The notes under the pieces: model-generated
The model's input: the letters and a program-made list of their open reading frames with translations, nothing else
Database searches by the model: none
Told to the model about the DNA's origin: nothing
Program-made: the position numbers and the translations under genes
In this document: piece after piece, positions 1-64,000 of the stretch
How the letters are laid out: the number at the start of each line of letters is the position of its first letter
Position numbering within the stretch: position 1 is the stretch's first letter
NCBI RefSeq assembly: GCF_044647545.1
Contig: NZ_CP172818.1
DNA from: Escherichia coli
GTDB lineage: Bacteria > Pseudomonadota > Gammaproteobacteria > Enterobacterales > Enterobacteriaceae
Reading direction: 5' to 3' (one strand)
Length of the DNA stretch: 64,000 nt

Positions 1-774
1 CCGGTGACCGGTGATGAATATAACGCTAAAAACGCCATCTTCACCGTTTCGGAAGCAATGGAGCACTTCTCCTATTTGCCGACCGGATTGTACGTATTTG
101 CGTATAAAAAAGACGTTTATTTTCAGGTATGTACATTGATTATTTTCTTTGCCGCATTGGTGGCAGTGATATCGGGTGCCAGTTGCCTCTATCTGGTACG
201 CAGAGTGATTAATCGTGGTATTGTGGAGAAAGAAGCCATTATTAATAACCATTTTGAACGCGTCCTGGATGGCGGGCTTTTCTTTTCGGCTGCCGATGTC
301 AAAAAACTCTACAGTATGTATAACTCGGCATTCCTGGACGATCTGACCAAAGCAATGGGCAGAAAATCCTTTGATGAAGATTTAAAAGCCCTGCCGGAAA
401 AAGGCGGCTATTTGTGCCTGTTTGACGTCGATAAATTCAAAAACATTAACGACACCTTCGGTCATTTGCTGGGCGATGAAGTGTTGATGAAAGTGGTGAA
501 AATCCTTAAATCACAGATCCCGGTAGATAAAGGTAAAGTCTACCGCTTCGGCGGTGACGAATTTGCGGTGATTTATACTGGCGGCACGCTGGAAGAGTTG
601 CTATCGATTCTAAAAGAAATCGTTCATTTCCAGGTGGGAAGCATTAATTTAAGTACCAGTATCGGTGTAGCGCATTCAAATGAATGTCCTACCGTCGAAC
701 GCTTGAAAATGCTGGCGGATGAGCGGCTGTATAAGAGTAAGAAAAACGGCAGGGCACAGATTAGCTGGCAGTAA
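1..774 (+). CDS. dgcI: Diguanylate cyclase DgcI (YliF), C-terminal GGDEF part; 5' end lies outside the window
   Basis: ORF 4..774 runs in from the window edge; translation contains GGDEF-type motifs (RFGGDEF) and matches YliF C-terminus as recalled; synteny upstream of rimO. Confidence 0.8.
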
Positions 775-1704
775 TTAGAATATTATACCCCTTAATCAAG
801 GGTACTAATGAATTGGTAAATCATTTCAAACATTTTACTTTGCAAAAACTTCCGGCCCTTTTATTCCAATGTATTCAAAAAACGCAATGCCGGCCCCTTC
901 TTTTTTTTTCTTTTCCTCCCCTTTTCTAAAACTTTTTTTTTTAAATTCCCTTTTGTTCCAAAACCGGGTGGATGCCCCGTCCGGCGGGCCTTTTTCTCTT
1001 CTCCCCCCTTTGTTTTTGTTTTGCTTATGGGCCGCACTCTCGGGTTTGTGACTTAAGGGGAAGGACAAACTTCCAAACAACAAACAGACCCACATTTCTT
1101 TCCTTTCTTTTCAATTTAATTTTTTTTTTTTTCTCCCAAAAAAAAAACAAATTCAAAAAAAATCTTTTTTTATTGCTAAAGGCCAGAAATGCATTTGCCA
1201 TTTTTTTGTAGGCCGCCAGTTCATCATCTTCGATTTCTTTGGTTCCTTTACTACTTAGACCACTCTTGGACCAACCATCATAAAAAAACACATGATTTGC
1301 TGATTTAAAAAAAATAATTTTTTTGCCTCCCCCTCTTTCTTTTTGAGGGGGAAATTTTTTTTAAGAACACCCCAACCTAAATCACCCTCCCATATGCCCT
1401 CCATCACTTCTCCAGCGCAAGCCATAAAAATTTTATATTAAAAACCAAGTTTTTTTTGTTTTGCGGAATCTTTCCCTTATACACACCCATACACCCATCT
1501 TTTGTTATTGTTTATATTATAAAAATTATTCTTTTTTAAAAAAAATTGAAAAAAAAAATTTATTTTGGAAAAAAAAAGGAGGGTTGCCCGAAGGTTTTTT
1601 TTTTTTTGATTTATGGGGGGGATTTTTGGGAAGGAAAGGAAAGGGGGGAGGGAAGGAGAGGAAGAAAAAAAAAAAATTAATTTAGATTTCTGCCTTAAGA
1701 TTAA
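775..1704. other. Compositionally aberrant low-complexity intergenic block (homopolymer runs, CT/GA-skewed tracts); no credible ORF
   Basis: Seen directly: T and A runs of 10 or more, tracts such as ggaaggaaaggaaaggggggagggaaggagaggaag; overlapping ORFs translate to poly-F/K/G/L peptides. Confidence 0.6.
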
Positions 1705-3030
1705 TTAAACCCGGCTACCCCACAAATCGTACTCATCGGCGTGCTCGACTTTCACACGCAGGATATCACCCGGCTTAACGTTGGTTTCACCATTGAGATA
1801 AACCGCGCCGTCGATTTCCGGTGCATCTGCCATGCTGCGACCAATCGCACCTTCTTCGTCCACTTCGTCGATAATCACCAGAATTTCACGGCCCACTTTC
1901 TCTTGCAGGCGCTCGGCGGAAATCTGCTGCTGCAACTGCATGAAACGGTTCCAGCGTTCTTCTTTCACTTCTTCCGGAACCTGGTCAGGCAGGGCATTGG
2001 CGTCTGCACCTTCAACCGGGCTGTATTTAAAGCAGCCAACGCGATCCAGACGTGCTTCTTTCAGGAAGTCGAGTAGCATCTGGAAATCTTCTTCCGTCTC
2101 GCCAGGGAAACCGACAATAAAGGTTGAGCGTAGGGTCAGTTCCGGGCAGATTTCGCGCCACTGTTTGATGCGCGCCAGTTGGCGATCTACAGAACCCGGA
2201 CGCTTCATCAGTTTGAGAATGCGCGGGCTGGCGTGCTGCAACGGAATGTCCAGATACGGCAGGATTTTGCCTTCTGCCATCAGTGGGATGACGTCGTCCA
2301 CATGCGGATAAGGGTAAACGTAGTGCAGACGTGTCCAGATCCCCAGTTTCGATAACTGTTCGCACAGGCTGACCATGCTGGTTTTTACCGGCTCGCCGTT
2401 GTGGAAGCCAGTACGATGTTTAACATCAACGCCATAGGCGGAAGTATCCTGCGAGATCACCAGAATCTCTTTAACGCCCGCATCAACCAGACGTTTCGCT
2501 TCACTTAACACTTCGCCAATAGGACGGCTCACCAGGTCGCCGCGCATAGACGGAATAATGCAGAAGGTGCAGCGGTGATTACAGCCTTCAGAAATTTTCA
2601 GATAGGCATAATGACGCGGCGTCAGTTTCACGCCTTGTTCTGGCACCAGGCTCAGGAATGGGTTGTGTTTCGGTTTTGGCACGTAGTGATGAACGTGCTC
2701 CAGAACCTGCTCATAGCTATGAGGCCCGGTGATTTCCAGCACTTTCGGGTGGACTTCGCGGATCTGATCTTCTTTTGCCCCCAGACAACCGGTCACAATT
2801 ACCTTGCCGTTTTCATTCAACGCTTCACCAATGGCTTCCAGTGATTCTTGTACCGCGCTGTCAATAAAGCCGCAGGTGTTGACGATCACCATGTCCGCAT
2901 CGTCATAGCTCGGTACCACGTCATAACCTTCAGTGCGTAGTTCGGTGAGAATACGCTCTGAATCGACAAGGTTTTTCGGACAGCCAAGGGAAACAAAGCC
3001 GATTTTCGGCTGGGGAGTTACTTTGCTCAT
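1705..3030 (-). CDS. rimO: Ribosomal protein S12 methylthiotransferase RimO (radical SAM, MiaB family)
   Basis: 441 aa ORF, CxxxCxxC radical-SAM motif (CNHRCTFC), length and sequence match RimO/YliG. Confidence 0.93.
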
Positions 3031-3242
3031 AGCTTAAAAAATATTCAGTTACAGGAAAGGTCAGGGCAGGGATTCTACAGAGTTCTGGATAAAATTTGTA
3101 TCGCAATCTCATACGCTGGCGGAGGCGAAGGAAATGTAAATTTTGTTAATTCGGCGTGAAGAATTGATCCTGGACAGCATTTTGCTCAAAAAATAGCCAT
3201 ACTATTTAATTGCAACAAGGCTGGAAAGAGGAGGATCGAAGT

Positions 3243-3626
3243 ATGTTCGTTGACAGACAGCGAATCGATCTGCTGAACCGGTTGATCGACGCACGCGTTG
3301 ACCTCGCCGCATACGTGCAACTGAGGAAGGCAAAAGGATACATGTCCGTCAGCGAAAGCAATCATCTACGAGATAACTTTTTTAAACTGAATCGCGAACT
3401 GCACGATAAATCGCTGCGGTTGAATCTTCATCTGGATCAGGAAGAGTGGAGTGCTCTTCATCATGCTGAAGAAGCATTAGCGACAGCCGCAGTATGTTTG
3501 ATGAGTGGGCACCATGATTGCCCGACTGTTATTACCGTCAACGCCGATAAGCTTGAAAATTGTCTGATGAGCTTAACGCTGAGTATCCAGAGCCTGCAGA
3601 AGCACGCCATGCTTGAGAAGGCCTGA
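3243..3626 (+). CDS. bssR: Biofilm regulator BssR
   Basis: 127 aa from ATG 3243 (MFVDRQRIDLL...), RBS gaggag upstream; ORF-track start 3210 is an upstream in-frame extension. Confidence 0.88.
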   Translation: MFVDRQRIDLLNRLIDARVDLAAYVQLRKAKGYMSVSESNHLRDNFFKLNRELHDKSLRLNLHLDQEEWSALHHAEEALATAAVCLMSGHHDCPTVITVNADKLENCLMSLTLSIQSLQKHAMLEKA

Positions 3627-3631
3627 AAACT

Positions 3632-3670
3632 AAGGGGGAGAAAGCGTCTCCCCCTTCATGTTTAAGTTTT
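3632..3670 (+). terminator. Putative rho-independent terminator after bssR
   Basis: Hairpin gggggag-aaagcgt-ctccccc followed by T-rich tract. Confidence 0.55.
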
Positions 3671-3736
3671 TGTAAAAATGAATTTGTTCTCTCCTCCACT
3701 GACTACGCTTTAAGCCAGAGTCAATCCGGAGGCGTT

Positions 3737-4852
3737 ATGCATCGACAATTCTTTTTCCTTGTGCCCCTTATTTGTCTTTCTTCCGCTCTCTGGGCGGCTC
3801 CTGCAACGGTAAATGTCGAAGTACTGCAAGACAAACTCGACCATCCCTGGGCGCTGGCCTTTTTACCCGACAATCACGGTATGTTAATCACTCTGCGCGG
3901 CGGCGAGTTGCGTCACTGGCAAGCAGGAAAAGGATTATCTGCGCCGCTTTCCGGAGTGCCGGACGTTTGGGCGCACGGGCAGGGCGGCCTGCTGGACGTG
4001 GTTTTAGCGCCTGATTTTGCTCAGTCTCGCCGCATCTGGTTAAGTTATTCCGAAGTAGGCGATGATGGCAAAGCCGGAACTGCTGTGGGTTATGGCCGCT
4101 TAAGTGATGATCTCTCAAAAGTGACCGACTTCCGCACCGTCTTTCGTCAGATGCCAAAACTGTCTACCGGCAACCATTTTGGCGGGCGGATGGTATTCGA
4201 CGGTAAAGGTTATCTTTTGATTGCTCTGGGCGAAAACAATCAGCGCCCGACGGCGCAGGATCTGGATAAATTACAGGGCAAACTGGTGCGTCTGACCGAC
4301 CAGGGCGAAATCCCGGATGATAATCCTTTTATAAAGGAATCCGGTGCACGCGCCGAGATCTGGTCTTATGGCATTCGTAATCCACAAGGAATGGCGATGA
4401 ATCCGTGGAGTAAAGCACTATGGCTGAATGAACATGGCCCGCGCGGTGGTGATGAAATTAATATCCCGCAAAAAGGCAAAAACTACGGCTGGCCGCTGGC
4501 AACCTGGGGAATCAACTATTCGGGCTTTAAGATACCGGAAGCGAAAGGGAAGATCGTCGCCGGGACCGAGCAACCTGTTTTTTACTGGAAAGATTCGCCC
4601 GCCGTGAGCGGCATGGCCTTCTATAACAGCGATAAATTCCCCCAGTGGCAGCAAAAATTATTTATTGGCGCGCTGAAAGATAAAGATGTCATTGTGATGA
4701 GCGTCAACGGCGACAAAGTGACAGAAGATGGCCGTATTTTAACGGACAGAGGGCAGCGAATTCGTGATGTTCGCACTGGACCCGACGGTTATTTATACGT
4801 TCTCACCGACGAGTCCAGTGGGGAATTACTTAAAGTTAGCCCACGCAATTAG
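3737..4852 (+). CDS. yliI: Soluble aldose sugar dehydrogenase YliI (PQQ-dependent, signal peptide)
   Basis: 371 aa ORF with N-terminal signal peptide; matches YliI. Confidence 0.9.
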
Positions 4853-5475
4853 CTAACGGGAATCATCACCACTTTGCGCACTGCGGGGCGTTCAGTGAGT
4901 TGCTGATACCAGCGTTGCAGATTTGGACGCGGTGTCCAGGTCAGGCCAACATTAAACAAATTGTAGATGAACGGTGCGATAGCGATATCGCCCACACCAA
5001 ACTCGTCGCCGGAGAACCATTTTACTTTTGCCAGTTCCGCATCGAGCAGGGCAAACAGGGCGTCGCACTCTTTACAACTGGCATCAATGGCGGCCTGATC
5101 GCGCTCTTCCGGTGGTGTTCTGACTAATCCCATCAGGATCCCGCGATGGGCATTACTGAGCGTCTGGTTTGCCCAGTCCATCCATTTTTCTGCTTCCGCA
5201 CGACGTGCCGGTGAGTCGATCCACAGGCGTTTTTGCCCGTACTGTGCCGCCAGATAGCGGACAATGGCGTTTGATTCCCAAAGAATGAGATCACTTTCGT
5301 CGTCACGCAACAATGGCACCAGCCCGTTAGGGTTCATCGCCAGAAAATCAGCATCGTGATTTATCCCAAACTCACGGCCCGCGAGAATTTGCTCATAAGG
5401 TAGTTCCAGTTCTTCGAGCGTCAGCAATACTTTTTTTACGTTGGTTGAATTATTCCGACCCCACAGCGTAATCAT
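4849..5475 (-). CDS. gstB: Glutathione S-transferase GstB (YliJ)
   Basis: 208 aa from ATG ([13 protein letters not shown]...); 4-bp convergent stop overlap with yliI. Confidence 0.9.
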
Positions 5476-5721
5476 ACTCACCCCTTTTCCGACAGGCAGC
5501 CACAGGCTGAACAGGACTTTGATGGTGAAGTAAAGTTAACTTTTAAGCAACAGCTGGCAAAAAAATGACAACAGAAGCAGCGAAGCGGCAGGATATTGCA
5601 TAAACTTTAAAAACTTTACCAACTTACGGTTTCTTTAAGTTTGTGTGTGCGTTATTAATCACCGAACTTATCATACGGCGATATAACGTATTTTTTTTGA
5701 ATGGATACTCGGGTGGCATTT

Positions 5722-6924
5722 ATGACGCAATACTCCTCTCTCCTTCGTGGTCTTGCAGCGGGTTCTGCATTTTTATTCCTTTTTGCCCCAACGGCATTCG
5801 CGGCCGAACAAACCGTTGAAGCGCCGAGCGTGGATGCGCGTGCATGGATTTTAATGGATTACGCCAGCGGTAAAGTGCTGGCAGAAGGCAATGCGGATGA
5901 GAAACTGGATCCCGCGAGCCTGACTAAAATCATGACCAGCTATGTGGTTGGGCAGGCGCTTAAGGCCGATAAGATTAAACTCACCGATATGGTGACGGTC
6001 GGTAAAGATGCCTGGGCGACGGGAAATCCGGCACTGCGTGGTTCATCGGTAATGTTCCTCAAACCGGGCGATCAGGTTTCGGTGGCAGACTTGAACAAAG
6101 GTGTGATTATCCAGTCCGGTAATGACGCCTGTATTGCGCTGGCCGATTACGTTGCCGGGAGCCAGGAGTCATTTATTGGTTTGATGAATGGTTATGCCAA
6201 AAAACTGGGTCTGACCAACACTACCTTCCAGACGGTGCACGGTCTGGATGCGCCGGGGCAGTTCAGTACCGCGCGCGATATGGCATTGCTGGGTAAAGCA
6301 TTAATCCACGATGTGCCGGAAGAGTATGCCATTCATAAAGAGAAAGAGTTCACCTTCAACAAAATTCGTCAGCCTAACCGTAACCGTCTGCTGTGGAGCA
6401 GCAATCTGAATGTTGATGGCATGAAGACAGGAACCACTGCAGGCGCGGGATATAATCTGGTTGCTTCGGCTACCCAGGGTGATATGCGTTTAATCTCCGT
6501 AGTGCTGGGGGCGAAAACTGACCGTATCCGTTTTAATGAGTCTGAGAAATTATTGACCTGGGGTTTCCGCTTCTTTGAAACCGTGACGCCAATTAAACCT
6601 GATGCCACCTTTGTGACTCAGCGCGTCTGGTTTGGTGATAAGAGCGAAGTGAATCTCGGGGCAGGCGAAGCGGGCTCAGTGACCATACCGCGTGGGCAGC
6701 TGAAAAACCTGAAAGCGAGCTACACGTTAACGGAACCGCAGCTTACCGCACCGCTGAAAAAAGGTCAGGTTGTCGGGACCATTGATTTCCAGCTTAACGG
6801 TAAATCCATTGAGCAGCGTCCGCTGATCGTGATGGAAAATGTGGAAGAGGGCGGATTCTTTGGTCGGATGTGGGATTTCGTGATGATGAAATTCCATCAG
6901 TGGTTCGGCAGCTGGTTCTCTTAA
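5722..6924 (+). CDS. dacC: D-alanyl-D-alanine carboxypeptidase DacC (PBP6)
   Basis: 400 aa, signal peptide, SxxK motif (SLTK), SGN motif; matches DacC. Confidence 0.92.
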
Positions 6925-6931
6925 TTTTGTG

Positions 6932-6964
6932 ATAACCGGATGGCGCGAAACGTCATCCGGTTAT
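6932..6964. terminator. Bidirectional hairpin between convergent dacC and deoR
   Basis: 11-bp inverted repeat ataaccggatg / catccggttat with 11-nt loop. Confidence 0.55.
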
Positions 6965-6970
6965 ACGTCA

Positions 6971-7729
6971 TTAATACATCAACTTAATACGCTGCGTCTG
7001 CGCGTACTTCACATACTCATCTTCCGGGCAACAATCGCTCACTACAATATCAAAGCGTTTCAGGTCACCCATGCGTGCCGGACGCACCTTGCCAAATTTA
7101 CTGTGGTCGACAACCAGCACATGCTTTTGCGCCATCGACATGGCCCAGTGTTTTACCGGCAACTCTTCAAGATTAAAACAGGTAGCGCCCTTACTGACAT
7201 GCACCCCCGCCGCGGAATAAAAAGCGATATCCGGGCAAAAATTATTCAGCGTTTGCTGAAAATCGATGGGTTTGAAAATGGCGTTGCTGGCGTGAAATTC
7301 ACCACCGCAAAGAAACGCGCGGCAATGAGGTTTCTCTTTCAGTGCCAGAAAGGTATTTAGCGAATAACAAACGGCGGTGAAAGGGATTTCATTATCAATC
7401 GCTTCAATAATCCACGGTGTGGTGGTGCCACAGTCAAAAAAGAGGGTCTGATCGGGTTCTACCAGCGTCGCAGCCAGTTTTGCCGCCCGGCGTTTTTCTT
7501 CCACCAGGCGGGATTTTTGATCGCTTAGCAGGTAATGGCTGGCGCTGCGCGGTTCCAGAACAATATAGCCGCCGAGCAAAACGACGGGCGCACTGTGGTT
7601 GTTCAGATCGCGACGAATCGTCATCTCCGAAACCCCAAGCAGGGCGGCGGCGTCTTTAAGATGTAACTTATCGCTGCGTTTTAATTCTTGCAGCAGCTGC
7701 CCGATACGCTCTTCGCGACGTGTTTCCAT
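6971..7729 (-). CDS. deoR: DNA-binding transcriptional repressor DeoR
   Basis: 252 aa, N-terminal HTH, DeoR-family C-terminal domain; matches DeoR. Confidence 0.92.
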   Translation of the reverse strand: METRREERIGQLLQELKRSDKLHLKDAAALLGVSEMTIRRDLNNHSAPVVLLGGYIVLEPRSASHYLLSDQKSRLVEEKRRAAKLAATLVEPDQTLFFDCGTTTPWIIEAIDNEIPFTAVCYSLNTFLALKEKPHCRAFLCGGEFHASNAIFKPIDFQQTLNNFCPDIAFYSAAGVHVSKGATCFNLEELPVKHWAMSMAQKHVLVVDHSKFGKVRPARMGDLKRFDIVVSDCCPEDEYVKYAQTQRIKLMY

Positions 7730-7786
7730 AATCCCTCTGAATAGTTATTGAAGCGAGCCGCTCAATACTACACTTTTTAGCAGAGA

Positions 7787-8383
7787 TCAGTCACGCACCC
7801 AGCCTTTGCGGATCGGTAATGCAAAACAGAAGCGATACCACGATTGCAGACGTTGATAGAGTTTATGCCCCATCGCTTGCCAGATAATCTGGGCGCTAAG
7901 GCAGCCAATCATACCTGCCAGCAATCCACCGAGCATATCCAGCGGCCAGTGGACGCCAAGATAAACGCGCGACCAGGCAATGACGACGGCCAGCACCATT
8001 AAAAGTGAGCCGGACCACAGGCGATGCCAGCATAAAAATGCCAGTGCAAAGGTGAAAATCACCGTACCGTGATCGCTCGGGAATGAGTCATCCGCCGCAT
8101 GATGCAGGAAGTTATAGCCGATATTTTCGACAAAGGGTCGGTCGTGCGGAAAAAGATGTCCCATCGTCCAGGACACCAACAGGCTGACCGCCAGCGCGAT
8201 AGCGATTTTTATCACCAGTTGCCGTTGTGCTGTAAGCCCCCACAACCAAAGTACCGCGGCCAGCAGCGGCACCACGGTAATCAAATCTTTAGCAATAAAA
8301 ATCGCCAACGAGATCATCCACGGCGCAGAGTCTGGCGTCGCGTTAATAAGAGAGAATAGAGAGAGATTCAAATTTTCCAGCAT
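7787..8383 (-). CDS. ybjG: Undecaprenyl-pyrophosphate phosphatase YbjG (PAP2 family)
   Basis: 198 aa from ATG 8383 (MLENLNLSLF...), multi-TM PAP2 motifs. Confidence 0.88.
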   Translation of the reverse strand: MLENLNLSLFSLINATPDSAPWMISLAIFIAKDLITVVPLLAAVLWLWGLTAQRQLVIKIAIALAVSLLVSWTMGHLFPHDRPFVENIGYNFLHHAADDSFPSDHGTVIFTFALAFLCWHRLWSGSLLMVLAVVIAWSRVYLGVHWPLDMLGGLLAGMIGCLSAQIIWQAMGHKLYQRLQSWYRFCFALPIRKGWVRD

Positions 8384-8667
8384 AACTTCCCGACGCAAAG
8401 TGATTAAAAGGGAGCCAATACAGGCAAGTCGTTGAGAATAAAGTGCAGGTTAAACTGGGTAAAGCGGCATCGTCTTATTTCCCTCAAGCGGCCTGTTTAC
8501 GGTGGGTGATTGTAACGGGCATAGGTTAAATAAAACTTAAAGAAAGCGTAGCTATACTCGCAATAATGTAAGAATGTGCTTAACCGTGGTTTCAGCTACA
8601 AAATTTGCTTTCTCGTTAGCTGCGCTTTTATTAAACTTTGCGCGATTATTATTGGCGAAGAAATTGC

Positions 8668-9900
8668 ATGCAAAATAAATTAGCTTCCGGTGCCAGGCTT
8701 GGACGTCAGGCGTTACTTTTCCCTCTCTGTCTGGTGCTTTACGAATTTTCAACCTATATCGGCAACGATATGATTCAACCCGGTATGTTGGCGGTGGTGG
8801 AACAATATCAGGCGGGCATTGATTGGGTTCCTACTTCGATGACCGCGTATCTGGCGGGCGGGATGTTTTTACAATGGCTCCTGGGGCCGCTGTCGGATCG
8901 TATTGGCCGCCGTCCGGTGATGCTGGCGGGAGTGGTGTGGTTTATCGTCACCTGTCTGGCAATATTACTGGCGCAAAACATTGAACAATTCACCCTGTTG
9001 CGCTTCTTGCAGGGCATAAGCCTCTGTTTCATTGGCGCTGTGGGATACGCCGCAATTCAGGAATCCTTCGAAGAGGCGGTTTGTATCAAGATCACCGCGC
9101 TGATGGCGAACGTGGCGCTGATTGCTCCGCTACTTGGTCCGCTGGTGGGCGCGGCGTGGATCCATGTGCTGCCCTGGGAGGGGATGTTTGTCTTGTTTGC
9201 CGCATTGGCAGCGATCTCCTTTTTCGGTCTGCAACGAGCCATGCCTGAAACCGCCACGCGTATAGGCGAGAAACTGTCGCTGAAAGAACTCGGTCGTGAC
9301 TATAAGCTGGTGCTGAAGAACGGTCGCTTTGTGGCGGGGGCGCTGGCGCTGGGATTCGTTAGCCTGCCGTTGTTGGCGTGGATCGCCCAGTCGCCGATTA
9401 TCATTATTACCGGTGAGCAGTTGAGCAGCTATGAATATGGCTTGCTGCAAGTGCCTATTTTTGGGGCGTTAATTGCGGGTAACTTGCTGTTAGCGCGTCT
9501 GACCTCGCGCCGCACCGTACGTTCGCTGATTATTATGGGCGGCTGGCCGATTATGATTGGTCTGTTGGTCGCTGCTGCGGCAACGGTTATCTCATCGCAC
9601 GCGTATTTATGGATGACCGCCGGGTTAAGTATTTATGCTTTCGGTATTGGTCTGGCGAATGCGGGACTGGTGCGATTAACCCTGTTTGCCAGCGATATGA
9701 GTAAAGGTACGGTTTCTGCGGCGATGGGGATGCTGCAAATGCTGATCTTTACCGTCGGTATTGAAATCAGCAAACATGCCTGGCTGAACGGGGGCAACGG
9801 ACTGTTTAATCTCTTCAACCTTGTCAACGGCATTTTGTGGCTGTTGCTGATGGTTATCTTTTTAAAAGATAAACAGATGGGAAATTCGCACGAAGGGTAA
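8668..9900 (+). CDS. mdfA: Multidrug efflux MFS transporter MdfA (Cmr)
   Basis: 410 aa from ATG 8668 ([14 protein letters not shown]...), 12-TM MFS; matches MdfA. Confidence 0.93.
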
Positions 9901-9937
9901 AAAAATGCCTGATTGCTTTGTGCGATCAGGCATTCTC
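9901..9937 (+). terminator. Putative terminator after mdfA
   Basis: 10-bp inverted repeat aatgcctgat / atcaggcatt flanked by A-run and followed by ttctc. Confidence 0.55.
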
Positions 9938-9940
9938 AAA

Positions 9941-10225
9941 TTAATGGTGATGGTCGTCAATCTGGTGTTCGATAACCATCCCTTCACCTACGCTGGCAAG
10001 ATGGCGAACATAAGGATGCGGGCGGTAAGCCGGAGCTGGCGCAGGAGCCACATAGACGGTTTGCGGCACAGTCGCGACGCTGACCGCTTGTGGAACACTG
10101 ACTGAATCAGGAACCACAACCACTTTGTATCCACTCGGCACATCGACGGTGACACTTTGCGCCATCGCCACACCAGTAAAGCCCATTAAAAGCGCGCCCA
10201 ACAGTAGACAATTTTTCATAATCAT
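9941..10225 (-). CDS. ybjH: Uncharacterised secreted protein YbjH (DUF1471-like)
   Basis: 94 aa ORF with signal peptide; synteny between mdfA and ybjI. Confidence 0.8.
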   Translation of the reverse strand: MIMKNCLLLGALLMGFTGVAMAQSVTVDVPSGYKVVVVPDSVSVPQAVSVATVPQTVYVAPAPAPAYRPHPYVRHLASVGEGMVIEHQIDDHHH

Positions 10226-10310
10226 TTCGCCTGAAATAATGCAGCGGGTTAATTTCCGCGAATTATGCAGCCTTCATTCAGGCATTGTGTTGCCGGGCGT
10301 GCTGCCGTTT

Positions 10311-11126
10311 TTATTGGTTAAATGGCGCTTCGTGTTTAAGAACTTTATCGATCACATCCAGTACGCCTTCACGGTTATTGGAGCCTGCCCGGTATTTTGC
10401 TGCTGCGACGACCGCGCTGCCGGCATTTTCCATTGCAAAACTAAAGCCTGCCTGACGCAGCATCTCAATATCGTTACCGCCATCGCCAAAGACCACCACT
10501 TCGCTGTCGTCTATTCCCCATAATTTCTGCAGTTGGCGAAGGCCATTGGCTTTATGTACGCCGGGGATAATCAGATCGATGCTGCCGTTGCCGGTGTGGA
10601 CCGGCACCATAATATCGCCGATGGCCTCATGTAATGCTTTTTGTACTTGTGGAATCAGTTCATCAGAAAGATTCAGGCCAAACTTAAAGAAGATATCTTC
10701 TAAGTTGTCAAAGTTATCGACGTATTCCAGACGGTGATAATACATTTCCGCCACCGTTTTCATGGCATCGTCATATTTTTTGAGGGTATAGGCGCTATTT
10801 TTTCCGCAGGCAATAATTTCCACTTCCGGGCGCGTCAGCAAATGTTCCACGACAGTAGCAAACGCATCTTTCGACAGCTCGCCATTAAAAACATCTTTGC
10901 CTTCGCTCACTACCCAGCCGCCGTTTTCAGCCACAAAGGCAATTTCATTAGCAATTTCAGGGAAGAAAGAGATCAACTGATAATATTGATTCCCGCTGGC
11001 GACCACAAAGCGAATGCCTTGTGCTTTCATTTGCTGATACTGAGCCATAAACCGCTCACGGTTATAGGTTTTTTGATCGCTTAAGAAAGTACCATCCATG
11101 TCTACCGCAATTAATTTAATGCTCAT
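10311..11126 (-). CDS. ybjI: HAD-family phosphatase YbjI (FMN/5-amino-6-ribitylamino-uracil phosphate phosphatase)
   Basis: 271 aa ([15 protein letters not shown]...), HAD motif DxDGT; start overlaps ybjJ stop. Confidence 0.9.
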   Translation of the reverse strand: MSIKLIAVDMDGTFLSDQKTYNRERFMAQYQQMKAQGIRFVVASGNQYYQLISFFPEIANEIAFVAENGGWVVSEGKDVFNGELSKDAFATVVEHLLTRPEVEIIACGKNSAYTLKKYDDAMKTVAEMYYHRLEYVDNFDNLEDIFFKFGLNLSDELIPQVQKALHEAIGDIMVPVHTGNGSIDLIIPGVHKANGLRQLQKLWGIDDSEVVVFGDGGNDIEMLRQAGFSFAMENAGSAVVAAAKYRAGSNNREGVLDVIDKVLKHEAPFNQ

Positions 11127-12334
11127 CAACTATTCTCCATCGCCGTCTGCGTTTTGGTATCGGGTTTGGCGACGGCTTTCGCGACAATAGCCGCGAGAAT
11201 AACCAGCGCCAGTACAACCATCATTGCACTACGTAATCCATAATGTTCGCCGAGATAGCCCAGCAGCGGCGGCCCGACGAGGAAAGCCAGATAACCGGTC
11301 GTAGCTACCACGCTGACGCGGGTTGGTGCATCGGGGCCGGTATCGCTGGCGGCAGAAATGGTCAGAGGGAAGCCCAGCGAGGCACCCAGTCCCCAAAGTA
11401 CAACAGACACCCCAGCGACCCAGGCGCTATCGACAAAAATAATCAGGCCAATACCCAACGCTCCCATTAGTGCACTGGCCCGAACCACGGCAACGCGACT
11501 GTAACGGTCGATGAACCAACCGCCGGTAAAGCGTCCAACAGTCATCCCCAGGGTAAAACCGGCATAAATCAGCGAGCCGGAAGTAGGGCTAAAACCGTGA
11601 CCGTCAACCATTAATAAGGGTAACCAGTCGTTGGCAGAACCTTCGGCAAAGGCCATCGCCAGCACCACAACACCAATCAGCAGCAACTGGATATCCCGAT
11701 AAAAAGGTACGCCTTTTTCACCATGCTGGGTGCCATCGGCAGCATTTTTGCCCGTACCGTCAGGGATTGCCTGAATGGCGATATAAATAGGCGCGATGCC
11801 TACCAGCGCCGCCAATAAAATGTGCACCGTTGCCGGAACGCCAAAGGCCGTCAGTGCCATCCCGACACCAGCGCCTGCCAGCGTGCCCAGGCTATAAAAA
11901 CCGTGCATCATCGGCAAAACCGTCTTATTCATTTCTCGCTCAACGGCAGCACCTTCAACGTTTATCGCCACTTCCGCAGAACCAAAACTTGCCCCAAAGA
12001 CGCCGAGACCAACCGCGAAGAGCAGGGGCGATGTCAGCCAGAGTGCCAGGCTTAGTATCATCATCCCAATCAATGCGCAGGACATCGTCACAAGGATGAC
12101 ATTACGCGTCCCAAAGCGTTTCACTAACCACGCCGAGCAGAGAATACCGCTCATCGAACCGATCGACAGACCAAAGAGAACACCGCCCATTTCAGCGATC
12201 GAGACAGAGAGAATATCGCGGATAGCAGGCGTACGGGTTGCCCAGGACGCCATTAACAGGCCTGGCAAAAAGAAGAACATAAACAGCGCCCAGGTTCGGC
12301 GTTTCAATGCATTACGTGAAGAATTTACGGTCAT
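11126..12334 (-). CDS. ybjJ: MFS transporter YbjJ
   Basis: 402 aa from ATG 12334 ([13 protein letters not shown]...), multi-TM. Confidence 0.88.
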
Positions 12335-12417
12335 AGACCACGTCAAAATAAGAAGAGGGAAGACAACATTAGCAAGATTGTGTACATTTGTACACAATTG
12401 TAGAGAGAGGAAATGAC

Positions 12418-12954
12418 ATGCGTCGCGCTAACGATCCGCAACGGCGAGAAAAAATTATCCAGGCCACGCTGGAGGCGGTGAAACTTTATGGAATACATGC
12501 TGTTACACACCGCAAAATTGCTACCCTTGCCGGGGTACCGTTGGGATCGATGACTTACTATTTTTCAGGAATTGATGAGTTGTTGCTGGAGGCGTTCAGC
12601 CGTTTTACTGAGATCATGTCCCGGCAATATCAGGCATTTTTTAGCGATGTTAGTGATGCTCCGGGCGCATGCCAGGCTATCACCGATATGATCTACAGCT
12701 CACAGGTTGCAACGCCGGATAACATGGAGCTGATGTACCAGCTCTACGCGCTGGCTAGCCGAAAACCGCTATTAAAAACGGTAATGCAAAACTGGATGCA
12801 GCGCAGTCAGCAAACGCTCGAACAATGGTTTGAACCCGGAACCGCCCGCGCGCTTGATGCGTTTATTGAGGGGATGACGCTGCATTTTGTCACCGACCGT
12901 AAGCCGCTATCGCGCGAGGAGATTTTGAGGATGGTTGAGAGGGTTGCAGGGTAG
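12418..12954 (+). CDS. rcdA: TetR-family regulator RcdA (YbjK)
   Basis: 178 aa from ATG 12418 ([13 protein letters not shown]...), N-terminal TetR HTH. Confidence 0.9.
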
Positions 12955-12973
12955 TAGATAAATTTCAGGCAAC

Positions 12974-13052
12974 AAAAAACCCACCAACCTTGAACCGAAA
13001 TGGCGGGGTTGATGGGCTCCACAAAATGGGGACATCAAAGAAAAGCAGTGGC
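12974..13052 (-). ncRNA. rybB: sigmaE-dependent small RNA RybB
   Basis: Minus-strand sequence GCCACTGCTTTTCTTTGATGTCCCCATTTTGTGGAGCCCATCAACCCCGCCATTTCGGTTCAAGGTTGGTGGGTTTTTT matches RybB as recalled, with 3' terminator hairpin and U-run; rcdA-ybjL intergenic location. Confidence 0.85.
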
Positions 13053-13128
13053 ACTAATTAAGACTGATGCCCTGCGGAAAAGTTCTGCGGTTGTGCAAAA
13101 AAATTTCATTTTCAGGGCAACTTCAGTT

Positions 13129-14814
13129 TTATCCTAATCCTGGCCATACCATGACGATGATTGTCCCTGCTAGCGTCAGCAGGACGTTGGCGATTGCATA
13201 GGTGCCCGCATAGCCCAGCGCCGGGATGTTACTGCGAGCTGTATCACTGATGATCTCCATTGCCGGCGCGCAGGTGCGTGCGCCCATCATTGCGCCGAAC
13301 AACAGTGCGCGGTTCATTCGCAATACATAAGCACCGAACAAGAAGCAGATAACCACTGGCACCAGACTGACAATCAATCCGGCAATCAACATTTGACCGC
13401 CAATCGCGCCCAGGCCGTTATTAATACCGCTACCGGCGCTCAGACCAACGCCTGCCATAAACACCATCAAGCCGAACTCTTTCACCATGCTTAATGCACC
13501 TTGCGGAATGTAACCGAAGGTCGGGTGGTTAGCACGCATAAAGCCCAGCATAATTCCGGCGAATAACAACCCGGCAGCGTTCCCCATGCCGAAACTGAAT
13601 GTGCTGAACTGGAAGGTGATCATCCCGATCATCAGCCCAATAACAAAGAAGGCGCAGAATGCCAGCAAGTCAGTGACCTGGCTGTGAATCGAGATAAAGC
13701 CGATGCGATCGGCGATGGTTTTTACGCGACGGGCATCGCCGCTGACTTGTAAAACGTCACCTTTGTTAAGCACGACGTTGTCATCAATCGGCATCTCAAT
13801 CTGGCTACGAATGACGCGGTTAAGGAAGCAACCGTGATCGGTCAACTTCAGTTGTGCGAGACGTTTGCCTACAGCGTTATGGTTTTTAACGACCACTTCT
13901 TCAGTGACGATACGCATGTCGAGAAGGTCACGATCGAAAACTTCTTTGCCATTACGGAAACTGGGATCGAGTCGGGCGTGGGCGTCGGGGTAGCCTACCA
14001 ACGCTATTTCATCGCCCATTTGTAGCACGGCATCACCGTCTGGATTTGCCAGAATCCCGTTACGCCGAATACGTTCAATGTAACAGCCAGTTTGTCGATA
14101 AATACCCAGTTCACGCAGATTTTTGCCGTCGGTCCAGGCCACCAGCTCCGGGCCGACGCGGTAGGCGCGGATCACCGGTAAATAAACCTTACGGTTGGCA
14201 TCAGTGTCCAGGCCACGTTCGCGGGCGATTTGCTGGGCGCTGGTCTGTAAGTCCTGATGCTGCAATTTCGGCAAGTAACGCGCACCAACAATCAAACTCA
14301 CCAGACCGATTAAATAGGTTAAGGCATATCCGAGGCTCAGATTATCCAGCGCCAGTGAGAGCTGCCTGCTTTCCATACCGGAATGACGCAGTGTATCGCC
14401 AGCACCGACCAAAACCGGTGTTGACGTCATAGAGCCTGCTAACATACCGGCCGTCAGGCCAATATCCCAGCCAAACAGCTTACCTAACCCTAAGGCGATG
14501 ACCAGCGCACTGCCAACCATCACCAGTGCTAACATTAGGTAATTTTTCCCATCGCGAAAAAAAATGGAAAAAAAGTTCGGTCCGGCTTCGACCCCGACGC
14601 AGAAAATAAACAGCATAAAGCCAAGATTAAGCGCGTCGGTGTTAATGCTGAAATGTTGTTGGCCTAATAACAGCGATACGACTAAAACGCCAATGGAATT
14701 ACCCAGTTGGATCGAACCAAGTCGTAATTTCCCGAGACATAGCCCAAGCGCGAGGACCACAAATAATAACAGAATGTAATTCCCATTTAACAATTCGGCG
14801 ACGTTTATATTCAC
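13129..14814 (-). CDS. ybjL: Putative transporter YbjL (AAE family, two TrkA-C domains)
   Basis: 561 aa multi-TM ORF; matches YbjL. Confidence 0.9.
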
Positions 14815-15083
14815 GGAGGCTAACTTCTTGTTTACTAGTAAGCTGTTGAAAGAAATGGTAATTTACGATAATGTTTTTTACCAGAATTCAGGGCGCAGAT
14901 TCATTCAGCGCACCTAAACGATAGTAAAGTAACAATATATTTTACTAGTGTAATCACATTAGGTATCAACGGCTATATGAATTGCGTTGGCCTATATTAG
15001 CATGGAATGCGAAGCGGCTTTATCTTACTGAACGCCACACTGGCGAAAAATGTGTTCGATAGACGCAGTGTCAGGAGGAACGA

Positions 15084-15461
15084 GTGAAACATAAACAACG
15101 TTGGGCGGGGGCAATCTGCTGTTTTGTCCTCTTCATTGTGGTGTGCCTTTTTCTGGCGACGCACATGAAAGGCGCTTTTCGGGCTGCCGGGCATCCTGAA
15201 ATCGGCTTGCTGTTTTTCATTCTTCCTGGAGCAGTTGCCAGCTTCTTTTCACAGCGTAGAGAAGTCCTGAAACCTCTGTTTGGCGCAATGCTGGCGGCAC
15301 CCTGTTCAATGCTTATTATGCGGCTGTTTTTTTCACCGACGCGCTCATTCTGGCAAGAGCTGGCATGGTTATTAAGTGCGGTGTTCTGGTGTGCGCTGGG
15401 GGCACTGTGTTTCTTATTTATCAGTAGTTTGTTTAAACCACAGCACAGAAAAAATCAATAA
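15084..15461 (+). CDS. ybjM: Inner membrane protein YbjM
   Basis: 125 aa, 4 predicted TM segments. Confidence 0.85.
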   Translation: MKHKQRWAGAICCFVLFIVVCLFLATHMKGAFRAAGHPEIGLLFFILPGAVASFFSQRREVLKPLFGAMLAAPCSMLIMRLFFSPTRSFWQELAWLLSAVFWCALGALCFLFISSLFKPQHRKNQ

Positions 15462-15484
15462 AGCCCTCAACGCGAGGGCTTGTC
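15462..15484. terminator. Bidirectional hairpin between convergent ybjM and grxA
   Basis: Inverted repeat agccctc / gagggct with 5-nt loop. Confidence 0.5.
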
Positions 15485-15490
15485 AGACGA

Positions 15491-15748
15491 TCAGGCGTCC
15501 AGATTCTCTTTCACCCATGCAGCAAAATCGGTATAGCCGCCGATATGTTGCTGATCGACAAAAATCTGCGGCACGGTTTCTACGGGTTTACCTGCCTTTT
15601 GTTGTAGATCTTCTTTAGTGATCCCTTCCGCACGAATATCTACATACTGATACTGAAAATCATCGCGTTCATTGCTCAATTTCTCAGCCAGATCTTTTGC
15701 ACGCACACAGTAAGGGCAACCCGGACGACCAAAAATAACGGTTTGCAT
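15491..15748 (-). CDS. grxA: Glutaredoxin 1
   Basis: 85 aa from ATG 15748 (MQTVIFGRPGCPYCVRAK...), CPYC active site. Confidence 0.93.
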   Translation of the reverse strand: MQTVIFGRPGCPYCVRAKDLAEKLSNERDDFQYQYVDIRAEGITKEDLQQKAGKPVETVPQIFVDQQHIGGYTDFAAWVKENLDA

Positions 15749-15907
15749 TATTTCTCTCCTCATAGATTTATGCCTGTAATGATCACGCTAAAATGTATTC
15801 GCTGAAAGTAGGTTTAACCTGTTGCATTAATTGCTAAAAGCTATAACTGTTAAACACAATACGGTGAAAAGTTTTAGACTGAAGGCTCATTTTGCAGAGG
15901 GAAGCGT

Positions 15908-16195
15908 ATGCGCGCGATCGGTAAATTGCCTAAAAGCGTGTTGATACTGGAATTTATCGGAATGATGTTGCTGGCGGTGGCGCTGCTGTCGGTAAGCGGC
16001 TCCCTGTCGCTGCCTGAGCCATTTTCTCGGCCAGAAGTGCAGATTCTGATGATTTTTCTCGGTGTTTTGCTCATGCTTCCCGCTGCGGTGGTGGTTATTC
16101 TTCAGGTGGCAAAACGTCTTGCCCCACAGCTGATGAACCGCCCAACGCAATATTCACGTTCAGAAAGAGAAAAAGATAATGACGCCAACCATTGA
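15908..16195 (+). CDS. ybjC: Small membrane protein YbjC
   Basis: 95 aa, 2 TM; overlaps nfsA start (operon ybjC-nfsA-rimK-ybjN). Confidence 0.85.
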   Translation: MRAIGKLPKSVLILEFIGMMLLAVALLSVSGSLSLPEPFSRPEVQILMIFLGVLLMLPAAVVVILQVAKRLAPQLMNRPTQYSRSEREKDNDANH

Positions 16196-16901
16196 ACTTA
16201 TTTGTGGCCATCGCTCCATTCGCCATTTCACTGATGAACCCATTTCCGAAGCGCAGCGTGAGGCGATTATTAACAGCGCCCGTGCGACGTCCAGTTCCAG
16301 TTTTTTGCAGTGTAGTAGCATTATTCGCATTACCGACAAAGCATTACGTGAAGAACTGGTGACGCTGACCGGCGGGCAAAAACACGTAGCGCAAGCGGCG
16401 GAGTTCTGGGTGTTCTGTGCCGACTTTAACCGCCATTTACAGATCTGTCCGGATGCTCAGCTCGGCCTGGCGGAACAGCTGTTGCTCGGTGTCGTTGATA
16501 CGGCAATGATGGCGCAGAATGCATTAACCGCAGCGGAATCGCTGGGATTGGGCGGGGTATATATCGGCGGCCTGCGCAATAATATTGAAGCGGTGACGGA
16601 GCTGCTGAAATTACCGCGGCATGTTCTGCCGCTGTTTGGGCTGTGCCTTGGCTGGCCTGCGGATAATCCGGATCTTAAGCCGCGTTTACCGGCCTCCATT
16701 TTGGTGCATGAAAACAGCTATCAACCGCTGGATAAAGACGCACTGGCGCAGTATGACGAACAACTGGCGGAATATTACCTCACCCGTGGCAGCAATAATC
16801 GCCGGGATACCTGGAGCGATCATATCCGCCGAACAATCATTAAAGAAAGCCGCCCATTTATTCTGGATTATTTGCACAAACAGGGTTGGGCGACGCGCTA
16901 A
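16179..16901 (+). CDS. nfsA: Oxygen-insensitive NADPH nitroreductase NfsA
   Basis: 240 aa (MTPTIELICGHRSIRHFTDEPI...), matches NfsA. Confidence 0.93.
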   Translation: MTPTIELICGHRSIRHFTDEPISEAQREAIINSARATSSSSFLQCSSIIRITDKALREELVTLTGGQKHVAQAAEFWVFCADFNRHLQICPDAQLGLAEQLLLGVVDTAMMAQNALTAAESLGLGGVYIGGLRNNIEAVTELLKLPRHVLPLFGLCLGWPADNPDLKPRLPASILVHENSYQPLDKDALAQYDEQLAEYYLTRGSNNRRDTWSDHIRRTIIKESRPFILDYLHKQGWATR

Positions 16902-16961
16902 AACCGCCACGTCGATGTATGATACGCGGGCTTTTGACCAGGTCTGAAAGAGAGGTGCAGG

Positions 16962-17864
16962 GTGAAAATTGCCATATTGTCCCGGGATGGAACGCTCTAT
17001 TCGTGTAAGCGGCTGCGTGAAGCCGCTATACAGCGTGGTCACCTGGTTGAAATTCTTGATCCGCTTTCTTGCTACATGAACATAAATCCTGCGGCGTCTT
17101 CTATTCACTACAAAGGCCGCAAGTTACCCCATTTTGACGCTGTGATCCCGCGTATTGGTACCGCCATTACCTTTTATGGGACGGCGGCACTGCGCCAGTT
17201 CGAGATGCTGGGGAGCTATCCGCTCAATGAGTCGGTCGCCATTGCCCGGGCGCGTGACAAATTGCGTTCCATGCAACTGCTGGCGCGTCAGGGCATCGAC
17301 CTGCCTGTCACGGGCATTGCGCATTCGCCGGATGATACCAGCGATTTAATCGACATGGTCGGTGGTGCGCCGCTGGTGGTTAAGCTGGTTGAAGGTACGC
17401 AGGGAATTGGTGTCGTGCTGGCGGAGACGCGTCAGGCGGCCGAAAGCGTGATTGACGCTTTCCGCGGTCTGAACGCGCATATTCTGGTGCAGGAATATAT
17501 CAAAGAGGCGCAAGGGTGCGATATCCGCTGTCTGGTTGTTGGCGATGAAGTGGTCGCTGCGATTGAACGGCGGGCGAAAGAGGGCGATTTTCGTTCCAAT
17601 TTGCATCGTGGCGGCGCGGCAAGCGTCGCCAGTATCACACCACAGGAGCGTGAAATCGCGATAAAAGCCGCGCGAACGATGGCGCTGGACGTTGCTGGTG
17701 TAGATATTTTGCGTGCTAATCGCGGGCCATTGGTGATGGAAGTGAATGCGTCGCCGGGGCTGGAAGGAATAGAAAAAACCACCGGTATCGACATCGCGGG
17801 TAAAATGATCCGCTGGATCGAACGCCACGCAACGACGGAATATTGCCTGAAAACGGGTGGTTAG
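16962..17864 (+). CDS. rimK: Ribosomal protein S6 glutamate ligase RimK (ATP-grasp)
   Basis: 300 aa ([18 protein letters not shown]...), ATP-grasp fold. Confidence 0.93.
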
Positions 17865-17951
17865 TCGCAATCACATTACTGATCATGGTTTTGCCTGCGC
17901 TTTTTGCGTAAGCTGTGCCGGTCTTTTTATCGAAAGAGGTTGTACAAAATT

Positions 17952-18428
17952 ATGACATCGCTGGTCGTTCCTGGTCTGGATACGTTGCGTCAATGGCTCG
18001 ATGACCTGGGGATGAGTTTTTTTGAATGTGATAACTGTCAGGCTCTGCATCTGCCCCATATGCAGAATTTCGACGGTGTCTTTGATGCCAAAATCGATCT
18101 GATCGATAACACGATCCTGTTTTCTGCCATGGCGGAAGTCCGACCTTCAGCCGTATTGCCGCTGGCGGCGGATTTATCTGCCATCAATGCCAGTTCGCTG
18201 ACCGTGAAAGCATTTCTTGATATGCAGGATGATAATCTGCCAAAGCTGGTGGTTTGCCAGTCTTTATCCGTTATGCAGGGCGTAACCTATGAGCAGTTTG
18301 CATGGTTCGTGCGTCAGAGCGAAGAGCAGATTTCGATGGTCATTCTTGAAGCTAATGCCCATCAACTGCTGTTACCGACTGACGATGAAGGGCAAAACAA
18401 CGTTACTGAAAACTATTTCCTCCACTGA
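17952..18428 (+). CDS. ybjN: YbjN (putative sensory transduction regulator family)
   Basis: 158 aa from ATG 17952 (MTSLVVPGLDTLRQW...). Confidence 0.87.
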   Translation: MTSLVVPGLDTLRQWLDDLGMSFFECDNCQALHLPHMQNFDGVFDAKIDLIDNTILFSAMAEVRPSAVLPLAADLSAINASSLTVKAFLDMQDDNLPKLVVCQSLSVMQGVTYEQFAWFVRQSEEQISMVILEANAHQLLLPTDDEGQNNVTENYFLH

Positions 18429-18778
18429 TAACTCCTTTCGAGCACGCAGTCACTGCGGCAGCGACTGCGTGCTGCAAAATTATCTGCTGTTTTTAACCTT
18501 TTCTTAAAGATTGTTTCACTTCTCTTGTGCCGATTTGGCTTTATCACATAGAGCAAATACGCATAAAAATTTGTTAAATACCGTTTTTTAATCCGAGCTA
18601 TAGTCTCAAACCCTGGCTAAAGTTATTCTTGCGATGCTTTTATATAGCGAGCAGTGCTGGCCGGGAGAGAGTTCTCTTTTCTTACACCGCGCCGATAAAA
18701 AATATGCACGTTTATTGCATATCTTTCAGTGTGACAACTTTTGTTCGTTTGTTAACGAACTTTCAGAAGGAAAGAGAT

Positions 18779-19891
18779 ATGACCGCCTTAAATAAAAAAT
18801 GGCTATCGGGTCTGGTTGCGGGTGCTCTGATGGCCGTCTCTGTCGGCACGCTCGCGGCTGAACAAAAAACACTCCACATTTATAACTGGTCTGATTATAT
18901 CGCCCCGGACACGGTGGCCAATTTTGAAAAAGAAACCGGTATTAAAGTCGTCTACGATGTTTTCGACTCTAACGAAGTACTGGAAGGCAAATTAATGGCG
19001 GGTAGCACCGGCTTTGACCTGGTGGTGCCGTCAGCAAGCTTTCTTGAACGCCAGTTGACTGCGGGAGTTTTCCAGCCGCTGGACAAAAGCAAATTGCCGG
19101 AGTGGAAGAATCTCGACCCGGAGCTGCTGAAGCTGGTCGCCAAACACGATCCCGACAATAAATTTGCTATGCCCTATATGTGGGCGACGACCGGGATTGG
19201 CTATAACGTCGATAAAGTCAAAGCGGTGCTGGGCGAAAACGCGCCCGTCGATAGCTGGGACTTGATCCTCAAACCTGAAAATCTGGAAAAACTGAAAAGC
19301 TGCGGCGTCTCTTTCCTTGATGCACCGGAAGAAGTGTTTGCTACCGTGCTGAATTATCTCGGTAAAGATCCCAACAGCACTAAAGCAGATGATTACACCG
19401 GACCGGCAACCGATCTGCTGTTAAAGCTGCGCCCGAACATTCGTTATTTCCATTCATCTCAATACATTAACGACCTGGCAAACGGCGATATCTGCGTCGC
19501 TATTGGCTGGGCGGGCGATGTCTGGCAGGCGTCAAACCGCGCGAAGGAAGCGAAGAATGGCGTTAATGTCTCGTTCTCGATTCCGAAAGAAGGGGCGATG
19601 GCGTTCTTTGATGTCTTCGCCATGCCTGCGGATGCCAAAAATAAAGACGAAGCCTATCAGTTCCTGAATTACCTGCTGCGCCCGGATGTGGTGGCGCATA
19701 TTTCCGACCATGTGTTCTATGCCAACGCGAACAAAGAAGCTACGCCGCTGGTAAGCGCGGAAGTGCGTGATAATCCAGGGATTTATCCTCCGGCGGACGT
19801 TCGTGCGAAGTTGTTCACTCTGAAAGTGCAGGATCCAAAAATAGACCGTGTGCGCACCCGCGCGTGGACCAAAGTGAAGAGCGGAAAATAA
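18779..19891 (+). CDS. potF: Putrescine ABC transporter periplasmic binding protein PotF
   Basis: 370 aa from ATG 18779 (MTALNKKWLSGLVAG...), signal peptide. Confidence 0.93.
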   Translation: MTALNKKWLSGLVAGALMAVSVGTLAAEQKTLHIYNWSDYIAPDTVANFEKETGIKVVYDVFDSNEVLEGKLMAGSTGFDLVVPSASFLERQLTAGVFQPLDKSKLPEWKNLDPELLKLVAKHDPDNKFAMPYMWATTGIGYNVDKVKAVLGENAPVDSWDLILKPENLEKLKSCGVSFLDAPEEVFATVLNYLGKDPNSTKADDYTGPATDLLLKLRPNIRYFHSSQYINDLANGDICVAIGWAGDVWQASNRAKEAKNGVNVSFSIPKEGAMAFFDVFAMPADAKNKDEAYQFLNYLLRPDVVAHISDHVFYANANKEATPLVSAEVRDNPGIYPPADVRAKLFTLKVQDPKIDRVRTRAWTKVKSGK

Positions 19892-19985
19892 TCCGCAGTC
19901 GTAGATGCCGGACGGGCGCACCACACCCGCCGGCAATTCGCACCATTATGGTGCGCTTGCACACATTCAATGCCGGAGAGCAGCC

Positions 19986-21119
19986 GTGAATGACGCTATC
20001 CCTCGCCCGCAGGCGAAAACCCGTAAGGCGCTGACGCCGCTATTAGAAATCCGCAACCTCACCAAATCCTACGATGGTCAACATGCGGTGGATGATGTCA
20101 GCCTGACCATCTACAAAGGTGAAATCTTCGCGCTGCTGGGCGCATCCGGCTGTGGCAAGTCCACGCTGCTGCGTATGCTGGCAGGTTTCGAACAACCTTC
20201 TGCCGGACAGATAATGCTTGATGGCGTCGATTTGTCACAGGTGCCGCCTTACCTGCGCCCCATCAATATGATGTTTCAGTCTTATGCGCTGTTTCCGCAT
20301 ATGACCGTGGAACAGAACATCGCTTTTGGCCTGAAACAGGACAAACTACCGAAAGCGGAAATTGCCAGCCGGGTCAATGAGATGCTCGGCCTGGTGCATA
20401 TGCAGGAGTTCGCCAAACGCAAACCGCATCAGCTTTCCGGTGGTCAGCGACAGCGTGTGGCCCTGGCCCGAAGCCTTGCCAAGCGCCCGAAACTATTACT
20501 GCTCGATGAGCCGATGGGCGCGCTGGATAAAAAGCTGCGTGACCGGATGCAGCTTGAAGTGGTGGATATTCTGGAGCGCGTCGGTGTGACCTGCGTGATG
20601 GTTACTCACGATCAGGAAGAGGCGATGACCATGGCGGGGCGTATCGCCATTATGAATCGTGGGAAATTTGTCCAGATTGGCGAACCGGAAGAGATCTATG
20701 AGCATCCGACCACCCGCTATAGCGCTGAATTTATCGGTTCGGTTAATGTCTTTGAAGGTGTACTCAAAGAGCGTCAGGAAGATGGTCTGGTACTTTATTC
20801 GCCGGGACTGGTGCATCCACTGAAAGTCGATGCGGATGCTTCAGTGGTCGATAACGTGCCGGTGCATGTGGCGCTTCGCCCGGAAAAAATCATGCTTTGC
20901 GAGGAACCGCCCGCCAATGGTTGTAACTTCGCGGTGGGGGAGGTGATACACATTGCCTATCTCGGCGATCTTTCGGTGTATCACGTTCGTCTGAAAAGTG
21001 GGCAGATGATCAGCGCCCAGCTACAAAACGCCCATCGTCATCGTAAAGGGTTACCGACCTGGGGCGATGAAGTGCGTTTGTGCTGGGAAGTGGACAGCTG
21101 TGTGGTGCTGACGGTTTAA
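19986..21119 (+). CDS. potG: Putrescine ABC transporter ATPase PotG
   Basis: 377 aa from GTG 19986; Walker A GASGCGKST, signature LSGGQRQR, Walker B LLLLDEP. Confidence 0.9.
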   Translation: MNDAIPRPQAKTRKALTPLLEIRNLTKSYDGQHAVDDVSLTIYKGEIFALLGASGCGKSTLLRMLAGFEQPSAGQIMLDGVDLSQVPPYLRPINMMFQSYALFPHMTVEQNIAFGLKQDKLPKAEIASRVNEMLGLVHMQEFAKRKPHQLSGGQRQRVALARSLAKRPKLLLLDEPMGALDKKLRDRMQLEVVDILERVGVTCVMVTHDQEEAMTMAGRIAIMNRGKFVQIGEPEEIYEHPTTRYSAEFIGSVNVFEGVLKERQEDGLVLYSPGLVHPLKVDADASVVDNVPVHVALRPEKIMLCEEPPANGCNFAVGEVIHIAYLGDLSVYHVRLKSGQMISAQLQNAHRHRKGLPTWGDEVRLCWEVDSCVVLTV

Positions 21120-21128
21120 GGAGCAAAA

Positions 21129-22082
21129 ATGAGTACACTTGAACCTGCTGCCCAGTCGAAACCGCCGGGCGGATTTAAGCTGTGGTTGTCGCAGCTGCAA
21201 ATGAAGCATGGGCGCAAACTGGTGATTGCGCTGCCGTATATCTGGCTAATCCTGCTGTTTCTGCTGCCATTTCTGATTGTCTTTAAAATAAGCCTGGCGG
21301 AGATGGCGCGCGCTATTCCACCTTATACCGAACTGATGGAGTGGGCTGACGGGCAACTTTCCATCACTCTTAATCTCGGTAATTTTCTGCAACTGACTGA
21401 CGATCCGCTCTATTTCGATGCTTATCTCCAGTCGTTACAGGTGGCGGCGATTTCGACTATTTGCTGTTTACTGATCGGCTATCCGCTGGCGTGGGCGGTG
21501 GCGCACAGTAAGCCTTCGACCCGTAATATCTTATTGCTACTGGTGATCCTGCCGTCGTGGACCTCGTTTCTGATTCGCGTTTATGCCTGGATGGGAATAT
21601 TAAAAAATAACGGCGTACTGAATAATTTTCTGCTGTGGCTGGGGGTTATCGACCAGCCGCTGACCATTCTGCATACCAATCTGGCCGTTTATATCGGCAT
21701 TGTTTATGCCTACGTGCCGTTTATGGTACTGCCGATTTATACCGCGTTGATTCGTATTGATTATTCGCTGGTGGAAGCGGCACTGGATCTCGGTGCACGA
21801 CCGCTGAAAACGTTCTTTACTGTGATCGTGCCGCTGACCAAAGGCGGGATTATTGCCGGATCGATGCTGGTGTTTATCCCGGCTGTGGGCGAGTTTGTGA
21901 TCCCTGAACTGCTCGGTGGCCCGGACAGCATCATGATCGGGCGCGTGCTGTGGCAGGAGTTCTTTAACAACCGCGACTGGCCGGTGGCCTCAGCGGTAGC
22001 GATCATCATGTTGCTGCTGCTAATTGTGCCGATAATGTGGTTCCACAAGCATCAGCAAAAAAGCGTGGGAGAACACGGATGA
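21129..22082 (+). CDS. potH: Putrescine ABC transporter permease PotH
   Basis: 317 aa multi-TM permease. Confidence 0.92.
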   Translation: MSTLEPAAQSKPPGGFKLWLSQLQMKHGRKLVIALPYIWLILLFLLPFLIVFKISLAEMARAIPPYTELMEWADGQLSITLNLGNFLQLTDDPLYFDAYLQSLQVAAISTICCLLIGYPLAWAVAHSKPSTRNILLLLVILPSWTSFLIRVYAWMGILKNNGVLNNFLLWLGVIDQPLTILHTNLAVYIGIVYAYVPFMVLPIYTALIRIDYSLVEAALDLGARPLKTFFTVIVPLTKGGIIAGSMLVFIPAVGEFVIPELLGGPDSIMIGRVLWQEFFNNRDWPVASAVAIIMLLLLIVPIMWFHKHQQKSVGEHG

Positions 22083-22924
22083 ATAATTTACCGGTAGTTC
22101 GTTCGCCCTGGCGGATTGTGATTTTGCTGCTGGGCTTCACCTTTCTCTACGCGCCAATGCTGATGCTGGTGATCTATTCATTCAACAGCTCGAAGCTGGT
22201 GACGGTGTGGGCCGGCTGGTCAACGCGCTGGTATGGCGAATTATTGCGCGATGACGCGATGATGAGTGCGGTTGGTTTAAGCCTGACAATTGCGGCCGGT
22301 GCGGCGACGGCGGCGGCGATCCTCGGGACGATTGCGGCGGTCGTGCTGGTGCGCTTTGGCAGGTTTCGCGGATCAAATGGTTTTGCCTTTATGATCACCG
22401 CGCCGCTGGTGATGCCAGATGTCATCACGGGCTTGTCGCTATTGTTGCTATTCGTCGCGCTTGCTCATGCCATTGGCTGGCCTGCGGACCGCGGTATGCT
22501 CACCATCTGGCTGGCGCATGTCACTTTCTGTACGGCTTATGTGGCGGTCGTTATTTCTTCAAGATTGCGGGAGCTGGACCGTTCCATTGAAGAAGCCGCG
22601 ATGGATCTTGGTGCGACGCCACTGAAAGTGTTTTTCGTCATTACGCTACCGATGATCATGCCCGCGATCATTTCTGGCTGGTTACTGGCTTTTACTTTGT
22701 CGCTTGATGATCTGGTGATCGCCAGCTTTGTTTCCGGGCCGGGAGCCACCACGTTACCGATGCTGGTCTTTTCTAGCGTGCGGATGGGAGTGAATCCGGA
22801 AATCAACGCCCTGGCAACATTGATCCTCGGTGCGGTCGGAATTGTCGGATTTATCGCCTGGTATCTGATGGCGCGCGCAGAAAAACAGCGGATACGCGAT
22901 ATCCAGCGTGCAAGACGTGGCTGA
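22079..22924 (+). CDS. potI: Putrescine ABC transporter permease PotI
   Basis: 281 aa from ATG 22079 (MNNLPVVRSP...), ATGA overlap with potH stop. Confidence 0.92.
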   Translation: MNNLPVVRSPWRIVILLLGFTFLYAPMLMLVIYSFNSSKLVTVWAGWSTRWYGELLRDDAMMSAVGLSLTIAAGAATAAAILGTIAAVVLVRFGRFRGSNGFAFMITAPLVMPDVITGLSLLLLFVALAHAIGWPADRGMLTIWLAHVTFCTAYVAVVISSRLRELDRSIEEAAMDLGATPLKVFFVITLPMIMPAIISGWLLAFTLSLDDLVIASFVSGPGATTLPMLVFSSVRMGVNPEINALATLILGAVGIVGFIAWYLMARAEKQRIRDIQRARRG

Positions 22925-22983
22925 AGACACTAAAATTTGCCAACCTGGCTACATAATGCCGCGCATGTCGCGGCATTGTTTTC

Positions 22984-23472
22984 ATGGAAGACGAAACGTT
23001 GGGATTTTTTAAGAAAACATCTTCATCTCATGCTCGCCTGAATGTGCCTGCGCTGGTGCAGGTAGCGGCGCTCGCCATTATTATGATCCGTGGCCTCGAC
23101 GTGCTGATGATTTTCAATACGCTGGGCGTGCGCGGTATTGGCGAGTTCATTCATCGCAGCGTACAAACCTGGAGTTTAACGCTGGTCTTTTTAAGCAGTC
23201 TGGTGCTGGTTTTCATTGAGATCTGGTGTGCGTTTTCACTGGTGAAAGGGCGTCGCTGGGCGCGCTGGCTGTATCTGTTGACACAAATCACGGCCGCAAG
23301 TTACTTGTGGGCGGCTTCGCTGGGGTATGGTTATCCGGAGCTGTTCAGCATTCCCGGTGAATCAAAACGTGAAATCTTCCATAGCCTGATGCTGCAGAAG
23401 CTGCCGGATATGCTCATCCTGATGCTGCTGTTCGTTCCCTCGACCAGTCGGCGGTTCTTCCAGTTGCAATAA
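22984..23472 (+). CDS. ybjO: Inner membrane protein YbjO
   Basis: 162 aa, predicted TM protein. Confidence 0.85.
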   Translation: MEDETLGFFKKTSSSHARLNVPALVQVAALAIIMIRGLDVLMIFNTLGVRGIGEFIHRSVQTWSLTLVFLSSLVLVFIEIWCAFSLVKGRRWARWLYLLTQITAASYLWAASLGYGYPELFSIPGESKREIFHSLMLQKLPDMLILMLLFVPSTSRRFFQLQ

Positions 23473-23512
23473 TGTGTATAATCGTCGCCCCTGATGATGT
23501 GAAGGTCAATGT

Positions 23513-24640
23513 ATGCAGTGCGCACTTTACGACGCGGGTCGCTGTCGTTCCTGTCAGTGGATAACGCAGCCGATTCCAGAGCAACTCTCCGCTAAAACCG
23601 CCGATCTTAAAAATCTGCTCGCCGACTTTCCGGTTGAGGAATGGTGCGCGCCGGTGTCAGGCCCGGAACAAGGGTTTCGTAATAAAGCCAAAATGGTGGT
23701 GAGTGGTAGCGTTGAAAAACCACTGCTCGGTATGCTGCATCGAGATGGTACACCGGAAGACCTTTGTGACTGCCCGCTTTATCCAGCCTCATTTGCGCCC
23801 GTTTTTGCGGCGCTAAAACCCTTCATCGCCCGTGCGGGTTTAACACCTTACAACGTGGCGCGTAAACGTGGTGAACTGAAATACATTCTGCTGACTGAAA
23901 GCCAGAGCGATGGCGGCATGATGCTGCGTTTTGTACTGCGTTCTGATACCAAACTGGCGCAACTGCGTAAGGCGCTGCCGTGGTTACAGGAACAATTACC
24001 GCAGCTGAAAGTTATTACCGTCAATATTCAGCCGGTACATATGGCGATTATGGAAGGGGAGACGGAGATCTACCTGACCGAACAACAGGCGCTGGCAGAG
24101 CGTTTTAATGACGTACCGCTGTGGATCCGTCCGCAAAGTTTCTTCCAGACTAATCCGGCGGTCGCCAGCCAGCTTTACGCCACCGCGCGCGACTGGGTAC
24201 GACAGCTGCCGGTTAAACATATGTGGGATCTGTTCTGCGGTGTGGGGGGCTTTGGTTTACACTGCGCGACGCCTGACATGCAGTTAACCGGGATCGAAAT
24301 TGCGCCAGAGGCCATTGCCTGTGCAAAGCAGTCAGCCGCTGAACTGGGCTTAACGCGTTTGCAATTTCAGGCGCTGGACTCCACGCAGTTTGCCACTGCT
24401 CAGGGGGAGGTGCCGGAGCTGGTGCTGGTTAACCCGCCGCGCCGCGGCATTGGTAAACCGCTGTGTGATTATCTCTCAACGATGGCACCGCGTTTTATTA
24501 TCTACTCCAGCTGTAACGCCCAAACCATGGCGAAAGATATCCGCGAACTGCCAGGTTACCGCATCGAACGGGTACAGCTTTTTGATATGTTCCCGCACAC
24601 CGCGCACTATGAAGTGCTGACGCTGCTGGTGAAGCAATAA
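23513..24640 (+). CDS. rlmC: 23S rRNA (uracil747-C5)-methyltransferase RlmC (RumB)
   Basis: 375 aa, N-terminal Cys cluster (CxxCxxC), C-terminal SAM-MTase. Confidence 0.92.
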
Positions 24641-24668
24641 AAAAGCCGCAGGTGCGGCTTTCTGAATC

Positions 24669-25400
24669 TTACTGTGGGAACCACTGGTCATTGATTTTCT
24701 GATATGTACCGTCAGCTTTAATTGCTGCCAGCGCATTATTCAGTTTTTCCAGCAGAGCTTTGTTATCCGGACGTACAGCGATACCTAGGCCGGTGCCGAA
24801 GTATTGCGGATCGGTCACTTTTTCAGTCGCAACGCCCAGTTGCGGATTGGTTTTCAGCCATTCGTTTACCACTGCGGTGTCACCAAATACGCCATCAATA
24901 CGGCCATTTTTCAGATCGATAAAGGCATTCTGATAACTGTCATAGGAGACAGTTTTCACTTCCGGGTGCTGATCCTGAATATATTTCTGGTGCGTGGTGC
25001 CGTTTTCCATCCCAATACGTTTGCCTTTCAGATCGGCAAACGTTTTGTAGGTATCTTTTTTGGCAATCACGACGGCTGAGTTTTCGTAGTAGGGCGTGGT
25101 AAACGATACCTGTTTGCTACGCTCCGGCGTGATATCCATTCCGGAGATTACGGCGTCATATTTTCTGAATTTCAGTGACGGGATCAGGCTGTCGAACGCG
25201 TGATTCGTAAAAGTACATTCTGCCTGCATTTGTTTGCACAAGGCTTTTGCCAGATCGATATCAAAGCCGACAATCTCATTATTAGCACCTATAGATTCAA
25301 AGGGTGGATAGGTGGCTGAAACGCCAAAATTGATTTTCTCTGCGGCAGAAGCACCGAAAGTAAAAGAAGCAAGTAAAGCGGCAAGAACTAACTTTTTCAT
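24669..25400 (-). CDS. artJ: Arginine ABC transporter periplasmic binding protein ArtJ
   Basis: 243 aa from ATG 25400 (MKKLVLAALLASFTFGASAAEKINF...). Confidence 0.92.
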   Translation of the reverse strand: MKKLVLAALLASFTFGASAAEKINFGVSATYPPFESIGANNEIVGFDIDLAKALCKQMQAECTFTNHAFDSLIPSLKFRKYDAVISGMDITPERSKQVSFTTPYYENSAVVIAKKDTYKTFADLKGKRIGMENGTTHQKYIQDQHPEVKTVSYDSYQNAFIDLKNGRIDGVFGDTAVVNEWLKTNPQLGVATEKVTDPQYFGTGLGIAVRPDNKALLEKLNNALAAIKADGTYQKINDQWFPQ

Positions 25401-25574
25401 GATGGAACTCCCGTCTGTCAATCTTATGATTTTTGGCCGTGTCTGCGGCATGGGATAACAATGCCATCAAGTGAATTTATATGCAATAAATATGATTAAA
25501 TAATTTAAATGAAATAAAAAAAGACGGACAGCTTAGTGAGTTGCCCGTCTTCATTATAAGAATTTATGCACTAT

Positions 25575-25610
25575 GTAGGCCGGATAAGGCGTCCACGCCG
25601 CATCCGGCAT
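25575..25610. repeat. REP (repetitive extragenic palindromic) element
   Basis: gtaggccggataaggcgtccacgccgcatccggca matches the canonical E. coli REP palindrome; artM-artJ intergenic. Confidence 0.75.
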
Positions 25611-25624
25611 CAGACGCAGCCAAA

Positions 25625-26293
25625 TTAATTCCTTCGCTCAAACGCCAGTGCTTTACGCTCGATCAGACGCATCATCAGCGTCAGCAGACCGTTAACAATC
25701 AGGTAAATAATCCCTGCCGCACCGAACACCATGACATCGTAGGTGCGTCCGTACAACAACTGGCTGTATCCCATCACTTCCATCAGCGTAATGGTGTAAG
25801 CCAGAGAAGTACTTTTGAACACCAGCACCACTTCGTTGGAATAAGAAGAGAGCGAGCGTTTAAACGCGTACGGCAGCAGGATCGCCAGCGTATCTTTTTT
25901 GCTCATTCCCAGGGCGCTACAGGACTGCCACTGACCTTCCGGGATCGCGCGAATGGCACCGTAAAACAGCTGCGTGGTATACGCTGCACTGTTCAGCGAC
26001 AACGCAATCAGCGCACATAACCACGGTTCTGACAACAGATGCCACAGTGCCGGATACTCCTGCAACGTCGGGAACTGACCCGGTCCGTAATAAATCAGGA
26101 AGATCTGCACCAGCAGCGGCGTACCGGTAAACAGCGTGATATAGCCCCGCACCAGCCACACCAGCACCGGCGTTTTCAGCGTCAGGATGATGGTAAAAAT
26201 CAATGCCAGAATCAGTGCCACAATCAGCGAGGCAACGGTTAGCGTCAGGCTGGTGTGCAGCCCTTTCATCAGTTCGGGTAAATACTCAAACAT
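25625..26293 (-). CDS. artM: Arginine ABC transporter permease ArtM
   Basis: 222 aa multi-TM permease. Confidence 0.92.
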   Translation of the reverse strand: MFEYLPELMKGLHTSLTLTVASLIVALILALIFTIILTLKTPVLVWLVRGYITLFTGTPLLVQIFLIYYGPGQFPTLQEYPALWHLLSEPWLCALIALSLNSAAYTTQLFYGAIRAIPEGQWQSCSALGMSKKDTLAILLPYAFKRSLSSYSNEVVLVFKSTSLAYTITLMEVMGYSQLLYGRTYDVMVFGAAGIIYLIVNGLLTLMMRLIERKALAFERRN

Positions 26294-27009
26294 TAGCTGG
26301 GCCTCCGCTCAAAACGTGTCGCGCGCAGGTCAATGCGTTTGAGAATGTACTGACTGAGCAGGGTGATCACCAGGTAAATCGCCGCCGCCACAATGTACCA
26401 GGTAAACGGTTCCTGGGTACGGGTAGCGATGCTTTTGGTTTGTAGCATTAAATCATTCACGCTTATCAAACTGACCAGCGCGGTATCTTTCAGCAGCACC
26501 AGCCACTGGTTACCGAGACCAGGCAGCGCATGACGCCACATCTGCGGCATCACCAGACGGAAAAAGATAGCCGATTTCGACAGCCCCAGCGCCTGTCCGG
26601 ATTCCCACTGGCCCACCGGCACCGCTTTCAACGCGCCGCGCAGCGTTTGCGAGGCATAGGCGGCATACAGCAGCGACAGAGCGATGACACCACAAAGGAA
26701 CGGGCTAACGTCGAAGTTCTCAATGTCCATCTGCACCGGGATCTGCACGAACCCAAGATTGATAGTGAAGCCATCCGAAAGCGTCAGCAGCAGCTGCGAG
26801 GAGCCAAAATAGATAAACAGCACCACCAGAATTTCTGGCAGGCCGCGCAGAACCGTCACCAACGCTGAACCTGCCCACGCGACGGGACGCCATTTTGCAG
26901 ACTCCCATACCGCAAAGAACATCGCCAGCGCCAGCCCGACAATCAATGCACAAACGGCAAGGCCGACGGTCATCCCGGCGGCGCTTGCTAAAGGAAAAAA
27001 TTCATTCAT
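26293..27009 (-). CDS. artQ: Arginine ABC transporter permease ArtQ
   Basis: 238 aa multi-TM permease; start overlaps artM region. Confidence 0.92.
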
Positions 27010-27015
27010 CAGGAA

Positions 27016-27747
27016 TTACTTCTGGAACCATTTGTTGTAGATGGTTTCGTAAGTGCCATCTTTCTTCACTTTTTCCAGCGCAGTGTTGAGTTTCTGCTGC
27101 AGTTCAGTGTTGCCCTGACGTACCGCGATGCCGAGACCAGTACCGAAGTAATCTTTATCGGTCACTTTATCGCCCACTGCCGCCAGTTTCGGGTTGTCTT
27201 TCAGCCACTCGGTGACCACTGCGGTGTCACCGAATACGCTGTCGATACGACCGTTTTGCAGATCCAGTTTTGCGTTCTGGTAGCTGTCATACGGAACGGT
27301 GGTGATTTCCGGGTGCTTATCCATAATGAACTTCTGGTGTGTCGTCCCGTTCTGAACGCCGACTTTTTTGCCTTTCAGCTGATCAACACTGGTGTATTTA
27401 CCCTGCTGACCCACAAACAGGGCAGAGTTGTCATAGTAAGGGGTGGTAAACAGCACCTGCTTTTCACGTTCTGGGGTGATATCCATCCCGGCCATCACCG
27501 CTTCCACGCGACGGAATTTCAGGCTTGGGATCAGGCTGTCAAATGCCTGGTTGGAGAAAGTGCAGGTTGCATCAATCTCTTTACACAGCGCTTGTGCCAG
27601 GTCGACGTCAAAACCAACGATCTGGTTGTTTGCATCAATCGATTCAAACGGAGGATAGGAGGCTTCGGTAGCAAAACGAATAGTTTCGGCAGCTGTGGCG
27701 GAAAGACTAAAACCTGCAATTAACGCGGCAATCAGAACTTTTTTCAT
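27016..27747 (-). CDS. artI: Arginine ABC transporter periplasmic binding protein ArtI
   Basis: 243 aa (MKKVLIAALIAGFSLSATAAETIRF...). Confidence 0.92.
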   Translation of the reverse strand: MKKVLIAALIAGFSLSATAAETIRFATEASYPPFESIDANNQIVGFDVDLAQALCKEIDATCTFSNQAFDSLIPSLKFRRVEAVMAGMDITPEREKQVLFTTPYYDNSALFVGQQGKYTSVDQLKGKKVGVQNGTTHQKFIMDKHPEITTVPYDSYQNAKLDLQNGRIDSVFGDTAVVTEWLKDNPKLAAVGDKVTDKDYFGTGLGIAVRQGNTELQQKLNTALEKVKKDGTYETIYNKWFQK

Positions 27748-27764
27748 TGTTGTTATCCCGAATA

Positions 27765-28493
27765 TTAGTGAGAGAGATAGTTTTTAAATGCTTCGGTTTG
27801 CGGCTCGGTAAAGCAGCTCGCGTCGCCTTGTTCTACGATATGACCGTTTTCCATATACACCACTCGGCTGGCGGTTTTACGCGCCACTTCAACTTCGTGG
27901 GTGACGATCACCTGGGTAATATTCGTTTCTGCCAACTCACGAATGATGCTGACGATTTGTGCCGTAATTTCCGGGTCCAGTGCGGCGGTCGGTTCATCGA
28001 ACAGCAGTACCTGCGGTTCCATCATCAACGCACGGGCAATAGCAACACGCTGCTGCTGACCACCAGAAAGATGCAGCGGGTAACGATCGCTATAAGGTTT
28101 GAGACGCAGACGTTCCAGCAGTTTTTCTGCACGGGCCAGCGCCTGATCTTTGCTCAACCCCAGTACACGGCAGGGCGCTTCAATCAGGTTTTGCTGCACG
28201 GTCAGATGCGGCCACAGGTTGTATTGCTGAAACACCATGCCAACGTTACGACGCAAATCGCGAATCGCTTTGTCAGAGGGTGTTTTGGTGAAATCGAAAT
28301 GGTTGCCTGCAATGTTGAGCGTACCGGAGCGCGGCATCTCAAGCAGATTGAGTACACGCAGCAGCGAGCTTTTCCCCGCGCCGCTGGGGCCAAGTAACAC
28401 CAGCGTTTCGCCCTGTGGGCAATCCAGCGTGATATCGAACAGCGCCTGATGCGCGCCGTAGAAGCAATTAATGCCGTTTAATTGAATACTCAT
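27765..28493 (-). CDS. artP: Arginine ABC transporter ATPase ArtP
   Basis: 242 aa from ATG 28493 ([13 protein letters not shown]...); Walker [10 protein letters not shown], signature LSGGQQQR. Confidence 0.92.
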
Positions 28494-28710
28494 TGACACT
28501 CGTATACTGGCAGTCTGATAGCTATTGAGGTCGAAGATAGTACCTTTGACAGAATAATTATGCAATATTTCTGCTTTAAAAGTTAAAAGCAAAGCGCATT
28601 ATTCAATAAACATAGCACAAAATAACGGGGGCGGTGGTCGGCGAGCATAAATGTCGGCATTCCTCACGAAATGCCGGACAATTTACGGGGTTTATTGGTT
28701 GATCAAGGCG

Positions 28711-29226
28711 TTAGCGATTCTCGATGGACTGACGGAGCGTACCCGCTGTGGCATGAACGCTACCGCCTAAGTAGCGCACATCGTCGATGACCCAACACTG
28801 GCCTTCCTGAATCATTAACACTTCATCCTGCCAGCCCTGGTCACCCTGTTTGAGATCCACGCGCAATGGAATGTTACGGGCATCACGATTAGGGATAGTC
28901 GATGCACTGGCAACGTGGGCGCTGTCTGGCAAGGTGGTTCGACTGGAGAACGGATCGCTGCTTAACAATTCACGATGACTATTATCGCGGCTGGCATCGC
29001 TAAGTAGGGTTGCCAGTTTGTCACTCAAATAGGGGCGCAGGGCGGTAATGTCATTGCTACGATGTTGAATGCGGTAGTCATAGAATTGTTGAGCCACGCT
29101 GTCAGGGCCACCCTGGACACAGGAACCGGTGCGGGGGCCGTTATCTTTATAAGCTGGCGTGACGGTGGTACAGGCACTCAGCAGCAGTGCACATGGAATA
29201 AGTAGAGATAGTGAACGGTAGCGCAT
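28711..29226 (-). CDS. ybjP: Lipoprotein YbjP
   Basis: 171 aa from ATG 29226, lipobox LLSAC. Confidence 0.87.
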   Translation of the reverse strand: MRYRSLSLLIPCALLLSACTTVTPAYKDNGPRTGSCVQGGPDSVAQQFYDYRIQHRSNDITALRPYLSDKLATLLSDASRDNSHRELLSSDPFSSRTTLPDSAHVASASTIPNRDARNIPLRVDLKQGDQGWQDEVLMIQEGQCWVIDDVRYLGGSVHATAGTLRQSIENR

Positions 29227-29305
29227 AATCATTTCCTTATTAGCTTGTTCTGAAAAATGGCGTTATACGATAATAGATGATATCCTTTCAATACCATCTT
29301 AAAAG

Positions 29306-29570
29306 CACAAAACAATACTTTATATTATAATAATAAAAATATATACTAATAATTAAAAAAATTAACATATACAACACATAATAAAAAAAAATAATAATTT
29401 AATATAAAAAAATAATTAAAAATTCTAAAAAACTTTAAATAATTTTAATAACAATCAAAATTATTAAATATTAAATCAAAAAAAAAAATTTTTAAAATAA
29501 AAAAAAAACAAATAAAAAAAATAATAATAAAACTATTAAATTATAAAAAAAAACAAATAATATTAAAAAT
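29306..29570. other. Extreme AT block with zero G over ~265 bp; non-enterobacterial composition
   Basis: Counted directly: no G and about 13 C between 29306 and 29570; A/T homopolymers and (aat)n-like tracts. Confidence 0.6.
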
Positions 29571-29629
29571 GGCATATCAGTCCGATAATGCTTTAGAGAT
29601 CGAAGGCTTAACAAACAAGGAGATCGATC

Positions 29630-29953
29630 ATGCAATTTTCTACAACCCCAACTCTGGAAGGCCAGACCATCGTCGAATATTGCGGTGTGGTGACCGGCGA
29701 AGCGATTTTAGGTGCCAATATTTTCCGTGATTTCTTTGCTGGTATCCGCGATATCGTTGGCGGACGCTCCGGGGCTTATGAAAAAGAATTGCGTAAAGCG
29801 CGGGAGATCGCCTTTGAGGAGCTCGGCGATCAGGCCCGGGCGCTGGGGGCCGATGCCGTAGTCGGTATTGATATCGACTATGAAACGGTCGGGCAAAACG
29901 GCAGTATGCTGATGGTTAGCGTCAGCGGTACGGCGGTGAAAACGCGTCGATGA
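29630..29953 (+). CDS. ybjQ: YbjQ (UPF0145 family)
   Basis: 107 aa, RBS aaggag upstream; 4-bp overlap with amiD. Confidence 0.9.
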
Positions 29954-30780
29954 GAAGAGTCTTCTGGCTGGTCGCCGCCGCTCTGTTACTGGCAGGGTGT
30001 GCCGGCGAAAAGGGCATTGTCGAGAAAGAGGGATATCAGCTTGATACCCGACGCCAGGCGCAGGCGGCGTATCCGCGCATTAAAGTGCTGGTGATCCACT
30101 ACACCGCAGATGATTTTGATAGCTCGCTGGCGACACTGACCGATAAGCAGGTCAGCTCGCATTATCTGGTCCCTGCGGTACCACCGCGATACAACGGTAA
30201 ACCGCGCATCTGGCAACTGGTGCCGGAACAGGAACTGGCCTGGCATGCGGGGATTAGCGCCTGGCGCGGGGCAACGCGCCTTAACGACACCTCTATTGGC
30301 ATTGAGCTGGAAAACCGTGGCTGGCAGAAATCAGCCGGAGTGAAATATTTTGCCCCGTTTGAACCGGCACAGATTCAGGCGCTTATTCCACTGGCGAAAG
30401 ATATTATTGCCCGTTATCACATCAAGCCGGAAAACGTAGTGGCACATGCGGATATCGCCCCGCAGCGCAAAGACGATCCGGGGCCATTATTTCCCTGGCA
30501 GCAACTGGCGCAGCAGGGGATTGGTGCCTGGCCGGATGCGCAGCGGGTGAACTTTTACCTTGCCGGGCGCGCGCCGCACACACCGGTAGATACCGCGTCA
30601 TTGCTGGAGCTTTTGGCGCGCTACGGTTATGACGTTAAACCTGATATGACACCGCGCGAGCAGCGGCGCGTGATTATGGCGTTCCAGATGCATTTCCGCC
30701 CGACGTTATACAACGGCGAAGCGGATGCAGAAACTCAGGCGATTGCCGAAGCGTTGCTGGAGAAATACGGGCAGGATTAG
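29950..30780 (+). CDS. amiD: N-acetylmuramoyl-L-alanine amidase AmiD (lipoprotein, amidase_2 family)
   Basis: 276 aa, lipobox LLAGC. Confidence 0.92.
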
Positions 30781-31790
30781 CGCGGCAGTTTTCCGTGGTC
30801 GCGTAGCCAGGCGGCAGTTTTCTCGATACCTTCATCCAGGGTGAGGACTGGTTGATAACCTAACTCTTCCTGCGCACGCGTAATATCTAGCGTAAAGTCA
30901 AAATTCAACTTGGAGACGCCGTAGTGGGTCAGCGGCGGCTCTTTTGCTGACTTGCGGCCTAAACGCTCCATGCTGCGGGCGATCATATCCAGCATCGGGT
31001 AGGGGACGGAACGAATACGACAGTCAATATTCAATTCGTCGATCAGCTTCTGCACGATGCTGCGCAGTGTGCGATGTTCGCCGTTGGTGATGTTGTACAC
31101 ACGCCCGGAAGGTAGCTTATCGCAGGCTTCCTGGCTTGCCAGCCACATGGCGTGCACGGCATTTTCATAGTAGGTCATATCCACCAGCGCACTGCCGCCG
31201 TGCGGTAACAGAATGCTGCCATAGTGGTGCATCATATGCGCCAGACGGGGAATAAAGACTTTATCGTGCGGTCCGAACAGACTTTGTGGGCGCAGAATAG
31301 TAAAGCGCGTTTGTGGATTCGCCTGCGAAAGCATATTGATCACCTCTTCGCTGGCTGCTTTGCTGCGGGCAAACTCGTTGGCGAAGCGGTGAGGGCGAAA
31401 ATCTTCTTTAATATCGCGATGGTGGTGATAATCGAAGTACAGGGAGGGGGAAGAGATATGAATAAAGTTACGCACACCCCAGGCGACAGCCCATTCACCC
31501 AGGCGGCGAGTGGCGCGAACGTTAGCCAGATCGAAAGCCTGTTGTGTCCCCCAGGGCGAGGTAAAGCTGGAGCAGTGCCACAGCGTATCAATGCCCGCGA
31601 GCATCACTTTAGCTTGTGATGAGACCAGCTCGGTCAGATCCGCCGGAACAAACTCTGCGCCCATTTTTTCCAGCAATTTACCCATTGCCTCGTTGCGACC
31701 GGTCGCTCGCACGCTGATGCCTTTCTGGCATAAAAACTCTACCGCGTTTCGACCTAAGCCGCTGGTGGCGCCGGTAACCAGTACCTTCAT
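30777..31790 (-). CDS. ybjS: NAD-dependent epimerase/dehydratase family protein YbjS
   Basis: 337 aa from ATG 31790 ([13 protein letters not shown]...), Rossmann GxxGxxG. Confidence 0.87.
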
Positions 31791-31888
31791 ATCAATCCAC
31801 TGTTGTTGAGAAAATGACGTGCGCATTCTTCCGTGATTTCCCCCATGATGCAATGGGAAACATGAAAGAATAACGCAGGTTTTGTCGA

Positions 31889-33319
31889 TTAATCTGTGCT
31901 TTGTTCTGCCAGTCTGGCGATTTGTTTTGCCATTCCGCGAAAAATAAACAGATGCGCGGGGATCATCAATAACCAGTAAAACAGCCCCGGCATACCGTGC
32001 GGATGCCAGAATGCGCGAACATCGATAGTACGATAGTCGCCTTTATCTTCCAGGGTAAAACACAGTCGTCCCAGCCCCGGCGCTTTCATGCCAAATAACA
32101 GCGTAAGTTGTTTTTCCGGTTCAACGACAATCACTTTCCAGCTATCCACCGCATCGCCGGTCTGCAAATATTCACGCTCCGGGCGGCCTTTCGCCAGCTT
32201 ATGACCGATCGCGCGGTCCATCAACGCCCGGGTTTGCCACAAAATGTTGCCAAAGAAATAACGCTCTTTACCGCCGATTTGATTCACCACCTGCCATAAA
32301 GCCGCAAGACTGGCGGACGTTTTAACGGTAAACCCCGCCTGTTTGGCGAAATAACCGTACTCCGGTCGCCAGCGGGCAAAGGCCTGAGCGTCGTAGCCCC
32401 AGTCGCTGGAGTTGACCAGCTTTTCTTCTTCTTTCAGGGTGCGACGTACCGCGTCATCGAAAGCAATCAGCCGTTGTGGGATGAGTGCACGTAACGCGGT
32501 GTCATCTGCCAGCAGATCGTGTTTCAGCCCCTGAATCAACGCTTTGGCGGTGGTGGGCGGTACGGAAGTAATCACATTGAGAAACCACACCGAAATCCAG
32601 CGGGTCGGAAAGGGGATGGGGATCAACCAGCGGCGCTTACCGCTCACCGCCATAAAATGTTCAAACTGTTGCTGATAACTGAGCACTTCTGGTCCGGCGG
32701 CTTCGAAGATGCGATGTTCGCTGGCCGGATGATCTAACAGCGCCACCAGATAGTGCAGCAAGTTTTCCAGCGCGATGGGCGTGGTGCGTGAACGAACCCA
32801 GCGTGGCGGCGTTAACACTGGCAGGTTGTAGACCATATCGCGCATGACTTCGAACGCCGCTGAACCTGCACCAACGATTATTCCGGCACGCAATTCGGTC
32901 ACCGGGACACCCGCTTCACGAAGAATATCCGCCGTAGCCTGACGGGCGCGCAGATGGTCAGACTGCTCATGTGCCGGGGCCTGCAACGAACTGAGAAAGA
33001 TTAATTGCTTAACTGGGACTTCACGTAGCGCATCGCGGACGTTGAGAGCCACCTGGCGCTCCTGAGCGATAAAATCGCCGCCTTCGCCCATGCTGTGCAC
33101 CAGAAAATAGACCGTATCGATATCCTGCAACAGGGCCGGAAGGTTATCCGGCCAGCTGAGATCGACTTTATGGCAACTGACGTTTGCCAGTTGCAGCTTT
33201 GCAAGCCTGTCGACATGACGTGCCGCCGCCAGGATCTGATGCCCTTGCTGGCTGAGTGTGTGCACCAGATGCTGACCAATATAGCCACTGGCACCGAGAA
33301 CTAAAATGCGTTGCGGCAC
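31889..33319 (-). CDS. ybjT: NAD(P)-binding membrane-associated protein YbjT
   Basis: 476 aa from putative GTG 33319 ([14 protein letters not shown]...), Rossmann motif. Confidence 0.8.
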
Positions 33320-33329
33320 GTCTCCCTCC

Positions 33330-34331
33330 TTAACGCGCCAGGAATGCGCGCCAGTGGGCGGCGACTTCCGCCAGCTGAGCGCGCGAGACGTCAAGATGCG
33401 TCACCAGGCGGACAATCGGCGAGGCGTTAATCAGCACGTTTCTCGCTTTCATGTATTCGCCTAACGCGGCAGCATTTTCTTCCCCGACGCGAACAAACAG
33501 CATATTGGTGTCCTGACGCATCACATCCGCGCCTGCTTCACGCAGCTGCTCCGCCATCCAGGCAGCGTTGTCGTGGTCTTCCTGCAAGCGCGCAACGTTA
33601 TTTTTCAGGGCATATATTCCGGCGGCAGCCAGAATGCCGGACTGGCGCATCCCACCGCCGGTCATTTTCCGCCAGCGAATGGCACGTTTAATGTAATCAC
33701 GATTACCGACGAGTAATGAACCGACTGGCGTCCCAAGACCTTTCGACAGGCAAATGGTGAACGAATCACAATATTGTGTGATCTCTTTCAGTTCGCAGCC
33801 GTAAGCCACCACAGCATTAAAGATGCGCGCACCGTCCACATGCAGCGCCAGATTGCGCTCGCGGGTAAATTCCCATGCTTCTTTGAGGTATTCACGCGGC
33901 AGCACTTTGCCGTTGTGAGTGTTTTCCAGACTGAGTAATTTGGTGCGGGCGAAATGGATATCGTCGGGTTTGATTTTCATCGCCACTTTATCCAGCGGTA
34001 GCGTGCCGTCGGCAGCCGCGTCGATGGGTTGCGGTTGAATACTGCCCAGCACCGCCGCGCCACCGGCTTCAAACAGATAGTTATGCGCGGCCTGACCGAC
34101 AATATACTCTTCGCCGCGTTCACAGTGACTGAGCAGAGCGACCAGGTTGGCCTGAGTGCCGGTAGGCAGAAAAATGGCGGCTTCTTTACCGGAAAGCTCT
34201 GCTGCATAGTCCTGCAGAGCATTAACGGTAGGGTCGTCTCCGTAAACGTCGTCCCCAACCGGGGCGGCCATCATCGCTTCGAGCATGGCGCGGCTCGGTC
34301 GGGTAACGGTATCACTGCGTAAATCAATCAT
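33330..34331 (-). CDS. ltaE: Low-specificity L-threonine aldolase LtaE
   Basis: 333 aa ([17 protein letters not shown]...), PLP-dependent aldolase. Confidence 0.93.
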
Positions 34332-34367
34332 GGCATGTCCTTATTATGACGGGAAATGCCACCCTTT

Positions 34368-36086
34368 TTACCTTAGCCAGTTCGTTTTCGCCAGTTCGAT
34401 CACTTCATCACCGCGTCCGCTGATGATTGCGCGCAACATATACAAGCTAAATCCTTTGGCCTGTTCAAGTTTGATCTGCGGTGGAATGGCTAACTCTTCT
34501 TTGGCTACTACCACATCCACCAACACCGGACCGTCGATGGAAAAGGCGCGTTGCAGGGCTTCATCGACTTCAGAGGCTTTTTCCACGCGAATACCCGTAA
34601 TTCCGCACGCTTCGGCAATGCGGGCAAAGTTGGTGTCGTGCAGCTCAGTACCGTCTGTCAGGTAGCCTCCGGCTTTCATCTCCATCGCCACAAAGCCCAG
34701 CACGCTGTTATTAAAGACGATAATTTTCACTGGCAATTTCATCTGCATTACTGAGAGGAAATCGCCCATCAACATACTGAAACCGCCATCGCCGCACATG
34801 GCGACCACCTGACGTTCCGGCTCGGTTGCCTGCGCACCCAGCGCCTGCGGCATGGCGTTAGCCATCGAACCGTGGTTAAACGAACCTAACAGACGACGCT
34901 TGCCGTTCATTTTCAGATAACGCGCTGCCCATACTGTCGGCGTACCAACGTCACAGGTGAAAATAGCGTCATCGGCGGCAAAATGACTAATTTGCTGCGC
35001 CAGATATTGCGGGTGAATGGCTTTCTCGCTCGGTTTAGCTAAATCGTCCAGCCCTTTGCGGGCATCGCGGTAATCTTCCAGCGCTTTATCCAGAAACTTG
35101 CGATCGGTTTTTTCTTCCACCAATGGCAGCAATGCACGCAGAGTCGACTTGATATCGCCGACCAGTGCCATATCTACCTTGCTGTGCGCACCAATGCTAG
35201 CTGGATTAATATCAATCTGAATAATTTTTGCATCGGTCGGGTAGAAAGCACGGTAGGGAAATTGCGTGCCGAGCAGCACTAACGTGTCGGCGTTCATCAT
35301 GGTATGGAAACCTGACGAGAAGCCGATTAATCCCGTCATTCCGACATCATACGGATTATCGTATTCGACATGTTCTTTACCGCGCAGGGCATGAACAATA
35401 GGCGCTTTAATTTTCCCGGCAAACTCAACTAACTCTTTATGCGCCCCCGCGCAGCCGCTGCCACACATCAGGGCGATATTGCTGGAATAACGCAGCAGTT
35501 GCGCCAGTTTGCGTAACTCTTCTTCTTCCGGCGTCACGACTGGTTGTGGCGCATGATACCAGTGCGTGGTTGCCCCTTCTGGCGCAGGTTTTAACGCCAC
35601 GTCGCCCGGTAACACGACAACGGAAACGCCACGGTTTAGCACCGCTTTGCGCATGGCAATCGCCAGCACTTGTGGGATTTGCTCCGGGCTGGAAACCAGC
35701 TCGCAATAGTGACTACATTCGCGGAATAACTCTTGTGGGTGGGTTTCCTGGAAATAGCCGCTGCCAATTTCGCTGGAGGGAATATGAGCGGCAATCGCCA
35801 GTACCGGAACGTGATTGCGGTGGCAATCGAACAGGCCGTTGATTAAGTGCAGGTTACCGGGACCGCACGATCCGGCACAGACCGCCAGTTCTCCGCTAAG
35901 TTGTGCTTCAGCGCCAGCGGCAAACGCCGCCACTTCTTCATGCCGGGTGGACATCCACTCGATGGTGCCCATGCGATTAAGACTGTCACTAAGACCGTTC
36001 AGAGAGTCGCCCGTGACTCCCCAGATGCGTTTCACTCCTGCCGATTCGAGTGTTTTGGCGATATAAGCTGCAACCGTTTGTTTCAT
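34368..36086 (-). CDS. poxB: Pyruvate oxidase (ubiquinone) PoxB, TPP/FAD enzyme
   Basis: 572 aa ([32 protein letters not shown]...). Confidence 0.95.
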
Positions 36087-36184
36087 GGTTCTCCATCTCC
36101 TGAATGTGATAACGGTAACAAGTTTAGTTCATCTGACGGAGGGGGAAGGGATGGGAGAAAAAGGAGGCACTAACGGTTAAATAG

Positions 36185-36209
36185 CCCGATGAAAGGAATA
36201 TCATCGGGC
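36185..36209 (-). terminator. Putative terminator downstream of hcp-hcr
   Basis: Inverted repeat gcccgatga / tcatcgggc with 7-nt loop between hcr stop and poxB start. Confidence 0.45.
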
Positions 36210-36218
36210 ATAAGGCGA

Positions 36219-37187
36219 TTATGCGAGAACCAAATCCCCCTGCGGATGGCAGGAGCAGGCCAGTACGTAACCTTCAGCGATTTCGGCGTCGGTCAGCGTC
36301 ATTGTGCTGCTCACCGTATATTCACCGGAAACCACTTTCGTCTTACAGCAGCCGCAAACACCTGCGCGGCAGGCGGCGACAACCGGAACGTTATTGCTTT
36401 CCAGCGCCTCCAGTAGCGTGGTGCCAACCGGGGCGTAAAATTCTCGTGCCGGTTGCAGTTTGGTGAATTTCAGACCGCTGGTCGCCGCTTCCGCTACTGG
36501 GGTGAAGAATTTCTCTTTAAAGAAACGCGTCACGCCGAGCGCTTTCACTTCCTGCTCTACCCAATCCATATATGGAGCAGGGCCACAGGTCATCACGGTA
36601 CGTGAGGCTAAATCAGGGACACCTGCCAGCAGTTCGCGAGTGAGACGACCAGCGATAAAGCCTTCGGTAACGTTATTTTCCGCCACCAGCGTTACCGGAT
36701 AGTTACGCCACTCATCGGCGAAAATCACATCCTGCGGCGTACGCACGTTGTAGATCACCTGCACATCGGCCTGTGGACGGTTCTTCGCCAGCCAGCGACG
36801 CATCGACATAATCGGCGTAACGCCGCAGCCTGCCGCCAGCAACAGGAATTTATCTTCTGCTTTATCGTCGCAGGTAAATTCCCCCATCGCGTCCGAAAGC
36901 CAGAGATAATCACCGCGTTTTACATCGCGCGTCAGCCACCGGGAGCCGACACCGTCATCAATCCGCCGCACAGTCAGGGTGATGTATTCACTCACGCCTG
37001 GCGTGGAGGAAATGGTGTAAGCACGCAGCGTTTCCGCTGAGTTACGCACGCTGACCAGTGCATATTGCCCGGCGCGATATGGGTAGTAATCGTGGCAAAT
37101 CAGGGAAATCGTCCACACATCCGGCGTTTCTTGCGTAATGTGATGAACCTGCATCCGCCACGGGCATTGATTCGTTGGCATCGTCAT
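36219..37187 (-). CDS. hcr: NADH oxidoreductase Hcr (FAD/NAD-binding, 2Fe-2S)
   Basis: 322 aa from ATG 37187; C-terminal Cys cluster CRAGVCGCCK. Confidence 0.92.
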   Translation of the reverse strand: MTMPTNQCPWRMQVHHITQETPDVWTISLICHDYYPYRAGQYALVSVRNSAETLRAYTISSTPGVSEYITLTVRRIDDGVGSRWLTRDVKRGDYLWLSDAMGEFTCDDKAEDKFLLLAAGCGVTPIMSMRRWLAKNRPQADVQVIYNVRTPQDVIFADEWRNYPVTLVAENNVTEGFIAGRLTRELLAGVPDLASRTVMTCGPAPYMDWVEQEVKALGVTRFFKEKFFTPVAEAATSGLKFTKLQPAREFYAPVGTTLLEALESNNVPVVAACRAGVCGCCKTKVVSGEYTVSSTMTLTDAEIAEGYVLACSCHPQGDLVLA

Positions 37188-37198
37188 CGACAAACTCC

Positions 37199-38851
37199 TT
37201 ACGCGCTCAACAGTTGCTTCATGTCTTCTTCAACAGTGGTGATAGAACGCAGGCCGAATTTCTCGTTCAGCACCGCCAGCAGGTCTGGTGTCAGGAAACC
37301 AGGTGCAGTCGGGCCGGTGACGATATTTTTCACACCCAGAGAAAGCAGCGTCAGCAGAATGACAATCGCTTTCTGTTCAAACCAGGAGAGCACCAGCGAC
37401 AGCGGCAGATCGTTGACTCCGCAGCCCAGTTTCTCTGCCAGCGTTACCGCCAGAATAATTGCTGAGTAAGCATCGTTACACTGACCAGCATCTACCAGAC
37501 GCGGCAGACCTTCGATATCGCCAAACTCAAGTTTATTAAAGCGATATTTACCGCAAGCGAGGGTCAGGATCAGGCAGTCATCCGGCACGCTGGTGGCGAA
37601 ATCGGTGAAGTAGTGACGCTCGCCGCGTGCGCCGTCACAGCCGCCAAGCAGGAAGATATGACGCAGTTTTTCACGGCTCACCAGATCAATCAGCGTATCG
37701 GCTGCGCCAAGCAGTGTCTGGCGACCAAAGCCCACGGTGATCAGGTGCGGAATTTCGCTGTACGGGAAGCCCGCCATCTGTTGCGCCTGGGCGATGACCG
37801 CAGAGAAATCTTCGCCATCCAGATGACGCACACCCGGCCAGCCAACGATGCTGCGGGTCCAGATACGATCGTCATAAGCGCCTACGGTTGGGTCGATGAT
37901 GCAGTTCGAGGTCATCACGATGGGGCCAGGGAAACGAGCGAACTCCACTTGCTGATTCTGCCAGCCGCTGCCGTAGTTACCGACCAGATGCTTGAATTTA
38001 CGCAGCTCCGGGTAGCCATGCGCAGGCAGCATTTCACCGTGGGTGTAGACATTAACGCCCGTGCCTTCGGTCTGTTCCAGCAGGTTGTAGAGATCTTTGA
38101 GATCGTGACCGGAAATCAGAATGCATTTACCTGCCGTCGCTTTGACGTTGACCTGGGTTGGCGTCGGGTGACCGTATTTACTGGTTTCGCCTGCATCCAG
38201 AATGCTCATCACTTTGAAGTTCATCTGGCCGATTTCCATTGAACACTCAAGAAGCGCGTTCATATCGGCAGGCCAGGTCCCCAGCCACGCCATGATTTTA
38301 TGGTACTGGGCATAAATATCGTTGTCGTATTGACCGAGAACATGCGCGTGTTCCATATAGGCCGCCGCACCTTTCAGGCCATACAGGCACAGCAGACGCA
38401 GGCCGAGAATGTTTTCGCCAATCGCCGCTTTATCTTTGTTAGGGGTAAATTCTGCTGCCTGACGTTGCAGCTCGCCGAGATCGTCGCTCACCAGTTGCAG
38501 GTCAGCCATCGGGTTATCGACGTGCGCGTTGGCATCTACAGCCAGGCATTGTGCTTTCAGCGCCTCGCGCAGGACAATCGCTTCACGAGCGTAGCCGACA
38601 ATTCGCGGAGAATCGAAGTTAACGTTGGTCAGGGTTGAGAAAAAGGCACGTGGCGCAAAGCTGTCTACATCGTGGTTGATGATGCCGTATTCACGTGCTT
38701 TCACTGCCCAGGCCGAAAGCCCTTGCAGCGTCGCGATGAGTAAATCCTGAAGGTCAGAGGTTTCCGCCGTTTTACCACACATCCCCTGCGCGTATGAGCA
38801 GCCGTTTCCTGCCGGAGTACGGATAGTTTGTTCACATTGCACACAAAACAT
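37199..38851 (-). CDS. hcp: Hybrid-cluster protein (hydroxylamine reductase) Hcp
   Basis: 550 aa from ATG 38851 ([20 protein letters not shown]...), N-terminal Cys motif. Confidence 0.93.
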
Positions 38852-38946
38852 GATCACACCTTTAAAGTTATATTTAATATGCATGTTTAAGGTTAAGACG
38901 CTTAACGCGGGGATAAAAGGGATTTTTCATGCAACTTTAAGGGAGA

Positions 38947-38960
38947 TTGATTTAGCGCAA
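38947..38960 (-). promoter_or_regulatory. Candidate FNR box upstream of hcp
   Basis: Minus-strand TTGCGCTAAATCAA resembles FNR consensus TTGAT-N4-ATCAA, about 100 bp upstream of hcp start; hcp is known to be anaerobically induced. Confidence 0.5.
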
Positions 38961-38993
38961 TTTTGGCGGCAGGGATCTACCGCCAGAGAGGTA

Positions 38994-39893
38994 TTATGCA
39001 GAGAAAAAGGCGATGAGAATCGGCACTAACAGACTAAGAATAAAACCGTGAACAATCGCCGCCGGGACCATATCCAGCCCGCCAGTACGTTGAAGAACGG
39101 GCAGGGTGAAATCCATCGATGTGGCACCGCATAAGCCCAGTGCAGTAGAGCGGCTGCGGCGAATCAGCCCAGGGATCAACATAATAGCAATCAGCTCACG
39201 GGCCAGATCATTAAAAAACGCCGCGCTCCCGATTACCGGACCAAAAGATTCGGTCAATAAAATACCGGAAAGAGAATACCAGCCGAAACCGGAGGCCATT
39301 GCCAGCGCGGTATTGATGGGAAGATCAAGAATAAAGGCGTTAATTAAACCACCAATTAATGAACTGGCAACCACCACCACGGCGACAATCATTCCCCGGC
39401 GATTAAGGACAATCTGCTTTAAGGTCATGCCATTATTGCGCAACTGAATACCGACGAGGAAAAGTAGCAGAATTAAGGTGTATTCACTGGCTTCGGTCGC
39501 GTGTTGTAAGAAAGCCAGTCCACTCAGGCCAATGGCAAAACCAATCACTACTACGCCGCACAGTTTTAGCGACTCCAGCGCCATCGCAATACGCGATGGG
39601 AGTTTTTCTTGCTGGTGGTAGTTGCGCCACGGCAGACCGCGCTCCAGCCACATCAGGGCGGCAATATTACACAGTAAAATAACGGTAATACTGACAGCAG
39701 AATAATGCAGAATCGCCAACAGGTTACTGGCGAGGTTATCGAGAAACGCCAGACTGATACCCATAAAAAAGAGAATGAGGTAAACCATCCAACTTAATAG
39801 CTGATTAATAACTTTTAATGCAGCTTTTTGGCGAAGCGGAATGAGGTAACCCAAAATCAGGGGAACCAGAATGATTAACAGCCCAGAAAACAT
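38994..39893 (-). CDS. lysO: Lysine exporter LysO (YbjE)
   Basis: 299 aa from ATG 39893 (MFSGLLIILVPL...), multi-TM. Confidence 0.88.
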   Translation of the reverse strand: MFSGLLIILVPLILGYLIPLRQKAALKVINQLLSWMVYLILFFMGISLAFLDNLASNLLAILHYSAVSITVILLCNIAALMWLERGLPWRNYHQQEKLPSRIAMALESLKLCGVVVIGFAIGLSGLAFLQHATEASEYTLILLLFLVGIQLRNNGMTLKQIVLNRRGMIVAVVVVASSLIGGLINAFILDLPINTALAMASGFGWYSLSGILLTESFGPVIGSAAFFNDLARELIAIMLIPGLIRRSRSTALGLCGATSMDFTLPVLQRTGGLDMVPAAIVHGFILSLLVPILIAFFSA

Positions 39894-40297
39894 GAAAACC
39901 CAGTCCTTGCAAAGATGAAGTCGAAATGCGCGATGACACACTACTGAAAGCGGAAGGACGAGTAAAGTTGCAATTAAAAGGAAATGTTATGCATCAGGAG
40001 CAGGGGATTTTTATTATGTTGCATTGTTGTGGTCTCTTCCATGTGCATTAAGCCACTGGCGAGGAGCGCAAATCGCCGATCGTTTCCTGTAGGCCGGGGC
40101 AGCCCACATAATGTGGGCTGAGGGCGCGTTTTACAGGGATCAAACTTACCGGTCGCGCGAGAAGTCCAACTTCAGCCCGAGGTTCATGTGGCTTCCTGGC
40201 CTTCGGGAACCGCTTCAGCGTATTGACGCCACCAAGACCCGTGGTTCGGTAACGTCGAAGATAAAACAACCAGGGCAGATAAAGTGCCAATGCTTAA

Positions 40298-40993
40298 TTA
40301 ATTACGTTTTTCCAGTAGAGTCCGGTAAATCAGACCACCGATAATACCGCCGACAATTGGCACCACCCAGAAGAACCACAATTGTTCTAACGCCCAGCCG
40401 CCCTGGAAGATAGCAACCGCGGTGCTGCGCGCCGGGTTAACAGAAGTGTTAGTCACCGGAATACTGATTAAGTGAATCAGGGTTAAGGCCAGACCAATAG
40501 CGATCGGCGCAAAACCTGCCGGAGCGAATTTGTCGGTTGCGCCGTGGATCACCAGCAGGAAACCTGCACTCAATACCAGTTCAACTACCAGCGCGGAAAG
40601 CATGGAATAACCGCCTGGCGAATGCTCGCCATAACCGTTAGAAGCAAAACCGCTGGCTGCCGCGTCAAAACCTGTTTTACCACTGGCAATTAAATACAGC
40701 AGCGCCGCCGCAACAATACCGCCGACAACCTGGGCAATTACGTAGCCAACGACTTCTTTTGCCGGAAAACGTCCGCCAGCCCATAAACCAATAGTGACCG
40801 CCGGGTTAAAATGACCACCAGAAATATGACCAACAGCGAAGGCCATCGTCAGAACGGTCAGACCGAATGCCAGCGCCACGCCGGCAAAACCAATGCCTAA
40901 TTCCGGGAAGCCTGCGGCCAGTACGGCACTACCACAGCCACCAAAAACAAGCCAGAAAGTACCAAAACATTCAGCTGCTAATTTTCTGAACAT
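40298..40993 (-). CDS. aqpZ: Aquaporin Z
   Basis: 231 aa from ATG 40993; two NPA motifs (HFNPAV, SVNPAR). Confidence 0.95.
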
Positions 40994-41418
40994 ATCCACC
41001 TCAATTAAAAATTGACCCTGTGAAAAATATGGTCGTTTTATAGGGTCGTCGTAAAAAAGTGACGACGGAAATAATGCGCGGCTATTTTAAAAACGAAGGC
41101 GAGTCATTCACCAGATAAATAAATCCAGTAAATTTGATTTAGGGCAACAGCGGGTTGCCCCATATAGTCATTTGTCTGATTGACAGTGTAGTGCAAGCAA
41201 AAGATTTAATCCTTTAGGCGTAATAAAAAATAATTTATCATGCTAATTATTTGATTTTGTTGTTTTTGCAGGCTTATCAGCAAGAGGGAGTATAACGCGA
41301 TTATTCGCTCATTTTTCAGACATTTGCCATGCTTAAATGTGATGTCATCACGTATTAGCAAGGCCTTTCCCGTTATACTGCCAGCGTAAAGGATAAGTCA
41401 CATATTTCTGGAGGGGAT

Positions 41419-43077
41419 ATGATTCTTGAGCGCGTTGAAATTGTGGGTTTTCGCGGTATCAACCGTTTGTCGTTGATGCTGGAACAAAACAACGTCCTGA
41501 TTGGGGAGAACGCGTGGGGTAAATCCAGCTTGCTGGACGCCTTAACCCTGCTGCTATCGCCAGAATCAGATCTCTACCATTTTGAGCGCGACGATTTCTG
41601 GTTCCCGCCGGGAGATATCAACGGGCGAGAACATCATCTGCATATTATTTTGACCTTCCGCGAATCGCTGCCAGGCCGACATCGGGTTCGCCGCTATCGA
41701 CCGCTGGAAGCGTGCTGGACGCCATGCACCGATGGCTATCACCGTATTTTTTATCGTCTGGAAGGGGAGAGTGCGGAAGACGGCAGCGTGATGACACTCC
41801 GCAGTTTTCTCGATAAAGACGGACATCCGATTGATGTCGAGGATATTAACGATCAGGCACGCCATCTGGTGCGTTTAATGCCGGTGCTGCGCTTGCGTGA
41901 TGCCCGTTTTATGCGCCGTATTCGTAACGGCACGGTGCCAAATGTCCCTAATGTGGAAGTCACCGCGCGCCAGCTCGATTTCCTCGCCCGTGAGTTATCC
42001 TCACATCCGCAAAATCTCTCTGATGGGCAGATTCGTCAGGGACTTTCCGCAATGGTACAGCTGCTTGAGCATTATTTCTCTGAGCAGGGGGCCGGACAGG
42101 CGCGATATCGTTTAATGCGGCGGCGAGCCAGCAATGAGCAACGAAGTTGGCGCTATCTGGATATCATCAACCGGATGATTGACCGACCTGGAGGGCGCTC
42201 GTATCGGGTTATTTTGCTCGGCCTGTTTGCTACTTTGTTGCAGGCAAAAGGCACATTGCGACTGGATAAAGACGCCCGTCCATTGTTGCTGATCGAAGAT
42301 CCAGAAACCCGTTTACACCCCATTATGCTTTCAGTTGCCTGGCATCTGTTGAATCTTCTGCCATTGCAGCGCATTGCCACCACCAACTCTGGCGAGCTGC
42401 TTTCGTTAACGCCGGTAGAGCATGTTTGCCGACTGGTACGTGAGTCCTCGCGCGTTGCCGCCTGGCGTCTGGGGCCGAGTGGTTTGAGTACCGAAGATAG
42501 CCGACGCATATCCTTTCACATTCGTTTTAACCGTCCGTCATCGCTGTTTGCACGCTGCTGGCTGCTGGTGGAAGGGGAAACGGAAACCTGGGTTATCAAT
42601 GAACTGGCGCGTCAGTGCGGACATCATTTTGATGCTGAAGGGATCAAGGTCATTGAGTTTGCCCAGTCCGGGCTAAAGCCACTGGTTAAATTTGCCCGGC
42701 GAATGGGGATTGAATGGCATGTACTGGTCGATGGCGATGAAGCAGGGAAGAAATATGCCGCTACGGTACGCAGCCTGTTGAATAACGATCGGGAAGCCGA
42801 ACGAGAACATTTAACGGCGTTACCGGCGCTGGATATGGAACATTTTATGTATCGCCAGGGATTTTCCGATGTGTTCCACCGCGTGGCGCAAATCCCGGAA
42901 AATGTACCGATGAATCTGCGCAAAATTATCTCGAAAGCGATCCATCGCTCTTCCAAACCCGATCTTGCCATTGAAGTGGCAATGGAGGCCGGACGTCGTG
43001 GTGTGGACTCCGTACCGACGCTGCTGAAAAAAATGTTCTCACGCGTGCTGTGGCTGGCGCGCGGTCGCGCGGATTAA
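41419..43077 (+). CDS. ybjD: OLD-family ATPase/TOPRIM nuclease homologue YbjD
   Basis: 552 aa; N-terminal Walker A (GENAWGKSS), C-terminal TOPRIM-like acidic motifs (LLVEGETE, LVDGDEAG). Confidence 0.88.
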   Translation: MILERVEIVGFRGINRLSLMLEQNNVLIGENAWGKSSLLDALTLLLSPESDLYHFERDDFWFPPGDINGREHHLHIILTFRESLPGRHRVRRYRPLEACWTPCTDGYHRIFYRLEGESAEDGSVMTLRSFLDKDGHPIDVEDINDQARHLVRLMPVLRLRDARFMRRIRNGTVPNVPNVEVTARQLDFLARELSSHPQNLSDGQIRQGLSAMVQLLEHYFSEQGAGQARYRLMRRRASNEQRSWRYLDIINRMIDRPGGRSYRVILLGLFATLLQAKGTLRLDKDARPLLLIEDPETRLHPIMLSVAWHLLNLLPLQRIATTNSGELLSLTPVEHVCRLVRESSRVAAWRLGPSGLSTEDSRRISFHIRFNRPSSLFARCWLLVEGETETWVINELARQCGHHFDAEGIKVIEFAQSGLKPLVKFARRMGIEWHVLVDGDEAGKKYAATVRSLLNNDREAEREHLTALPALDMEHFMYRQGFSDVFHRVAQIPENVPMNLRKIISKAIHRSSKPDLAIEVAMEAGRRGVDSVPTLLKKMFSRVLWLARGRAD

Positions 43078-44066
43078 CCGCGAAACATCGTGGCCATTTG
43101 TGGCTGAATAGCGTCGAGCATCTCATAGCGCCGACGGTATTCAGCCCGTTTTTTACTGGCGATTTCGGCAATCTCTTTTCGTGCTATCTGTGCTGGAAGG
43201 CGGTAATGGCGTTCAGCATCACATACGCCGCCAACCGACTCCCAGAACGCGTTGTAATCGGCATGGATCTTGCCTTCTTTATCACGATAACGCAGGCTGC
43301 GGTAAATATGCGTTTCATTGCTGACGGCAATAATCTGCTCTACCTGCAAACGTTGGGCAAACAGACAGGCCGCTTCCATCACGAGGCGTTTGGGAAATAG
43401 CCCGTGGCAGGCTTTCGTCGCATTCTGGATTTCCTGGTGTGGAATTTCCCATTTTGCGCCTTGCAGTCCGCCAATAAACATCGTCCTTTTCCCCTGATAT
43501 TCACACAGGGTAAACGTGAGCTCTGCCAGAGGAATACCTTCGCTGTTGCGGAACAGGATGGTGCTGTCACCTTCTTTATCCATTGAGATCATCATGGTCA
43601 GCTCAAGCGTGAACTGCTCGCCGTTTTTGCCTTCCAGCTTCGCCAGTTGCAGCCCGGGGGTATTCAAATATAAGCTGAATTCTTCCGCCGACATACACCC
43701 GCGGAGTAACGCATAATGGTAACGTAACGCCTCCAGCAATTGCTTACGGCTAAGATTCGCCGCAAGGTAAGGGCGATGTAGACGTACAGGCAGTCGCGGC
43801 TGGCGCGTTAACAACACATTGAGATTAGGCCAGTGGGAAAGTTCGTTCATCCACTCAACGCTTAAACGCGGCATAATCAACGAGCGCAGCAAAAATTTCT
43901 GGCGAAAACTACGGCGATGCCAGAATTTACCCGGCCGACACTGTCCACGTGCCAGACTAAGAAAAAGTGACAGGCTGCTGAGAGATTCAGATGGCGTAAA
44001 GGTCCGTTCAGTTAGCTGCGACATATTCATGAAATCAATGATTATACATGACGTCGATTTCACCAT
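43074..44066 (-). CDS. ybjX: VirK/DUF535-family protein YbjX
   Basis: 330 aa; convergent 4-bp overlap with ybjD. Confidence 0.85.
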   Translation of the reverse strand: MVKSTSCIIIDFMNMSQLTERTFTPSESLSSLSLFLSLARGQCRPGKFWHRRSFRQKFLLRSLIMPRLSVEWMNELSHWPNLNVLLTRQPRLPVRLHRPYLAANLSRKQLLEALRYHYALLRGCMSAEEFSLYLNTPGLQLAKLEGKNGEQFTLELTMMISMDKEGDSTILFRNSEGIPLAELTFTLCEYQGKRTMFIGGLQGAKWEIPHQEIQNATKACHGLFPKRLVMEAACLFAQRLQVEQIIAVSNETHIYRSLRYRDKEGKIHADYNAFWESVGGVCDAERHYRLPAQIARKEIAEIASKKRAEYRRRYEMLDAIQPQMATMFRG

Positions 44067-44180
44067 TGCGTATCTTAACCAAACATCAATAGTGTGATTA
44101 CTAACGTAAATTTTAGGGTTTTGTTGATATTTCGTTGAAGTTAATGACCCGGATTGGCATATGGAGTATTCAGAATATTT

Positions 44181-45296
44181 ATGAAAAAGCGGAAAACCGT
44201 GAAGAAGCGTTACGTTATTGCGCTGGTGATAGTCATCGCCGGACTGATTACGTTATGGAGAATTCTTAACGCACCCGTTCCGACTTATCAGACGCTGATT
44301 GTGCGCCCCGGTGATTTACAGCAAAGCGTGCTGGCGACCGGAAAGCTGGACGCGCTGCGTAAGGTTGACGTGGGCGCGCAGGTCAGCGGTCAGTTGAAAA
44401 CGCTGTCGGTGGCGATTGGCGATAAAGTAAAAAAAGACCAGCTTTTAGGGGTTATTGATCCTGAACAGGCTGAAAACCAGATCAAGGAGGTGGAAGCAAC
44501 GCTGATGGAGCTACGCGCGCAGCGGCAGCAGGCGGAAGCGGAGCTGAAACTGGCGCGGGTGACGTATTCCCGTCAGCAACGTCTTGCACAAACGCAAGCG
44601 GTTTCACAGCAGGATCTCGATACCGCCGCGACGGAGATGGCTGTGAAACAGGCGCAAATTGGCACCATTGACGCGCAAATCAAGCGCAATCAGGCCTCAC
44701 TCGATACGGCTAAAACCAATCTCGATTACACCCGCATCGTTGCCCCGATGGCCGGGGAAGTCACGCAAATCACCACTCTGCAAGGCCAGACGGTGATTGC
44801 CGCACAACAAGCACCGAACATTCTGACGCTGGCAGATATGAGCACCATGCTGGTAAAAGCGCAGGTTTCTGAAGCGGATGTAATCCACCTGAAGCCGGGG
44901 CAAAAAGCCTGGTTTACGGTGCTTGGCGATCCGCTGACGCGCTATGAGGGGCAAATCAAGGATGTGCTACCGACGCCGGAAAAGGTTAACGACGCTATTT
45001 TCTATTACGCCCGTTTTGAAGTCCCCAACCCCAATGGTTTGCTGCGGCTGGATATGACCGCGCAAGTGCATATTCAGCTCACCGATGTGAAAAATGTGCT
45101 GACGATCCCTCTGTCGGCGTTAGGCGATCCGGTTGGCGATAATCGTTATAAAGTCAAATTGTTGCGTAATGGTGAAACACGCGAGCGTGAAGTGACGATT
45201 GGCGCACGTAACGATACCGATGTTGAGATTGTCAAAGGGCTGGAAGCTGGCGATGAAGTGGTGATTGGTGAGGCCAAACCAGGAGCTGCGCAATGA
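44181..45296 (+). CDS. macA: Macrolide efflux membrane fusion protein MacA
   Basis: 371 aa from ATG 44181 ([16 protein letters not shown]...), coiled-coil periplasmic adaptor. Confidence 0.92.
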
Positions 45297-47239
45297 CACC
45301 CTTGCTCGAATTAAAGGATATTCGTCGCAGCTATCCTGCCGGTGATGAGCAGGTTGAGGTGCTGAAGGGCATCAGCCTCGATATTTATGCCGGTGAGATG
45401 GTGGCGATTGTCGGCGCTTCAGGTTCCGGTAAATCGACCCTGATGAATATTCTCGGCTGCCTGGATAAGGCCACCAGCGGCACCTATCGCGTCGCCGGTC
45501 AGGATGTTGCCACGCTGGACGCCGATGCGCTGGCGCAACTACGCCGCGAGCATTTCGGCTTTATTTTCCAGCGTTACCATTTGCTTTCGCATTTAACCGC
45601 CGAGCAGAACGTTGAAGTACCCGCCGTCTATGCTGGTCTTGAGCGGAAACAGCGGCTGCTTCGCGCCCAGGAGTTGCTGCAACGACTGGGGCTGGAAGAC
45701 CGTACAGAGTATTATCCGGCACAGCTTTCGGGTGGTCAGCAACAGCGTGTCAGCATCGCGCGGGCATTGATGAACGGCGGTCAGGTAATTCTTGCCGATG
45801 AACCAACCGGCGCACTGGACAGCCATTCTGGCGAAGAGGTGATGGCGATCCTGCATCAGCTGCGCGATCGCGGGCATACGGTGATTATCGTTACCCACGA
45901 TCCGCAGGTCGCTGCTCAGGCCGAGCGGGTGATCGAAATTCGCGACGGCGAAATTGTGAGCAATCCTCCCGCCATTGAAAAAGTGAATGTTGCTGGCGGG
46001 ACGGAACCTGTTGTCAACACGGCGTCTGGCTGGCGGCAGTTTGCCAGCGGTTTTAACGAGGCGCTGACGATGGCATGGCGGGCGCTGGCAGCGAATAAAA
46101 TGCGTACTTTACTGACCATGCTGGGGATTATTATCGGTATTGCGTCGGTGGTTTCAATTGTCGTGGTGGGCGACGCCGCCAAACAAATGGTGCTGGCGGA
46201 TATTCGTTCTATTGGTACGAATACTATTGATGTCTATCCCGGAAAAGATTTTGGCGATGACGATCCGCAATATCAGCAGGCGCTGAAGTACGACGACTTA
46301 ATCGCCATCCAAAAACAACCGTGGGTCGCCTCAGCCACACCTGCCGTCTCGCAAAACCTGCGCCTGCGTTATAACAATGTTGATGTGGCTGCCAGTGCCA
46401 ATGGCGTGAGCGGCGATTATTTTAATGTCTATGGCATGACCTTCAGTGAAGGGAACACCTTTAATCAGGAGCAGCTGAACGGTCGTGCGCAGGTCGTAGT
46501 TCTCGACAGTAATACTCGCCGCCAGCTTTTCCCCCATAAAGCCGATGTGGTTGGCGAGGTGATTCTGGTCGGCAATATGCCCGCCAGAGTCATTGGTGTG
46601 GCGGAAGAAAAACAGTCGATGTTTGGTAGCAGTAAAGTGCTGCGTGTCTGGCTACCTTACAGCACGATGTCCGGGCGAGTTATGGGCCAGTCGTGGCTCA
46701 ACTCCATTACTGTCAGGGTGAAAGAAGGATTTGACAGCGCCGAGGCGGAACAGCAACTCACGCGTTTACTTTCACTGCGCCACGGTAAGAAGGATTTCTT
46801 TACCTGGAACATGGACGGCGTCTTGAAAACCGTTGAAAAGACCACACGTACTTTACAACTGTTTCTGACGCTGGTGGCGGTGATTTCGCTAGTGGTGGGC
46901 GGTATTGGTGTAATGAATATTATGCTGGTGTCAGTGACCGAGCGGACGCGGGAAATTGGCATTCGCATGGCTGTAGGTGCGCGAGCAAGCGATGTTTTGC
47001 AACAGTTCCTGATCGAAGCCGTACTGGTTTGCCTGGTCGGTGGCGCGTTGGGAATAACACTGTCACTGTTAATTGCTTTCACCTTGCAGCTTTTCTTACC
47101 TGGCTGGGAGATTGGTTTTTCACCGTTGGCGCTGCTGCTGGCGTTTCTCTGCTCGACGGTCACCGGGATTTTATTTGGCTGGTTACCCGCACGAAATGCG
47201 GCACGACTGGATCCAGTAGATGCTCTGGCACGAGAGTAA
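45293..47239 (+). CDS. macB: Macrolide ABC exporter MacB (ATPase + permease)
   Basis: 648 aa; Walker [10 protein letters not shown], signature LSGGQQQR; ATGA overlap with macA. Confidence 0.93.
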
Positions 47240-47249
47240 TTTTTGAGAT

Positions 47250-47280
47250 AAAAATGCCAGCCGATCGGGCTGGCATTTTG
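47250..47280. terminator. Bidirectional terminator between convergent macB and cspD
   Basis: Inverted repeat atgccagcc / gggctggcat flanked by A-run and T-run. Confidence 0.65.
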
Positions 47281-47311
47281 CCTTTAGGATGTACACAATG
47301 AGACAGAAGAG

Positions 47312-47536
47312 CTATGCGACTGCCGCTTCTACTTCGACGGGCACAATAACACTGGCGTGATTGCCTTTTGGCCCCTGGTGGACATCAAACTGAACGGATT
47401 GTCCAGCTTTTAGCGTTCTGTAACCATCCATCTGAATGGTGGAATAATGAGCGAAAATATCTTCGCCGCCGCCTTCAGGGCAGATGAAACCAAACCCTTT
47501 GGCATTGTTGAACCACTTAACAGTACCCTTTTCCAT
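47312..47536 (-). CDS. cspD: Cold-shock-domain protein CspD (stationary-phase replication inhibitor)
   Basis: 74 aa from ATG 47536 (MEKGTVKWFNNAKGFGFI...), CSD RNP motifs. Confidence 0.93.
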   Translation of the reverse strand: MEKGTVKWFNNAKGFGFICPEGGGEDIFAHYSTIQMDGYRTLKAGQSVQFDVHQGPKGNHASVIVPVEVEAAVA

Positions 47537-47858
47537 GCTTCGACATCCTTCGCAAATCTTATACAAGTAAGATGGAATAAACCGGGGTCAGAGAGGGGGC
47601 TGTTCAAAACCTCGCCAACTCTAGAAATACAATTTAGAGAATTAGGGCGAGCCGTCAAGCATTTGACAGGGGCCAGGGGGCAGGTATGAATCAAAAATTT
47701 GAAGCAGTTAACGCTATTGACAGGAATGTGACAGATGTCGCTGATGCCAACGATAGATGATAGTTATCTATCATGTGGAGTAGATTGGTCAGGCAAATAA
47801 GCTCTTGTCAGCGGCAGGGCGTTCTGCCGATAACCGTAACCGAAGATGATAACTGACA

Positions 47859-48179
47859 ATGGGTAAAACGAACGACTGGCTGGACTTTGATCAACTGGCG
47901 GAAGAAAAAGTTCGCGACGCGCTAAAACCGCCATCTATGTATAAAGTGATATTAGTCAATGATGATTACACTCCGATGGAGTTTGTTATTGACGTGTTAC
48001 AAAAATTCTTTTCTTATGATGTAGAACGTGCAACGCAATTGATGCTCGCTGTTCACTACCAGGGGAAGGCCATTTGCGGAGTCTTTACCGCCGAGGTTGC
48101 AGAAACCAAAGTGGCGATGGTGAACAAGTACGCGAGGGAGAATGAGCATCCATTGCTGTGTACGCTAGAAAAAGCCTGA
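47859..48179 (+). CDS. clpS: ClpA adaptor ClpS
   Basis: 106 aa ([17 protein letters not shown]...). Confidence 0.95.
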
Positions 48180-48209
48180 ATGCAGGCATAAAAATTGGGG
48201 GAGGTGCCT

Positions 48210-50486
48210 ATGCTCAATCAAGAACTGGAACTCAGTTTAAATATGGCTTTCGCCAGAGCGCGCGAGCACCGTCATGAGTTTATGACCGTCGAGCACTTGT
48301 TACTGGCGCTGCTCAGTAACCCATCTGCCCGGGAGGCGCTGGAAGCGTGTTCTGTGGATTTGGTTGCGCTCCGTCAGGAACTGGAAGCCTTTATTGAACA
48401 AACCACACCCGTTCTGCCTGCCAGTGAAGAGGAGCGCGACACACAGCCGACGCTGAGTTTTCAGCGTGTACTGCAACGTGCGGTCTTCCATGTCCAGTCC
48501 TCCGGTCGCAATGAGGTTACCGGTGCAAACGTTCTGGTCGCTATCTTTAGCGAACAGGAGTCGCAGGCGGCATATCTGTTGCGTAAACATGAAGTCAGCC
48601 GTCTCGATGTGGTGAACTTTATCTCTCATGGCACGCGTAAAGACGAGCCGACACAGTCTTCTGATCCTGGCAGCCAGCCAAACAGCGAAGAACAAGCTGG
48701 TGGGGAGGAACGTATGGAGAATTTCACGACGAACCTGAATCAGCTTGCGCGCGTGGGCGGAATCGACCCACTGATTGGTCGTGAGAAGGAGCTGGAACGT
48801 GCTATTCAGGTTCTCTGCCGTCGCCGTAAAAACAACCCGCTGCTGGTGGGGGAATCTGGTGTCGGTAAAACCGCGATTGCGGAAGGTCTTGCCTGGCGAA
48901 TTGTTCAGGGCGATGTGCCGGAAGTGATGGCTGACTGTACGATTTACTCTCTCGATATCGGTTCTCTGTTAGCGGGCACAAAATATCGCGGCGACTTTGA
49001 AAAACGTTTTAAAGCGTTGCTCAAGCAGCTGGAGCAGGACACTAACAGCATCCTGTTTATTGATGAGATCCACACCATTATCGGTGCGGGGGCAGCGTCT
49101 GGTGGTCAGGTTGATGCGGCTAACCTAATCAAACCGTTGCTCTCCAGCGGTAAAATTCGCGTAATTGGTTCGACAACCTATCAGGAGTTCAGCAACATTT
49201 TCGAGAAAGACCGTGCTCTGGCGCGTCGCTTCCAGAAAATTGATATTACTGAACCTTCGATCGAAGAAACTGTTCAAATCATCAATGGCCTGAAACCGAA
49301 GTACGAAGCGCACCATGACGTGCGTTATACCGCAAAAGCGGTGCGTGCAGCGGTAGAGCTGGCGGTGAAATACATTAACGATCGTCATCTGCCGGATAAA
49401 GCCATTGACGTTATCGACGAAGCGGGCGCTCGCGCACGCCTGATGCCGGTAAGCAAACGCAAGAAAACCGTTAATGTGGCGGATATTGAGTCTGTGGTGG
49501 CCCGTATTGCGCGCATTCCAGAGAAGAGTGTTTCGCAGAGTGACCGCGATACCCTGAAAAACCTCGGCGATCGCCTGAAAATGCTGGTCTTCGGTCAGGA
49601 TAAAGCCATTGAGGCGCTGACTGAAGCCATTAAGATGGCGCGTGCAGGTTTAGGTCACGAACATAAACCGGTCGGTTCGTTCCTGTTTGCCGGTCCTACC
49701 GGGGTCGGGAAAACAGAGGTGACGGTACAGCTTTCGAAAGCTTTGGGCATTGAGCTTCTGCGCTTTGATATGTCCGAGTATATGGAACGCCATACCGTCA
49801 GCCGTCTGATTGGTGCGCCTCCGGGATACGTTGGTTTTGATCAGGGGGGGCTGCTGACCGATGCGGTAATCAAGCATCCGCACGCGGTACTGCTGCTGGA
49901 CGAAATCGAGAAAGCGCATCCGGACGTGTTCAATATTCTGTTGCAGGTGATGGACAACGGTACGCTGACCGATAACAACGGACGCAAAGCGGACTTCCGT
50001 AACGTGGTATTGGTGATGACCACCAACGCCGGGGTACGAGAAACTGAGCGTAAATCGATTGGTCTTATCCACCAGGATAACAGCACCGATGCGATGGAAG
50101 AGATCAAGAAGATCTTTACACCGGAATTCCGTAACCGTCTCGACAACATTATCTGGTTTGATCATCTGTCAACCGACGTGATCCATCAGGTGGTGGATAA
50201 ATTCATCGTCGAGTTGCAGGTTCAGCTGGATCAGAAAGGTGTTTCTCTGGAAGTGAGCCAGGAAGCGCGTAACTGGCTGGCCGAGAAAGGTTACGACCGG
50301 GCAATGGGCGCTCGTCCGATGGCGCGTGTCATCCAGGACAACCTGAAAAAACCGCTCGCCAACGAACTGCTGTTTGGTTCGCTGGTGGACGGCGGTCAGG
50401 TCACCGTCGCGCTGGATAAAGAGAAAAATGAGCTGACTTACGGATTCCAGAGTGCACAAAAGCACAAGGCGGAAGCAGCGCATTAA
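48210..50486 (+). CDS. clpA: ATP-dependent Clp protease ATPase subunit ClpA
   Basis: 758 aa from ATG 48210 ([19 protein letters not shown]...); two AAA+ modules ([16 protein letters not shown]). Confidence 0.95.
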
Positions 50487-50509
50487 TCTGATTGTCAGGT
50501 AGGTTGGTC

Positions 50510-50545
50510 AAGTCCGTAATCTCGAAAGAGGTTGCGGACTTTTTA
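50510..50545 (+). terminator. Rho-independent terminator after clpA
   Basis: Stem gtccgtaatctc / gaggttgcggac with gaaa loop followed by ttttt. Confidence 0.65.
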
Positions 50546-50738
50546 TTTATGGGGTGGAACGGTGAAAACCCTATTTTTGGAGGTGAAGGTAAGTTGTTGA
50601 TAATTAGTGCTGCTGGAAAAGGTAAGGATAAAAAAGGGTGACAGCAGGAAAATGAGATGGTTTTGCTTTATTAACAACGGACTAAACGTGTAGTATTTGA
50701 TTCACTCCGACAATAAAAGAAAATCAAAGTTGAAATGG

Positions 50739-50826
50739 GTTCACTGCCGTACAGGCAGCTTAGAAATTCACTGGTAACATACTCCACCCGCCCACCATGT
50801 TCACTGCCGTACAGGCAGATAAAATG
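50739..50826 (+). CRISPR. Vestigial type I-F CRISPR array: 2 repeats (second degenerate at 3' end), 1 spacer of 32 bp; no cas genes nearby
   Basis: Repeat 1 at 50739-50766 GTTCACTGCCGTACAGGCAGCTTAGAAA (the I-F / Ypest-type repeat); spacer 50767-50798; repeat 2 at 50799-50826 GTTCACTGCCGTACAGGCAGataaaatg; AT-rich leader upstream; clpA-infA location is the known I-F CRISPR site in E. coli. Confidence 0.85.
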
Positions 50827-50832
50827 CGAAAA

Positions 50833-50866
50833 AAAAAGCTCGCACTTTCGTACGAGCTCTTCTTTA
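50833..50866 (-). terminator. Putative terminator downstream of serW
   Basis: Minus-strand hairpin agctcg-N-cgagct followed by U-run (plus-strand A8 at 50829-50836). Confidence 0.55.
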
Positions 50867-50870
50867 AATA

Positions 50871-50958
50871 TGGCGGTGAGGGGGGGATTCGAACCCCCGA
50901 TACGTTGCCGTATACACACTTTCCAGGCGTGCTCCTTCAGCCACTCGGACACCTCACC
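50871..50958 (-). tRNA. serW: tRNA-Ser (anticodon GGA)
   Basis: Minus-strand 88-nt sequence GGTGAGGTGTCCGAGTGGCTGAAGGAGCACGCCTGGAAAGTG...GGGGTTCGAATCCCCCCCTCACCGCCA with cloverleaf features, long variable arm, 3' CCA. Confidence 0.93.
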
Positions 50959-51140
50959 AAATTGTTTTGCTACCAAACCTCATGGGTGGCAACGGGGCGC
51001 TACTATAGGGAGTTGGAGTAAAACGGTCAAGAAGAATTTTAATGATAATTATTGTTTGCTCATACTGTAAACAAGTTGTGCAGTATATCTACATCGAGAC
51101 AAGTTATGGACTTATACTTCCAAAGTACTTCATACATATC

Positions 51141-51172
51141 ACAAAATAAAAAGGCCGGTTAAACCGACCTTT
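51141..51172 (-). terminator. Putative terminator downstream of infA
   Basis: Minus-strand hairpin aggucgguu / aaccggccu followed by UUUUUAUUUU. Confidence 0.55.
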
Positions 51173-51211
51173 TACTCGTTCTTTCTCTTCGCCCATCAGG
51201 CGGTAAAACAA

Positions 51212-51433
<222 letters not shown>

Positions 51434-51714
51434 ATCCTCTGGGGTATCACTACCGTAATTTGAACCGGCAAGATAATGCCGAAGTTCTGTAAATAAGTAA
51501 AGATTTGCGCGCTAAATCGCAACAAACAGGTTCGGCACATTACTCCGAAAACACACGGCTAAGCCGCACCAAAAGCGCAACGTATAAGGGAGCGGTGAGA
51601 TAAACGATGGGCGTTACCTGACGCGAAAAATTCCTTATCGGCAGCGGGGTAATGAGCGTAACCAACTCTGCGACCGCAATTATAACACTCTGGGGAGAAA
51701 TGTGCCGAAAACAT

Positions 51715-52419
51715 TCATTCTTGTGGTGAAAACAAGCACCGTGGTACCCAGAATTTATTCGGCAATCGTCCGAGGCGCATTTGATTGAGATAATTGAGGT
51801 AATCCCGGCGGGGAATTTCGCAGGCACCAAGCGACGCTGTGTGATCGTTAAGGACCTGGCAGTCGATAAGTTTACCGCCATGACCGATAAATTCCTCACA
51901 GAATACCAGAAGCGCCGTTTTAGACGCATTTTCCATCCGGCTGAACATGGACTCGCCACAAAATAGTGTTCCCTGGGCCACACCGTACATACCGCCAACA
52001 AGCTCATCTTCACACCAGACTTCGATGGAGTGGGCATGACCGAGTTCGTGAAGACGATGGTAGGCTTCGACCACGCCACGCGTGATCCAGGTTCCTTCTT
52101 CGCGATCGCTGGCACAGCCTTCAATGACCTGACCAAAGGCGTAATTCATCGTGACACGATAGGGCGAGCGTTTATGAAATCGTTTCATACTACGGCTGAT
52201 ATGCAATGATTCAGGCCATAGTACCGCGCGAGGATCGGGCGACCACCAGAGGATGGGGTCGCCTGGAGAAAACCACGGGAAAATACCACGCTGATAAGCC
52301 ATTAACAGGCGCGCAGGGCTAAGATCGCCCCCCAGTGCCAGCAGGCCGTTAGGCTCACGTAATGCGCCTTCCGGGGAAGGGAAGGCTATTGAATGGCGAG
52401 AAAGCTGAACCAGGCGCAT
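51715..52419 (-). CDS. aat: Leucyl/phenylalanyl-tRNA-protein transferase
   Basis: 234 aa ([35 protein letters not shown]...). Confidence 0.93.
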
Positions 52420-52460
52420 GACCGCAAAACTCCACGCAAGTCGGATCGTTCAATAATAGC

Positions 52461-54182
52461 TTACAAACCCTGCTTAAACTGGTAATAACGCCCCTGTCTG
52501 GCAAGCAGTTCTGCGTGAGTACCTTGCTCAATAATTTGCCCGTTGTCCATCACTATTATTTGTTGGAAACGAGAGAGTCCGCGAAGTCGATGGGTGACCA
52601 TTAACACCGTTTTCTCGCACATCATTTCTGCAAGCAATTCAAGGATCTGACTTTCGGTTGTGGCATCTAAGCCTTCTGTAGGTTCATCCAGCAATACCAG
52701 CGGCGCATCATGTAACAGCGCACGGGCGATAGCCAGACGGCGCAGTTCACCACCGGAGAGCTGGCGTCCGCCTTCACCTAACCAACTGTTGAGACCTGCA
52801 TCCTCGAGCAGCTTCTCCAGACCAACGCGACGTAAGATCTCCGCCAGAGCCTCATCACTACTGCCAGGTGAGGCGAGTAACAGATTATCACGCAGCGTGG
52901 CGCTAAACAGATGCACTCGCTGTGGCACAACGCTGATGGTCTGTCGTAGAGTCGCTTCATTCAGGCTGGCTATGGGGCTATCGTTAAGCAAAATCTCGCC
53001 CTGTTGCGGGTCCCATGCGCGGGTCAGCAGTTGTAACAATGTTGATTTGCCGCATCCGGTTCGCCCGAGAATCGCTATATGTTCTCCGGCGTTTACCTGA
53101 AGAGAAATCCCTTTAAGTGCCTGTTGGGATTGCTCCGGATAAGTGAACTGAACATCCCGTAACGTCAGCGAAACGCGATCGGCAACACGAGTTTGGGTAT
53201 CAGGGAAAGTGACCTCCGGTTTTTGATCCGTTAAGTCAGTGATCCGTACGGCAGAGGCAATGACTTGCCCCAGATGCTGAAATGCACCCGTTACTGGTGC
53301 CAGTGCTTCAAACGCGGCTAACGCGCAGAAGACAAACAGGGCAATTAACGCGCCGGGTTGAGCATTGCCGCCAACGCCGCCAGACGCCATCCACAGCATC
53401 AGGATCACCGCTAACGCGCCAATGAGCAGCATTATCGCTTGTGACAATGCGGTGAGTTCAGATTGACGACGTTGCGCTTCCAGCCACTGAATTTCGGTAT
53501 TCTCTAACTGCGTGCGATAACGATCGCTGGCACCAAAAATGGTCAGCTCAGCTTGCCCTTGCAGCCAGGCCGTCAGTTGTTGGCGATACTGCCCGCGAAG
53601 ATGAGTCAGATTTTGCCCGGTGCTTTTTCCCGCACGATAAAACAGTGGTGGCATAAGGAAAAGCGTCAGTAACATAATGCCGCCCAGCGTAAAGGCGAGG
53701 GTGAAATCAAGGAAACTTAACCCGATTGTCACCACCATAATCACCACAAAAGCGCCTACCAGCGGTGAGATAACGCGCAGGTAAAGATGATCGAGCGTAT
53801 CAACATCCGCCACCACGCGGTTGAGTAATTCGCCCTGACGATAGCGCGCCAGTCCGGCAGGGGAGAGGGGCAGTAATTTGCTGAAGGTGTAAATGCGCAG
53901 ATGCTGCAACACGCGGAAAGTCGCGTCGTGACTTACCAGACGTTCAAAATAGCGCCCGGCAGTACGGGTGATTGCTGCGCCACGCACGCCCGCAGCGGGT
54001 AGCATATAGTTGAAGCTGTACAGTCCGGCAACCCCCGCTACCGCTGAGGCGGAGAGGAACCAGCCGGAAAGTGTCAACAGACCGATACTGGCGAGCAGCG
54101 TGACAATTGCCAGCACAATACCAAGACTTAACATCCATTTATGACGTTTATACAGTGCCAGATAGGGTAGCAAAGCGCGCAT
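52461..54182 (-). CDS. cydC: Glutathione/cysteine ABC exporter CydC (permease-ATPase)
   Basis: 573 aa; N-terminal TM domain, Walker A GRTGCGKST. Confidence 0.92.
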   Translation of the reverse strand: MRALLPYLALYKRHKWMLSLGIVLAIVTLLASIGLLTLSGWFLSASAVAGVAGLYSFNYMLPAAGVRGAAITRTAGRYFERLVSHDATFRVLQHLRIYTFSKLLPLSPAGLARYRQGELLNRVVADVDTLDHLYLRVISPLVGAFVVIMVVTIGLSFLDFTLAFTLGGIMLLTLFLMPPLFYRAGKSTGQNLTHLRGQYRQQLTAWLQGQAELTIFGASDRYRTQLENTEIQWLEAQRRQSELTALSQAIMLLIGALAVILMLWMASGGVGGNAQPGALIALFVFCALAAFEALAPVTGAFQHLGQVIASAVRITDLTDQKPEVTFPDTQTRVADRVSLTLRDVQFTYPEQSQQALKGISLQVNAGEHIAILGRTGCGKSTLLQLLTRAWDPQQGEILLNDSPIASLNEATLRQTISVVPQRVHLFSATLRDNLLLASPGSSDEALAEILRRVGLEKLLEDAGLNSWLGEGGRQLSGGELRRLAIARALLHDAPLVLLDEPTEGLDATTESQILELLAEMMCEKTVLMVTHRLRGLSRFQQIIVMDNGQIIEQGTHAELLARQGRYYQFKQGL

Positions 54183-55949
54183 TTAAATCTCCTCCTGACG
54201 ATGGGCCAGCAATGTGGCGAAAGGACCACCAGCCACGCTTAATTCCGCGTAACGTCCTTGCTCAATAATCTGACCATCCTGCATTACCCAAATGACATCC
54301 CAGTCAGCAAGATCTTCTAACTGGTGGGTGACCATTAACGTTGTCTGGCGCAGAGAGGCGGCATTAAGCGCCTCCATTACGCGCTGTTCACTGTGAGCAT
54401 CAAGGCTGGCAGCGGGTTCATCCAACAGTAATAGCGAACAGGGATTTAGTAATGCTCGGGCCACCGCCACGCGCTGTGCCTGCCCCACGGAAAGACGGGC
54501 AGCCTGGTCACCAACAGGCGTATCAATGCCTTGCGGCAGGAGCGGTAGAAACTCACTGACCCAGGCGTTATCCAGCGCTGTTTGTAACTCTTGTTCGCTG
54601 GCATCAGGTCGCGCCAGTAGTACGTTATCCCGTAATGTTGCTGCCGGTAATTGTGGGTTTTGCCCAACCCAGGAGAGATGTTTACGCCATGATTCCGGTG
54701 ATAAATCGCGTAATTCTATCCCGTTGATTCGTAGCGATCCCTGATATGAGAGAAAACCAGAAAGCGCGTTCAGCAGTGAGCTTTTACCTGAACCGCTGCG
54801 ACCAACCAACACTGCACGTTGGCCTGCTGGCAAAGTAAAGTTCAGCGGTCCAGCCAGCGTTTTACCTTCTGGTGATGTAATAAACAGATCCTCGGCTTCA
54901 ATGGTCACCGGATCGGTTGATGCTAATTCCGCCTCACCACGTTGCGGATGGGCGAGCGGGGTTTCCATAAACGTTTTCAGACTGTCAGCTGCGCCAACAG
55001 CCTGGGCTTTAGCATGATAAAACGTACCGAGATCGCGTAATGGCTGGAAAAACTCCGGCGCAAGGATCAGGGCCAGAAAACCCGCAGCCAGCGTCACGCC
55101 AGTATCGTAGTGACCAAAATCCAGCTCGCCGAGATAGGAAAAACCAAAGTAGACCGCCACCAGCGCAATTGACAGCGAGGTAAAAAATTCGAGAATGCCG
55201 GAGGATAAAAACGCCAGCCGTAGTACTTCCATTGTCCGTTGGCGGAAATCTTCCGAAGCAGAACGAATACTTTCAATTTCAGCTTCACCACGACCAAAAA
55301 TACGCAGTGTTTCCATGCCGCGCAGGCGATCGAGGAAATGCCCACTTAAGCGAGCAAGAGCGAGAAAGTTACGTCGGTTAGCATCGGCAGCCCCCATTCC
55401 AACCAGCGCCATAAACAACGGAATTAACGGTGCTGTGCCCAGCAGAATGAGCGCCGCAGCCCAGTTAGAGGGGAAGATCGCCACCACAATCAGCAACGGC
55501 ACCGACACTGCCAGCGCCATTTGCGGCAGGTAGCGTGCATAGTAATCATGCATATCGTCAATTTGCTCGAGTACCAGCGTCGCCCAGCTCCCCGCCGGTT
55601 TACCCTGAATCCACGCTGGCCCTGCTTGTTGCAGACGGTCGAGAACCTGACGGCGGATGGCAAAGCGGATATGCTGCCCGGCGTGATAACCCACCCGTTC
55701 GCGTAACCAGACCACCCATGCGCGCAGTACAAAGGTCAGAACCAGTAACGTAAAGGGAAGCAGCAGGGCTTCACGGGGAATATTCTCCATAATCATATGT
55801 TGCAGAATTCGCGCCATGAACCAGGCCTGGGCAATGATCAATATGCCGCTCACAAAGCCCAGCAGACGAGAAATATTCAGCCAACGTTGGGAGATGACGC
55901 TTTGCTGTTTTAACCAGCGGGTTAACTCTTTTTGACGGGATTTATTCAT
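54183..55949 (-). CDS. cydD: Glutathione/cysteine ABC exporter CydD (permease-ATPase)
   Basis: 588 aa; Walker A GRSGSGKSS; directly abuts cydC. Confidence 0.92.
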   Translation of the reverse strand: MNKSRQKELTRWLKQQSVISQRWLNISRLLGFVSGILIIAQAWFMARILQHMIMENIPREALLLPFTLLVLTFVLRAWVVWLRERVGYHAGQHIRFAIRRQVLDRLQQAGPAWIQGKPAGSWATLVLEQIDDMHDYYARYLPQMALAVSVPLLIVVAIFPSNWAAALILLGTAPLIPLFMALVGMGAADANRRNFLALARLSGHFLDRLRGMETLRIFGRGEAEIESIRSASEDFRQRTMEVLRLAFLSSGILEFFTSLSIALVAVYFGFSYLGELDFGHYDTGVTLAAGFLALILAPEFFQPLRDLGTFYHAKAQAVGAADSLKTFMETPLAHPQRGEAELASTDPVTIEAEDLFITSPEGKTLAGPLNFTLPAGQRAVLVGRSGSGKSSLLNALSGFLSYQGSLRINGIELRDLSPESWRKHLSWVGQNPQLPAATLRDNVLLARPDASEQELQTALDNAWVSEFLPLLPQGIDTPVGDQAARLSVGQAQRVAVARALLNPCSLLLLDEPAASLDAHSEQRVMEALNAASLRQTTLMVTHQLEDLADWDVIWVMQDGQIIEQGRYAELSVAGGPFATLLAHRQEEI

Positions 55950-56071
55950 TGCACGCTTAGCAGGTGAGTTATCAGAATTATTTGCAGAGCAATGTTACAA
56001 CGAGGAAAAAATAAAGGCGACCCATAGTCGCATGGTGTCGCCTTCTTTACTTTTGTTACTGATTTGTAAAA

Positions 56072-57154
<1,083 letters not shown>

Positions 57155-57580
57155 TCAAATTCTCCCGTCATTATCACCTCTGCTACTTAAATTTCCCGCT
57201 TTATAAGCCGATTAAATGATGAATAAACGCCCCTGTTAATGAATATCTGGCATGTTGTACTAAAAATCGATGTTTTGCTTTGACAATCCCCTGGTGTTTT
57301 GCGAAAACATTCGAGGAAGAAAAAAACAGTATTCTTATATGCGCATAACCATGCATGTAAATACCATGTTTACCGTGCTAGTGAAATCTACGTATGGCGT
57401 GGACAGACGCCATTCGTGATGTCGATAGCTGCCACAAGGCAACGGTCTTCTCACCGTAGACCCAGGCATTGCGCGCCGTGAATCTTCATGATTTCGGTCT
57501 ATCGTGACGGGTAGCGACTCTGAACAGTGATGTTTCAGGGTCAGACAGGAGTAGGGAAGGAATACAGAGAGACAATAATA

Positions 57581-58075
57581 ATGGTAGATAGCAAGAAGCG
57601 CCCTGGCAAAGATCTCGACCGTATCGATCGTAACATTCTTAATGAGTTGCAAAAGGATGGGCGTATTTCTAACGTCGAGCTTTCTAAACGTGTGGGACTT
57701 TCCCCAACGCCGTGCCTTGAGCGTGTGCGTCGGCTGGAAAGACAAGGGTTTATTCAGGGCTATACGGCGCTGCTGAACCCCCATTATCTGGATGCATCAC
57801 TTCTGGTATTCGTTGAGATTACTCTGAATCGTGGCGCACCGGATGTGTTTGAACAATTCAATACCGCTGTACAAAAACTTGAAGAAATTCAGGAGTGTCA
57901 TTTAGTATCCGGTGATTTCGACTACCTGTTGAAAACACGCGTGCCGGATATGTCAGCTTACCGTAAGTTGTTGGGGGAAACCCTGCTGCGTCTGCCTGGC
58001 GTCAATGACACACGGACATACGTTGTTATGGAAGAAGTCAAGCAGAGTAATCGTCTGGTTATTAAGACGCGCTAA
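57581..58075 (+). CDS. lrp: Leucine-responsive regulatory protein Lrp
   Basis: 164 aa from ATG 57581 (MVDSKKRPGKDLDRIDRNILNELQKDGRISNVELSKRVGLS...). Confidence 0.96.
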   Translation: MVDSKKRPGKDLDRIDRNILNELQKDGRISNVELSKRVGLSPTPCLERVRRLERQGFIQGYTALLNPHYLDASLLVFVEITLNRGAPDVFEQFNTAVQKLEEIQECHLVSGDFDYLLKTRVPDMSAYRKLLGETLLRLPGVNDTRTYVVMEEVKQSNRLVIKTR

Positions 58076-58115
58076 CACGGAACAGGTGCAAAATCGGCGT
58101 ATTTTGATTACACTC

Positions 58116-58131
58116 CTGTTAATCCATACAG
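58116..58131 (+). promoter_or_regulatory. Candidate LexA (SOS) box upstream of ftsK (dinH promoter region)
   Basis: CTGTtaatccatACAG fits CTGT-N8-ACAG; about 80 bp upstream of ftsK start; ftsK is known to have an SOS-inducible promoter. Confidence 0.6.
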
Positions 58132-58169
58132 CAACAGTACTGGGGTAACCTGGTACTGTTGTCCGTTTT
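58132..58169 (+). terminator. Putative lrp terminator hairpin
   Basis: Inverted repeat caacagtac / gtactgttg followed by tccgtttt. Confidence 0.5.
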
Positions 58170-58209
58170 AGCATCGGGCAGGAAAAGCCTGTAACCTGGA
58201 GAGCCTTTC

Positions 58210-61200
58210 TTGAGCCAGGAATACACTGAAGACAAAGAAGTCACATTGACAAAGTTAAGTAGCGGCCGCCGCCTTCTGGAGGCGTTGCTGATCCTTATTG
58301 TCCTGTTTGCCGTCTGGTTGATGGCTGCCTTACTAAGCTTTAACCCTTCGGACCCCAGCTGGTCGCAAACGGCCTGGCATGAACCTATCCATAATTTAGG
58401 TGGGATGCCCGGTGCATGGCTGGCAGATACGCTGTTCTTTATTTTTGGCGTGATGGCTTACACCATTCCCGTCATTATTGTCGGCGGTTGTTGGTTTGCC
58501 TGGCGTCATCAGTCCAGCGACGAATACATTGATTATTTTGCCGTTTCGCTACGCATCATTGGCGTTTTGGCGCTCATCCTTACCTCCTGTGGTCTGGCGG
58601 CAATCAACGCTGACGATATCTGGTATTTTGCCTCCGGTGGCGTCATTGGCAGCTTACTGAGCACTACGCTACAACCACTGCTACACAGTAGCGGGGGAAC
58701 TATTGCACTGCTCTGCGTTTGGGCAGCGGGCCTGACGCTGTTCACCGGTTGGTCATGGGTGACCATTGCTGAAAAACTCGGCGGCTGGATTTTAAATATT
58801 CTTACCTTCGCCAGTAATCGTACCCGTCGCGATGATACCTGGGTCGATGAAGATGAGTATGAAGACGACGAAGAATATGAAGAAGATGAAAGTCACGGCA
58901 AACAGCATGAATCACGCCGTGCCCGTATTCTTCGCGGCGCGCTAGCGCGTCGTAAACGGTTGGCGGAAAAATTCATTAATCCGATGGGGCGGCAAACAGA
59001 CGCTGCGTTGTTCTCCGGTAAGCGGATGGATGATGACGAAGAGATTACCTACACTGCACGCGGTGTGGCTGCCGACCCTGACGACGTCCTCTTTTCGGGC
59101 AATCGTGCAACGCAGCCAGAATATGACGAGTACGATCCATTATTAAACGGTGCGCCAATTACCGAACCTGTTGCTGTAGCAGCTGCTGCTACCACGGCGA
59201 CACAAAGCTGGGCTGCACCGGTTGAACCTGTGACTCAGACGCCGCCAGTTGCCTCTGTTGATGTTCCACCTACGCAACCTACAGTAGCCTGGCAGCCTGT
59301 ACCGGGGCCGCAAACAGGAGAACCGGTTATTGCACCTGCACCGGAAGGTTACCCACAGCAGTCACAATATGCGCAGCCTGCAGTGCAATATAATGAGCCG
59401 CTGCAACAACCTGTACAGCCACAGCAGCCGTATTATGCGCCTGCAGCGGAACAGCCTGTGCAACAACCTTACTACGCTCCTGCGCCGGAACAGTCTGCGC
59501 AACAGCCGTATTACGCCCCTGCGCCAGAACAATCGGTGGCAGGTAACGCCTGGCAAGCCGAAGAGCAGCAATCCACTTTTGCTCCACAGTCTACATACCA
59601 GACTGAGCAAACTTATCAGCAGCCAGCCGCTCAGGAGCCGTTGTACCAACAGCCGCAACCCGTTGAACAGCAGCCTGTTGTGGAGCCTGAACCCGTTGTA
59701 GAAGAGACAAAACCCGCGCGTCCGCCGCTTTACTATTTTGAAGAAGTGGAAGAGAAGCGTGCCCGTGAACGTGAACAACTTGCGGCCTGGTATCAACCGA
59801 TTCCTGAACCGGTTAAAGAACCAGAACCGATCAAATCTTCGCTGAAAGCACCTTCTGTTGCAGCAGTACCTCCAGTGGAAGCCGCTGCCGCTGTTTCCCC
59901 TCTGGCATCTGGCGTGAAAAAAGCGACACTGGCGACGGGGGCTGCCGCAACCGTTGCCGCGCCAGTCTTCAGTCTGGCAAATAGCGCTGGACCGCGTCCG
60001 CAGGTCAAAGAGGGGATTGGCCCGCAGTTGCCACGACCGAAACGCATCCGCGTGCCAACTCGTCGTGAACTGGCGTCTTACGGTATTAAGCTGCCCTCAC
60101 AGCGTGCGGCAGAAGAAAAAGCCCGTGAAGCTCAGCGCAATCAGTACGATTCCGGCGATCAGTATAACGATGATGAAATCGATGCGATGCAGCAGGATGA
60201 ACTGGCACGTCAGTTCGCCCAGACACAGCAGCAACGCTATGGCGAACAGTATCAACATGATGTGCCCGTGAACGCAGAAGATGCAGATGCTGCGGCAGAG
60301 GCTGAACTGGCTCGTCAGTTTGCTCAAACTCAACAACAACGTTATTCCGGCGAACAACCTGCTGGGGCGAATCCGTTCACTCTGGATGATTTTGAATTTT
60401 CGCCAATGAAAGCGTTGCTGGATGATGGTCCACACGAACCGCTGTTTACGCCAATTGTTGAACCTGTACAGCAGCCGCAACAACCGAAAGTTGCACCGCA
60501 GCAGCAATATCAGCAGCCGCAACAGCCGGTTGCACCACAGCCGCAATATCAGCAGCCGCAACAGCCGGTTGCGCCGCAGCCGCAGTATCAGCAGCCACAA
60601 CAACCGGTTGCGCCGCAGCCGCAATATCAGCAGCCACAACAGCCAGTTGCGCCGCAGCCGCAGTATCAGCAGCCACAACAGCCAGTTGCGCCACAGCCGC
60701 AGGATACCCTGCTTCATCCGCTGTTGATGCGTAATGGCGACAGCCGTCCGTTGCATAAACCGACGACGCCGCTGCCTTCTCTGGATTTGTTGACGCCGCC
60801 GCCGAGCGAAGTGGAGCCGGTAGATACCTTTGCTCTTGAACAAATGGCGCGTCTGGTGGAAGCGCGTCTGGCTGATTTCCGTATTAAAGCCGATGTCGTC
60901 AATTATTCTCCGGGGCCGGTTATCACTCGCTTTGAATTGAACCTGGCACCGGGCGTAAAAGCGGCGCGTATTTCTAACTTGTCACGTGACCTTGCCCGTT
61001 CACTTTCGACGGTGGCGGTGCGTGTCGTTGAAGTTATTCCTGGCAAACCCTATGTAGGTCTGGAGTTACCGAATAAAAAACGACAAACCGTTTATCTGCG
61101 TGAAGTTTTGGATAACGCCAAATTCCGCGATAATCCGTCGCCATTAACCGTGGTGCTGGGTAAAGATATCGCCGGTGAGCCGGTGGTTGCCGATCTGGCG

Positions 61201-62244
61201 AAAATGCCGCACTTGTTGGTTGCGGGGACTACCGGTTCCGGTAAGTCTGTCGGTGTGAACGCGATGATCCTGAGCATGCTTTATAAAGCACAGCCAGAAG
61301 ATGTTCGTTTCATCATGATCGACCCGAAAATGCTGGAGCTTTCGGTTTATGAAGGCATTCCACACCTGTTAACGGAAGTCGTTACTGATATGAAAGATGC
61401 CGCCAACGCGCTGCGCTGGTGTGTTAACGAGATGGAGCGTCGTTATAAACTGATGTCTGCGCTGGGTGTGCGTAATCTGGCGGGTTATAACGAAAAAATT
61501 GCTGAAGCCGATAGGATGATGCGTCCGATTCCAGACCCGTACTGGAAGCCGGGTGACAGTATGGATGCCCAGCATCCGGTGCTGAAAAAAGAACCGTACA
61601 TTGTGGTGTTGGTGGACGAATTTGCCGACCTGATGATGACGGTAGGTAAAAAAGTGGAAGAGCTGATAGCACGTCTGGCGCAAAAAGCCCGTGCCGCGGG
61701 TATCCACCTCGTACTGGCAACGCAGCGTCCATCGGTTGATGTTATTACTGGTCTGATTAAAGCGAATATTCCGACCCGTATCGCCTTTACCGTATCCAGT
61801 AAGATTGACTCACGTACCATTCTTGATCAGGCTGGCGCGGAATCACTGCTGGGTATGGGGGATATGCTTTACTCTGGGCCGAACTCCACGTTGCCGGTAC
61901 GTGTTCATGGTGCTTTTGTTCGCGATCAGGAAGTTCATGCCGTGGTGCAGGACTGGAAAGCGCGTGGCCGCCCACAGTATGTTGATGGCATCACCTCCGA
62001 CAGTGAAAGCGAAGGTGGCGCGGGCGGTTTCGATGGCGCTGAAGAACTGGATCCGTTGTTCGATCAGGCGGTACAGTTTGTCACTGAAAAACGCAAAGCA
62101 TCAATTTCTGGCGTACAGCGTCAGTTCCGCATTGGTTATAACCGTGCAGCGCGTATTATCGAACAGATGGAAGCGCAGGGGATTGTCAGCGAACAGGGGC
62201 ACAACGGTAATCGTGAAGTGCTGGCCCCACCGCCGTTTGACTAA
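58210..62244 (+). CDS. ftsK: DNA translocase FtsK (N-terminal membrane domain, Pro/Gln-rich linker, C-terminal AAA+ motor and gamma domain)
   Basis: 1344 aa from TTG 58210 ([23 protein letters not shown]...); Walker A GTTGSGKS; linker with tandem repeats. Confidence 0.94.
60487..60700 (+). repeat. In-frame 39-bp tandem repeat (about 5.5 copies) encoding [13 protein letters not shown] within the ftsK linker
   Basis: Direct reading: cagtatcagcagccacaacagccagttgcgccgcagccg-type units repeated with synonymous variation. Confidence 0.85.
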
Positions 62245-62254
62245 TTAATGCATC

Positions 62255-62292
62255 GTATGCCGGAAAAGGCGCGGTAGCGTCGCATCCGGCAC
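62255..62292. repeat. REP-like palindromic element in ftsK-lolA spacer
   Basis: tgccggaaaaggcgcggtagcgtcgcatccggca; reverse complement contains GCCGGATGCGACGCT REP motif. Confidence 0.55.
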
Positions 62293-62402
62293 TCTATCAA
62301 CTGAAAATTCAGTATTTTCTTCTTTCCTCAAGCTGATTATTAGCCTGGAATAGAGAGTAGAGGGAGCTCCCGGTCGGGAGTGACGTAATTTGAGGAATAA
62401 TG

Positions 62403-63014
62403 ATGAAAAAAATTGCTATCACCTGTGCATTACTCTCAAGCTTAGTAGCAAGCAGCGTTTGGGCTGATGCCGCAAGCGATCTGAAAAGCCGCCTGGATAA
62501 AGTCAGCAGCTTCCACGCCAGCTTCACACAAAAAGTGACTGACGGTAGCGGCGCGGCGGTGCAGGAAGGTCAGGGCGATCTGTGGGTCAAACGTCCAAAC
62601 TTATTCAACTGGCATATGACTCAACCTGACGAAAGCATTCTGGTTTCTGACGGTAAAACACTGTGGTTCTATAACCCGTTCGTTGAGCAAGCTACGGCAA
62701 CCTGGCTGAAAGATGCCACCGGTAATACGCCGTTTATGCTGATTGCCCGCAACCAGTCCAGCGACTGGCAGCAGTACAATATCAAACAGAATGGCGATGA
62801 CTTTGTCCTGACGCCGAAAGCCAGCAATGGCAATCTGAAGCAGTTCACCATTAACGTGGGACGTGATGGCACAATCCATCAGTTTAGCGCGGTGGAGCAG
62901 GACGATCAGCGCAGCAGTTATCAGCTGAAATCCCAGCAAAATGGGGCTGTGGATGCAGCGAAATTTACCTTCACCCCGCCGCAAGGCGTCACGGTAGATG
63001 ATCAACGTAAGTAG
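62403..63014 (+). CDS. lolA: Outer-membrane lipoprotein carrier protein LolA
   Basis: 203 aa from ATG 62403 ([21 protein letters not shown]...), signal peptide. Confidence 0.94.
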
Positions 63015-63024
63015 AGGCACCTGA

Positions 63025-64000
63025 GTGAGCAATCTGTCGCTCGATTTTTCGGATAATACTTTTCAACCTCTGGCCGCGCGTATGCGGCCAGAAAATTTAG
63101 CACAGTATATCGGCCAGCAACATTTGCTGGCTGCGGGGAAGCCGTTGCCGCGCGCTATCGAAGCCGGGCATTTGCATTCTATGATCCTCTGGGGGCCACC
63201 GGGTACCGGCAAAACAACCCTCGCTGAAGTGATTGCCCGCTATGCGAACGCTGATGTGGAACGTATTTCTGCTGTCACCTCTGGCGTGAAAGAGATTCGC
63301 GAGGCGATTGAGCGCGCTCGGCAAAACCGCAATGCAGGTCGCCGCACTATTCTTTTTGTTGACGAAGTTCACCGTTTCAACAAAAGCCAGCAGGATGCGT
63401 TTCTGCCACATATTGAAGACGGCACCATCACTTTTATTGGTGCAACCACTGAAAACCCGTCATTTGAGCTTAATTCGGCACTGCTTTCCCGTGCCCGTGT
63501 CTATCTGCTGAAATCCCTCAGTACAAAGGATATTGAGCAAGTACTGACTCAGGCGATGGAAGACAAAACTCGTGGCTATGGTGGTCAGGATATAGTTCTG
63601 CCAGATGAAACACGACGCGCCATTGCTGAACTGGTGAATGGCGACGCGCGCCGGGCGTTAAATACGCTGGAAATGATGGCGGATATGGCCGAAGTCGATG
63701 ATAGCGGTAAGCGGGTCCTGAAGCCTGAATTACTGACCGAAATCGCCGGTGAACGTAGCGCCCGCTTTGATAACAAAGGCGATCGCTTTTACGATCTCAT
63801 TTCCGCACTGCATAAGTCGGTACGTGGTAGCGCACCCGATGCGGCGCTGTACTGGTATGCGCGAATTATTACTGCCGGAGGCGATCCGTTATATGTCGCG
63901 CGTCGCTGTCTGGCGATTGCGTCTGAAGATGTGGGTAATGCTGATCCACGAGCGATGCAGGTGGCAATTGCGGCCTGGGATTGCTTTACTCGCGTTGGCC
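63025..64000 (+). CDS. rarA: Replication-associated recombination protein RarA (MgsA/YcaJ), 5' part; 3' end lies outside the window
   Basis: GTG start, [25 protein letters not shown]..., Walker [10 protein letters not shown]; open frame continues to window end. Confidence 0.9.

Follow-up and report, generated by a model that had tools for sequence, protein, structure and literature searches.

YbjD of Escherichia coli: a core-genome OLD-family protein under strong purifying selection

INTRODUCTION

It has become almost automatic to regard proteins of the OLD (overcoming lysogenization defect) family as anti-phage effectors. One member, YbjD, is encoded by a gene carried across E. coli, Salmonella, Klebsiella and Yersinia, which raises the question of whether this core gene serves defence or some cellular function. 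Here we consider ybjD as it stands in a 64,000-nt stretch of the E. coli chromosome (contig NZ_CP172818.1, hereafter the window). An initial annotation, made from the sequence alone, described ybjD as a core gene of OLD architecture with no established role, proposed it as a candidate for a defence or DNA-processing function, and stopped short of claiming a new system.

That caution was right. The OLD assignment of this core gene's product is already known. YbjD was the query and seed of the OLD survey of Schiltz et al. 2019 (PMC6755086), and a microPublication of May 2026 places it in Class 1 and proposes the name oldB (PMC13261556). The description of ybjD as lacking an established role is partly outdated, given the anti-phage phenotypes that the latter study reports upon induction. 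The same study notes that the ybjD transcript is detected and that the gene belongs to the E. coli 'y-ome'. Other literature mentions ybjD as a site for strain construction and, in one transcriptome table, as induced ∼1.3 log2 by a cathelicidin-derived peptide. Searches on DUF2813 and b0876 gave nothing further. The present analysis adds the prevalence of the gene, its synteny without a partner, the purifying selection acting on it, and a constrained Toprim domain followed by a Class-2-type C-terminus.

RESULTS

The ybjD gene and its flanking signals

The features of the locus are collected in Table 1. The open reading frame begins with ATG and encodes 552 aa, as the initial annotation stated. 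The AT-rich upstream region that it described is also seen, with a GC content of 0.37; ybjD itself has 0.53 and the whole window 0.51. Its length is 419 bp if aqpZ is taken to start at its first in-frame GTG, as was done there, or 425 bp with the RefSeq ATG at 40993. In an alignment of 11 genera, conservation of this spacer is limited to the 50 bp nearest ybjD and an aqpZ-proximal block (41130–41147). The former contains the putative −10 box, preceded by an invariant G two bases upstream and by no recognisable −35 element, and a Shine-Dalgarno sequence in which four of the five bases (41410, 41411, 41413 and 41414) are invariant columns. Conservation of both elements supports the ATG as start codon. 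A consensus promoter scan upstream of ybjD gave no match; the TATACT was found by the cross-genus alignment instead. We also looked for a LexA-box-like site (CTGT-N8-ACAG, with at most one mismatch) in 41000–41418 and found none, and the idea of SOS control of ybjD was dropped. A repeat search between lysO and aqpZ was likewise negative. In Edwardsiella, a ChIP peak of EnrR at ybjD is on record.

Table 1. Features of the ybjD locus, in positions of the window
Feature	Position	Strand	Basis
aqpZ–ybjD divergent intergenic region, GC 0.37	40994..41418	.	
−10 box TATACT of putative ybjD promoter	41374..41379	+	Invariant in 11-genus alignment
Shine-Dalgarno GGAGG, 4 nt ahead of ATG	41410..41414	+	11-genus alignment
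ybjD (oldB) coding sequence, 552 aa + stop	41419..43077	+	ORF list; RefSeq 'ybjD: ATP-dependent endonuclease'; Pfam DUF2813 + OLD-like_TOPRIM
N-terminal ABC-type ATPase region, residues 1–375, Pfam DUF2813, helical insertion included	41419..42543	+	
Walker A / P-loop GENAWGKSS, residues 29–37 (K35)	41503..41529	+	Motif position
Helical insertion in ATPase fold, ∼residues 177–277	41947..42249	+	AF2 model
Walker B / D-loop block LLLIEDPETRLHP, residues 289–301 (E293, D294, E296, H300)	42283..42321	+	Profile alignment
Toprim core, residues 376–445; E385 and E389 (LLVEGETE), D438-x-D440 (VDGDE)	42544..42753	+	
C-terminal helical domain, ∼residues 473–552	42835..43074	+	
TTAA overlap (4 bp) of convergent ybjD and ybjX stops	43074..43077	.	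Sequence; RefSeq coordinates
ybjX (VirK/YbjX family), convergent neighbour, no partner	43074..44030	−	RefSeq annotation

YbjD has the architecture and fold of OLD proteins

Profile and sequence searches and fold comparisons all place YbjD in the OLD family, bearing out the architecture read from the sequence. The match to Pfam DUF2813 (E = 3.5e-160) is far beyond chance, and PF20469 (OLD-like_TOPRIM) matches residues 376–440 (E = 7.8e-16). PADLOC profiles of GajA and Old match with E values of 7e-80 and 2e-24. When a YbjD family profile was compared with the PDB, OLD of Thermus scotoductus (Ts OLD; 9.5e-22) and GajA (6e-20) were found to be about equally distant, judged by these E values. The AF2 model of YbjD (pLDDT 88.4) retrieved GajA (2e-18) and Ts OLD (4e-16) in Foldseek, and its overall fold matches that of solved OLD proteins. 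None of the curated NCBIfam families reaches its cutoff with YbjD. The ATPase part makes up a Pfam family of its own, DUF2813, and 11 unclassified OLD clades have been reported (PMC12796447).

The two defining parts of an OLD protein are present: an ABC-type ATPase at the N terminus that shows the Walker A, Walker B and D-loop motifs, and, at the C terminus, a Toprim domain that includes the conserved Glu and DxD. The three motifs quoted in the initial annotation, GENAWGKSS, LLVEGETE and LVDGDEAGKKY, lie at residues 29–37, 382–389 and 436–446. We evaluated their conservation among 79 Enterobacterales orthologues and in a broader family alignment of 62 members (28–54% identity). Walker A shows no variation among the orthologues, and in the family E30 is invariant and position 35 is K in 55 of 62 members and R in six. 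The LLLIEDPETRLHP block, which aligns with E276 (Walker B) and H283 (D loop) of Ts OLD, residues whose roles are taken from PMC7049728, is invariant among the orthologues as well; at position 294, 35 of the 62 family members have D and 18 have E.

In the Toprim domain, E385, D438 and D440 are invariant among all 79 orthologues. The family alignment has E385, E389, D440, E474 and K513 without exception and D438 and D472 in all but one member each (61/62), and 17 of its 18 invariant columns fall within residues 362–514. A candidate catalytic set can thus be proposed from the alignment: E385/D438/D440 for metal A, E389/D472/E474 for metal B, and K513. The reference second-metal and lysine residues are E404/T506/E508/K562 in Bp OLD and D381/S478/E480 in Ts OLD, and E389, D472, E474 and K513 occur in the expected order, an alignment-level match that makes them candidates. 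D472 and E474 are located at the N-terminal edge of the C-terminal helical domain, and the candidate lysine within it.

The predicted ATPase fold is interrupted by a helical insertion (helices 177–195, 202–223, 228–237, 241–255 and 259–277), modeled with lower confidence. Ts OLD has its dimerisation domain inserted at the same place (PMC7049728), and the YbjD insertion is the predicted counterpart, possibly with the same role. It is the least conserved segment of the protein in both alignments.

We also considered whether YbjD might be a peculiar, hydrolysis-dead ATPase, as its signature is degenerate, the Walker B-adjacent position has D294 where Ts OLD has Glu, and the H-loop position has Asn (N323) where Ts OLD has His. 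This idea was dropped because OLD proteins in general are described as having a degenerate signature along with Q, D and H loops that vary (PMC7049728). Nevertheless, D294 and N323 suggest that ATP hydrolysis by YbjD may be slow or absent.

Relationship to known OLD systems

YbjD combines traits of two OLD classes. Like a Class 1 protein, it is encoded by a solitary gene, with no conserved helicase, retron or AriB neighbour. Class 1 proteins such as Ts OLD (PDB 6p74) lack a helical domain after Toprim, as this feature is defined in PMC7049728 and PMC12796447, but YbjD has one. Four confident helices are modeled at 473–547, and the C-terminal part of YbjD superposes on the Class 2 Burkholderia structure 6nk8_B (Toprim plus helical domain) over 164 of 204 residues at 2.3 Å.

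Of the Class 2 proteins, GajA of Bacillus cereus Gabija (PDB 8u7i, 8sm3, 8x5i) has a structure-based identity of ∼15–17% to YbjD. GajA acts within a 4:4 complex together with the helicase GajB, whose gene adjoins its own, whereas no helicase gene was found within ∼6 kb of ybjD in any locus examined, and Gabija is accessory and moves horizontally, in contrast to ybjD, a syntenic core gene. The GajA-profile matches are attributed to shared OLD ancestry. YbjD could still be an orphan Gabija-type nuclease, a GajA relative whose neighbouring GajB was lost or never present and which would use a helicase in trans (e.g. UvrD, Rep or HelD). We regard this as improbable: no UvrD-like gene was seen beside ybjD or its homologues in ∼90 loci, the family profile is as near to Class 1 Ts OLD as to GajA, and nothing points to a partner acting in trans. 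Relatives of 800–1867 aa looked like OLD-helicase fusions; on alignment they proved to be the same protein with low-complexity insertions.

Two other systems were compared. In PARIS, the ABC ATPase AriA is paired with a DUF4435 Toprim protein, AriB, either separate or fused. Only the P-loop region of YbjD (residues 1–51) is matched by the PADLOC profile of AriA (9.1e-13), and the Pfam domain found is OLD-like_TOPRIM, not DUF4435. For Eco8-type retrons, no retron RNA family was found in the window at Rfam gathering thresholds and no reverse transcriptase among the annotated neighbours, and YbjD scores 20.5 bits against NCBIfam retron_eff_Eco8, for which the cutoff is 250.

Conservation and synteny of ybjD

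Of 5426 complete E. coli genomes, 5424 contain the locus with at least 95% identity, in every case together with aqpZ and ybjX, and ybjD is thus a core gene as first annotated. The gene order lysO-[aqpZ]-ybjD-[ybjX]-macA is kept across the Enterobacterales (80 loci, plus Yersinia), and in a Pasteurellaceae genome lysO and ybjD are still divergent neighbours. Identity to E. coli YbjD decreases with taxonomic distance, from 97–99% within Escherichia to 64–68% in Serratia, Pectobacterium and Hafnia. The GC and GC3 contents of ybjD look native. Among 50,697 phage records, there was no homologue beyond an unannotated 2-kb fragment.

Some of the listed matches came from records labeled as plasmids, and these were inspected for mobile copies. 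Among the matches listed, records of 0.5–5 Mb were mislabelled chromosomes or chromids, and smaller ones (42–88 kb) carried ybjD beside ybjX, as on the chromosome. Full-length, high-identity matches of this kind give no sign of a mobile copy. Collectively, these comparisons indicate that ybjD is no mobile defence gene, and its vertical inheritance appears to reach back to the ancestor of the Enterobacterales or further.

No conserved partner gene was found in ∼90 loci, including those of distant homologues, whose neighbours are unrelated housekeeping genes. The description of ybjD as a solitary gene in a conserved chromosomal context therefore agrees with the synteny surveys. One candidate partner is ybjX. 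The 4-bp overlap reported in the initial annotation is real: the TAA of ybjD (43075–43077) and the minus-strand stop of ybjX (43074–43076) share TTAA. Within ybjX (43133–43150) there is a terminator-like hairpin for ybjD, and the pair is one of 165 convergent excludons derived from E. coli RNA-seq coverage (PMC12288877). These observations would fit a two-gene module, functional or regulatory, joined by the overlapping stops. However, ybjX is absent from Klebsiella, Raoultella, Trabulsiella and others, in which ybjD adjoins macA. Where ybjX is present, it is only 46–66% identical, compared to 80–91% for YbjD, and its dN/dS is higher (0.07–0.24 versus 0.015–0.07). With the unrelated neighbours of the distant homologues, these data largely refute a functional pair, and we consider a module of either kind very unlikely.

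Selection on YbjD

To assess selection, we calculated dN/dS for ybjD and its neighbours. Values of 0.015–0.07 for ybjD indicate strong purifying selection, and they are equal to or below those of aqpZ, lysO and macA. Constraint is greatest in the Toprim core: in comparisons with E. albertii, four Citrobacter and Silvania, dN is 0 while dS is at least 1. It follows that the constraint acts on the protein rather than on the DNA. As selection is hardest on the putative nuclease site, the native function probably requires Toprim catalysis.

These values also bear on the possibility that ybjD is a decaying relic, a view suggested by its y-ome classification and the lack of a deletion phenotype. An intact reading frame is kept in 5424 genomes and 79 species, and the motif residues are all invariant. 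The low dN/dS holds at saturated dS, the −10 box and Shine-Dalgarno sequence are conserved, and the transcript is detected. The selection data already refute the relic reading, to which we give next to no credence.

Published phage phenotypes

The recent study of YbjD provides the experimental evidence (PMC13261556). Deletion of ybjD in the Keio background caused no change against 68 BASEL phages. Arabinose-induced YbjD had anti-phage phenotypes that depend on plasmid expression and inhibited a few phages; with inducer kept at a non-toxic level, Bas18 and Bas20 showed reduced plaquing and plaques of Bas64–68 were smaller. Plaque assays did not distinguish mutants of the Toprim acidic residues, a deletion of the whole Toprim domain, or K35A from wild type, although K35A was more toxic. 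YbjD was not lethal in a recBC(ts) host. In the literature searched, we came across neither biochemical work on YbjD nor a growth or DNA-damage phenotype for the deletion, which is viable.

One explanation, put forward in that study, is that ybjD is a dedicated single-gene anti-phage system (Class 1, 'OldB') that became fixed in the core genome; it would sense some phages and stop them, possibly by abortive infection. All characterised bacterial OLDs defend (P2 Old, Vc OLD, GajA and the retron Eco8 OLD), PADLOC defence profiles are the best profile matches of YbjD, induction affects phages in the manner described, and the toxicity of K35A is as expected for an auto-inhibited effector. Against this, none of the 68 phages revealed a deletion phenotype, and a plasmid is required for the effect; the gene is nearly universal in E. 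coli, has a fixed place among housekeeping genes across an order, shows low dN/dS and has no phage-borne relatives; and the phenotype is independent of Toprim, the very part that is most constrained. We view fixed defence as possible but somewhat doubtful. The defence candidacy raised in the initial annotation is thus borne out as to OLD membership and weakened as to a defence nuclease, since the deletion changed nothing against the 68 phages and the Toprim and K35A mutants matched wild type in plaque assays.

[quoted passage not shown] Unlike ybjD, it is phage-borne and triggered by inhibition of RecBCD. It cleaves tRNA-Thr(UGU) in the anticodon stem and depends on both ATPase and Toprim residues, whereas the known YbjD phenotype requires neither K35 nor Toprim (PMC13261556). 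Vc OLD of Vibrio cholerae, a Class 1 DNA nickase, is like YbjD a solitary chromosomal OLD that is anti-phage when expressed.

DISCUSSION

The combination of a constrained Toprim domain and a Toprim-independent phage effect suggests that the overexpression phenotype is probably not reporting the native function. The explanation we favor, and on which we are evenly divided, is that YbjD is a stand-alone, two-module OLD enzyme with a conserved role that needs Toprim catalysis. The N-terminal module would be an SMC/Rad50-like ABC ATPase head into which a helical, possibly dimerising, region is inserted, and the C-terminal module a two-metal Toprim nuclease that a Class-2-type helical domain completes by supplying the lysine. 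YbjD would act as a GajA lacking its helicase partner. ATP bound to the ABC head may keep the oligomer quiet; once nucleotide is lost, or a particular nucleic-acid structure is captured, the Toprim site would be free to nick DNA or cut structured RNA. Cleavage by GajA is inhibited by ATP (PMC8136825, PMC12796447), and we count this, along with the greater toxicity of K35A, as support for ATP as a regulator. The native role would most likely be a conserved one in nucleic-acid processing or genome maintenance, or as a guard, and the ATPase and dimerisation module would cause phage interference upon overexpression as a side effect.

Several observations count against this stand-alone enzyme. Cells lacking ybjD are viable and show no phage phenotype; the known phenotypes are all anti-phage and phage-specific, which fits the usual defence role of the family; the Toprim mutants equal wild type in phage assays, which thus give no direct sign that the nuclease is used; and the residues at positions 294 and 323 may make hydrolysis slow or absent. 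The published results weaken the view of YbjD as a defence nuclease, not its membership in the OLD family.

A precedent for an OLD protein outside defence is Cran1 of Saccharolobus (Class 5), an active nickase and ATPase that is order-wide, vertically inherited and apparently non-defensive. The likeness to ybjD is one of evolutionary behaviour, not of close sequence relationship: Cran1 is archaeal, essential, expressed with the cell cycle and encoded together with a membrane protein in a conserved operon, whereas ybjD is non-essential and solitary. Tentatively, the DUF2813/YbjD clade may be the bacterial counterpart of Cran1, a housekeeping OLD that was domesticated or never served defence, in which case phage effects would be overexpression artefacts of the ABC head. 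Such a protein might resolve or nick a particular DNA structure, or trim structured RNA like the Toprim RNase M5. A housekeeping role would account for the fixation, synteny and Toprim constraint of ybjD across the Enterobacterales and beyond.

Because constraint on Toprim stands against a phage effect that does not need it, the question can be tested with chromosomal point mutants. Should ybjD prove to be fixed for defence, it would offer a rare example of an immune effector subject to selection of the housekeeping type. If this core OLD instead has a cellular job, E. coli would have one fully uncharacterised gene fewer, and the OLD family would have a housekeeping branch in bacteria, as Cran1 represents for archaea.

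OLD family membership and class of YbjD

In the window, the chromosomal order is lysO(ybjE)-aqpZ-ybjD-ybjX-macA-macB, and ybjD looks native in GC and GC3. The three motifs cited in the initial annotation were each located in YbjD (see table), and both the sequence and RefSeq bear out its claim that ybjD and the convergent ybjX overlap by 4 bp. The 419-bp AT-rich upstream region, also described there, has that length if the divergent aqpZ-ybjD spacer is taken to begin at the first in-frame GTG of aqpZ, and measures 425 bp if the annotated ATG is used instead; its GC content is 0.37 versus 0.53 for ybjD.

Coordinates of ybjD, its motifs and other elements in the window
Feature	Position	Strand	Remarks
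ybjD	41419..43077	+	ORF, ATG start, 552 codons; identical RefSeq sequence named 'ybjD: ATP-dependent endonuclease'
GENAWGKSS	YbjD residues 29-37
LLVEGETE	YbjD residues 382-389
LVDGDEAGKKY	YbjD residues 436-446
Putative ybjD -10 box, TATACT	41374-41379	+	invariant, 11 genera
GGAGG	41410-41414	+	4 nt ahead of ybjD ATG, 11-genus alignment
ybjX	43074-44030	-
TTAA	43074-43077		common to ybjD and convergent ybjX stop codons
RybB small RNA	12971-13049	-	Rfam, full-length match, 104 bits
Candidate orphan type I-F CRISPR remnant	50739-50818	+	Rfam CRISPR-DR4, 50.1 bits
tRNA beside CRISPR remnant	50874-50958	-

Placement of YbjD in the OLD family, which had been proposed subject to HMM search and structure prediction, is secure, because Pfam, PADLOC, profile-versus-PDB and Foldseek matches all agree. 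Pfam DUF2813 covers residues 1-375 (E = 3.5e-160) and OLD-like_TOPRIM residues 376-440 (7.8e-16), while the N-terminus also matches P-loop families of the SMC/AAA_15 kind. PADLOC gave matches to GajA (Gabija nuclease) profiles of up to 7e-80 and to the Old profile at 2e-24; an NCBIfam search returned no model at its own cutoff. A family profile derived from alignment A1, which comprises 62 full-length relatives at 28-54% identity, matched Thermus scotoductus OLD (Ts OLD; 9.5e-22) and GajA (6e-20) in the PDB, with PtuA and retron OLD next and SMC/Rad50/RecF/RecN heads after them. AlphaFold2 gave a confident model (pLDDT 88.4, pTM 0.87), and Foldseek ranks GajA top (2e-18), then Ts OLD (4e-16), then retron Eco8 OLD.

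The initial finding is real and its interpretation correct, but the literature already covers it. E. coli YbjD (b0876) was the query with which Schiltz et al. 2019 defined their OLD data set; they reported 18% identity to P2 Old and placed E. coli among the solitary 'Class 1' OLD genes (PMC6755086). A May 2026 microPublication is devoted wholly to ybjD and proposes the name oldB (PMC13261556).

As a solitary gene, ybjD belongs to Class 1 by context, yet the predicted structure of its product is unlike that of the Class 1 prototype, Ts OLD. Class 2 enzymes have a helical domain after the Toprim fold, whereas Ts OLD does not (PMC7049728). In the YbjD model, four confident helices lie at 473-547, and 164 of the 204 residues of a Burkholderia Class 2 Toprim-plus-helical-domain structure superpose on it at 2.3 A. 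The Class 2 catalytic set E400/E404/D455/D457/T506/E508/K562 (PMC6755086) has plausible counterparts in E385/E389/D438/D440/D472/E474/K513 of YbjD; that of GajA is E379/D511/K541 (PMC8136825). YbjD is best described as an OLD clade of its own, Pfam DUF2813, which is Class 1 by gene context and resembles Class 2 in its architecture. Eleven unclassified OLD clades have been reported (PMC12796447).

Distribution and gene order

Both 'core-genome' and 'solitary in a conserved chromosomal context' proved apt descriptions of ybjD. The locus is present at >=95% identity in 5424 of 5426 complete E. coli genomes, with aqpZ and ybjX flanking every copy. A one-genome-per-species scan turned up relatives in at least 494 genomes, and all of the 80 best matches are from Enterobacterales. 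Identity to E. coli YbjD drops with taxonomic distance: 97-99% in Escherichia, ~90% in Citrobacter, ~85% in Klebsiella and Enterobacter, ~80% in Cedecea and Buttiauxella, and 64-68% in Serratia, Pectobacterium, Brenneria and Hafnia. Orthologues from Salmonella likewise reach ~90%. The order lysO-(aqpZ)-ybjD-(ybjX)-macA is maintained throughout the 80 Enterobacterales loci and in Yersinia, aqpZ being absent from Pectobacteriaceae and Yersiniaceae loci. One copy, labelled Escherichia coli strain SCPM-O-B-8794 (L001), shows 99% protein identity to the window copy and a dS of 0.46; as this is far above the usual value within E. coli, the genome probably belongs to a cryptic Escherichia lineage.

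A Pasteurellaceae genome still has the homologue next to a lysO-type gene and in divergent orientation to it. The copies in Vibrio, Acidobacteriota and other metagenomic contigs are solitary, with neighbours that are unrelated and for the most part housekeeping genes. Near the copies in these contigs, neither a helicase nor a reverse transcriptase nor a second nuclease was found, and we consider it improbable that ybjD is an orphan Gabija-type nuclease served by a helicase in trans. Apart from a 2-kb fragment, 50,697 phage records contained no YbjD homologue. The full-length 'plasmid' matches listed gave no sign of a mobile copy; some are records of 0.5-5 Mb, in fact chromids or mislabelled chromosomes, and the others are 42-88 kb long with ybjD beside ybjX in chromosomal fashion.

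The YbjD homologue of Necropsobacter is followed 70 bp downstream by a co-oriented dinB-like gene of the IMS family (L091, 8645-9715), and on another contig (L088, 6120-6716) lexA is two genes away. These two cases hint at a tie to DNA damage, though they may be due to chance.

Several YbjD-family proteins (P0149, P0162, P0163, P0165, P0175 and P0196; alignment A2) are 800-1867 aa long. Two regions account for the extra length, the ATPase N-lobe and the stretch that joins the Toprim core to the C-terminal helices, which carry large insertions of poor conservation; all catalytic motifs are retained.

Promoter region and other elements

When the spacer was aligned across 11 genera, only ~50 bp adjoining ybjD were conserved on the ybjD side. 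The putative -10 box is accompanied by an invariant G at -14 and C or T at -13 (41372-41379), and no -35 element is recognisable upstream of it in this alignment. Promoters that combine TATACT with a C or T at -13 and a weak -35 are preferred by RpoS, and aqpZ, on the other side of the spacer, is RpoS-dependent. The ybjD pattern resembles RpoS-dependent promoters, which we offer as a lead only. No LexA box was found upstream of ybjD. A conserved block, AAATTTGATTTAGGGCAA, occupies 41130-41147 in the aqpZ-proximal half of the spacer and another ~41110-41125; both are probably aqpZ promoter/operator elements. For E. coli GABEEC10 (H25), which ranks last among 25 rows drawn from the whole ranking of the E. 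coli genome search, the match breaks at query position 423 (window ~41322), ~50 bp upstream of the -10 box. The record also matches elsewhere, and together these observations suggest that the spacer carries an insertion.

The candidate CRISPR remnant comprises a full repeat (GTTCACTGCCGTACAGGCAGCTTAGAAA) and, beyond a 32-nt spacer, a second repeat that is truncated (GTTCACTGCCGTACAGGCAG). We take it to be the clpA-infA CRISPR locus already known from E. coli strains without I-F cas genes.

Selection on ybjD and ybjX

Nei-Gojobori dN/dS values for ybjD, each against E. coli, were 0.015 (E. albertii), ~0.03 (Citrobacter) and 0.05-0.07 (Klebsiella, Enterobacter), those beyond Citrobacter being rough because dS is saturated. 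They equal or fall below the values of aqpZ, lysO and macA, and lie far under those of ybjX (0.07-0.24). The Toprim core (376-445) shows zero non-synonymous changes when E. coli is compared with E. albertii, with any of four Citrobacter species or with Silvania, while dS is 1.0-1.6, so it is the protein, not the DNA, that is constrained. Across 79 orthologues this core is 94.5% identical, versus 74-86% in other segments, and K35, E293, D294, E296, H300, E385, E389, D438, D440, E474 and K513 are invariant. In the wide family (62 members), 17 of 18 invariant columns fall within residues 362-514. That ybjD is a relic is nearly excluded.

None of its neighbours evolves nearly as fast as ybjX (46-66% identical where YbjD, AqpZ, LysO and MacA are 80-92%), and ybjX has been lost repeatedly (Klebsiella, Raoultella, Trabulsiella and others). 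Given these absences and this low identity, ybjX is no obligate partner of ybjD, and a partnership is nearly excluded, although the pair appears on a published list of convergent excludons (PMC12288877).

Native role of YbjD

The ybjD transcript is detectable, and the Keio deletion leaves plating of 68 BASEL phages unchanged (PMC13261556). With pBAD-ybjD at 0.001% arabinose, plaquing of Bas18 and Bas20 is reduced and Bas64-68 form smaller plaques. This phage effect is unaltered when the three acidic Toprim residues are mutated or residues 378-552 removed, is abolished when the ATPase domain is deleted, and is retained in K35A, which is more toxic. P2 Old kills a recBC(ts) host, whereas YbjD does not (PMC13261556).

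These phage phenotypes and OLD family precedent speak for ybjD as a dedicated defence gene. However, the fixation and synteny of the gene, purifying selection as strong as on housekeeping genes and the null phenotype of the deletion favour a conserved role in the cell, for which the archaeal OLD protein Cran1 is a precedent, and we regard dedicated defence as a rather doubtful reading.

In the mechanism we propose, YbjD would most likely oligomerise via the helical insertion of its ABC head, ATP bound at K35/E293/H300 would act as a regulatory state, and a two-metal Toprim site with K513 would nick DNA or cut structured RNA. By analogy, the higher toxicity of K35A fits a GajA-like 'ATP keeps it off' logic. 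DNA is the substrate of Ts OLD, Vc OLD, GajA and Cran1, and tRNA that of P2 Old and AriB; for YbjD, to judge by sequence, it may be either. Our confidence in this model, combined with a nuclease-dependent native role distinct from the overexpression effect, is evenly balanced.

The contrast that stands out most sharply concerns the Toprim domain: it is the most conserved part of YbjD, and the selection data conflict with its published dispensability. Because the phage effect is Toprim-independent, the overproduced ATPase and dimerisation module may alone bind or titrate something. Since the domain under strongest constraint is dispensable in plaque assays, the most straightforward explanation is that the function kept by selection is not the one seen in the plasmid phenotype.

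Follow-up and report, generated by a model that had tools for sequence, protein, structure and literature searches.

What is left of a type I-F CRISPR-Cas system at a chromosomal site from which the cas genes are missing, and does the remainder still serve the cell that carries it? The question is raised by a short pair of repeats between clpA and infA in a stretch of Escherichia coli DNA of 64,000 nucleotides, the whole of which is referred to here as the window. The initial annotation had read this pair as a type I-F repeat array with a single 32-bp spacer, a leader and no cas genes, and had called it a decayed vestige.

The clpA-infA locus and its array

Between the clpA stop codon (position 50486) and infA the window contains only the CRISPR array and a gene for tRNA-Ser(GGA). 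An Rfam scan of the entire window added a single further element, the small RNA RybB on the minus strand at 12971-13049 (104 bits). The features of the locus are as follows.

48210-50486, plus strand: clpA, the upstream flanking core gene (open reading frame 48195-50486, stop at 50486)
50510-50541, plus strand: terminator-like intrinsic hairpin of clpA, with a 14-pair stem followed by the T run TTTATTTATG (terminator scan)
50542-50700, plus strand: CRISPR leader, ending in GTAGTATTTGA, aligned over its whole length with the leaders of cas-linked arrays
50701-50738, plus strand: corrupted leader-proximal repeat-spacer unit of 38 nt, a perfect subsequence of the 60-nt unit GTTCACTGCCGTACAGGCAGCTTAGAAA plus GGAACAATCTTGCAAAGGCTGTGAAAGTTGGC
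50739-50766, plus strand: intact type I-F repeat (repeat 1), GTTCACTGCCGTACAGGCAGCTTAGAAA (Rfam CRISPR-DR4, 50.1 bits)
50767-50798, plus strand: 32-nt anti-cas1f spacer, TTCACTGGTAACATACTCCACCCGCCCACCAT, matching cas1f nt 98-129
50799-50826, plus strand: terminal repeat (repeat 2; CRISPR-DR4, 29.7 bits)
50871-50958, minus strand: tRNA-Ser(GGA), which bounds the locus downstream (ARAGORN; Rfam tRNA, 53.8 bits)
51212-51430, minus strand: infA, the downstream flanking core gene (open reading frame and annotation of the collinear records L002, L003 and L004)

The clpA gene is annotated as 2277 nt in the same three collinear records, one of which (L004) is 100% identical to the window across it, and the terminator-like hairpin that follows is kept in all aligned strains.

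The repeats are defined by two copies of GTTCACTGCCGTACAGGCAG, at 50739-50758 and 50799-50818, which lie 60 nt apart from start to start and leave a 32-nt gap after the 28-nt repeat, as had been described. Searched with up to three mismatches allowed, GTTCACTGCCGTACAGGCAG gave two matches in the 64-kb window and none in 100 dinucleotide-preserving shuffles. Repeat 1 aligns with 28 of the 28 positions of the Rfam CRISPR-DR4 model, for which the gathering score is 35, and has a 5-bp stem, CUGCC/GGCAG, with one loop base off the consensus. The 5' handle of a crRNA would come from its 3' end, the 8 nt CTTAGAAA (50759-50766). In the terminal repeat the first 20 nt, comprising the Cas6f hairpin (50799-50818), are intact, and the lower score of 29.7 bits arises because the last 8 nt, ATAAAATG, are degenerate, so that its recognition as a terminal repeat with a decayed 3' end was correct. 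This terminal repeat and its downstream junction are the same in O157:H7, K-12 and strain FDAARGOS_497. In the minimum-free-energy structure of the whole repeat-spacer-repeat RNA (z = -2.1) one repeat is base-paired to the other; the Cas6f hairpin was judged by the Rfam structure alignment, the whole-RNA fold being silent on Cas6f hairpins. A 28-nt CRISPR-DR4 repeat with a Cas6f hairpin, a 32-nt spacer and a 60-nt period together place the array in type I-F, and the 60-nt periodicity recurs in the arrays of E. coli CFSAN064035 (L005), Escherichia whittamii (L009) and strain E69 (L010).

The copy of the array in K-12 MG1655 differs in detail from that in the window. In its terminal repeat (1533-1560 of record L003, corresponding to 50799-50826 of the window) the stem is mutated from GGCAG to GACAG, and position 6 of its spacer is altered as well. 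Cas6f processing may therefore be poorer for the K-12 copy than for the window's.

Upstream of the repeats, the leader has a G+C content of 37%, compared with 51% for the window, and aligns with the CRISPR4.1 leaders of the I-F-positive E. coli strains FDAARGOS_1284 (L001) and CFSAN064035 and with that of E. whittamii, in all of which the first repeat follows directly after GTAGTATTTGA. This homology with the leaders of active arrays supports the proposal that a leader has been retained. The AT-rich, leader-like region had been drawn over 50546-50738, of which the part up to 50700 is homologous leader and the part from 50701 to 50738 is instead the corrupted repeat-spacer unit. A standard consensus scan found no plus-strand promoter in the leader, and a relaxed scan gave weak candidates only, the best conserved being a -10 element, GATAAT, at 50599-50604. 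We infer that the leader contains a promoter, with GATAAT as a weak candidate for part of it.

The position of the array is that of complete I-F systems in other E. coli, as had been claimed. In both FDAARGOS_1284 and CFSAN064035 a complete system occupies the same clpA-infA site, with the order clpA, leader, array, cas1f-cas3f-csy1-csy2-csy3-cas6f, tRNA-Ser, second array and infA; in I-F-positive strains the cas operon thus lies between the array and tRNA-Ser. The intergenic region between cas3f and csy1 in these two strains also contains unannotated repeat-like sequences, CTGCCTGTACGGCAGT and, some 35 nt further on, TTTCTAAGCTGC (7840-7905 in L001, near 8738 in L005), and these fragments may be a Cas6f/Csy-binding or cas-regulating element.

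The adjacent I-F cas genes of a complete system are absent from the locus in the window. The list of open reading frames holds no cas gene from clpA to infA, and a tblastn search of the 64 kb with the six I-F Cas proteins of CFSAN064035 found no I-F cas genes. The sole match, at 50728-50799, proved to be the translation of the spacer itself and was rejected as a hidden cas1f. Because the search was negative across the 64 kb and no cas open reading frame lies between clpA and infA, the array, a genuine I-F array, is orphan at least within the window, and the earlier reading of a cas-less type I-F repeat array stands.

The 38 nucleotides upstream of the first repeat

The leader in the window is separated from the first intact repeat by 38 nt (50701-50738), compared with zero bases in O157:H7 and K-12. 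All 38 bases can be aligned in order with the 60-nt unit (longest common subsequence 38/38), whereas 2000 shuffles averaged 28.9 and never exceeded 34. Relative to the unit of FDAARGOS_497, 22 bases have been deleted in roughly twelve blocks, every remaining base being unchanged, and this stretch is the sole difference between FDAARGOS_497 and the window over positions 40300-60466. The distance from the clpA stop to tRNA-Ser is accordingly 384 bp in the window and 406 bp in FDAARGOS_497, which has three repeats; an array of two repeats would give 346 bp. The intact 60-nt unit is found in 89 genomes, namely FDAARGOS_497 and 88 others, which are phylogroup-F/ST648-like. Its spacer, GGAACAATCTTGCAAAGGCTGTGAAAGTTGGC, matches cas3f, at 31 of 32 positions with a CC PAM in CFSAN064035 and at 29 of 32 with TC in FDAARGOS_1284. 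No CRISPR-DR4 match was detected within 50701-50738 at E≤1. The single spacer of the initial annotation is exact as to its sequence (50767-50798), but these 38 nt are what is left of another unit, directed against cas3; however they arose, they are not leader, and the array is one intact spacer plus the wreck of another.

We consider that the corruption of this second unit is probably a consensus error of the assembly, because such a pattern is foreign to ordinary mutation but can result when a consensus goes wrong across tandem repeats or in a mixed culture. The alternative, that the stretch is a genuine chromosomal lesion in a decayed leader-proximal unit, has some points in its favour: the source strain lies outside the 5426 complete E. 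coli genomes searched, private alleles are to be expected, the first 13.5 kb of the window are only 99.0% identical to the best record, and the sequence alone gives no proof of error. Such a lesion would nevertheless have to have lost 22 bases from a dozen or so separate places within 60 nt, with zero substitutions, while the surrounding 20 kb stayed otherwise the same as in FDAARGOS_497. The pattern is that of a consensus spanning tandem repeats, or of one built from a culture in which only some cells have lost the 60-bp unit. The 38-nt version was found in none of the 5426 complete genomes (0/5426), and it has no exact match among metagenome contigs. We therefore think a real lesion unlikely, and the garbled remnant is a probable sequence-quality flag to be heeded before spacers are counted for typing.

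Outside the region around the array, the comparison with FDAARGOS_497 brought out several other differences. Collinearity ends at exactly 12958, where, beside ybjL, FDAARGOS_497 has a P2-like prophage (with tail genes and ogr) that is absent from the window; the site looks like a prophage integration hotspot. At 29247-29566 the window is missing about 2.5 kb relative to FDAARGOS_497, which has a pentapeptide-repeat pseudogene there. The lysO-aqpZ intergenic region contains a divergent patch (40013-40300), and the ftsK linker repeats (60466-60702) vary in number and sequence.

The spacer and its target in cas1f

A search of the spacer against phages, plasmids and E. coli chromosomes led to cas1f rather than to the phage or plasmid source that had been suggested. 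No match was found among 50,697 phage records, and plasmid matches were at chance level only (E of 3 or more), one of them being a distant Vitreoscilla cas1f; a phage or plasmid origin was rejected on these grounds. The protospacer corresponds to nt 98-129 of cas1f, within codons 33-43. The spacer represents the antisense strand of the gene, and a crRNA made from it would pair with the coding strand. On the spacer-identical strand, 5'-CC precedes the protospacer in every allele examined (L001, L005, L006, L009 and L010), which is the PAM of type I-F systems (GG on the other strand, i.e. CC/GG; PMC3506596).

The alleles differ in how closely they match. The B2-type allele (FDAARGOS_1284) agrees with the spacer at 31 of 32 positions, with a mismatch at spacer position 4, and the B1-type allele (CFSAN064035 and L006) at 30 of 32, with mismatches at positions 4 and 10; both are synonymous third-codon positions. 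A degenerate-codon pattern with A fixed at position 4, scanned over one genome per species, found two cas1f genes, in strain E69 (CP089930.1) and in E. whittamii. The E. whittamii gene matches at 31/32 with a CC PAM. That of E69 matches at 32/32, likewise with CC; it encodes a Cas1f with 95% identity to that of FDAARGOS_1284 and a score of 543 bits against TIGR03637 (cas1_YPEST), and adjoins a 35-repeat array. Because the E69 gene combines a full match with the CC PAM, the spacer is, on sequence grounds, fully matched and PAM-competent as a guide to one or more of the I-F systems found in nature.

Both the locus and the spacer are widespread. The intergenic region from clpA to tRNA-Ser is matched in 5421 of the 5426 complete E. 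coli genomes. The spacer is present with up to two mismatches in 2578 of them and exactly in 545, including O157:H7, K-12 being one base different. Most of these matches are the same orphan array, and a subset lies inside genes annotated as cas1f, a gene present in 241 of the 5426. The arrays of FDAARGOS_1284 and CFSAN064035 are free of the anti-cas1 spacer, and the sole match in these strains is cas1f itself. The 32-mer occurs at 2582 places in the 2578 records, meaning that a few genomes hold two copies; these could carry both the spacer and cas1f (self-targeting) or a duplicated locus.

Origin and present role of the orphan array

The array is very probably one that is already known, the orphan type I-F array of E. 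coli published as CRISPR4.1-2 or "CRISPR3 anti-CRISPR". Touchon and Rocha (2010) named it CRISPR3, found in its spacers 1 and 2 matches to Cas1 and Cas3 of the Ypest (I-F) subtype, noted that all E. coli lacking Ypest cas genes have at least one such spacer, and proposed an "anti-CRISPR" role, with three arguments that selection is at work (PMC2886076). Almendros et al. (2014) gave the single cas-less array of the CRISPR-III locus the name CRISPR4.1-2 (PMC3903273). Like it, the array in the window lies in the clpA-infA interval next to tRNA-Ser, without I-F cas genes at the site, and has a 28-nt repeat and a modified terminal repeat. The leader-distal spacer of CRISPR4.1-2 likewise matches cas1, here at 30 to 32 of 32 positions depending on the allele, and the next spacer, seen in close relatives of the window, matches cas3. 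The spacer of the O157:H7 array is identical to the window's at 32/32. The two arrays are of the same kind, and they differ in that the anti-cas3 unit, intact in the closest genomes, is the 38-nt garbled remnant in the window.

Two other kinds of E. coli array invite comparison. Complete I-F systems of B2 and B1 strains (LF82, UTI89 and DSM 30083; L001 and L005) share the site, the repeat, the 60-nt period and a homologous leader, but in the loci examined they have cas1f-cas3f-csy1-csy2-csy3-cas6f and two arrays of 4 to 21 repeats, which lack an anti-cas spacer; the tail of the terminal repeat is TATTCACA in FDAARGOS_1284 as against ATAAAATG in the window. The two-repeat I-E remnant of LF82 (PMC3506596) resembles the window's array in being a minimal cas-less array at a former CRISPR-Cas site. 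I-E remnant arrays differ in having a 29-nt I-E repeat and lying at the iap-cysH locus, and an anti-cas spacer is not reported for them in the E. coli CRISPR literature covered.

The window's array keeps exactly the parts predicted to be needed for one mature crRNA, namely an 8-nt handle, a spacer and a Cas6f hairpin. Cas6f (Csy4) cleaves at the 3' base of the repeat stem, and because of this position of the cut the product is predicted as follows.

50759-50818, plus strand: predicted mature crRNA of 60 nt (8-nt handle, 32-nt spacer and 20-nt hairpin), from the sequence and the Cas6f site

The leader would drive a short pre-crRNA, which would be inert in a resident cell without I-F Cas proteins. 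Should an I-F cas operon enter the cell, its own Cas6f would cut both repeats and release one 60-nt crRNA, made up of the handle CUUAGAAA (50759-50766), the 32-nt spacer and the hairpin (50799-50818). Loaded with this crRNA, the incoming Csy complex would pair with the coding strand of cas1f beside the CC PAM and recruit Cas2/3; the incoming element would be destroyed and the uptake of new spacers primed, such that a complete I-F system could not establish itself. The degenerate 8 nt at the end of the terminal repeat could decay at no cost, since no further crRNA follows for which they would supply the handle.

The I-F system is constitutive (PMC3506596). Expression, interference and priming by native orphan arrays have been reported: in two reviews (PMC5972030, PMC8616872), Almendros et al. 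(2016) are cited as finding that native orphan arrays are constitutively expressed and that, when I-F cas genes are supplied on plasmids, the arrays guide the incoming Cas proteins against them, with interference and primed adaptation against the cas plasmids as the outcome. We infer that the window's own copy is also expressed and active. The lack of a good consensus promoter in its leader counts against this, the first intact repeat lies 38 nt from the leader, which could impair primed spacer integration, and the mismatch at position 4 with the common E. coli cas1f alleles falls inside the I-F seed and should weaken direct interference.

An account that dispenses with any present function is that the array is a passive scar of autoimmunity, in which self-targeting spacers against cas1 and cas3 selected for loss of the cas operon and the mini-array simply persisted, a view of Diez-Villasenor (2010) that PMC2886076 discusses. 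The array lies exactly at the site of the cas operon of I-F-positive strains, with its terminal repeat abutting the tRNA-Ser terminator; its spacers match cas genes with proper PAMs, as genuine I-F adaptation would give; and the stem mutation in the K-12 terminal repeat, with the further spacer change, suggests some drift. On the other side, distant phylogroups have an identical junction and terminal repeat, which implies one old event followed by long retention, and some 2,300 genomes without cas genes have kept the spacer with no more than two changes, even though a unit between repeats is readily lost. The three arguments for selection (PMC2886076) and the experimental interference by native orphan arrays that the reviews report (PMC5972030, PMC8616872) also weigh against a passive scar, and we judge it to be an improbable description of the array as a whole. 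It may well explain how the array arose, but neither the conservation nor the interference that has been reported agrees with it as a description of what the array does now. The two readings are compatible, and the array may be a scar in origin and a guard in its present function. Of the initial description as a decayed vestige, a cas-less array with a degenerate terminal repeat at the I-F site is what is found, but mere decay is not borne out, given the intergenic matches in 5421 of 5426 genomes, the cas1f target with its PAM, and the activity reported for such orphan arrays (PMC2886076, PMC5972030, PMC8616872).

The differences among cas1f alleles allow a further reading. Seed position 4 of the spacer is mismatched in every cas1f examined from I-F-positive E. 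coli, of B2 or B1 type, and in the B1 type position 10 is mismatched too; the perfect allele with a CC PAM occurs only in a divergent lineage, that of E69, with E. whittamii one mismatch away. The synonymous changes might be escape mutations in an ongoing arms race between the anti-cas spacer and the I-F cas genes, in which case the I-F systems found in E. coli today would be the ones able to slip partly past the resident guard, and the original donor or target would be represented by the E69-type allele. We hold this to be quite doubtful; it is weakened because the reviews report interference, though they do not state which cas allele was used.

That the repeats are a chance palindrome or spurious pair and not CRISPR at all, which the initial annotation had itself named as a way in which its reading might fail, has practically no likelihood, for although there are two copies only and the repeat core is a short palindrome, the shuffles gave no match against the two observed, the full-length CRISPR-DR4 match lies above the gathering score, the 60-nt period, 32-nt spacer and leader are laid out as in arrays of up to 35-40 repeats in CFSAN064035, E. 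whittamii and E69, and the spacer has a PAM-flanked protospacer.

The array is a textbook case of a CRISPR array working against the acquisition of CRISPR-Cas, whose targets and role were published between 2010 and 2016. To this the present analysis adds that the window's copy carries a 38-nt garbled remnant of its second unit, and that a natural cas1f allele, that of E69, is matched perfectly by the exact spacer with the correct PAM.

Follow-up and report, generated by a model that had tools for sequence, protein, structure and literature searches.

In Escherichia coli, ftsK is an essential division gene. The linker of its product has been described as unstructured and PQ-rich (PMC5357621), and repeats of this gene have been used for the typing of Salmonella Enteritidis, where the MLVA locus SENTR2 is a 39-bp ftsK VNTR (PMC2430564). 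An 84-bp repeat indel has also been studied in Salmonella ftsK, and swapping its alleles gave no phenotype in the sole assay used (PMC6137255). For E. coli, two studies applying the generic MLVA scheme of Lindstedt et al. 2007 (PMC8143711, PMC5217547) include CVN001 among its loci, with a repeat length of 39, primers listed in Table 1 and alleles called by the formula (PS-250)/39 (PMC8143711). Published allele frequencies at CVN001 are 40% for allele 5, 40% for allele 6, 13% for allele 7, 5% for allele 8 and 1% for allele 4 (PMC5217547 Table 3).

Here, we present an analysis of the ftsK gene found in a 64-kb window of E. coli DNA (the window being the whole stretch analysed), whose product is longer than that of strain K-12. 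Very likely, this feature is the familiar variation in length of the disordered, Pro/Gln-rich FtsK linker, namely a VNTR, probably near-neutral, generated by slippage or unequal recombination. The finding is already known, as a documented typing VNTR in a well-studied gene, and has little discovery value in itself: it re-identifies CVN001 and tells us no more about the strain than that it differs from K-12.

Gene identity and protein architecture

The gene and the main features of its product were delineated as follows.

58210..62244, + strand: ftsK coding sequence, TTG start, 1344 aa (ORF list), with WP_400165222.1 as the exact protein
58267..58782, + strand: N-terminal membrane domain FtsK_4TM, aa 20-191 (Pfam PF13491, E = 5e-42)
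58783..60771, + strand: linker, aa 192-854, corresponding to the gap between the Pfam matches of the 4TM and alpha domains
58859..58890, + strand: acidic GAA/GAT-rich run (Tandem Repeats Finder, period 9, 3.6 copies)
59422..59538, + strand: repeat array R1, three 39-bp (13-codon) units, aa 405-443
60466..60702, + strand: repeat array R2, six units, aa 753-831, equivalent to MLVA locus CVN001
60772..62226, + strand: C-terminal motor, with the alpha (aa 855-955), FtsK_SpoIIIE ATPase (aa 963-1176) and gamma (aa 1279-1339) domains

The product matched the NCBIfam equivalog NF007615 ('DNA translocase FtsK') with 3066 bits for a cut-off of 1566, residues 1-1344 falling on profile positions 1-1355. 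The motor domains (Pfam PF17854, PF01580 and PF09397) all scored far over their cut-offs, and the Walker A motif GTTGSGKS is present in the translation. The ORF products flanking the gene match the order lrp-ftsK-lolA-rarA, which is likewise that of the K-12 and strain 142 neighbours. A sequence-only reading of the window had named the gene ftsK and placed in-frame repeats within its Pro/Gln-rich linker; the 4TM, alpha, ATPase and gamma domains, the end-to-end equivalog match, the conserved gene order and the parsing of the repeats bear out both points. According to the translation, the linker is rich in Pro, Gln, Glu and Ala, is without any Pfam domain and encloses both arrays. An Rfam scan of the whole 64-kb window returned no RNA element in ftsK. 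Four ORFs in other frames over the repeats, at 59330..59701 (+), 59362..59796 (-), 60097..60843 (-) and 60422..60727 (+), were not accepted as genes: CAG/CCG-rich repeats leave such frames free of stops as a by-product, and the ftsK frame is backed end to end by NF007615.

The K-12 MG1655 gene (NC_000913.3, b0890, 933224..937213, NP_415410.1) also begins with TTG, and measures 3990 bp for 1329 aa. Over the 3990 aligned bases, 94 substitutions separate the two genes (97.6% DNA identity), translating into 10 residue substitutions: I6T, N227S, A354T, P442S, G593A, S723T and four located in R2. From alignment column 901 through the C terminus the protein is identical to that of K-12, and this identity over nearly all of the motor suggests that DNA translocation and XerCD-dif activation would be conserved. 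The acidic run holds one Glu codon more than K-12, aligned at 58879-58881, and this extra codon is common to the alleles of the ST648 clade.

Two in-frame repeat arrays in the linker

Array R1 was divided by hand into units at 59422-59460, 59461-59499 and 59500-59538, and was delimited by Tandem Repeats Finder at 59428-59531 (period 39, 2.7 copies, 80% matches, score 124), confirming the three copies previously read at about 59420-59540. For R2, the same program reported 60469-60701 (period 39, 5.9 copies, 91% matches, score 341). The first R2 unit is degenerate and reaches 42 bp owing to an extra AAA inside it, and the other five, of 39 bp each, encode one identical 13-residue peptide; the alpha domain begins 24 aa after the end of the array. 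This array had been read as about 5.5 copies of a 39-bp unit at 60487-60700, which is essentially right, although its true start lies about 20 bp earlier and its units number six. As the 64-kb window holds no other high-scoring coding tandem repeats, R1 and R2 stand well beyond chance. With a unit of 13 codons, each gain or loss preserves the reading frame.

The primers published for CVN001 frame the second array.

60356..60374, + strand: CVN001 forward primer site, 1 mismatch, single match in the window (chance expectation 0)
60784..60803, - strand: CVN001 reverse primer site, 2 mismatches, unique match (chance expectation about 0)

Amplified in silico, the product measures 448 bp, where 484 bp would be expected for ST648 relatives and 445 bp for K-12. 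From (448-250)/39 = 5.08, the window has allele 5, which the formula returns for K-12 as well, with alleles 2 to 8 for the others examined. With its 39-bp tandem unit, its flanking published primers and its whole-unit copy variation between strains, R2 is the published MLVA locus CVN001. The numbering of this scheme skips the degenerate first unit, so that 6, 7, 8 and 5 R2 units correspond to alleles 5, 6, 7 and 4.

The lengths given earlier, 1344 aa here and 1329 aa for K-12 (NC_000913.3), are both correct. Of the 15 additional residues, 13 come from one R1 unit, one from the Glu codon of the acidic run and one from an AAA (Lys) codon private to this strain at 60487-60489. Repeat-number polymorphism is therefore the main cause of the difference, as had been proposed, but its source is R1, with 3 units here for 2 in K-12, and not the conspicuous R2, whose unit count equals that of K-12. 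This R1 difference is simply vertical divergence between phylogroups.

Length variation across complete genomes

Population samples were drawn as 60 evenly spaced genomes among 5,426 complete E. coli genomes. Whole-gene megablast yielded one continuous match in only 1,401 of the 5,426 genomes, as the repeats split the alignments and made lengths unreadable; array lengths were instead taken from flank-only queries as the joined span. Across the 60 genomes, the ftsK span took 10 in-frame values ranging from 3951 to 4158 bp, mostly in 39-bp steps, for proteins of 1316 to 1385 aa, and strain NC101 encodes a FtsK of 1303 aa. R1 numbered 2 units in 21 of the 60 genomes, 3 in 23 and 4 in 16, and was reduced to a single unit in 2018-06-4CC; this whole-unit copy-number variation between strains makes R1 a VNTR. 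R2 was composed of 5, 6, 7 and 8 units in 2, 23, 22 and 7 of 59 genomes, with a non-integral length in 5 others, and its range extended from 3 to 9 units among 14 alleles compared. The window strain is modal at both arrays (R1 = 3 units, R2 = 6 units, CVN001 allele 5). Part-unit events were encountered elsewhere, with 15-nt YQQPQ fragments in K-15KW01 and N1. The ORF was intact in all 13 good-quality alleles examined (1303-1385 aa), strain BL12 (3991-bp span) having been left out for ftsK frameshifts typical of an unpolished assembly. The whole of this length variation spans only ~6% of the protein and ~12% of the linker, and no sign of copy-number compensation between R1 and R2 was detected among the 14 alleles.

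The K-12 length of 3990 bp was found in only 13 of the 60 sampled genomes and the NCBIfam model has 1355 positions; hence 1329 aa is no meaningful 'normal' for E. coli FtsK and is not to serve as its 'reference length'. An excess of 15 residues over K-12 is ordinary, because the copy number of the two in-frame 39-base repeats differs routinely between strains. At these arrays, assemblies built from short reads and comparisons of annotations can also be misleading.

A private contraction within an ST648-like clade

Outside the repeats, ftsK is 100% identical to that of ST648-type genomes, and the upstream 25 kb are 99.8% identical to them. Judged by this identity, the strain is a member of an ST648-like clade and, given also its 94 ftsK substitutions, is not MG1655, as the earlier reading had suspected. 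The clade allele measures 4071 bp (e.g. IMT16316, WP_022645455.1, 1356 aa), and all but one of the 60 best matches to the flanks have this length. Relative to it, a 39-bp block (ATTGCA...CAACCA) spanning R2 units 0 and 1 is replaced by AAA, for a net change of -36 bp; within 60466-60510 the window allele reads CCGAAAGTT and the clade allele CCGATTGCA.... Over the gene plus 500 bp on each side, this replacement and one SNP are the only differences:

60487..60489, + strand: private AAA (Lys) codon at the contraction junction, reconstructed against the ST648-clade allele
60567, + strand: synonymous A>G, CCA to CCG (Pro), in R2 unit 3, relative to the ST648-clade allele

Strain 142 carries the clade allele minus a different and precise 39-bp unit, and the window strain and strain 142 are thus two independent recent contractions inside one clade. 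The allele places the strain within the ST648-like clade, and its private contraction might be used to mark the strain.

A simple deletion between units does not yield the AAA junction, which needs either an extra mutation or an assembly error. We evaluated the second option, by which the AAA replacement and the 60567 SNP would be assembly or sequencing artefacts and the strain would really carry the 4071-bp clade allele. Such an error would fit with the failure of any clean deletion of the clade allele to yield the junction, with the absence of this junction from all 5,426 complete genomes (best match at 96% with a 3-bp gap), with the singleton status of WP_400165222.1 in a collection of 15 billion proteins, and with the collapse-prone nature of ~270-bp arrays in short-read assemblies. 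However, the change is in-frame within a gene otherwise error-free, and the contig on record for this allele is 4.5 Mb long, suggesting a long-read or hybrid assembly. In addition, the contraction of strain 142, in the same clade, is independent and real, and part-unit changes occur in other natural alleles. On balance, an artefact appears improbable.

Origin and consequences of the length polymorphism

Under the VNTR reading that we favour, near-identical neighbouring units would misalign, through replication slippage or unequal recombination, and whole units, occasionally part-units, would be added or removed. Such a mechanism is consistent with the window strain and strain 142 each being deprived of a different 39-bp block of the clade allele, and one recent, imprecise contraction of R2 would separate the window strain from its nearest relatives. 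The linker acts as a long flexible tether from the membrane/divisome anchor to the hexameric motor, and in a tether of ~660 residues the gain or loss of one unit or a few appears to be tolerated. Linker-length alleles would then drift in the population, making one of the arrays usable as the MLVA marker CVN001, and the VNTR is probably near-neutral. The suggestion of the sequence-only reading that the length change could affect how the membrane domain is coupled to the motor found no support: the linker effects reported in the review PMC5357621 (citing Bigot 2004 and Dubarry 2010) concern large deletions, and the Salmonella swap was without phenotype in its single assay.

The repeat unit itself is conserved. 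Across 37 distinct 13-aa units, 11 of the 25 possible synonymous changes occurred, but only 8 of the 92 possible non-synonymous ones (Fisher p = 1.3e-4), indicating that the unit is under purifying selection. A cross-genus DNA pattern scan recovered the same unit at the same FtsK position in Salmonella arizonae, Citrobacter species and a cryptic Escherichia; two unrelated MAG proteins were set aside, each with a single chance-like match. This conservation at the peptide level and presence across genera suggest that the R2 array is more than an arbitrary spacer and that its copy number could matter subtly, a modest hint of a sequence-specific role of the array.

Copy number might accordingly be tuned by selection, the length of the linker or the number of 13-residue motifs adjusting motor-divisome coupling, with alleles selected by lineage or niche. 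Beyond the purifying selection on a peptide common to several genera, this proposal would draw on the impairment of FtsK by large linker deletions and the contacts of linker parts with FtsQ, FtsL, FtsI and FtsZ (PMC5357621), as well as on the clustering of copy numbers (~6-8 for R2, 2-4 for R1) with no limitless drift. By contrast, the 14 alleles give no sign of compensation between the two arrays, and close relatives differ in copy number, as do the window strain and strain 142 from the other ST648-clade genomes, and as does SX4, a strain with only 2 R1 units between flanks 100% identical to those of the window. The lack of phenotype in the Salmonella allele swap and the narrow range of lengths, relative to both protein and linker, point in the same direction, and we regard adaptive tuning as unlikely. 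A related and equally doubtful possibility is that R2 forms a conserved multivalent motif module just before the motor, whose copy number (3-9) would tune divisome engagement or motor reach; CVN001 alleles would in that case constitute a natural allelic series for linker function, and the Lys insertion a minor curiosity.

One could also imagine that the length difference was imported, a divergent ftsK segment of another lineage having been acquired through homologous recombination, as ftsK alleles of different phylogroups are 2-3% apart and E. coli recombines commonly. With respect to the strain's own clade, this is effectively refuted by identical flanks: the 4,035 bp of the gene and the 500 bp to either side match the clade allele besides the 39-bp block and the SNP, and the upstream 25 kb follow the same ST648-type genomes, making this scenario extremely improbable. 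Phase variation was rejected, the 39-bp unit being a multiple of three that generates no frameshift or on/off switch.

Comparison with known systems

The arrays share with phase-variable contingency loci coding tandem repeats and copy change by misalignment; such loci, however, shift their reading frame or switch on and off, whereas all good-quality ftsK alleles are intact. Compared to K-12 FtsK, the window protein has the same TTG start, 4TM, linker and alpha/beta/gamma architecture and R2 unit count, but differs by its third R1 unit, its additional Glu codon and its Lys insertion. With the ST648-clade allele of IMT16316, everything is identical except the 39-bp block reduced to AAA and the synonymous change at 60567. 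In Salmonella, SENTR2 is similarly a 39-bp in-frame repeat at the same place in the orthologous gene, and the repeat unit was found at the equivalent site in S. enterica subsp. arizonae; it differs from R2 by its genus and its more numerous copies (9.3), and it is for the Salmonella indel that an allele swap was carried out. Finally, nothing substantive separates R2 from CVN001: the unit is of 39 bp, the primers (with 1 and 2 mismatches) flank 60466-60702, the allele of the strain exceeds a whole-unit allele 5 by 3 bp, and the complete genomes agree with the published data in both the range and the frequencies of alleles.

Architecture of ftsK and repeat arrays of its linker

The ftsK gene of the window lies between lrp (upstream) and lolA (downstream), in the same order as in K-12, and its product is matched over residues 1-1344 by the NCBIfam equivalog NF007615 (3066 bits, cut-off 1566). 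Its linker, reported as unstructured (PMC5357621), carries two 39-bp (13-codon) tandem arrays, hereafter R1 and R2.

Features of ftsK (TRF, Tandem Repeats Finder)
58210..62244, + strand: ftsK ORF, TTG start, 1344 aa
aa 20-191, + strand: FtsK_4TM (Pfam)
aa 192-854 (nt 58783-60771), + strand: Pro/Gln/Glu/Ala-rich linker, domain-free between Pfam matches
58859-58890, + strand: short acidic run, period 9 (TRF)
59428-59531, + strand: R1, period 39, 2.7 copies, 80% matches, score 124 (TRF)
60469-60701, + strand: R2, period 39, 5.9 copies, 91% matches, score 341 (TRF)
aa 855-955, + strand: FtsK_alpha (Pfam)
aa 963-1176, + strand: FtsK_SpoIIIE (Pfam)
aa 1279-1339, + strand: FtsK_gamma (Pfam)

Parsed in frame, R1 comprises three units (59422-59538) and R2 six (60466-60702), the first of which is degenerate (42 bp, 14 residues) while the remaining five differ only synonymously and encode one common 13-aa peptide. 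The repeats and coordinates described by an initial sequence-only reading were essentially right, and Tandem Repeats Finder detected no other coding tandem repeat scoring >60 in the 64-kb window. The linker also holds an imperfect duplication (~60199-60249 and 60296-60349, copies ~100 bp apart, encoding ...(G/SG)EQ), which is shared with K-12 and is thus old, fixed and outside the polymorphism.

Comparison with K-12

The MG1655 gene (NC_000913.3 933224..937213; 3990 bp, TTG start) encodes 1329 aa, the length that the sequence-only reading had given, and alignment with the MG1655 protein upheld the 15-residue excess of the 1344-aa window ORF. Thirteen of these residues form an extra R1 unit (placed by the aligner at 59456-59494; three units versus two in K-12), and the others correspond to a Glu codon added in the acidic run (58879-58881) and a Lys codon, AAA (60487-60489), inside the first R2 unit. 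The proposal that repeat-number polymorphism explains the length gap was therefore right in its idea, through the R1 unit, but wrongly credited the large array R2, whose unit number is equal in both strains. With 94 substitutions over 3990 aligned ftsK bases, the strain is clearly not MG1655, as had also been proposed.

Strain background and recent contraction of R2

The 25 kb upstream (30000-54999) shared 99.8% identity with genomes including IMT16316, Ecol_881, ECONIH1 and strain 'ST648', and the non-repeat parts of ftsK were 100% identical to this set. Among the best 60 flank matches, the ftsK span was 4071 bp in 59 and 4032 bp in one (strain 142, Switzerland). Direct reconstruction derived the window gene from the IMT16316 allele with just two changes: replacement by AAA of the 39-bp block ATTGCACCGCAGCAACAGTATCAGCAGCCGCAGCAACCA, which straddles the junction between R2 units 0 and 1 (net -36 bp), and a synonymous A>G at 60567; the rest of ftsK and 500 bp on either side were identical. 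The strain 142 gene is the IMT16316 allele minus another, precise 39-bp unit. As the two strains lost different blocks from one clade allele, R2 appears to have contracted twice independently inside this clade, direct evidence pointing to its instability on a short time scale.

The exact window protein is recorded in NCBI as WP_400165222.1, a singleton from a single 4.5-Mb contig, and the AAA junction was absent from the complete genomes (n=5,426; best junction match 96% with a 3-bp gap). A 36-bp deletion from the clade allele predicts CCGACAGTT, and not the CCGAAAGTT of the window, so that AAA did not arise by one clean deletion from this allele; the alternatives are a deletion accompanied by a point change, a short fill-in, whether templated or untemplated, and an error of assembly. 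Its consequence is a single added Lys in the degenerate first unit.

Population distribution of array lengths

Since repeats broke up whole-gene BLAST matches, array lengths were measured as the span of the joined match obtained with concatenated flanks only as queries. Whole genes were sampled from 60 genomes spaced evenly along the ranked list of all 5,426.

Distribution of ftsK spans and array sizes in the genome sample
ftsK span (/60): 3951 bp, 1; 3990 bp, 13; 3991 bp, 1 (frameshifted, poor assembly); 4020 bp, 1; 4029 bp, 10; 4044 bp, 2; 4068 bp, 13; 4071 bp, 1; 4107 bp, 16; 4149 bp, 1; 4158 bp, 1
R1 units (/60): 2, 21; 3, 23; 4, 16
R2 units (/59): 5, 2; 6, 23; 7, 22; 8, 7; non-integral, 5

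With the NC101 family (3912 bp), FtsK ranged from 1303 to 1385 aa; genes of K-12 length are in the minority, and the window falls in the largest class of each array (R1 = 3, R2 = 6). Fourteen fully read alleles extended the ranges to 1-4 units for R1 and 3-9 for R2, and included part-unit variants, for example with 15-nt YQQPQ fragments; every good-quality allele among them kept an intact ORF. The 3991-bp span belongs to E. coli BL12 (L014, NZ_CP079780.1, 201-4191), where frameshifts split ftsK into several annotated fragments and likewise affect lolA; despite its 'complete' status, the genome looks like a long-read assembly that was left unpolished, and the frameshifts do not look biological. 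E. coli SX4 (H184, NZ_CP142398.1, 1850630-1851328) matches the window at 100% in the R1 flanks, yet has only two R1 units (span of 699 bp versus 738 bp); copy number may have changed recently between these close alleles too, here in the small array.

Conservation of the 13-residue unit

Scanning one genome per species with a degenerate DNA pattern of the R2 unit revealed 39-bp-spaced arrays in Escherichia, Salmonella enterica subsp. arizonae, Citrobacter amalonaticus, C. sedlakii and a Citrobacter MAG, each array being in an FtsK frame and directly N-terminal of a conserved ...[ST]L[LI]... segment. Two MAGs, one of Phycisphaeraceae (L015, 2743-2775; open frame ≥1974 aa) and one of Bacteroidales (L017, 10302-10334), each encode an unrelated protein with one exact 11-residue unit peptide in a PQ-rich stretch; in sequence of such low complexity, both matches are most likely due to chance.

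In the 37 distinct 39-nt units of the 14 E. coli alleles, the changes seen were 11 of the 25 possible synonymous ones versus 8 of the 92 possible non-synonymous ones (Fisher p = 1.3e-4), and for transitions alone 10/13 versus 3/26 (p = 9e-5). This synonymous excess and the nearly invariant YQQPQQP half indicate that the unit peptide is constrained. Constraint at the peptide level is expected of a coding region, but it also implies that the R2 array is no arbitrary filler. In the cryptic-clade Escherichia sp. MOD1-EC7003 (L023, ~8726), R2 consists mostly of one variant 13-aa unit; the apparent homogenisation of the array to a variant specific to its lineage suggests that the units evolve in concert.

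Mechanism and functional meaning of length variation

Nearly identical neighbouring 39-bp units would misalign, through replication slippage or unequal recombination, and thereby gain or lose whole units; judging by this pattern and by what is generally known of unstable tandem repeats, whole-unit gains and losses would be the signature of such misalignment. The arrays very probably form an ordinary VNTR whose variation is nearly neutral within bounds, because the natural range is small (82 aa, ~12% of the linker), copy number differs among close relatives, and R1 and R2 counts showed no compensation among the 14 alleles. A quantitative tuning of FtsK by copy number seems improbable. According to PMC5357621 (citing Bigot 2004, Dubarry 2010), FtsK requires its linker to be fully active, some linker segments make contact with FtsQ, FtsL, FtsI and FtsZ, and large deletions cause filamentation, but we found no literature support for an effect of one or a few units. 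The suggestion that this length change affects coupling of the membrane domain to the motor is likewise unsupported, the published effects being those of large deletions. Phase variation is ruled out, as 39 is a multiple of three and the frame is always kept.

Other features of the window

12971-13049, - strand: RybB small RNA, full-length (Rfam, 104 bits; gathering score 40)
29467-29569: A-rich low-complexity tandem, 19 bp, 5.6 copies, 63% matches; a probable AT-rich tract between genes
50739-50819: orphan type I-F CRISPR remnant
50871-50958, - strand: tRNA-Ser, anticodon GGA (ARAGORN; Rfam tRNA 53.8 bits), the only tRNA in the window

The CRISPR remnant, located just beyond the end of a large ORF (48195..50486) and adjoining tRNA-Ser(GGA), comprises a complete repeat, GTTCACTGCCGTACAGGCAGCTTAGAAA (Rfam CRISPR-DR4, 50.1 bits), a spacer of 32 nt and, at 50799-50819, a second repeat that is truncated. 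No cas-sized ORF was found nearby, and it may be akin to the CRISPR3-4 remnant present in E. coli strains without I-F cas genes.

Correspondence with known typing loci

The sequence-only observation is confirmed and its interpretation partly supported, and the feature itself is already known, both as part of the FtsK linker and as the typing loci CVN001 and SENTR2. CVN001, a locus with a 39-bp repeat in the generic E. coli MLVA scheme (Lindstedt et al. 2007), is scored as (product size - 250)/39 with primers AACCGGCTGGGGCGAATCC and GGCGGCGGTGTCAGCAAATC (PMC8143711), whose sites bracket R2.

60356-60374, + strand: CVN001 primer site, 1 mismatch, single match in the window
60784-60803, - strand: CVN001 primer site, 2 mismatches, single match in the window

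The in-silico amplicon of 448 bp (5.08) assigns allele 5 to the window, against 445 bp (5.00) for K-12 and 484 bp (6.00) for IMT16316. Alleles 4/5/6/7/8 represented 1/40/40/13/5% of a Swedish survey (PMC5217547 Table 3), in agreement with our genome sample when the degenerate first unit goes uncounted. In Salmonella, swapping an 84-bp ftsK repeat indel between two strains produced no change in the assay used (PMC6137255), and SENTR2 of Salmonella Enteritidis is the same kind of locus, with 9.3 copies of a 39-bp repeat in ftsK (PMC2430564).
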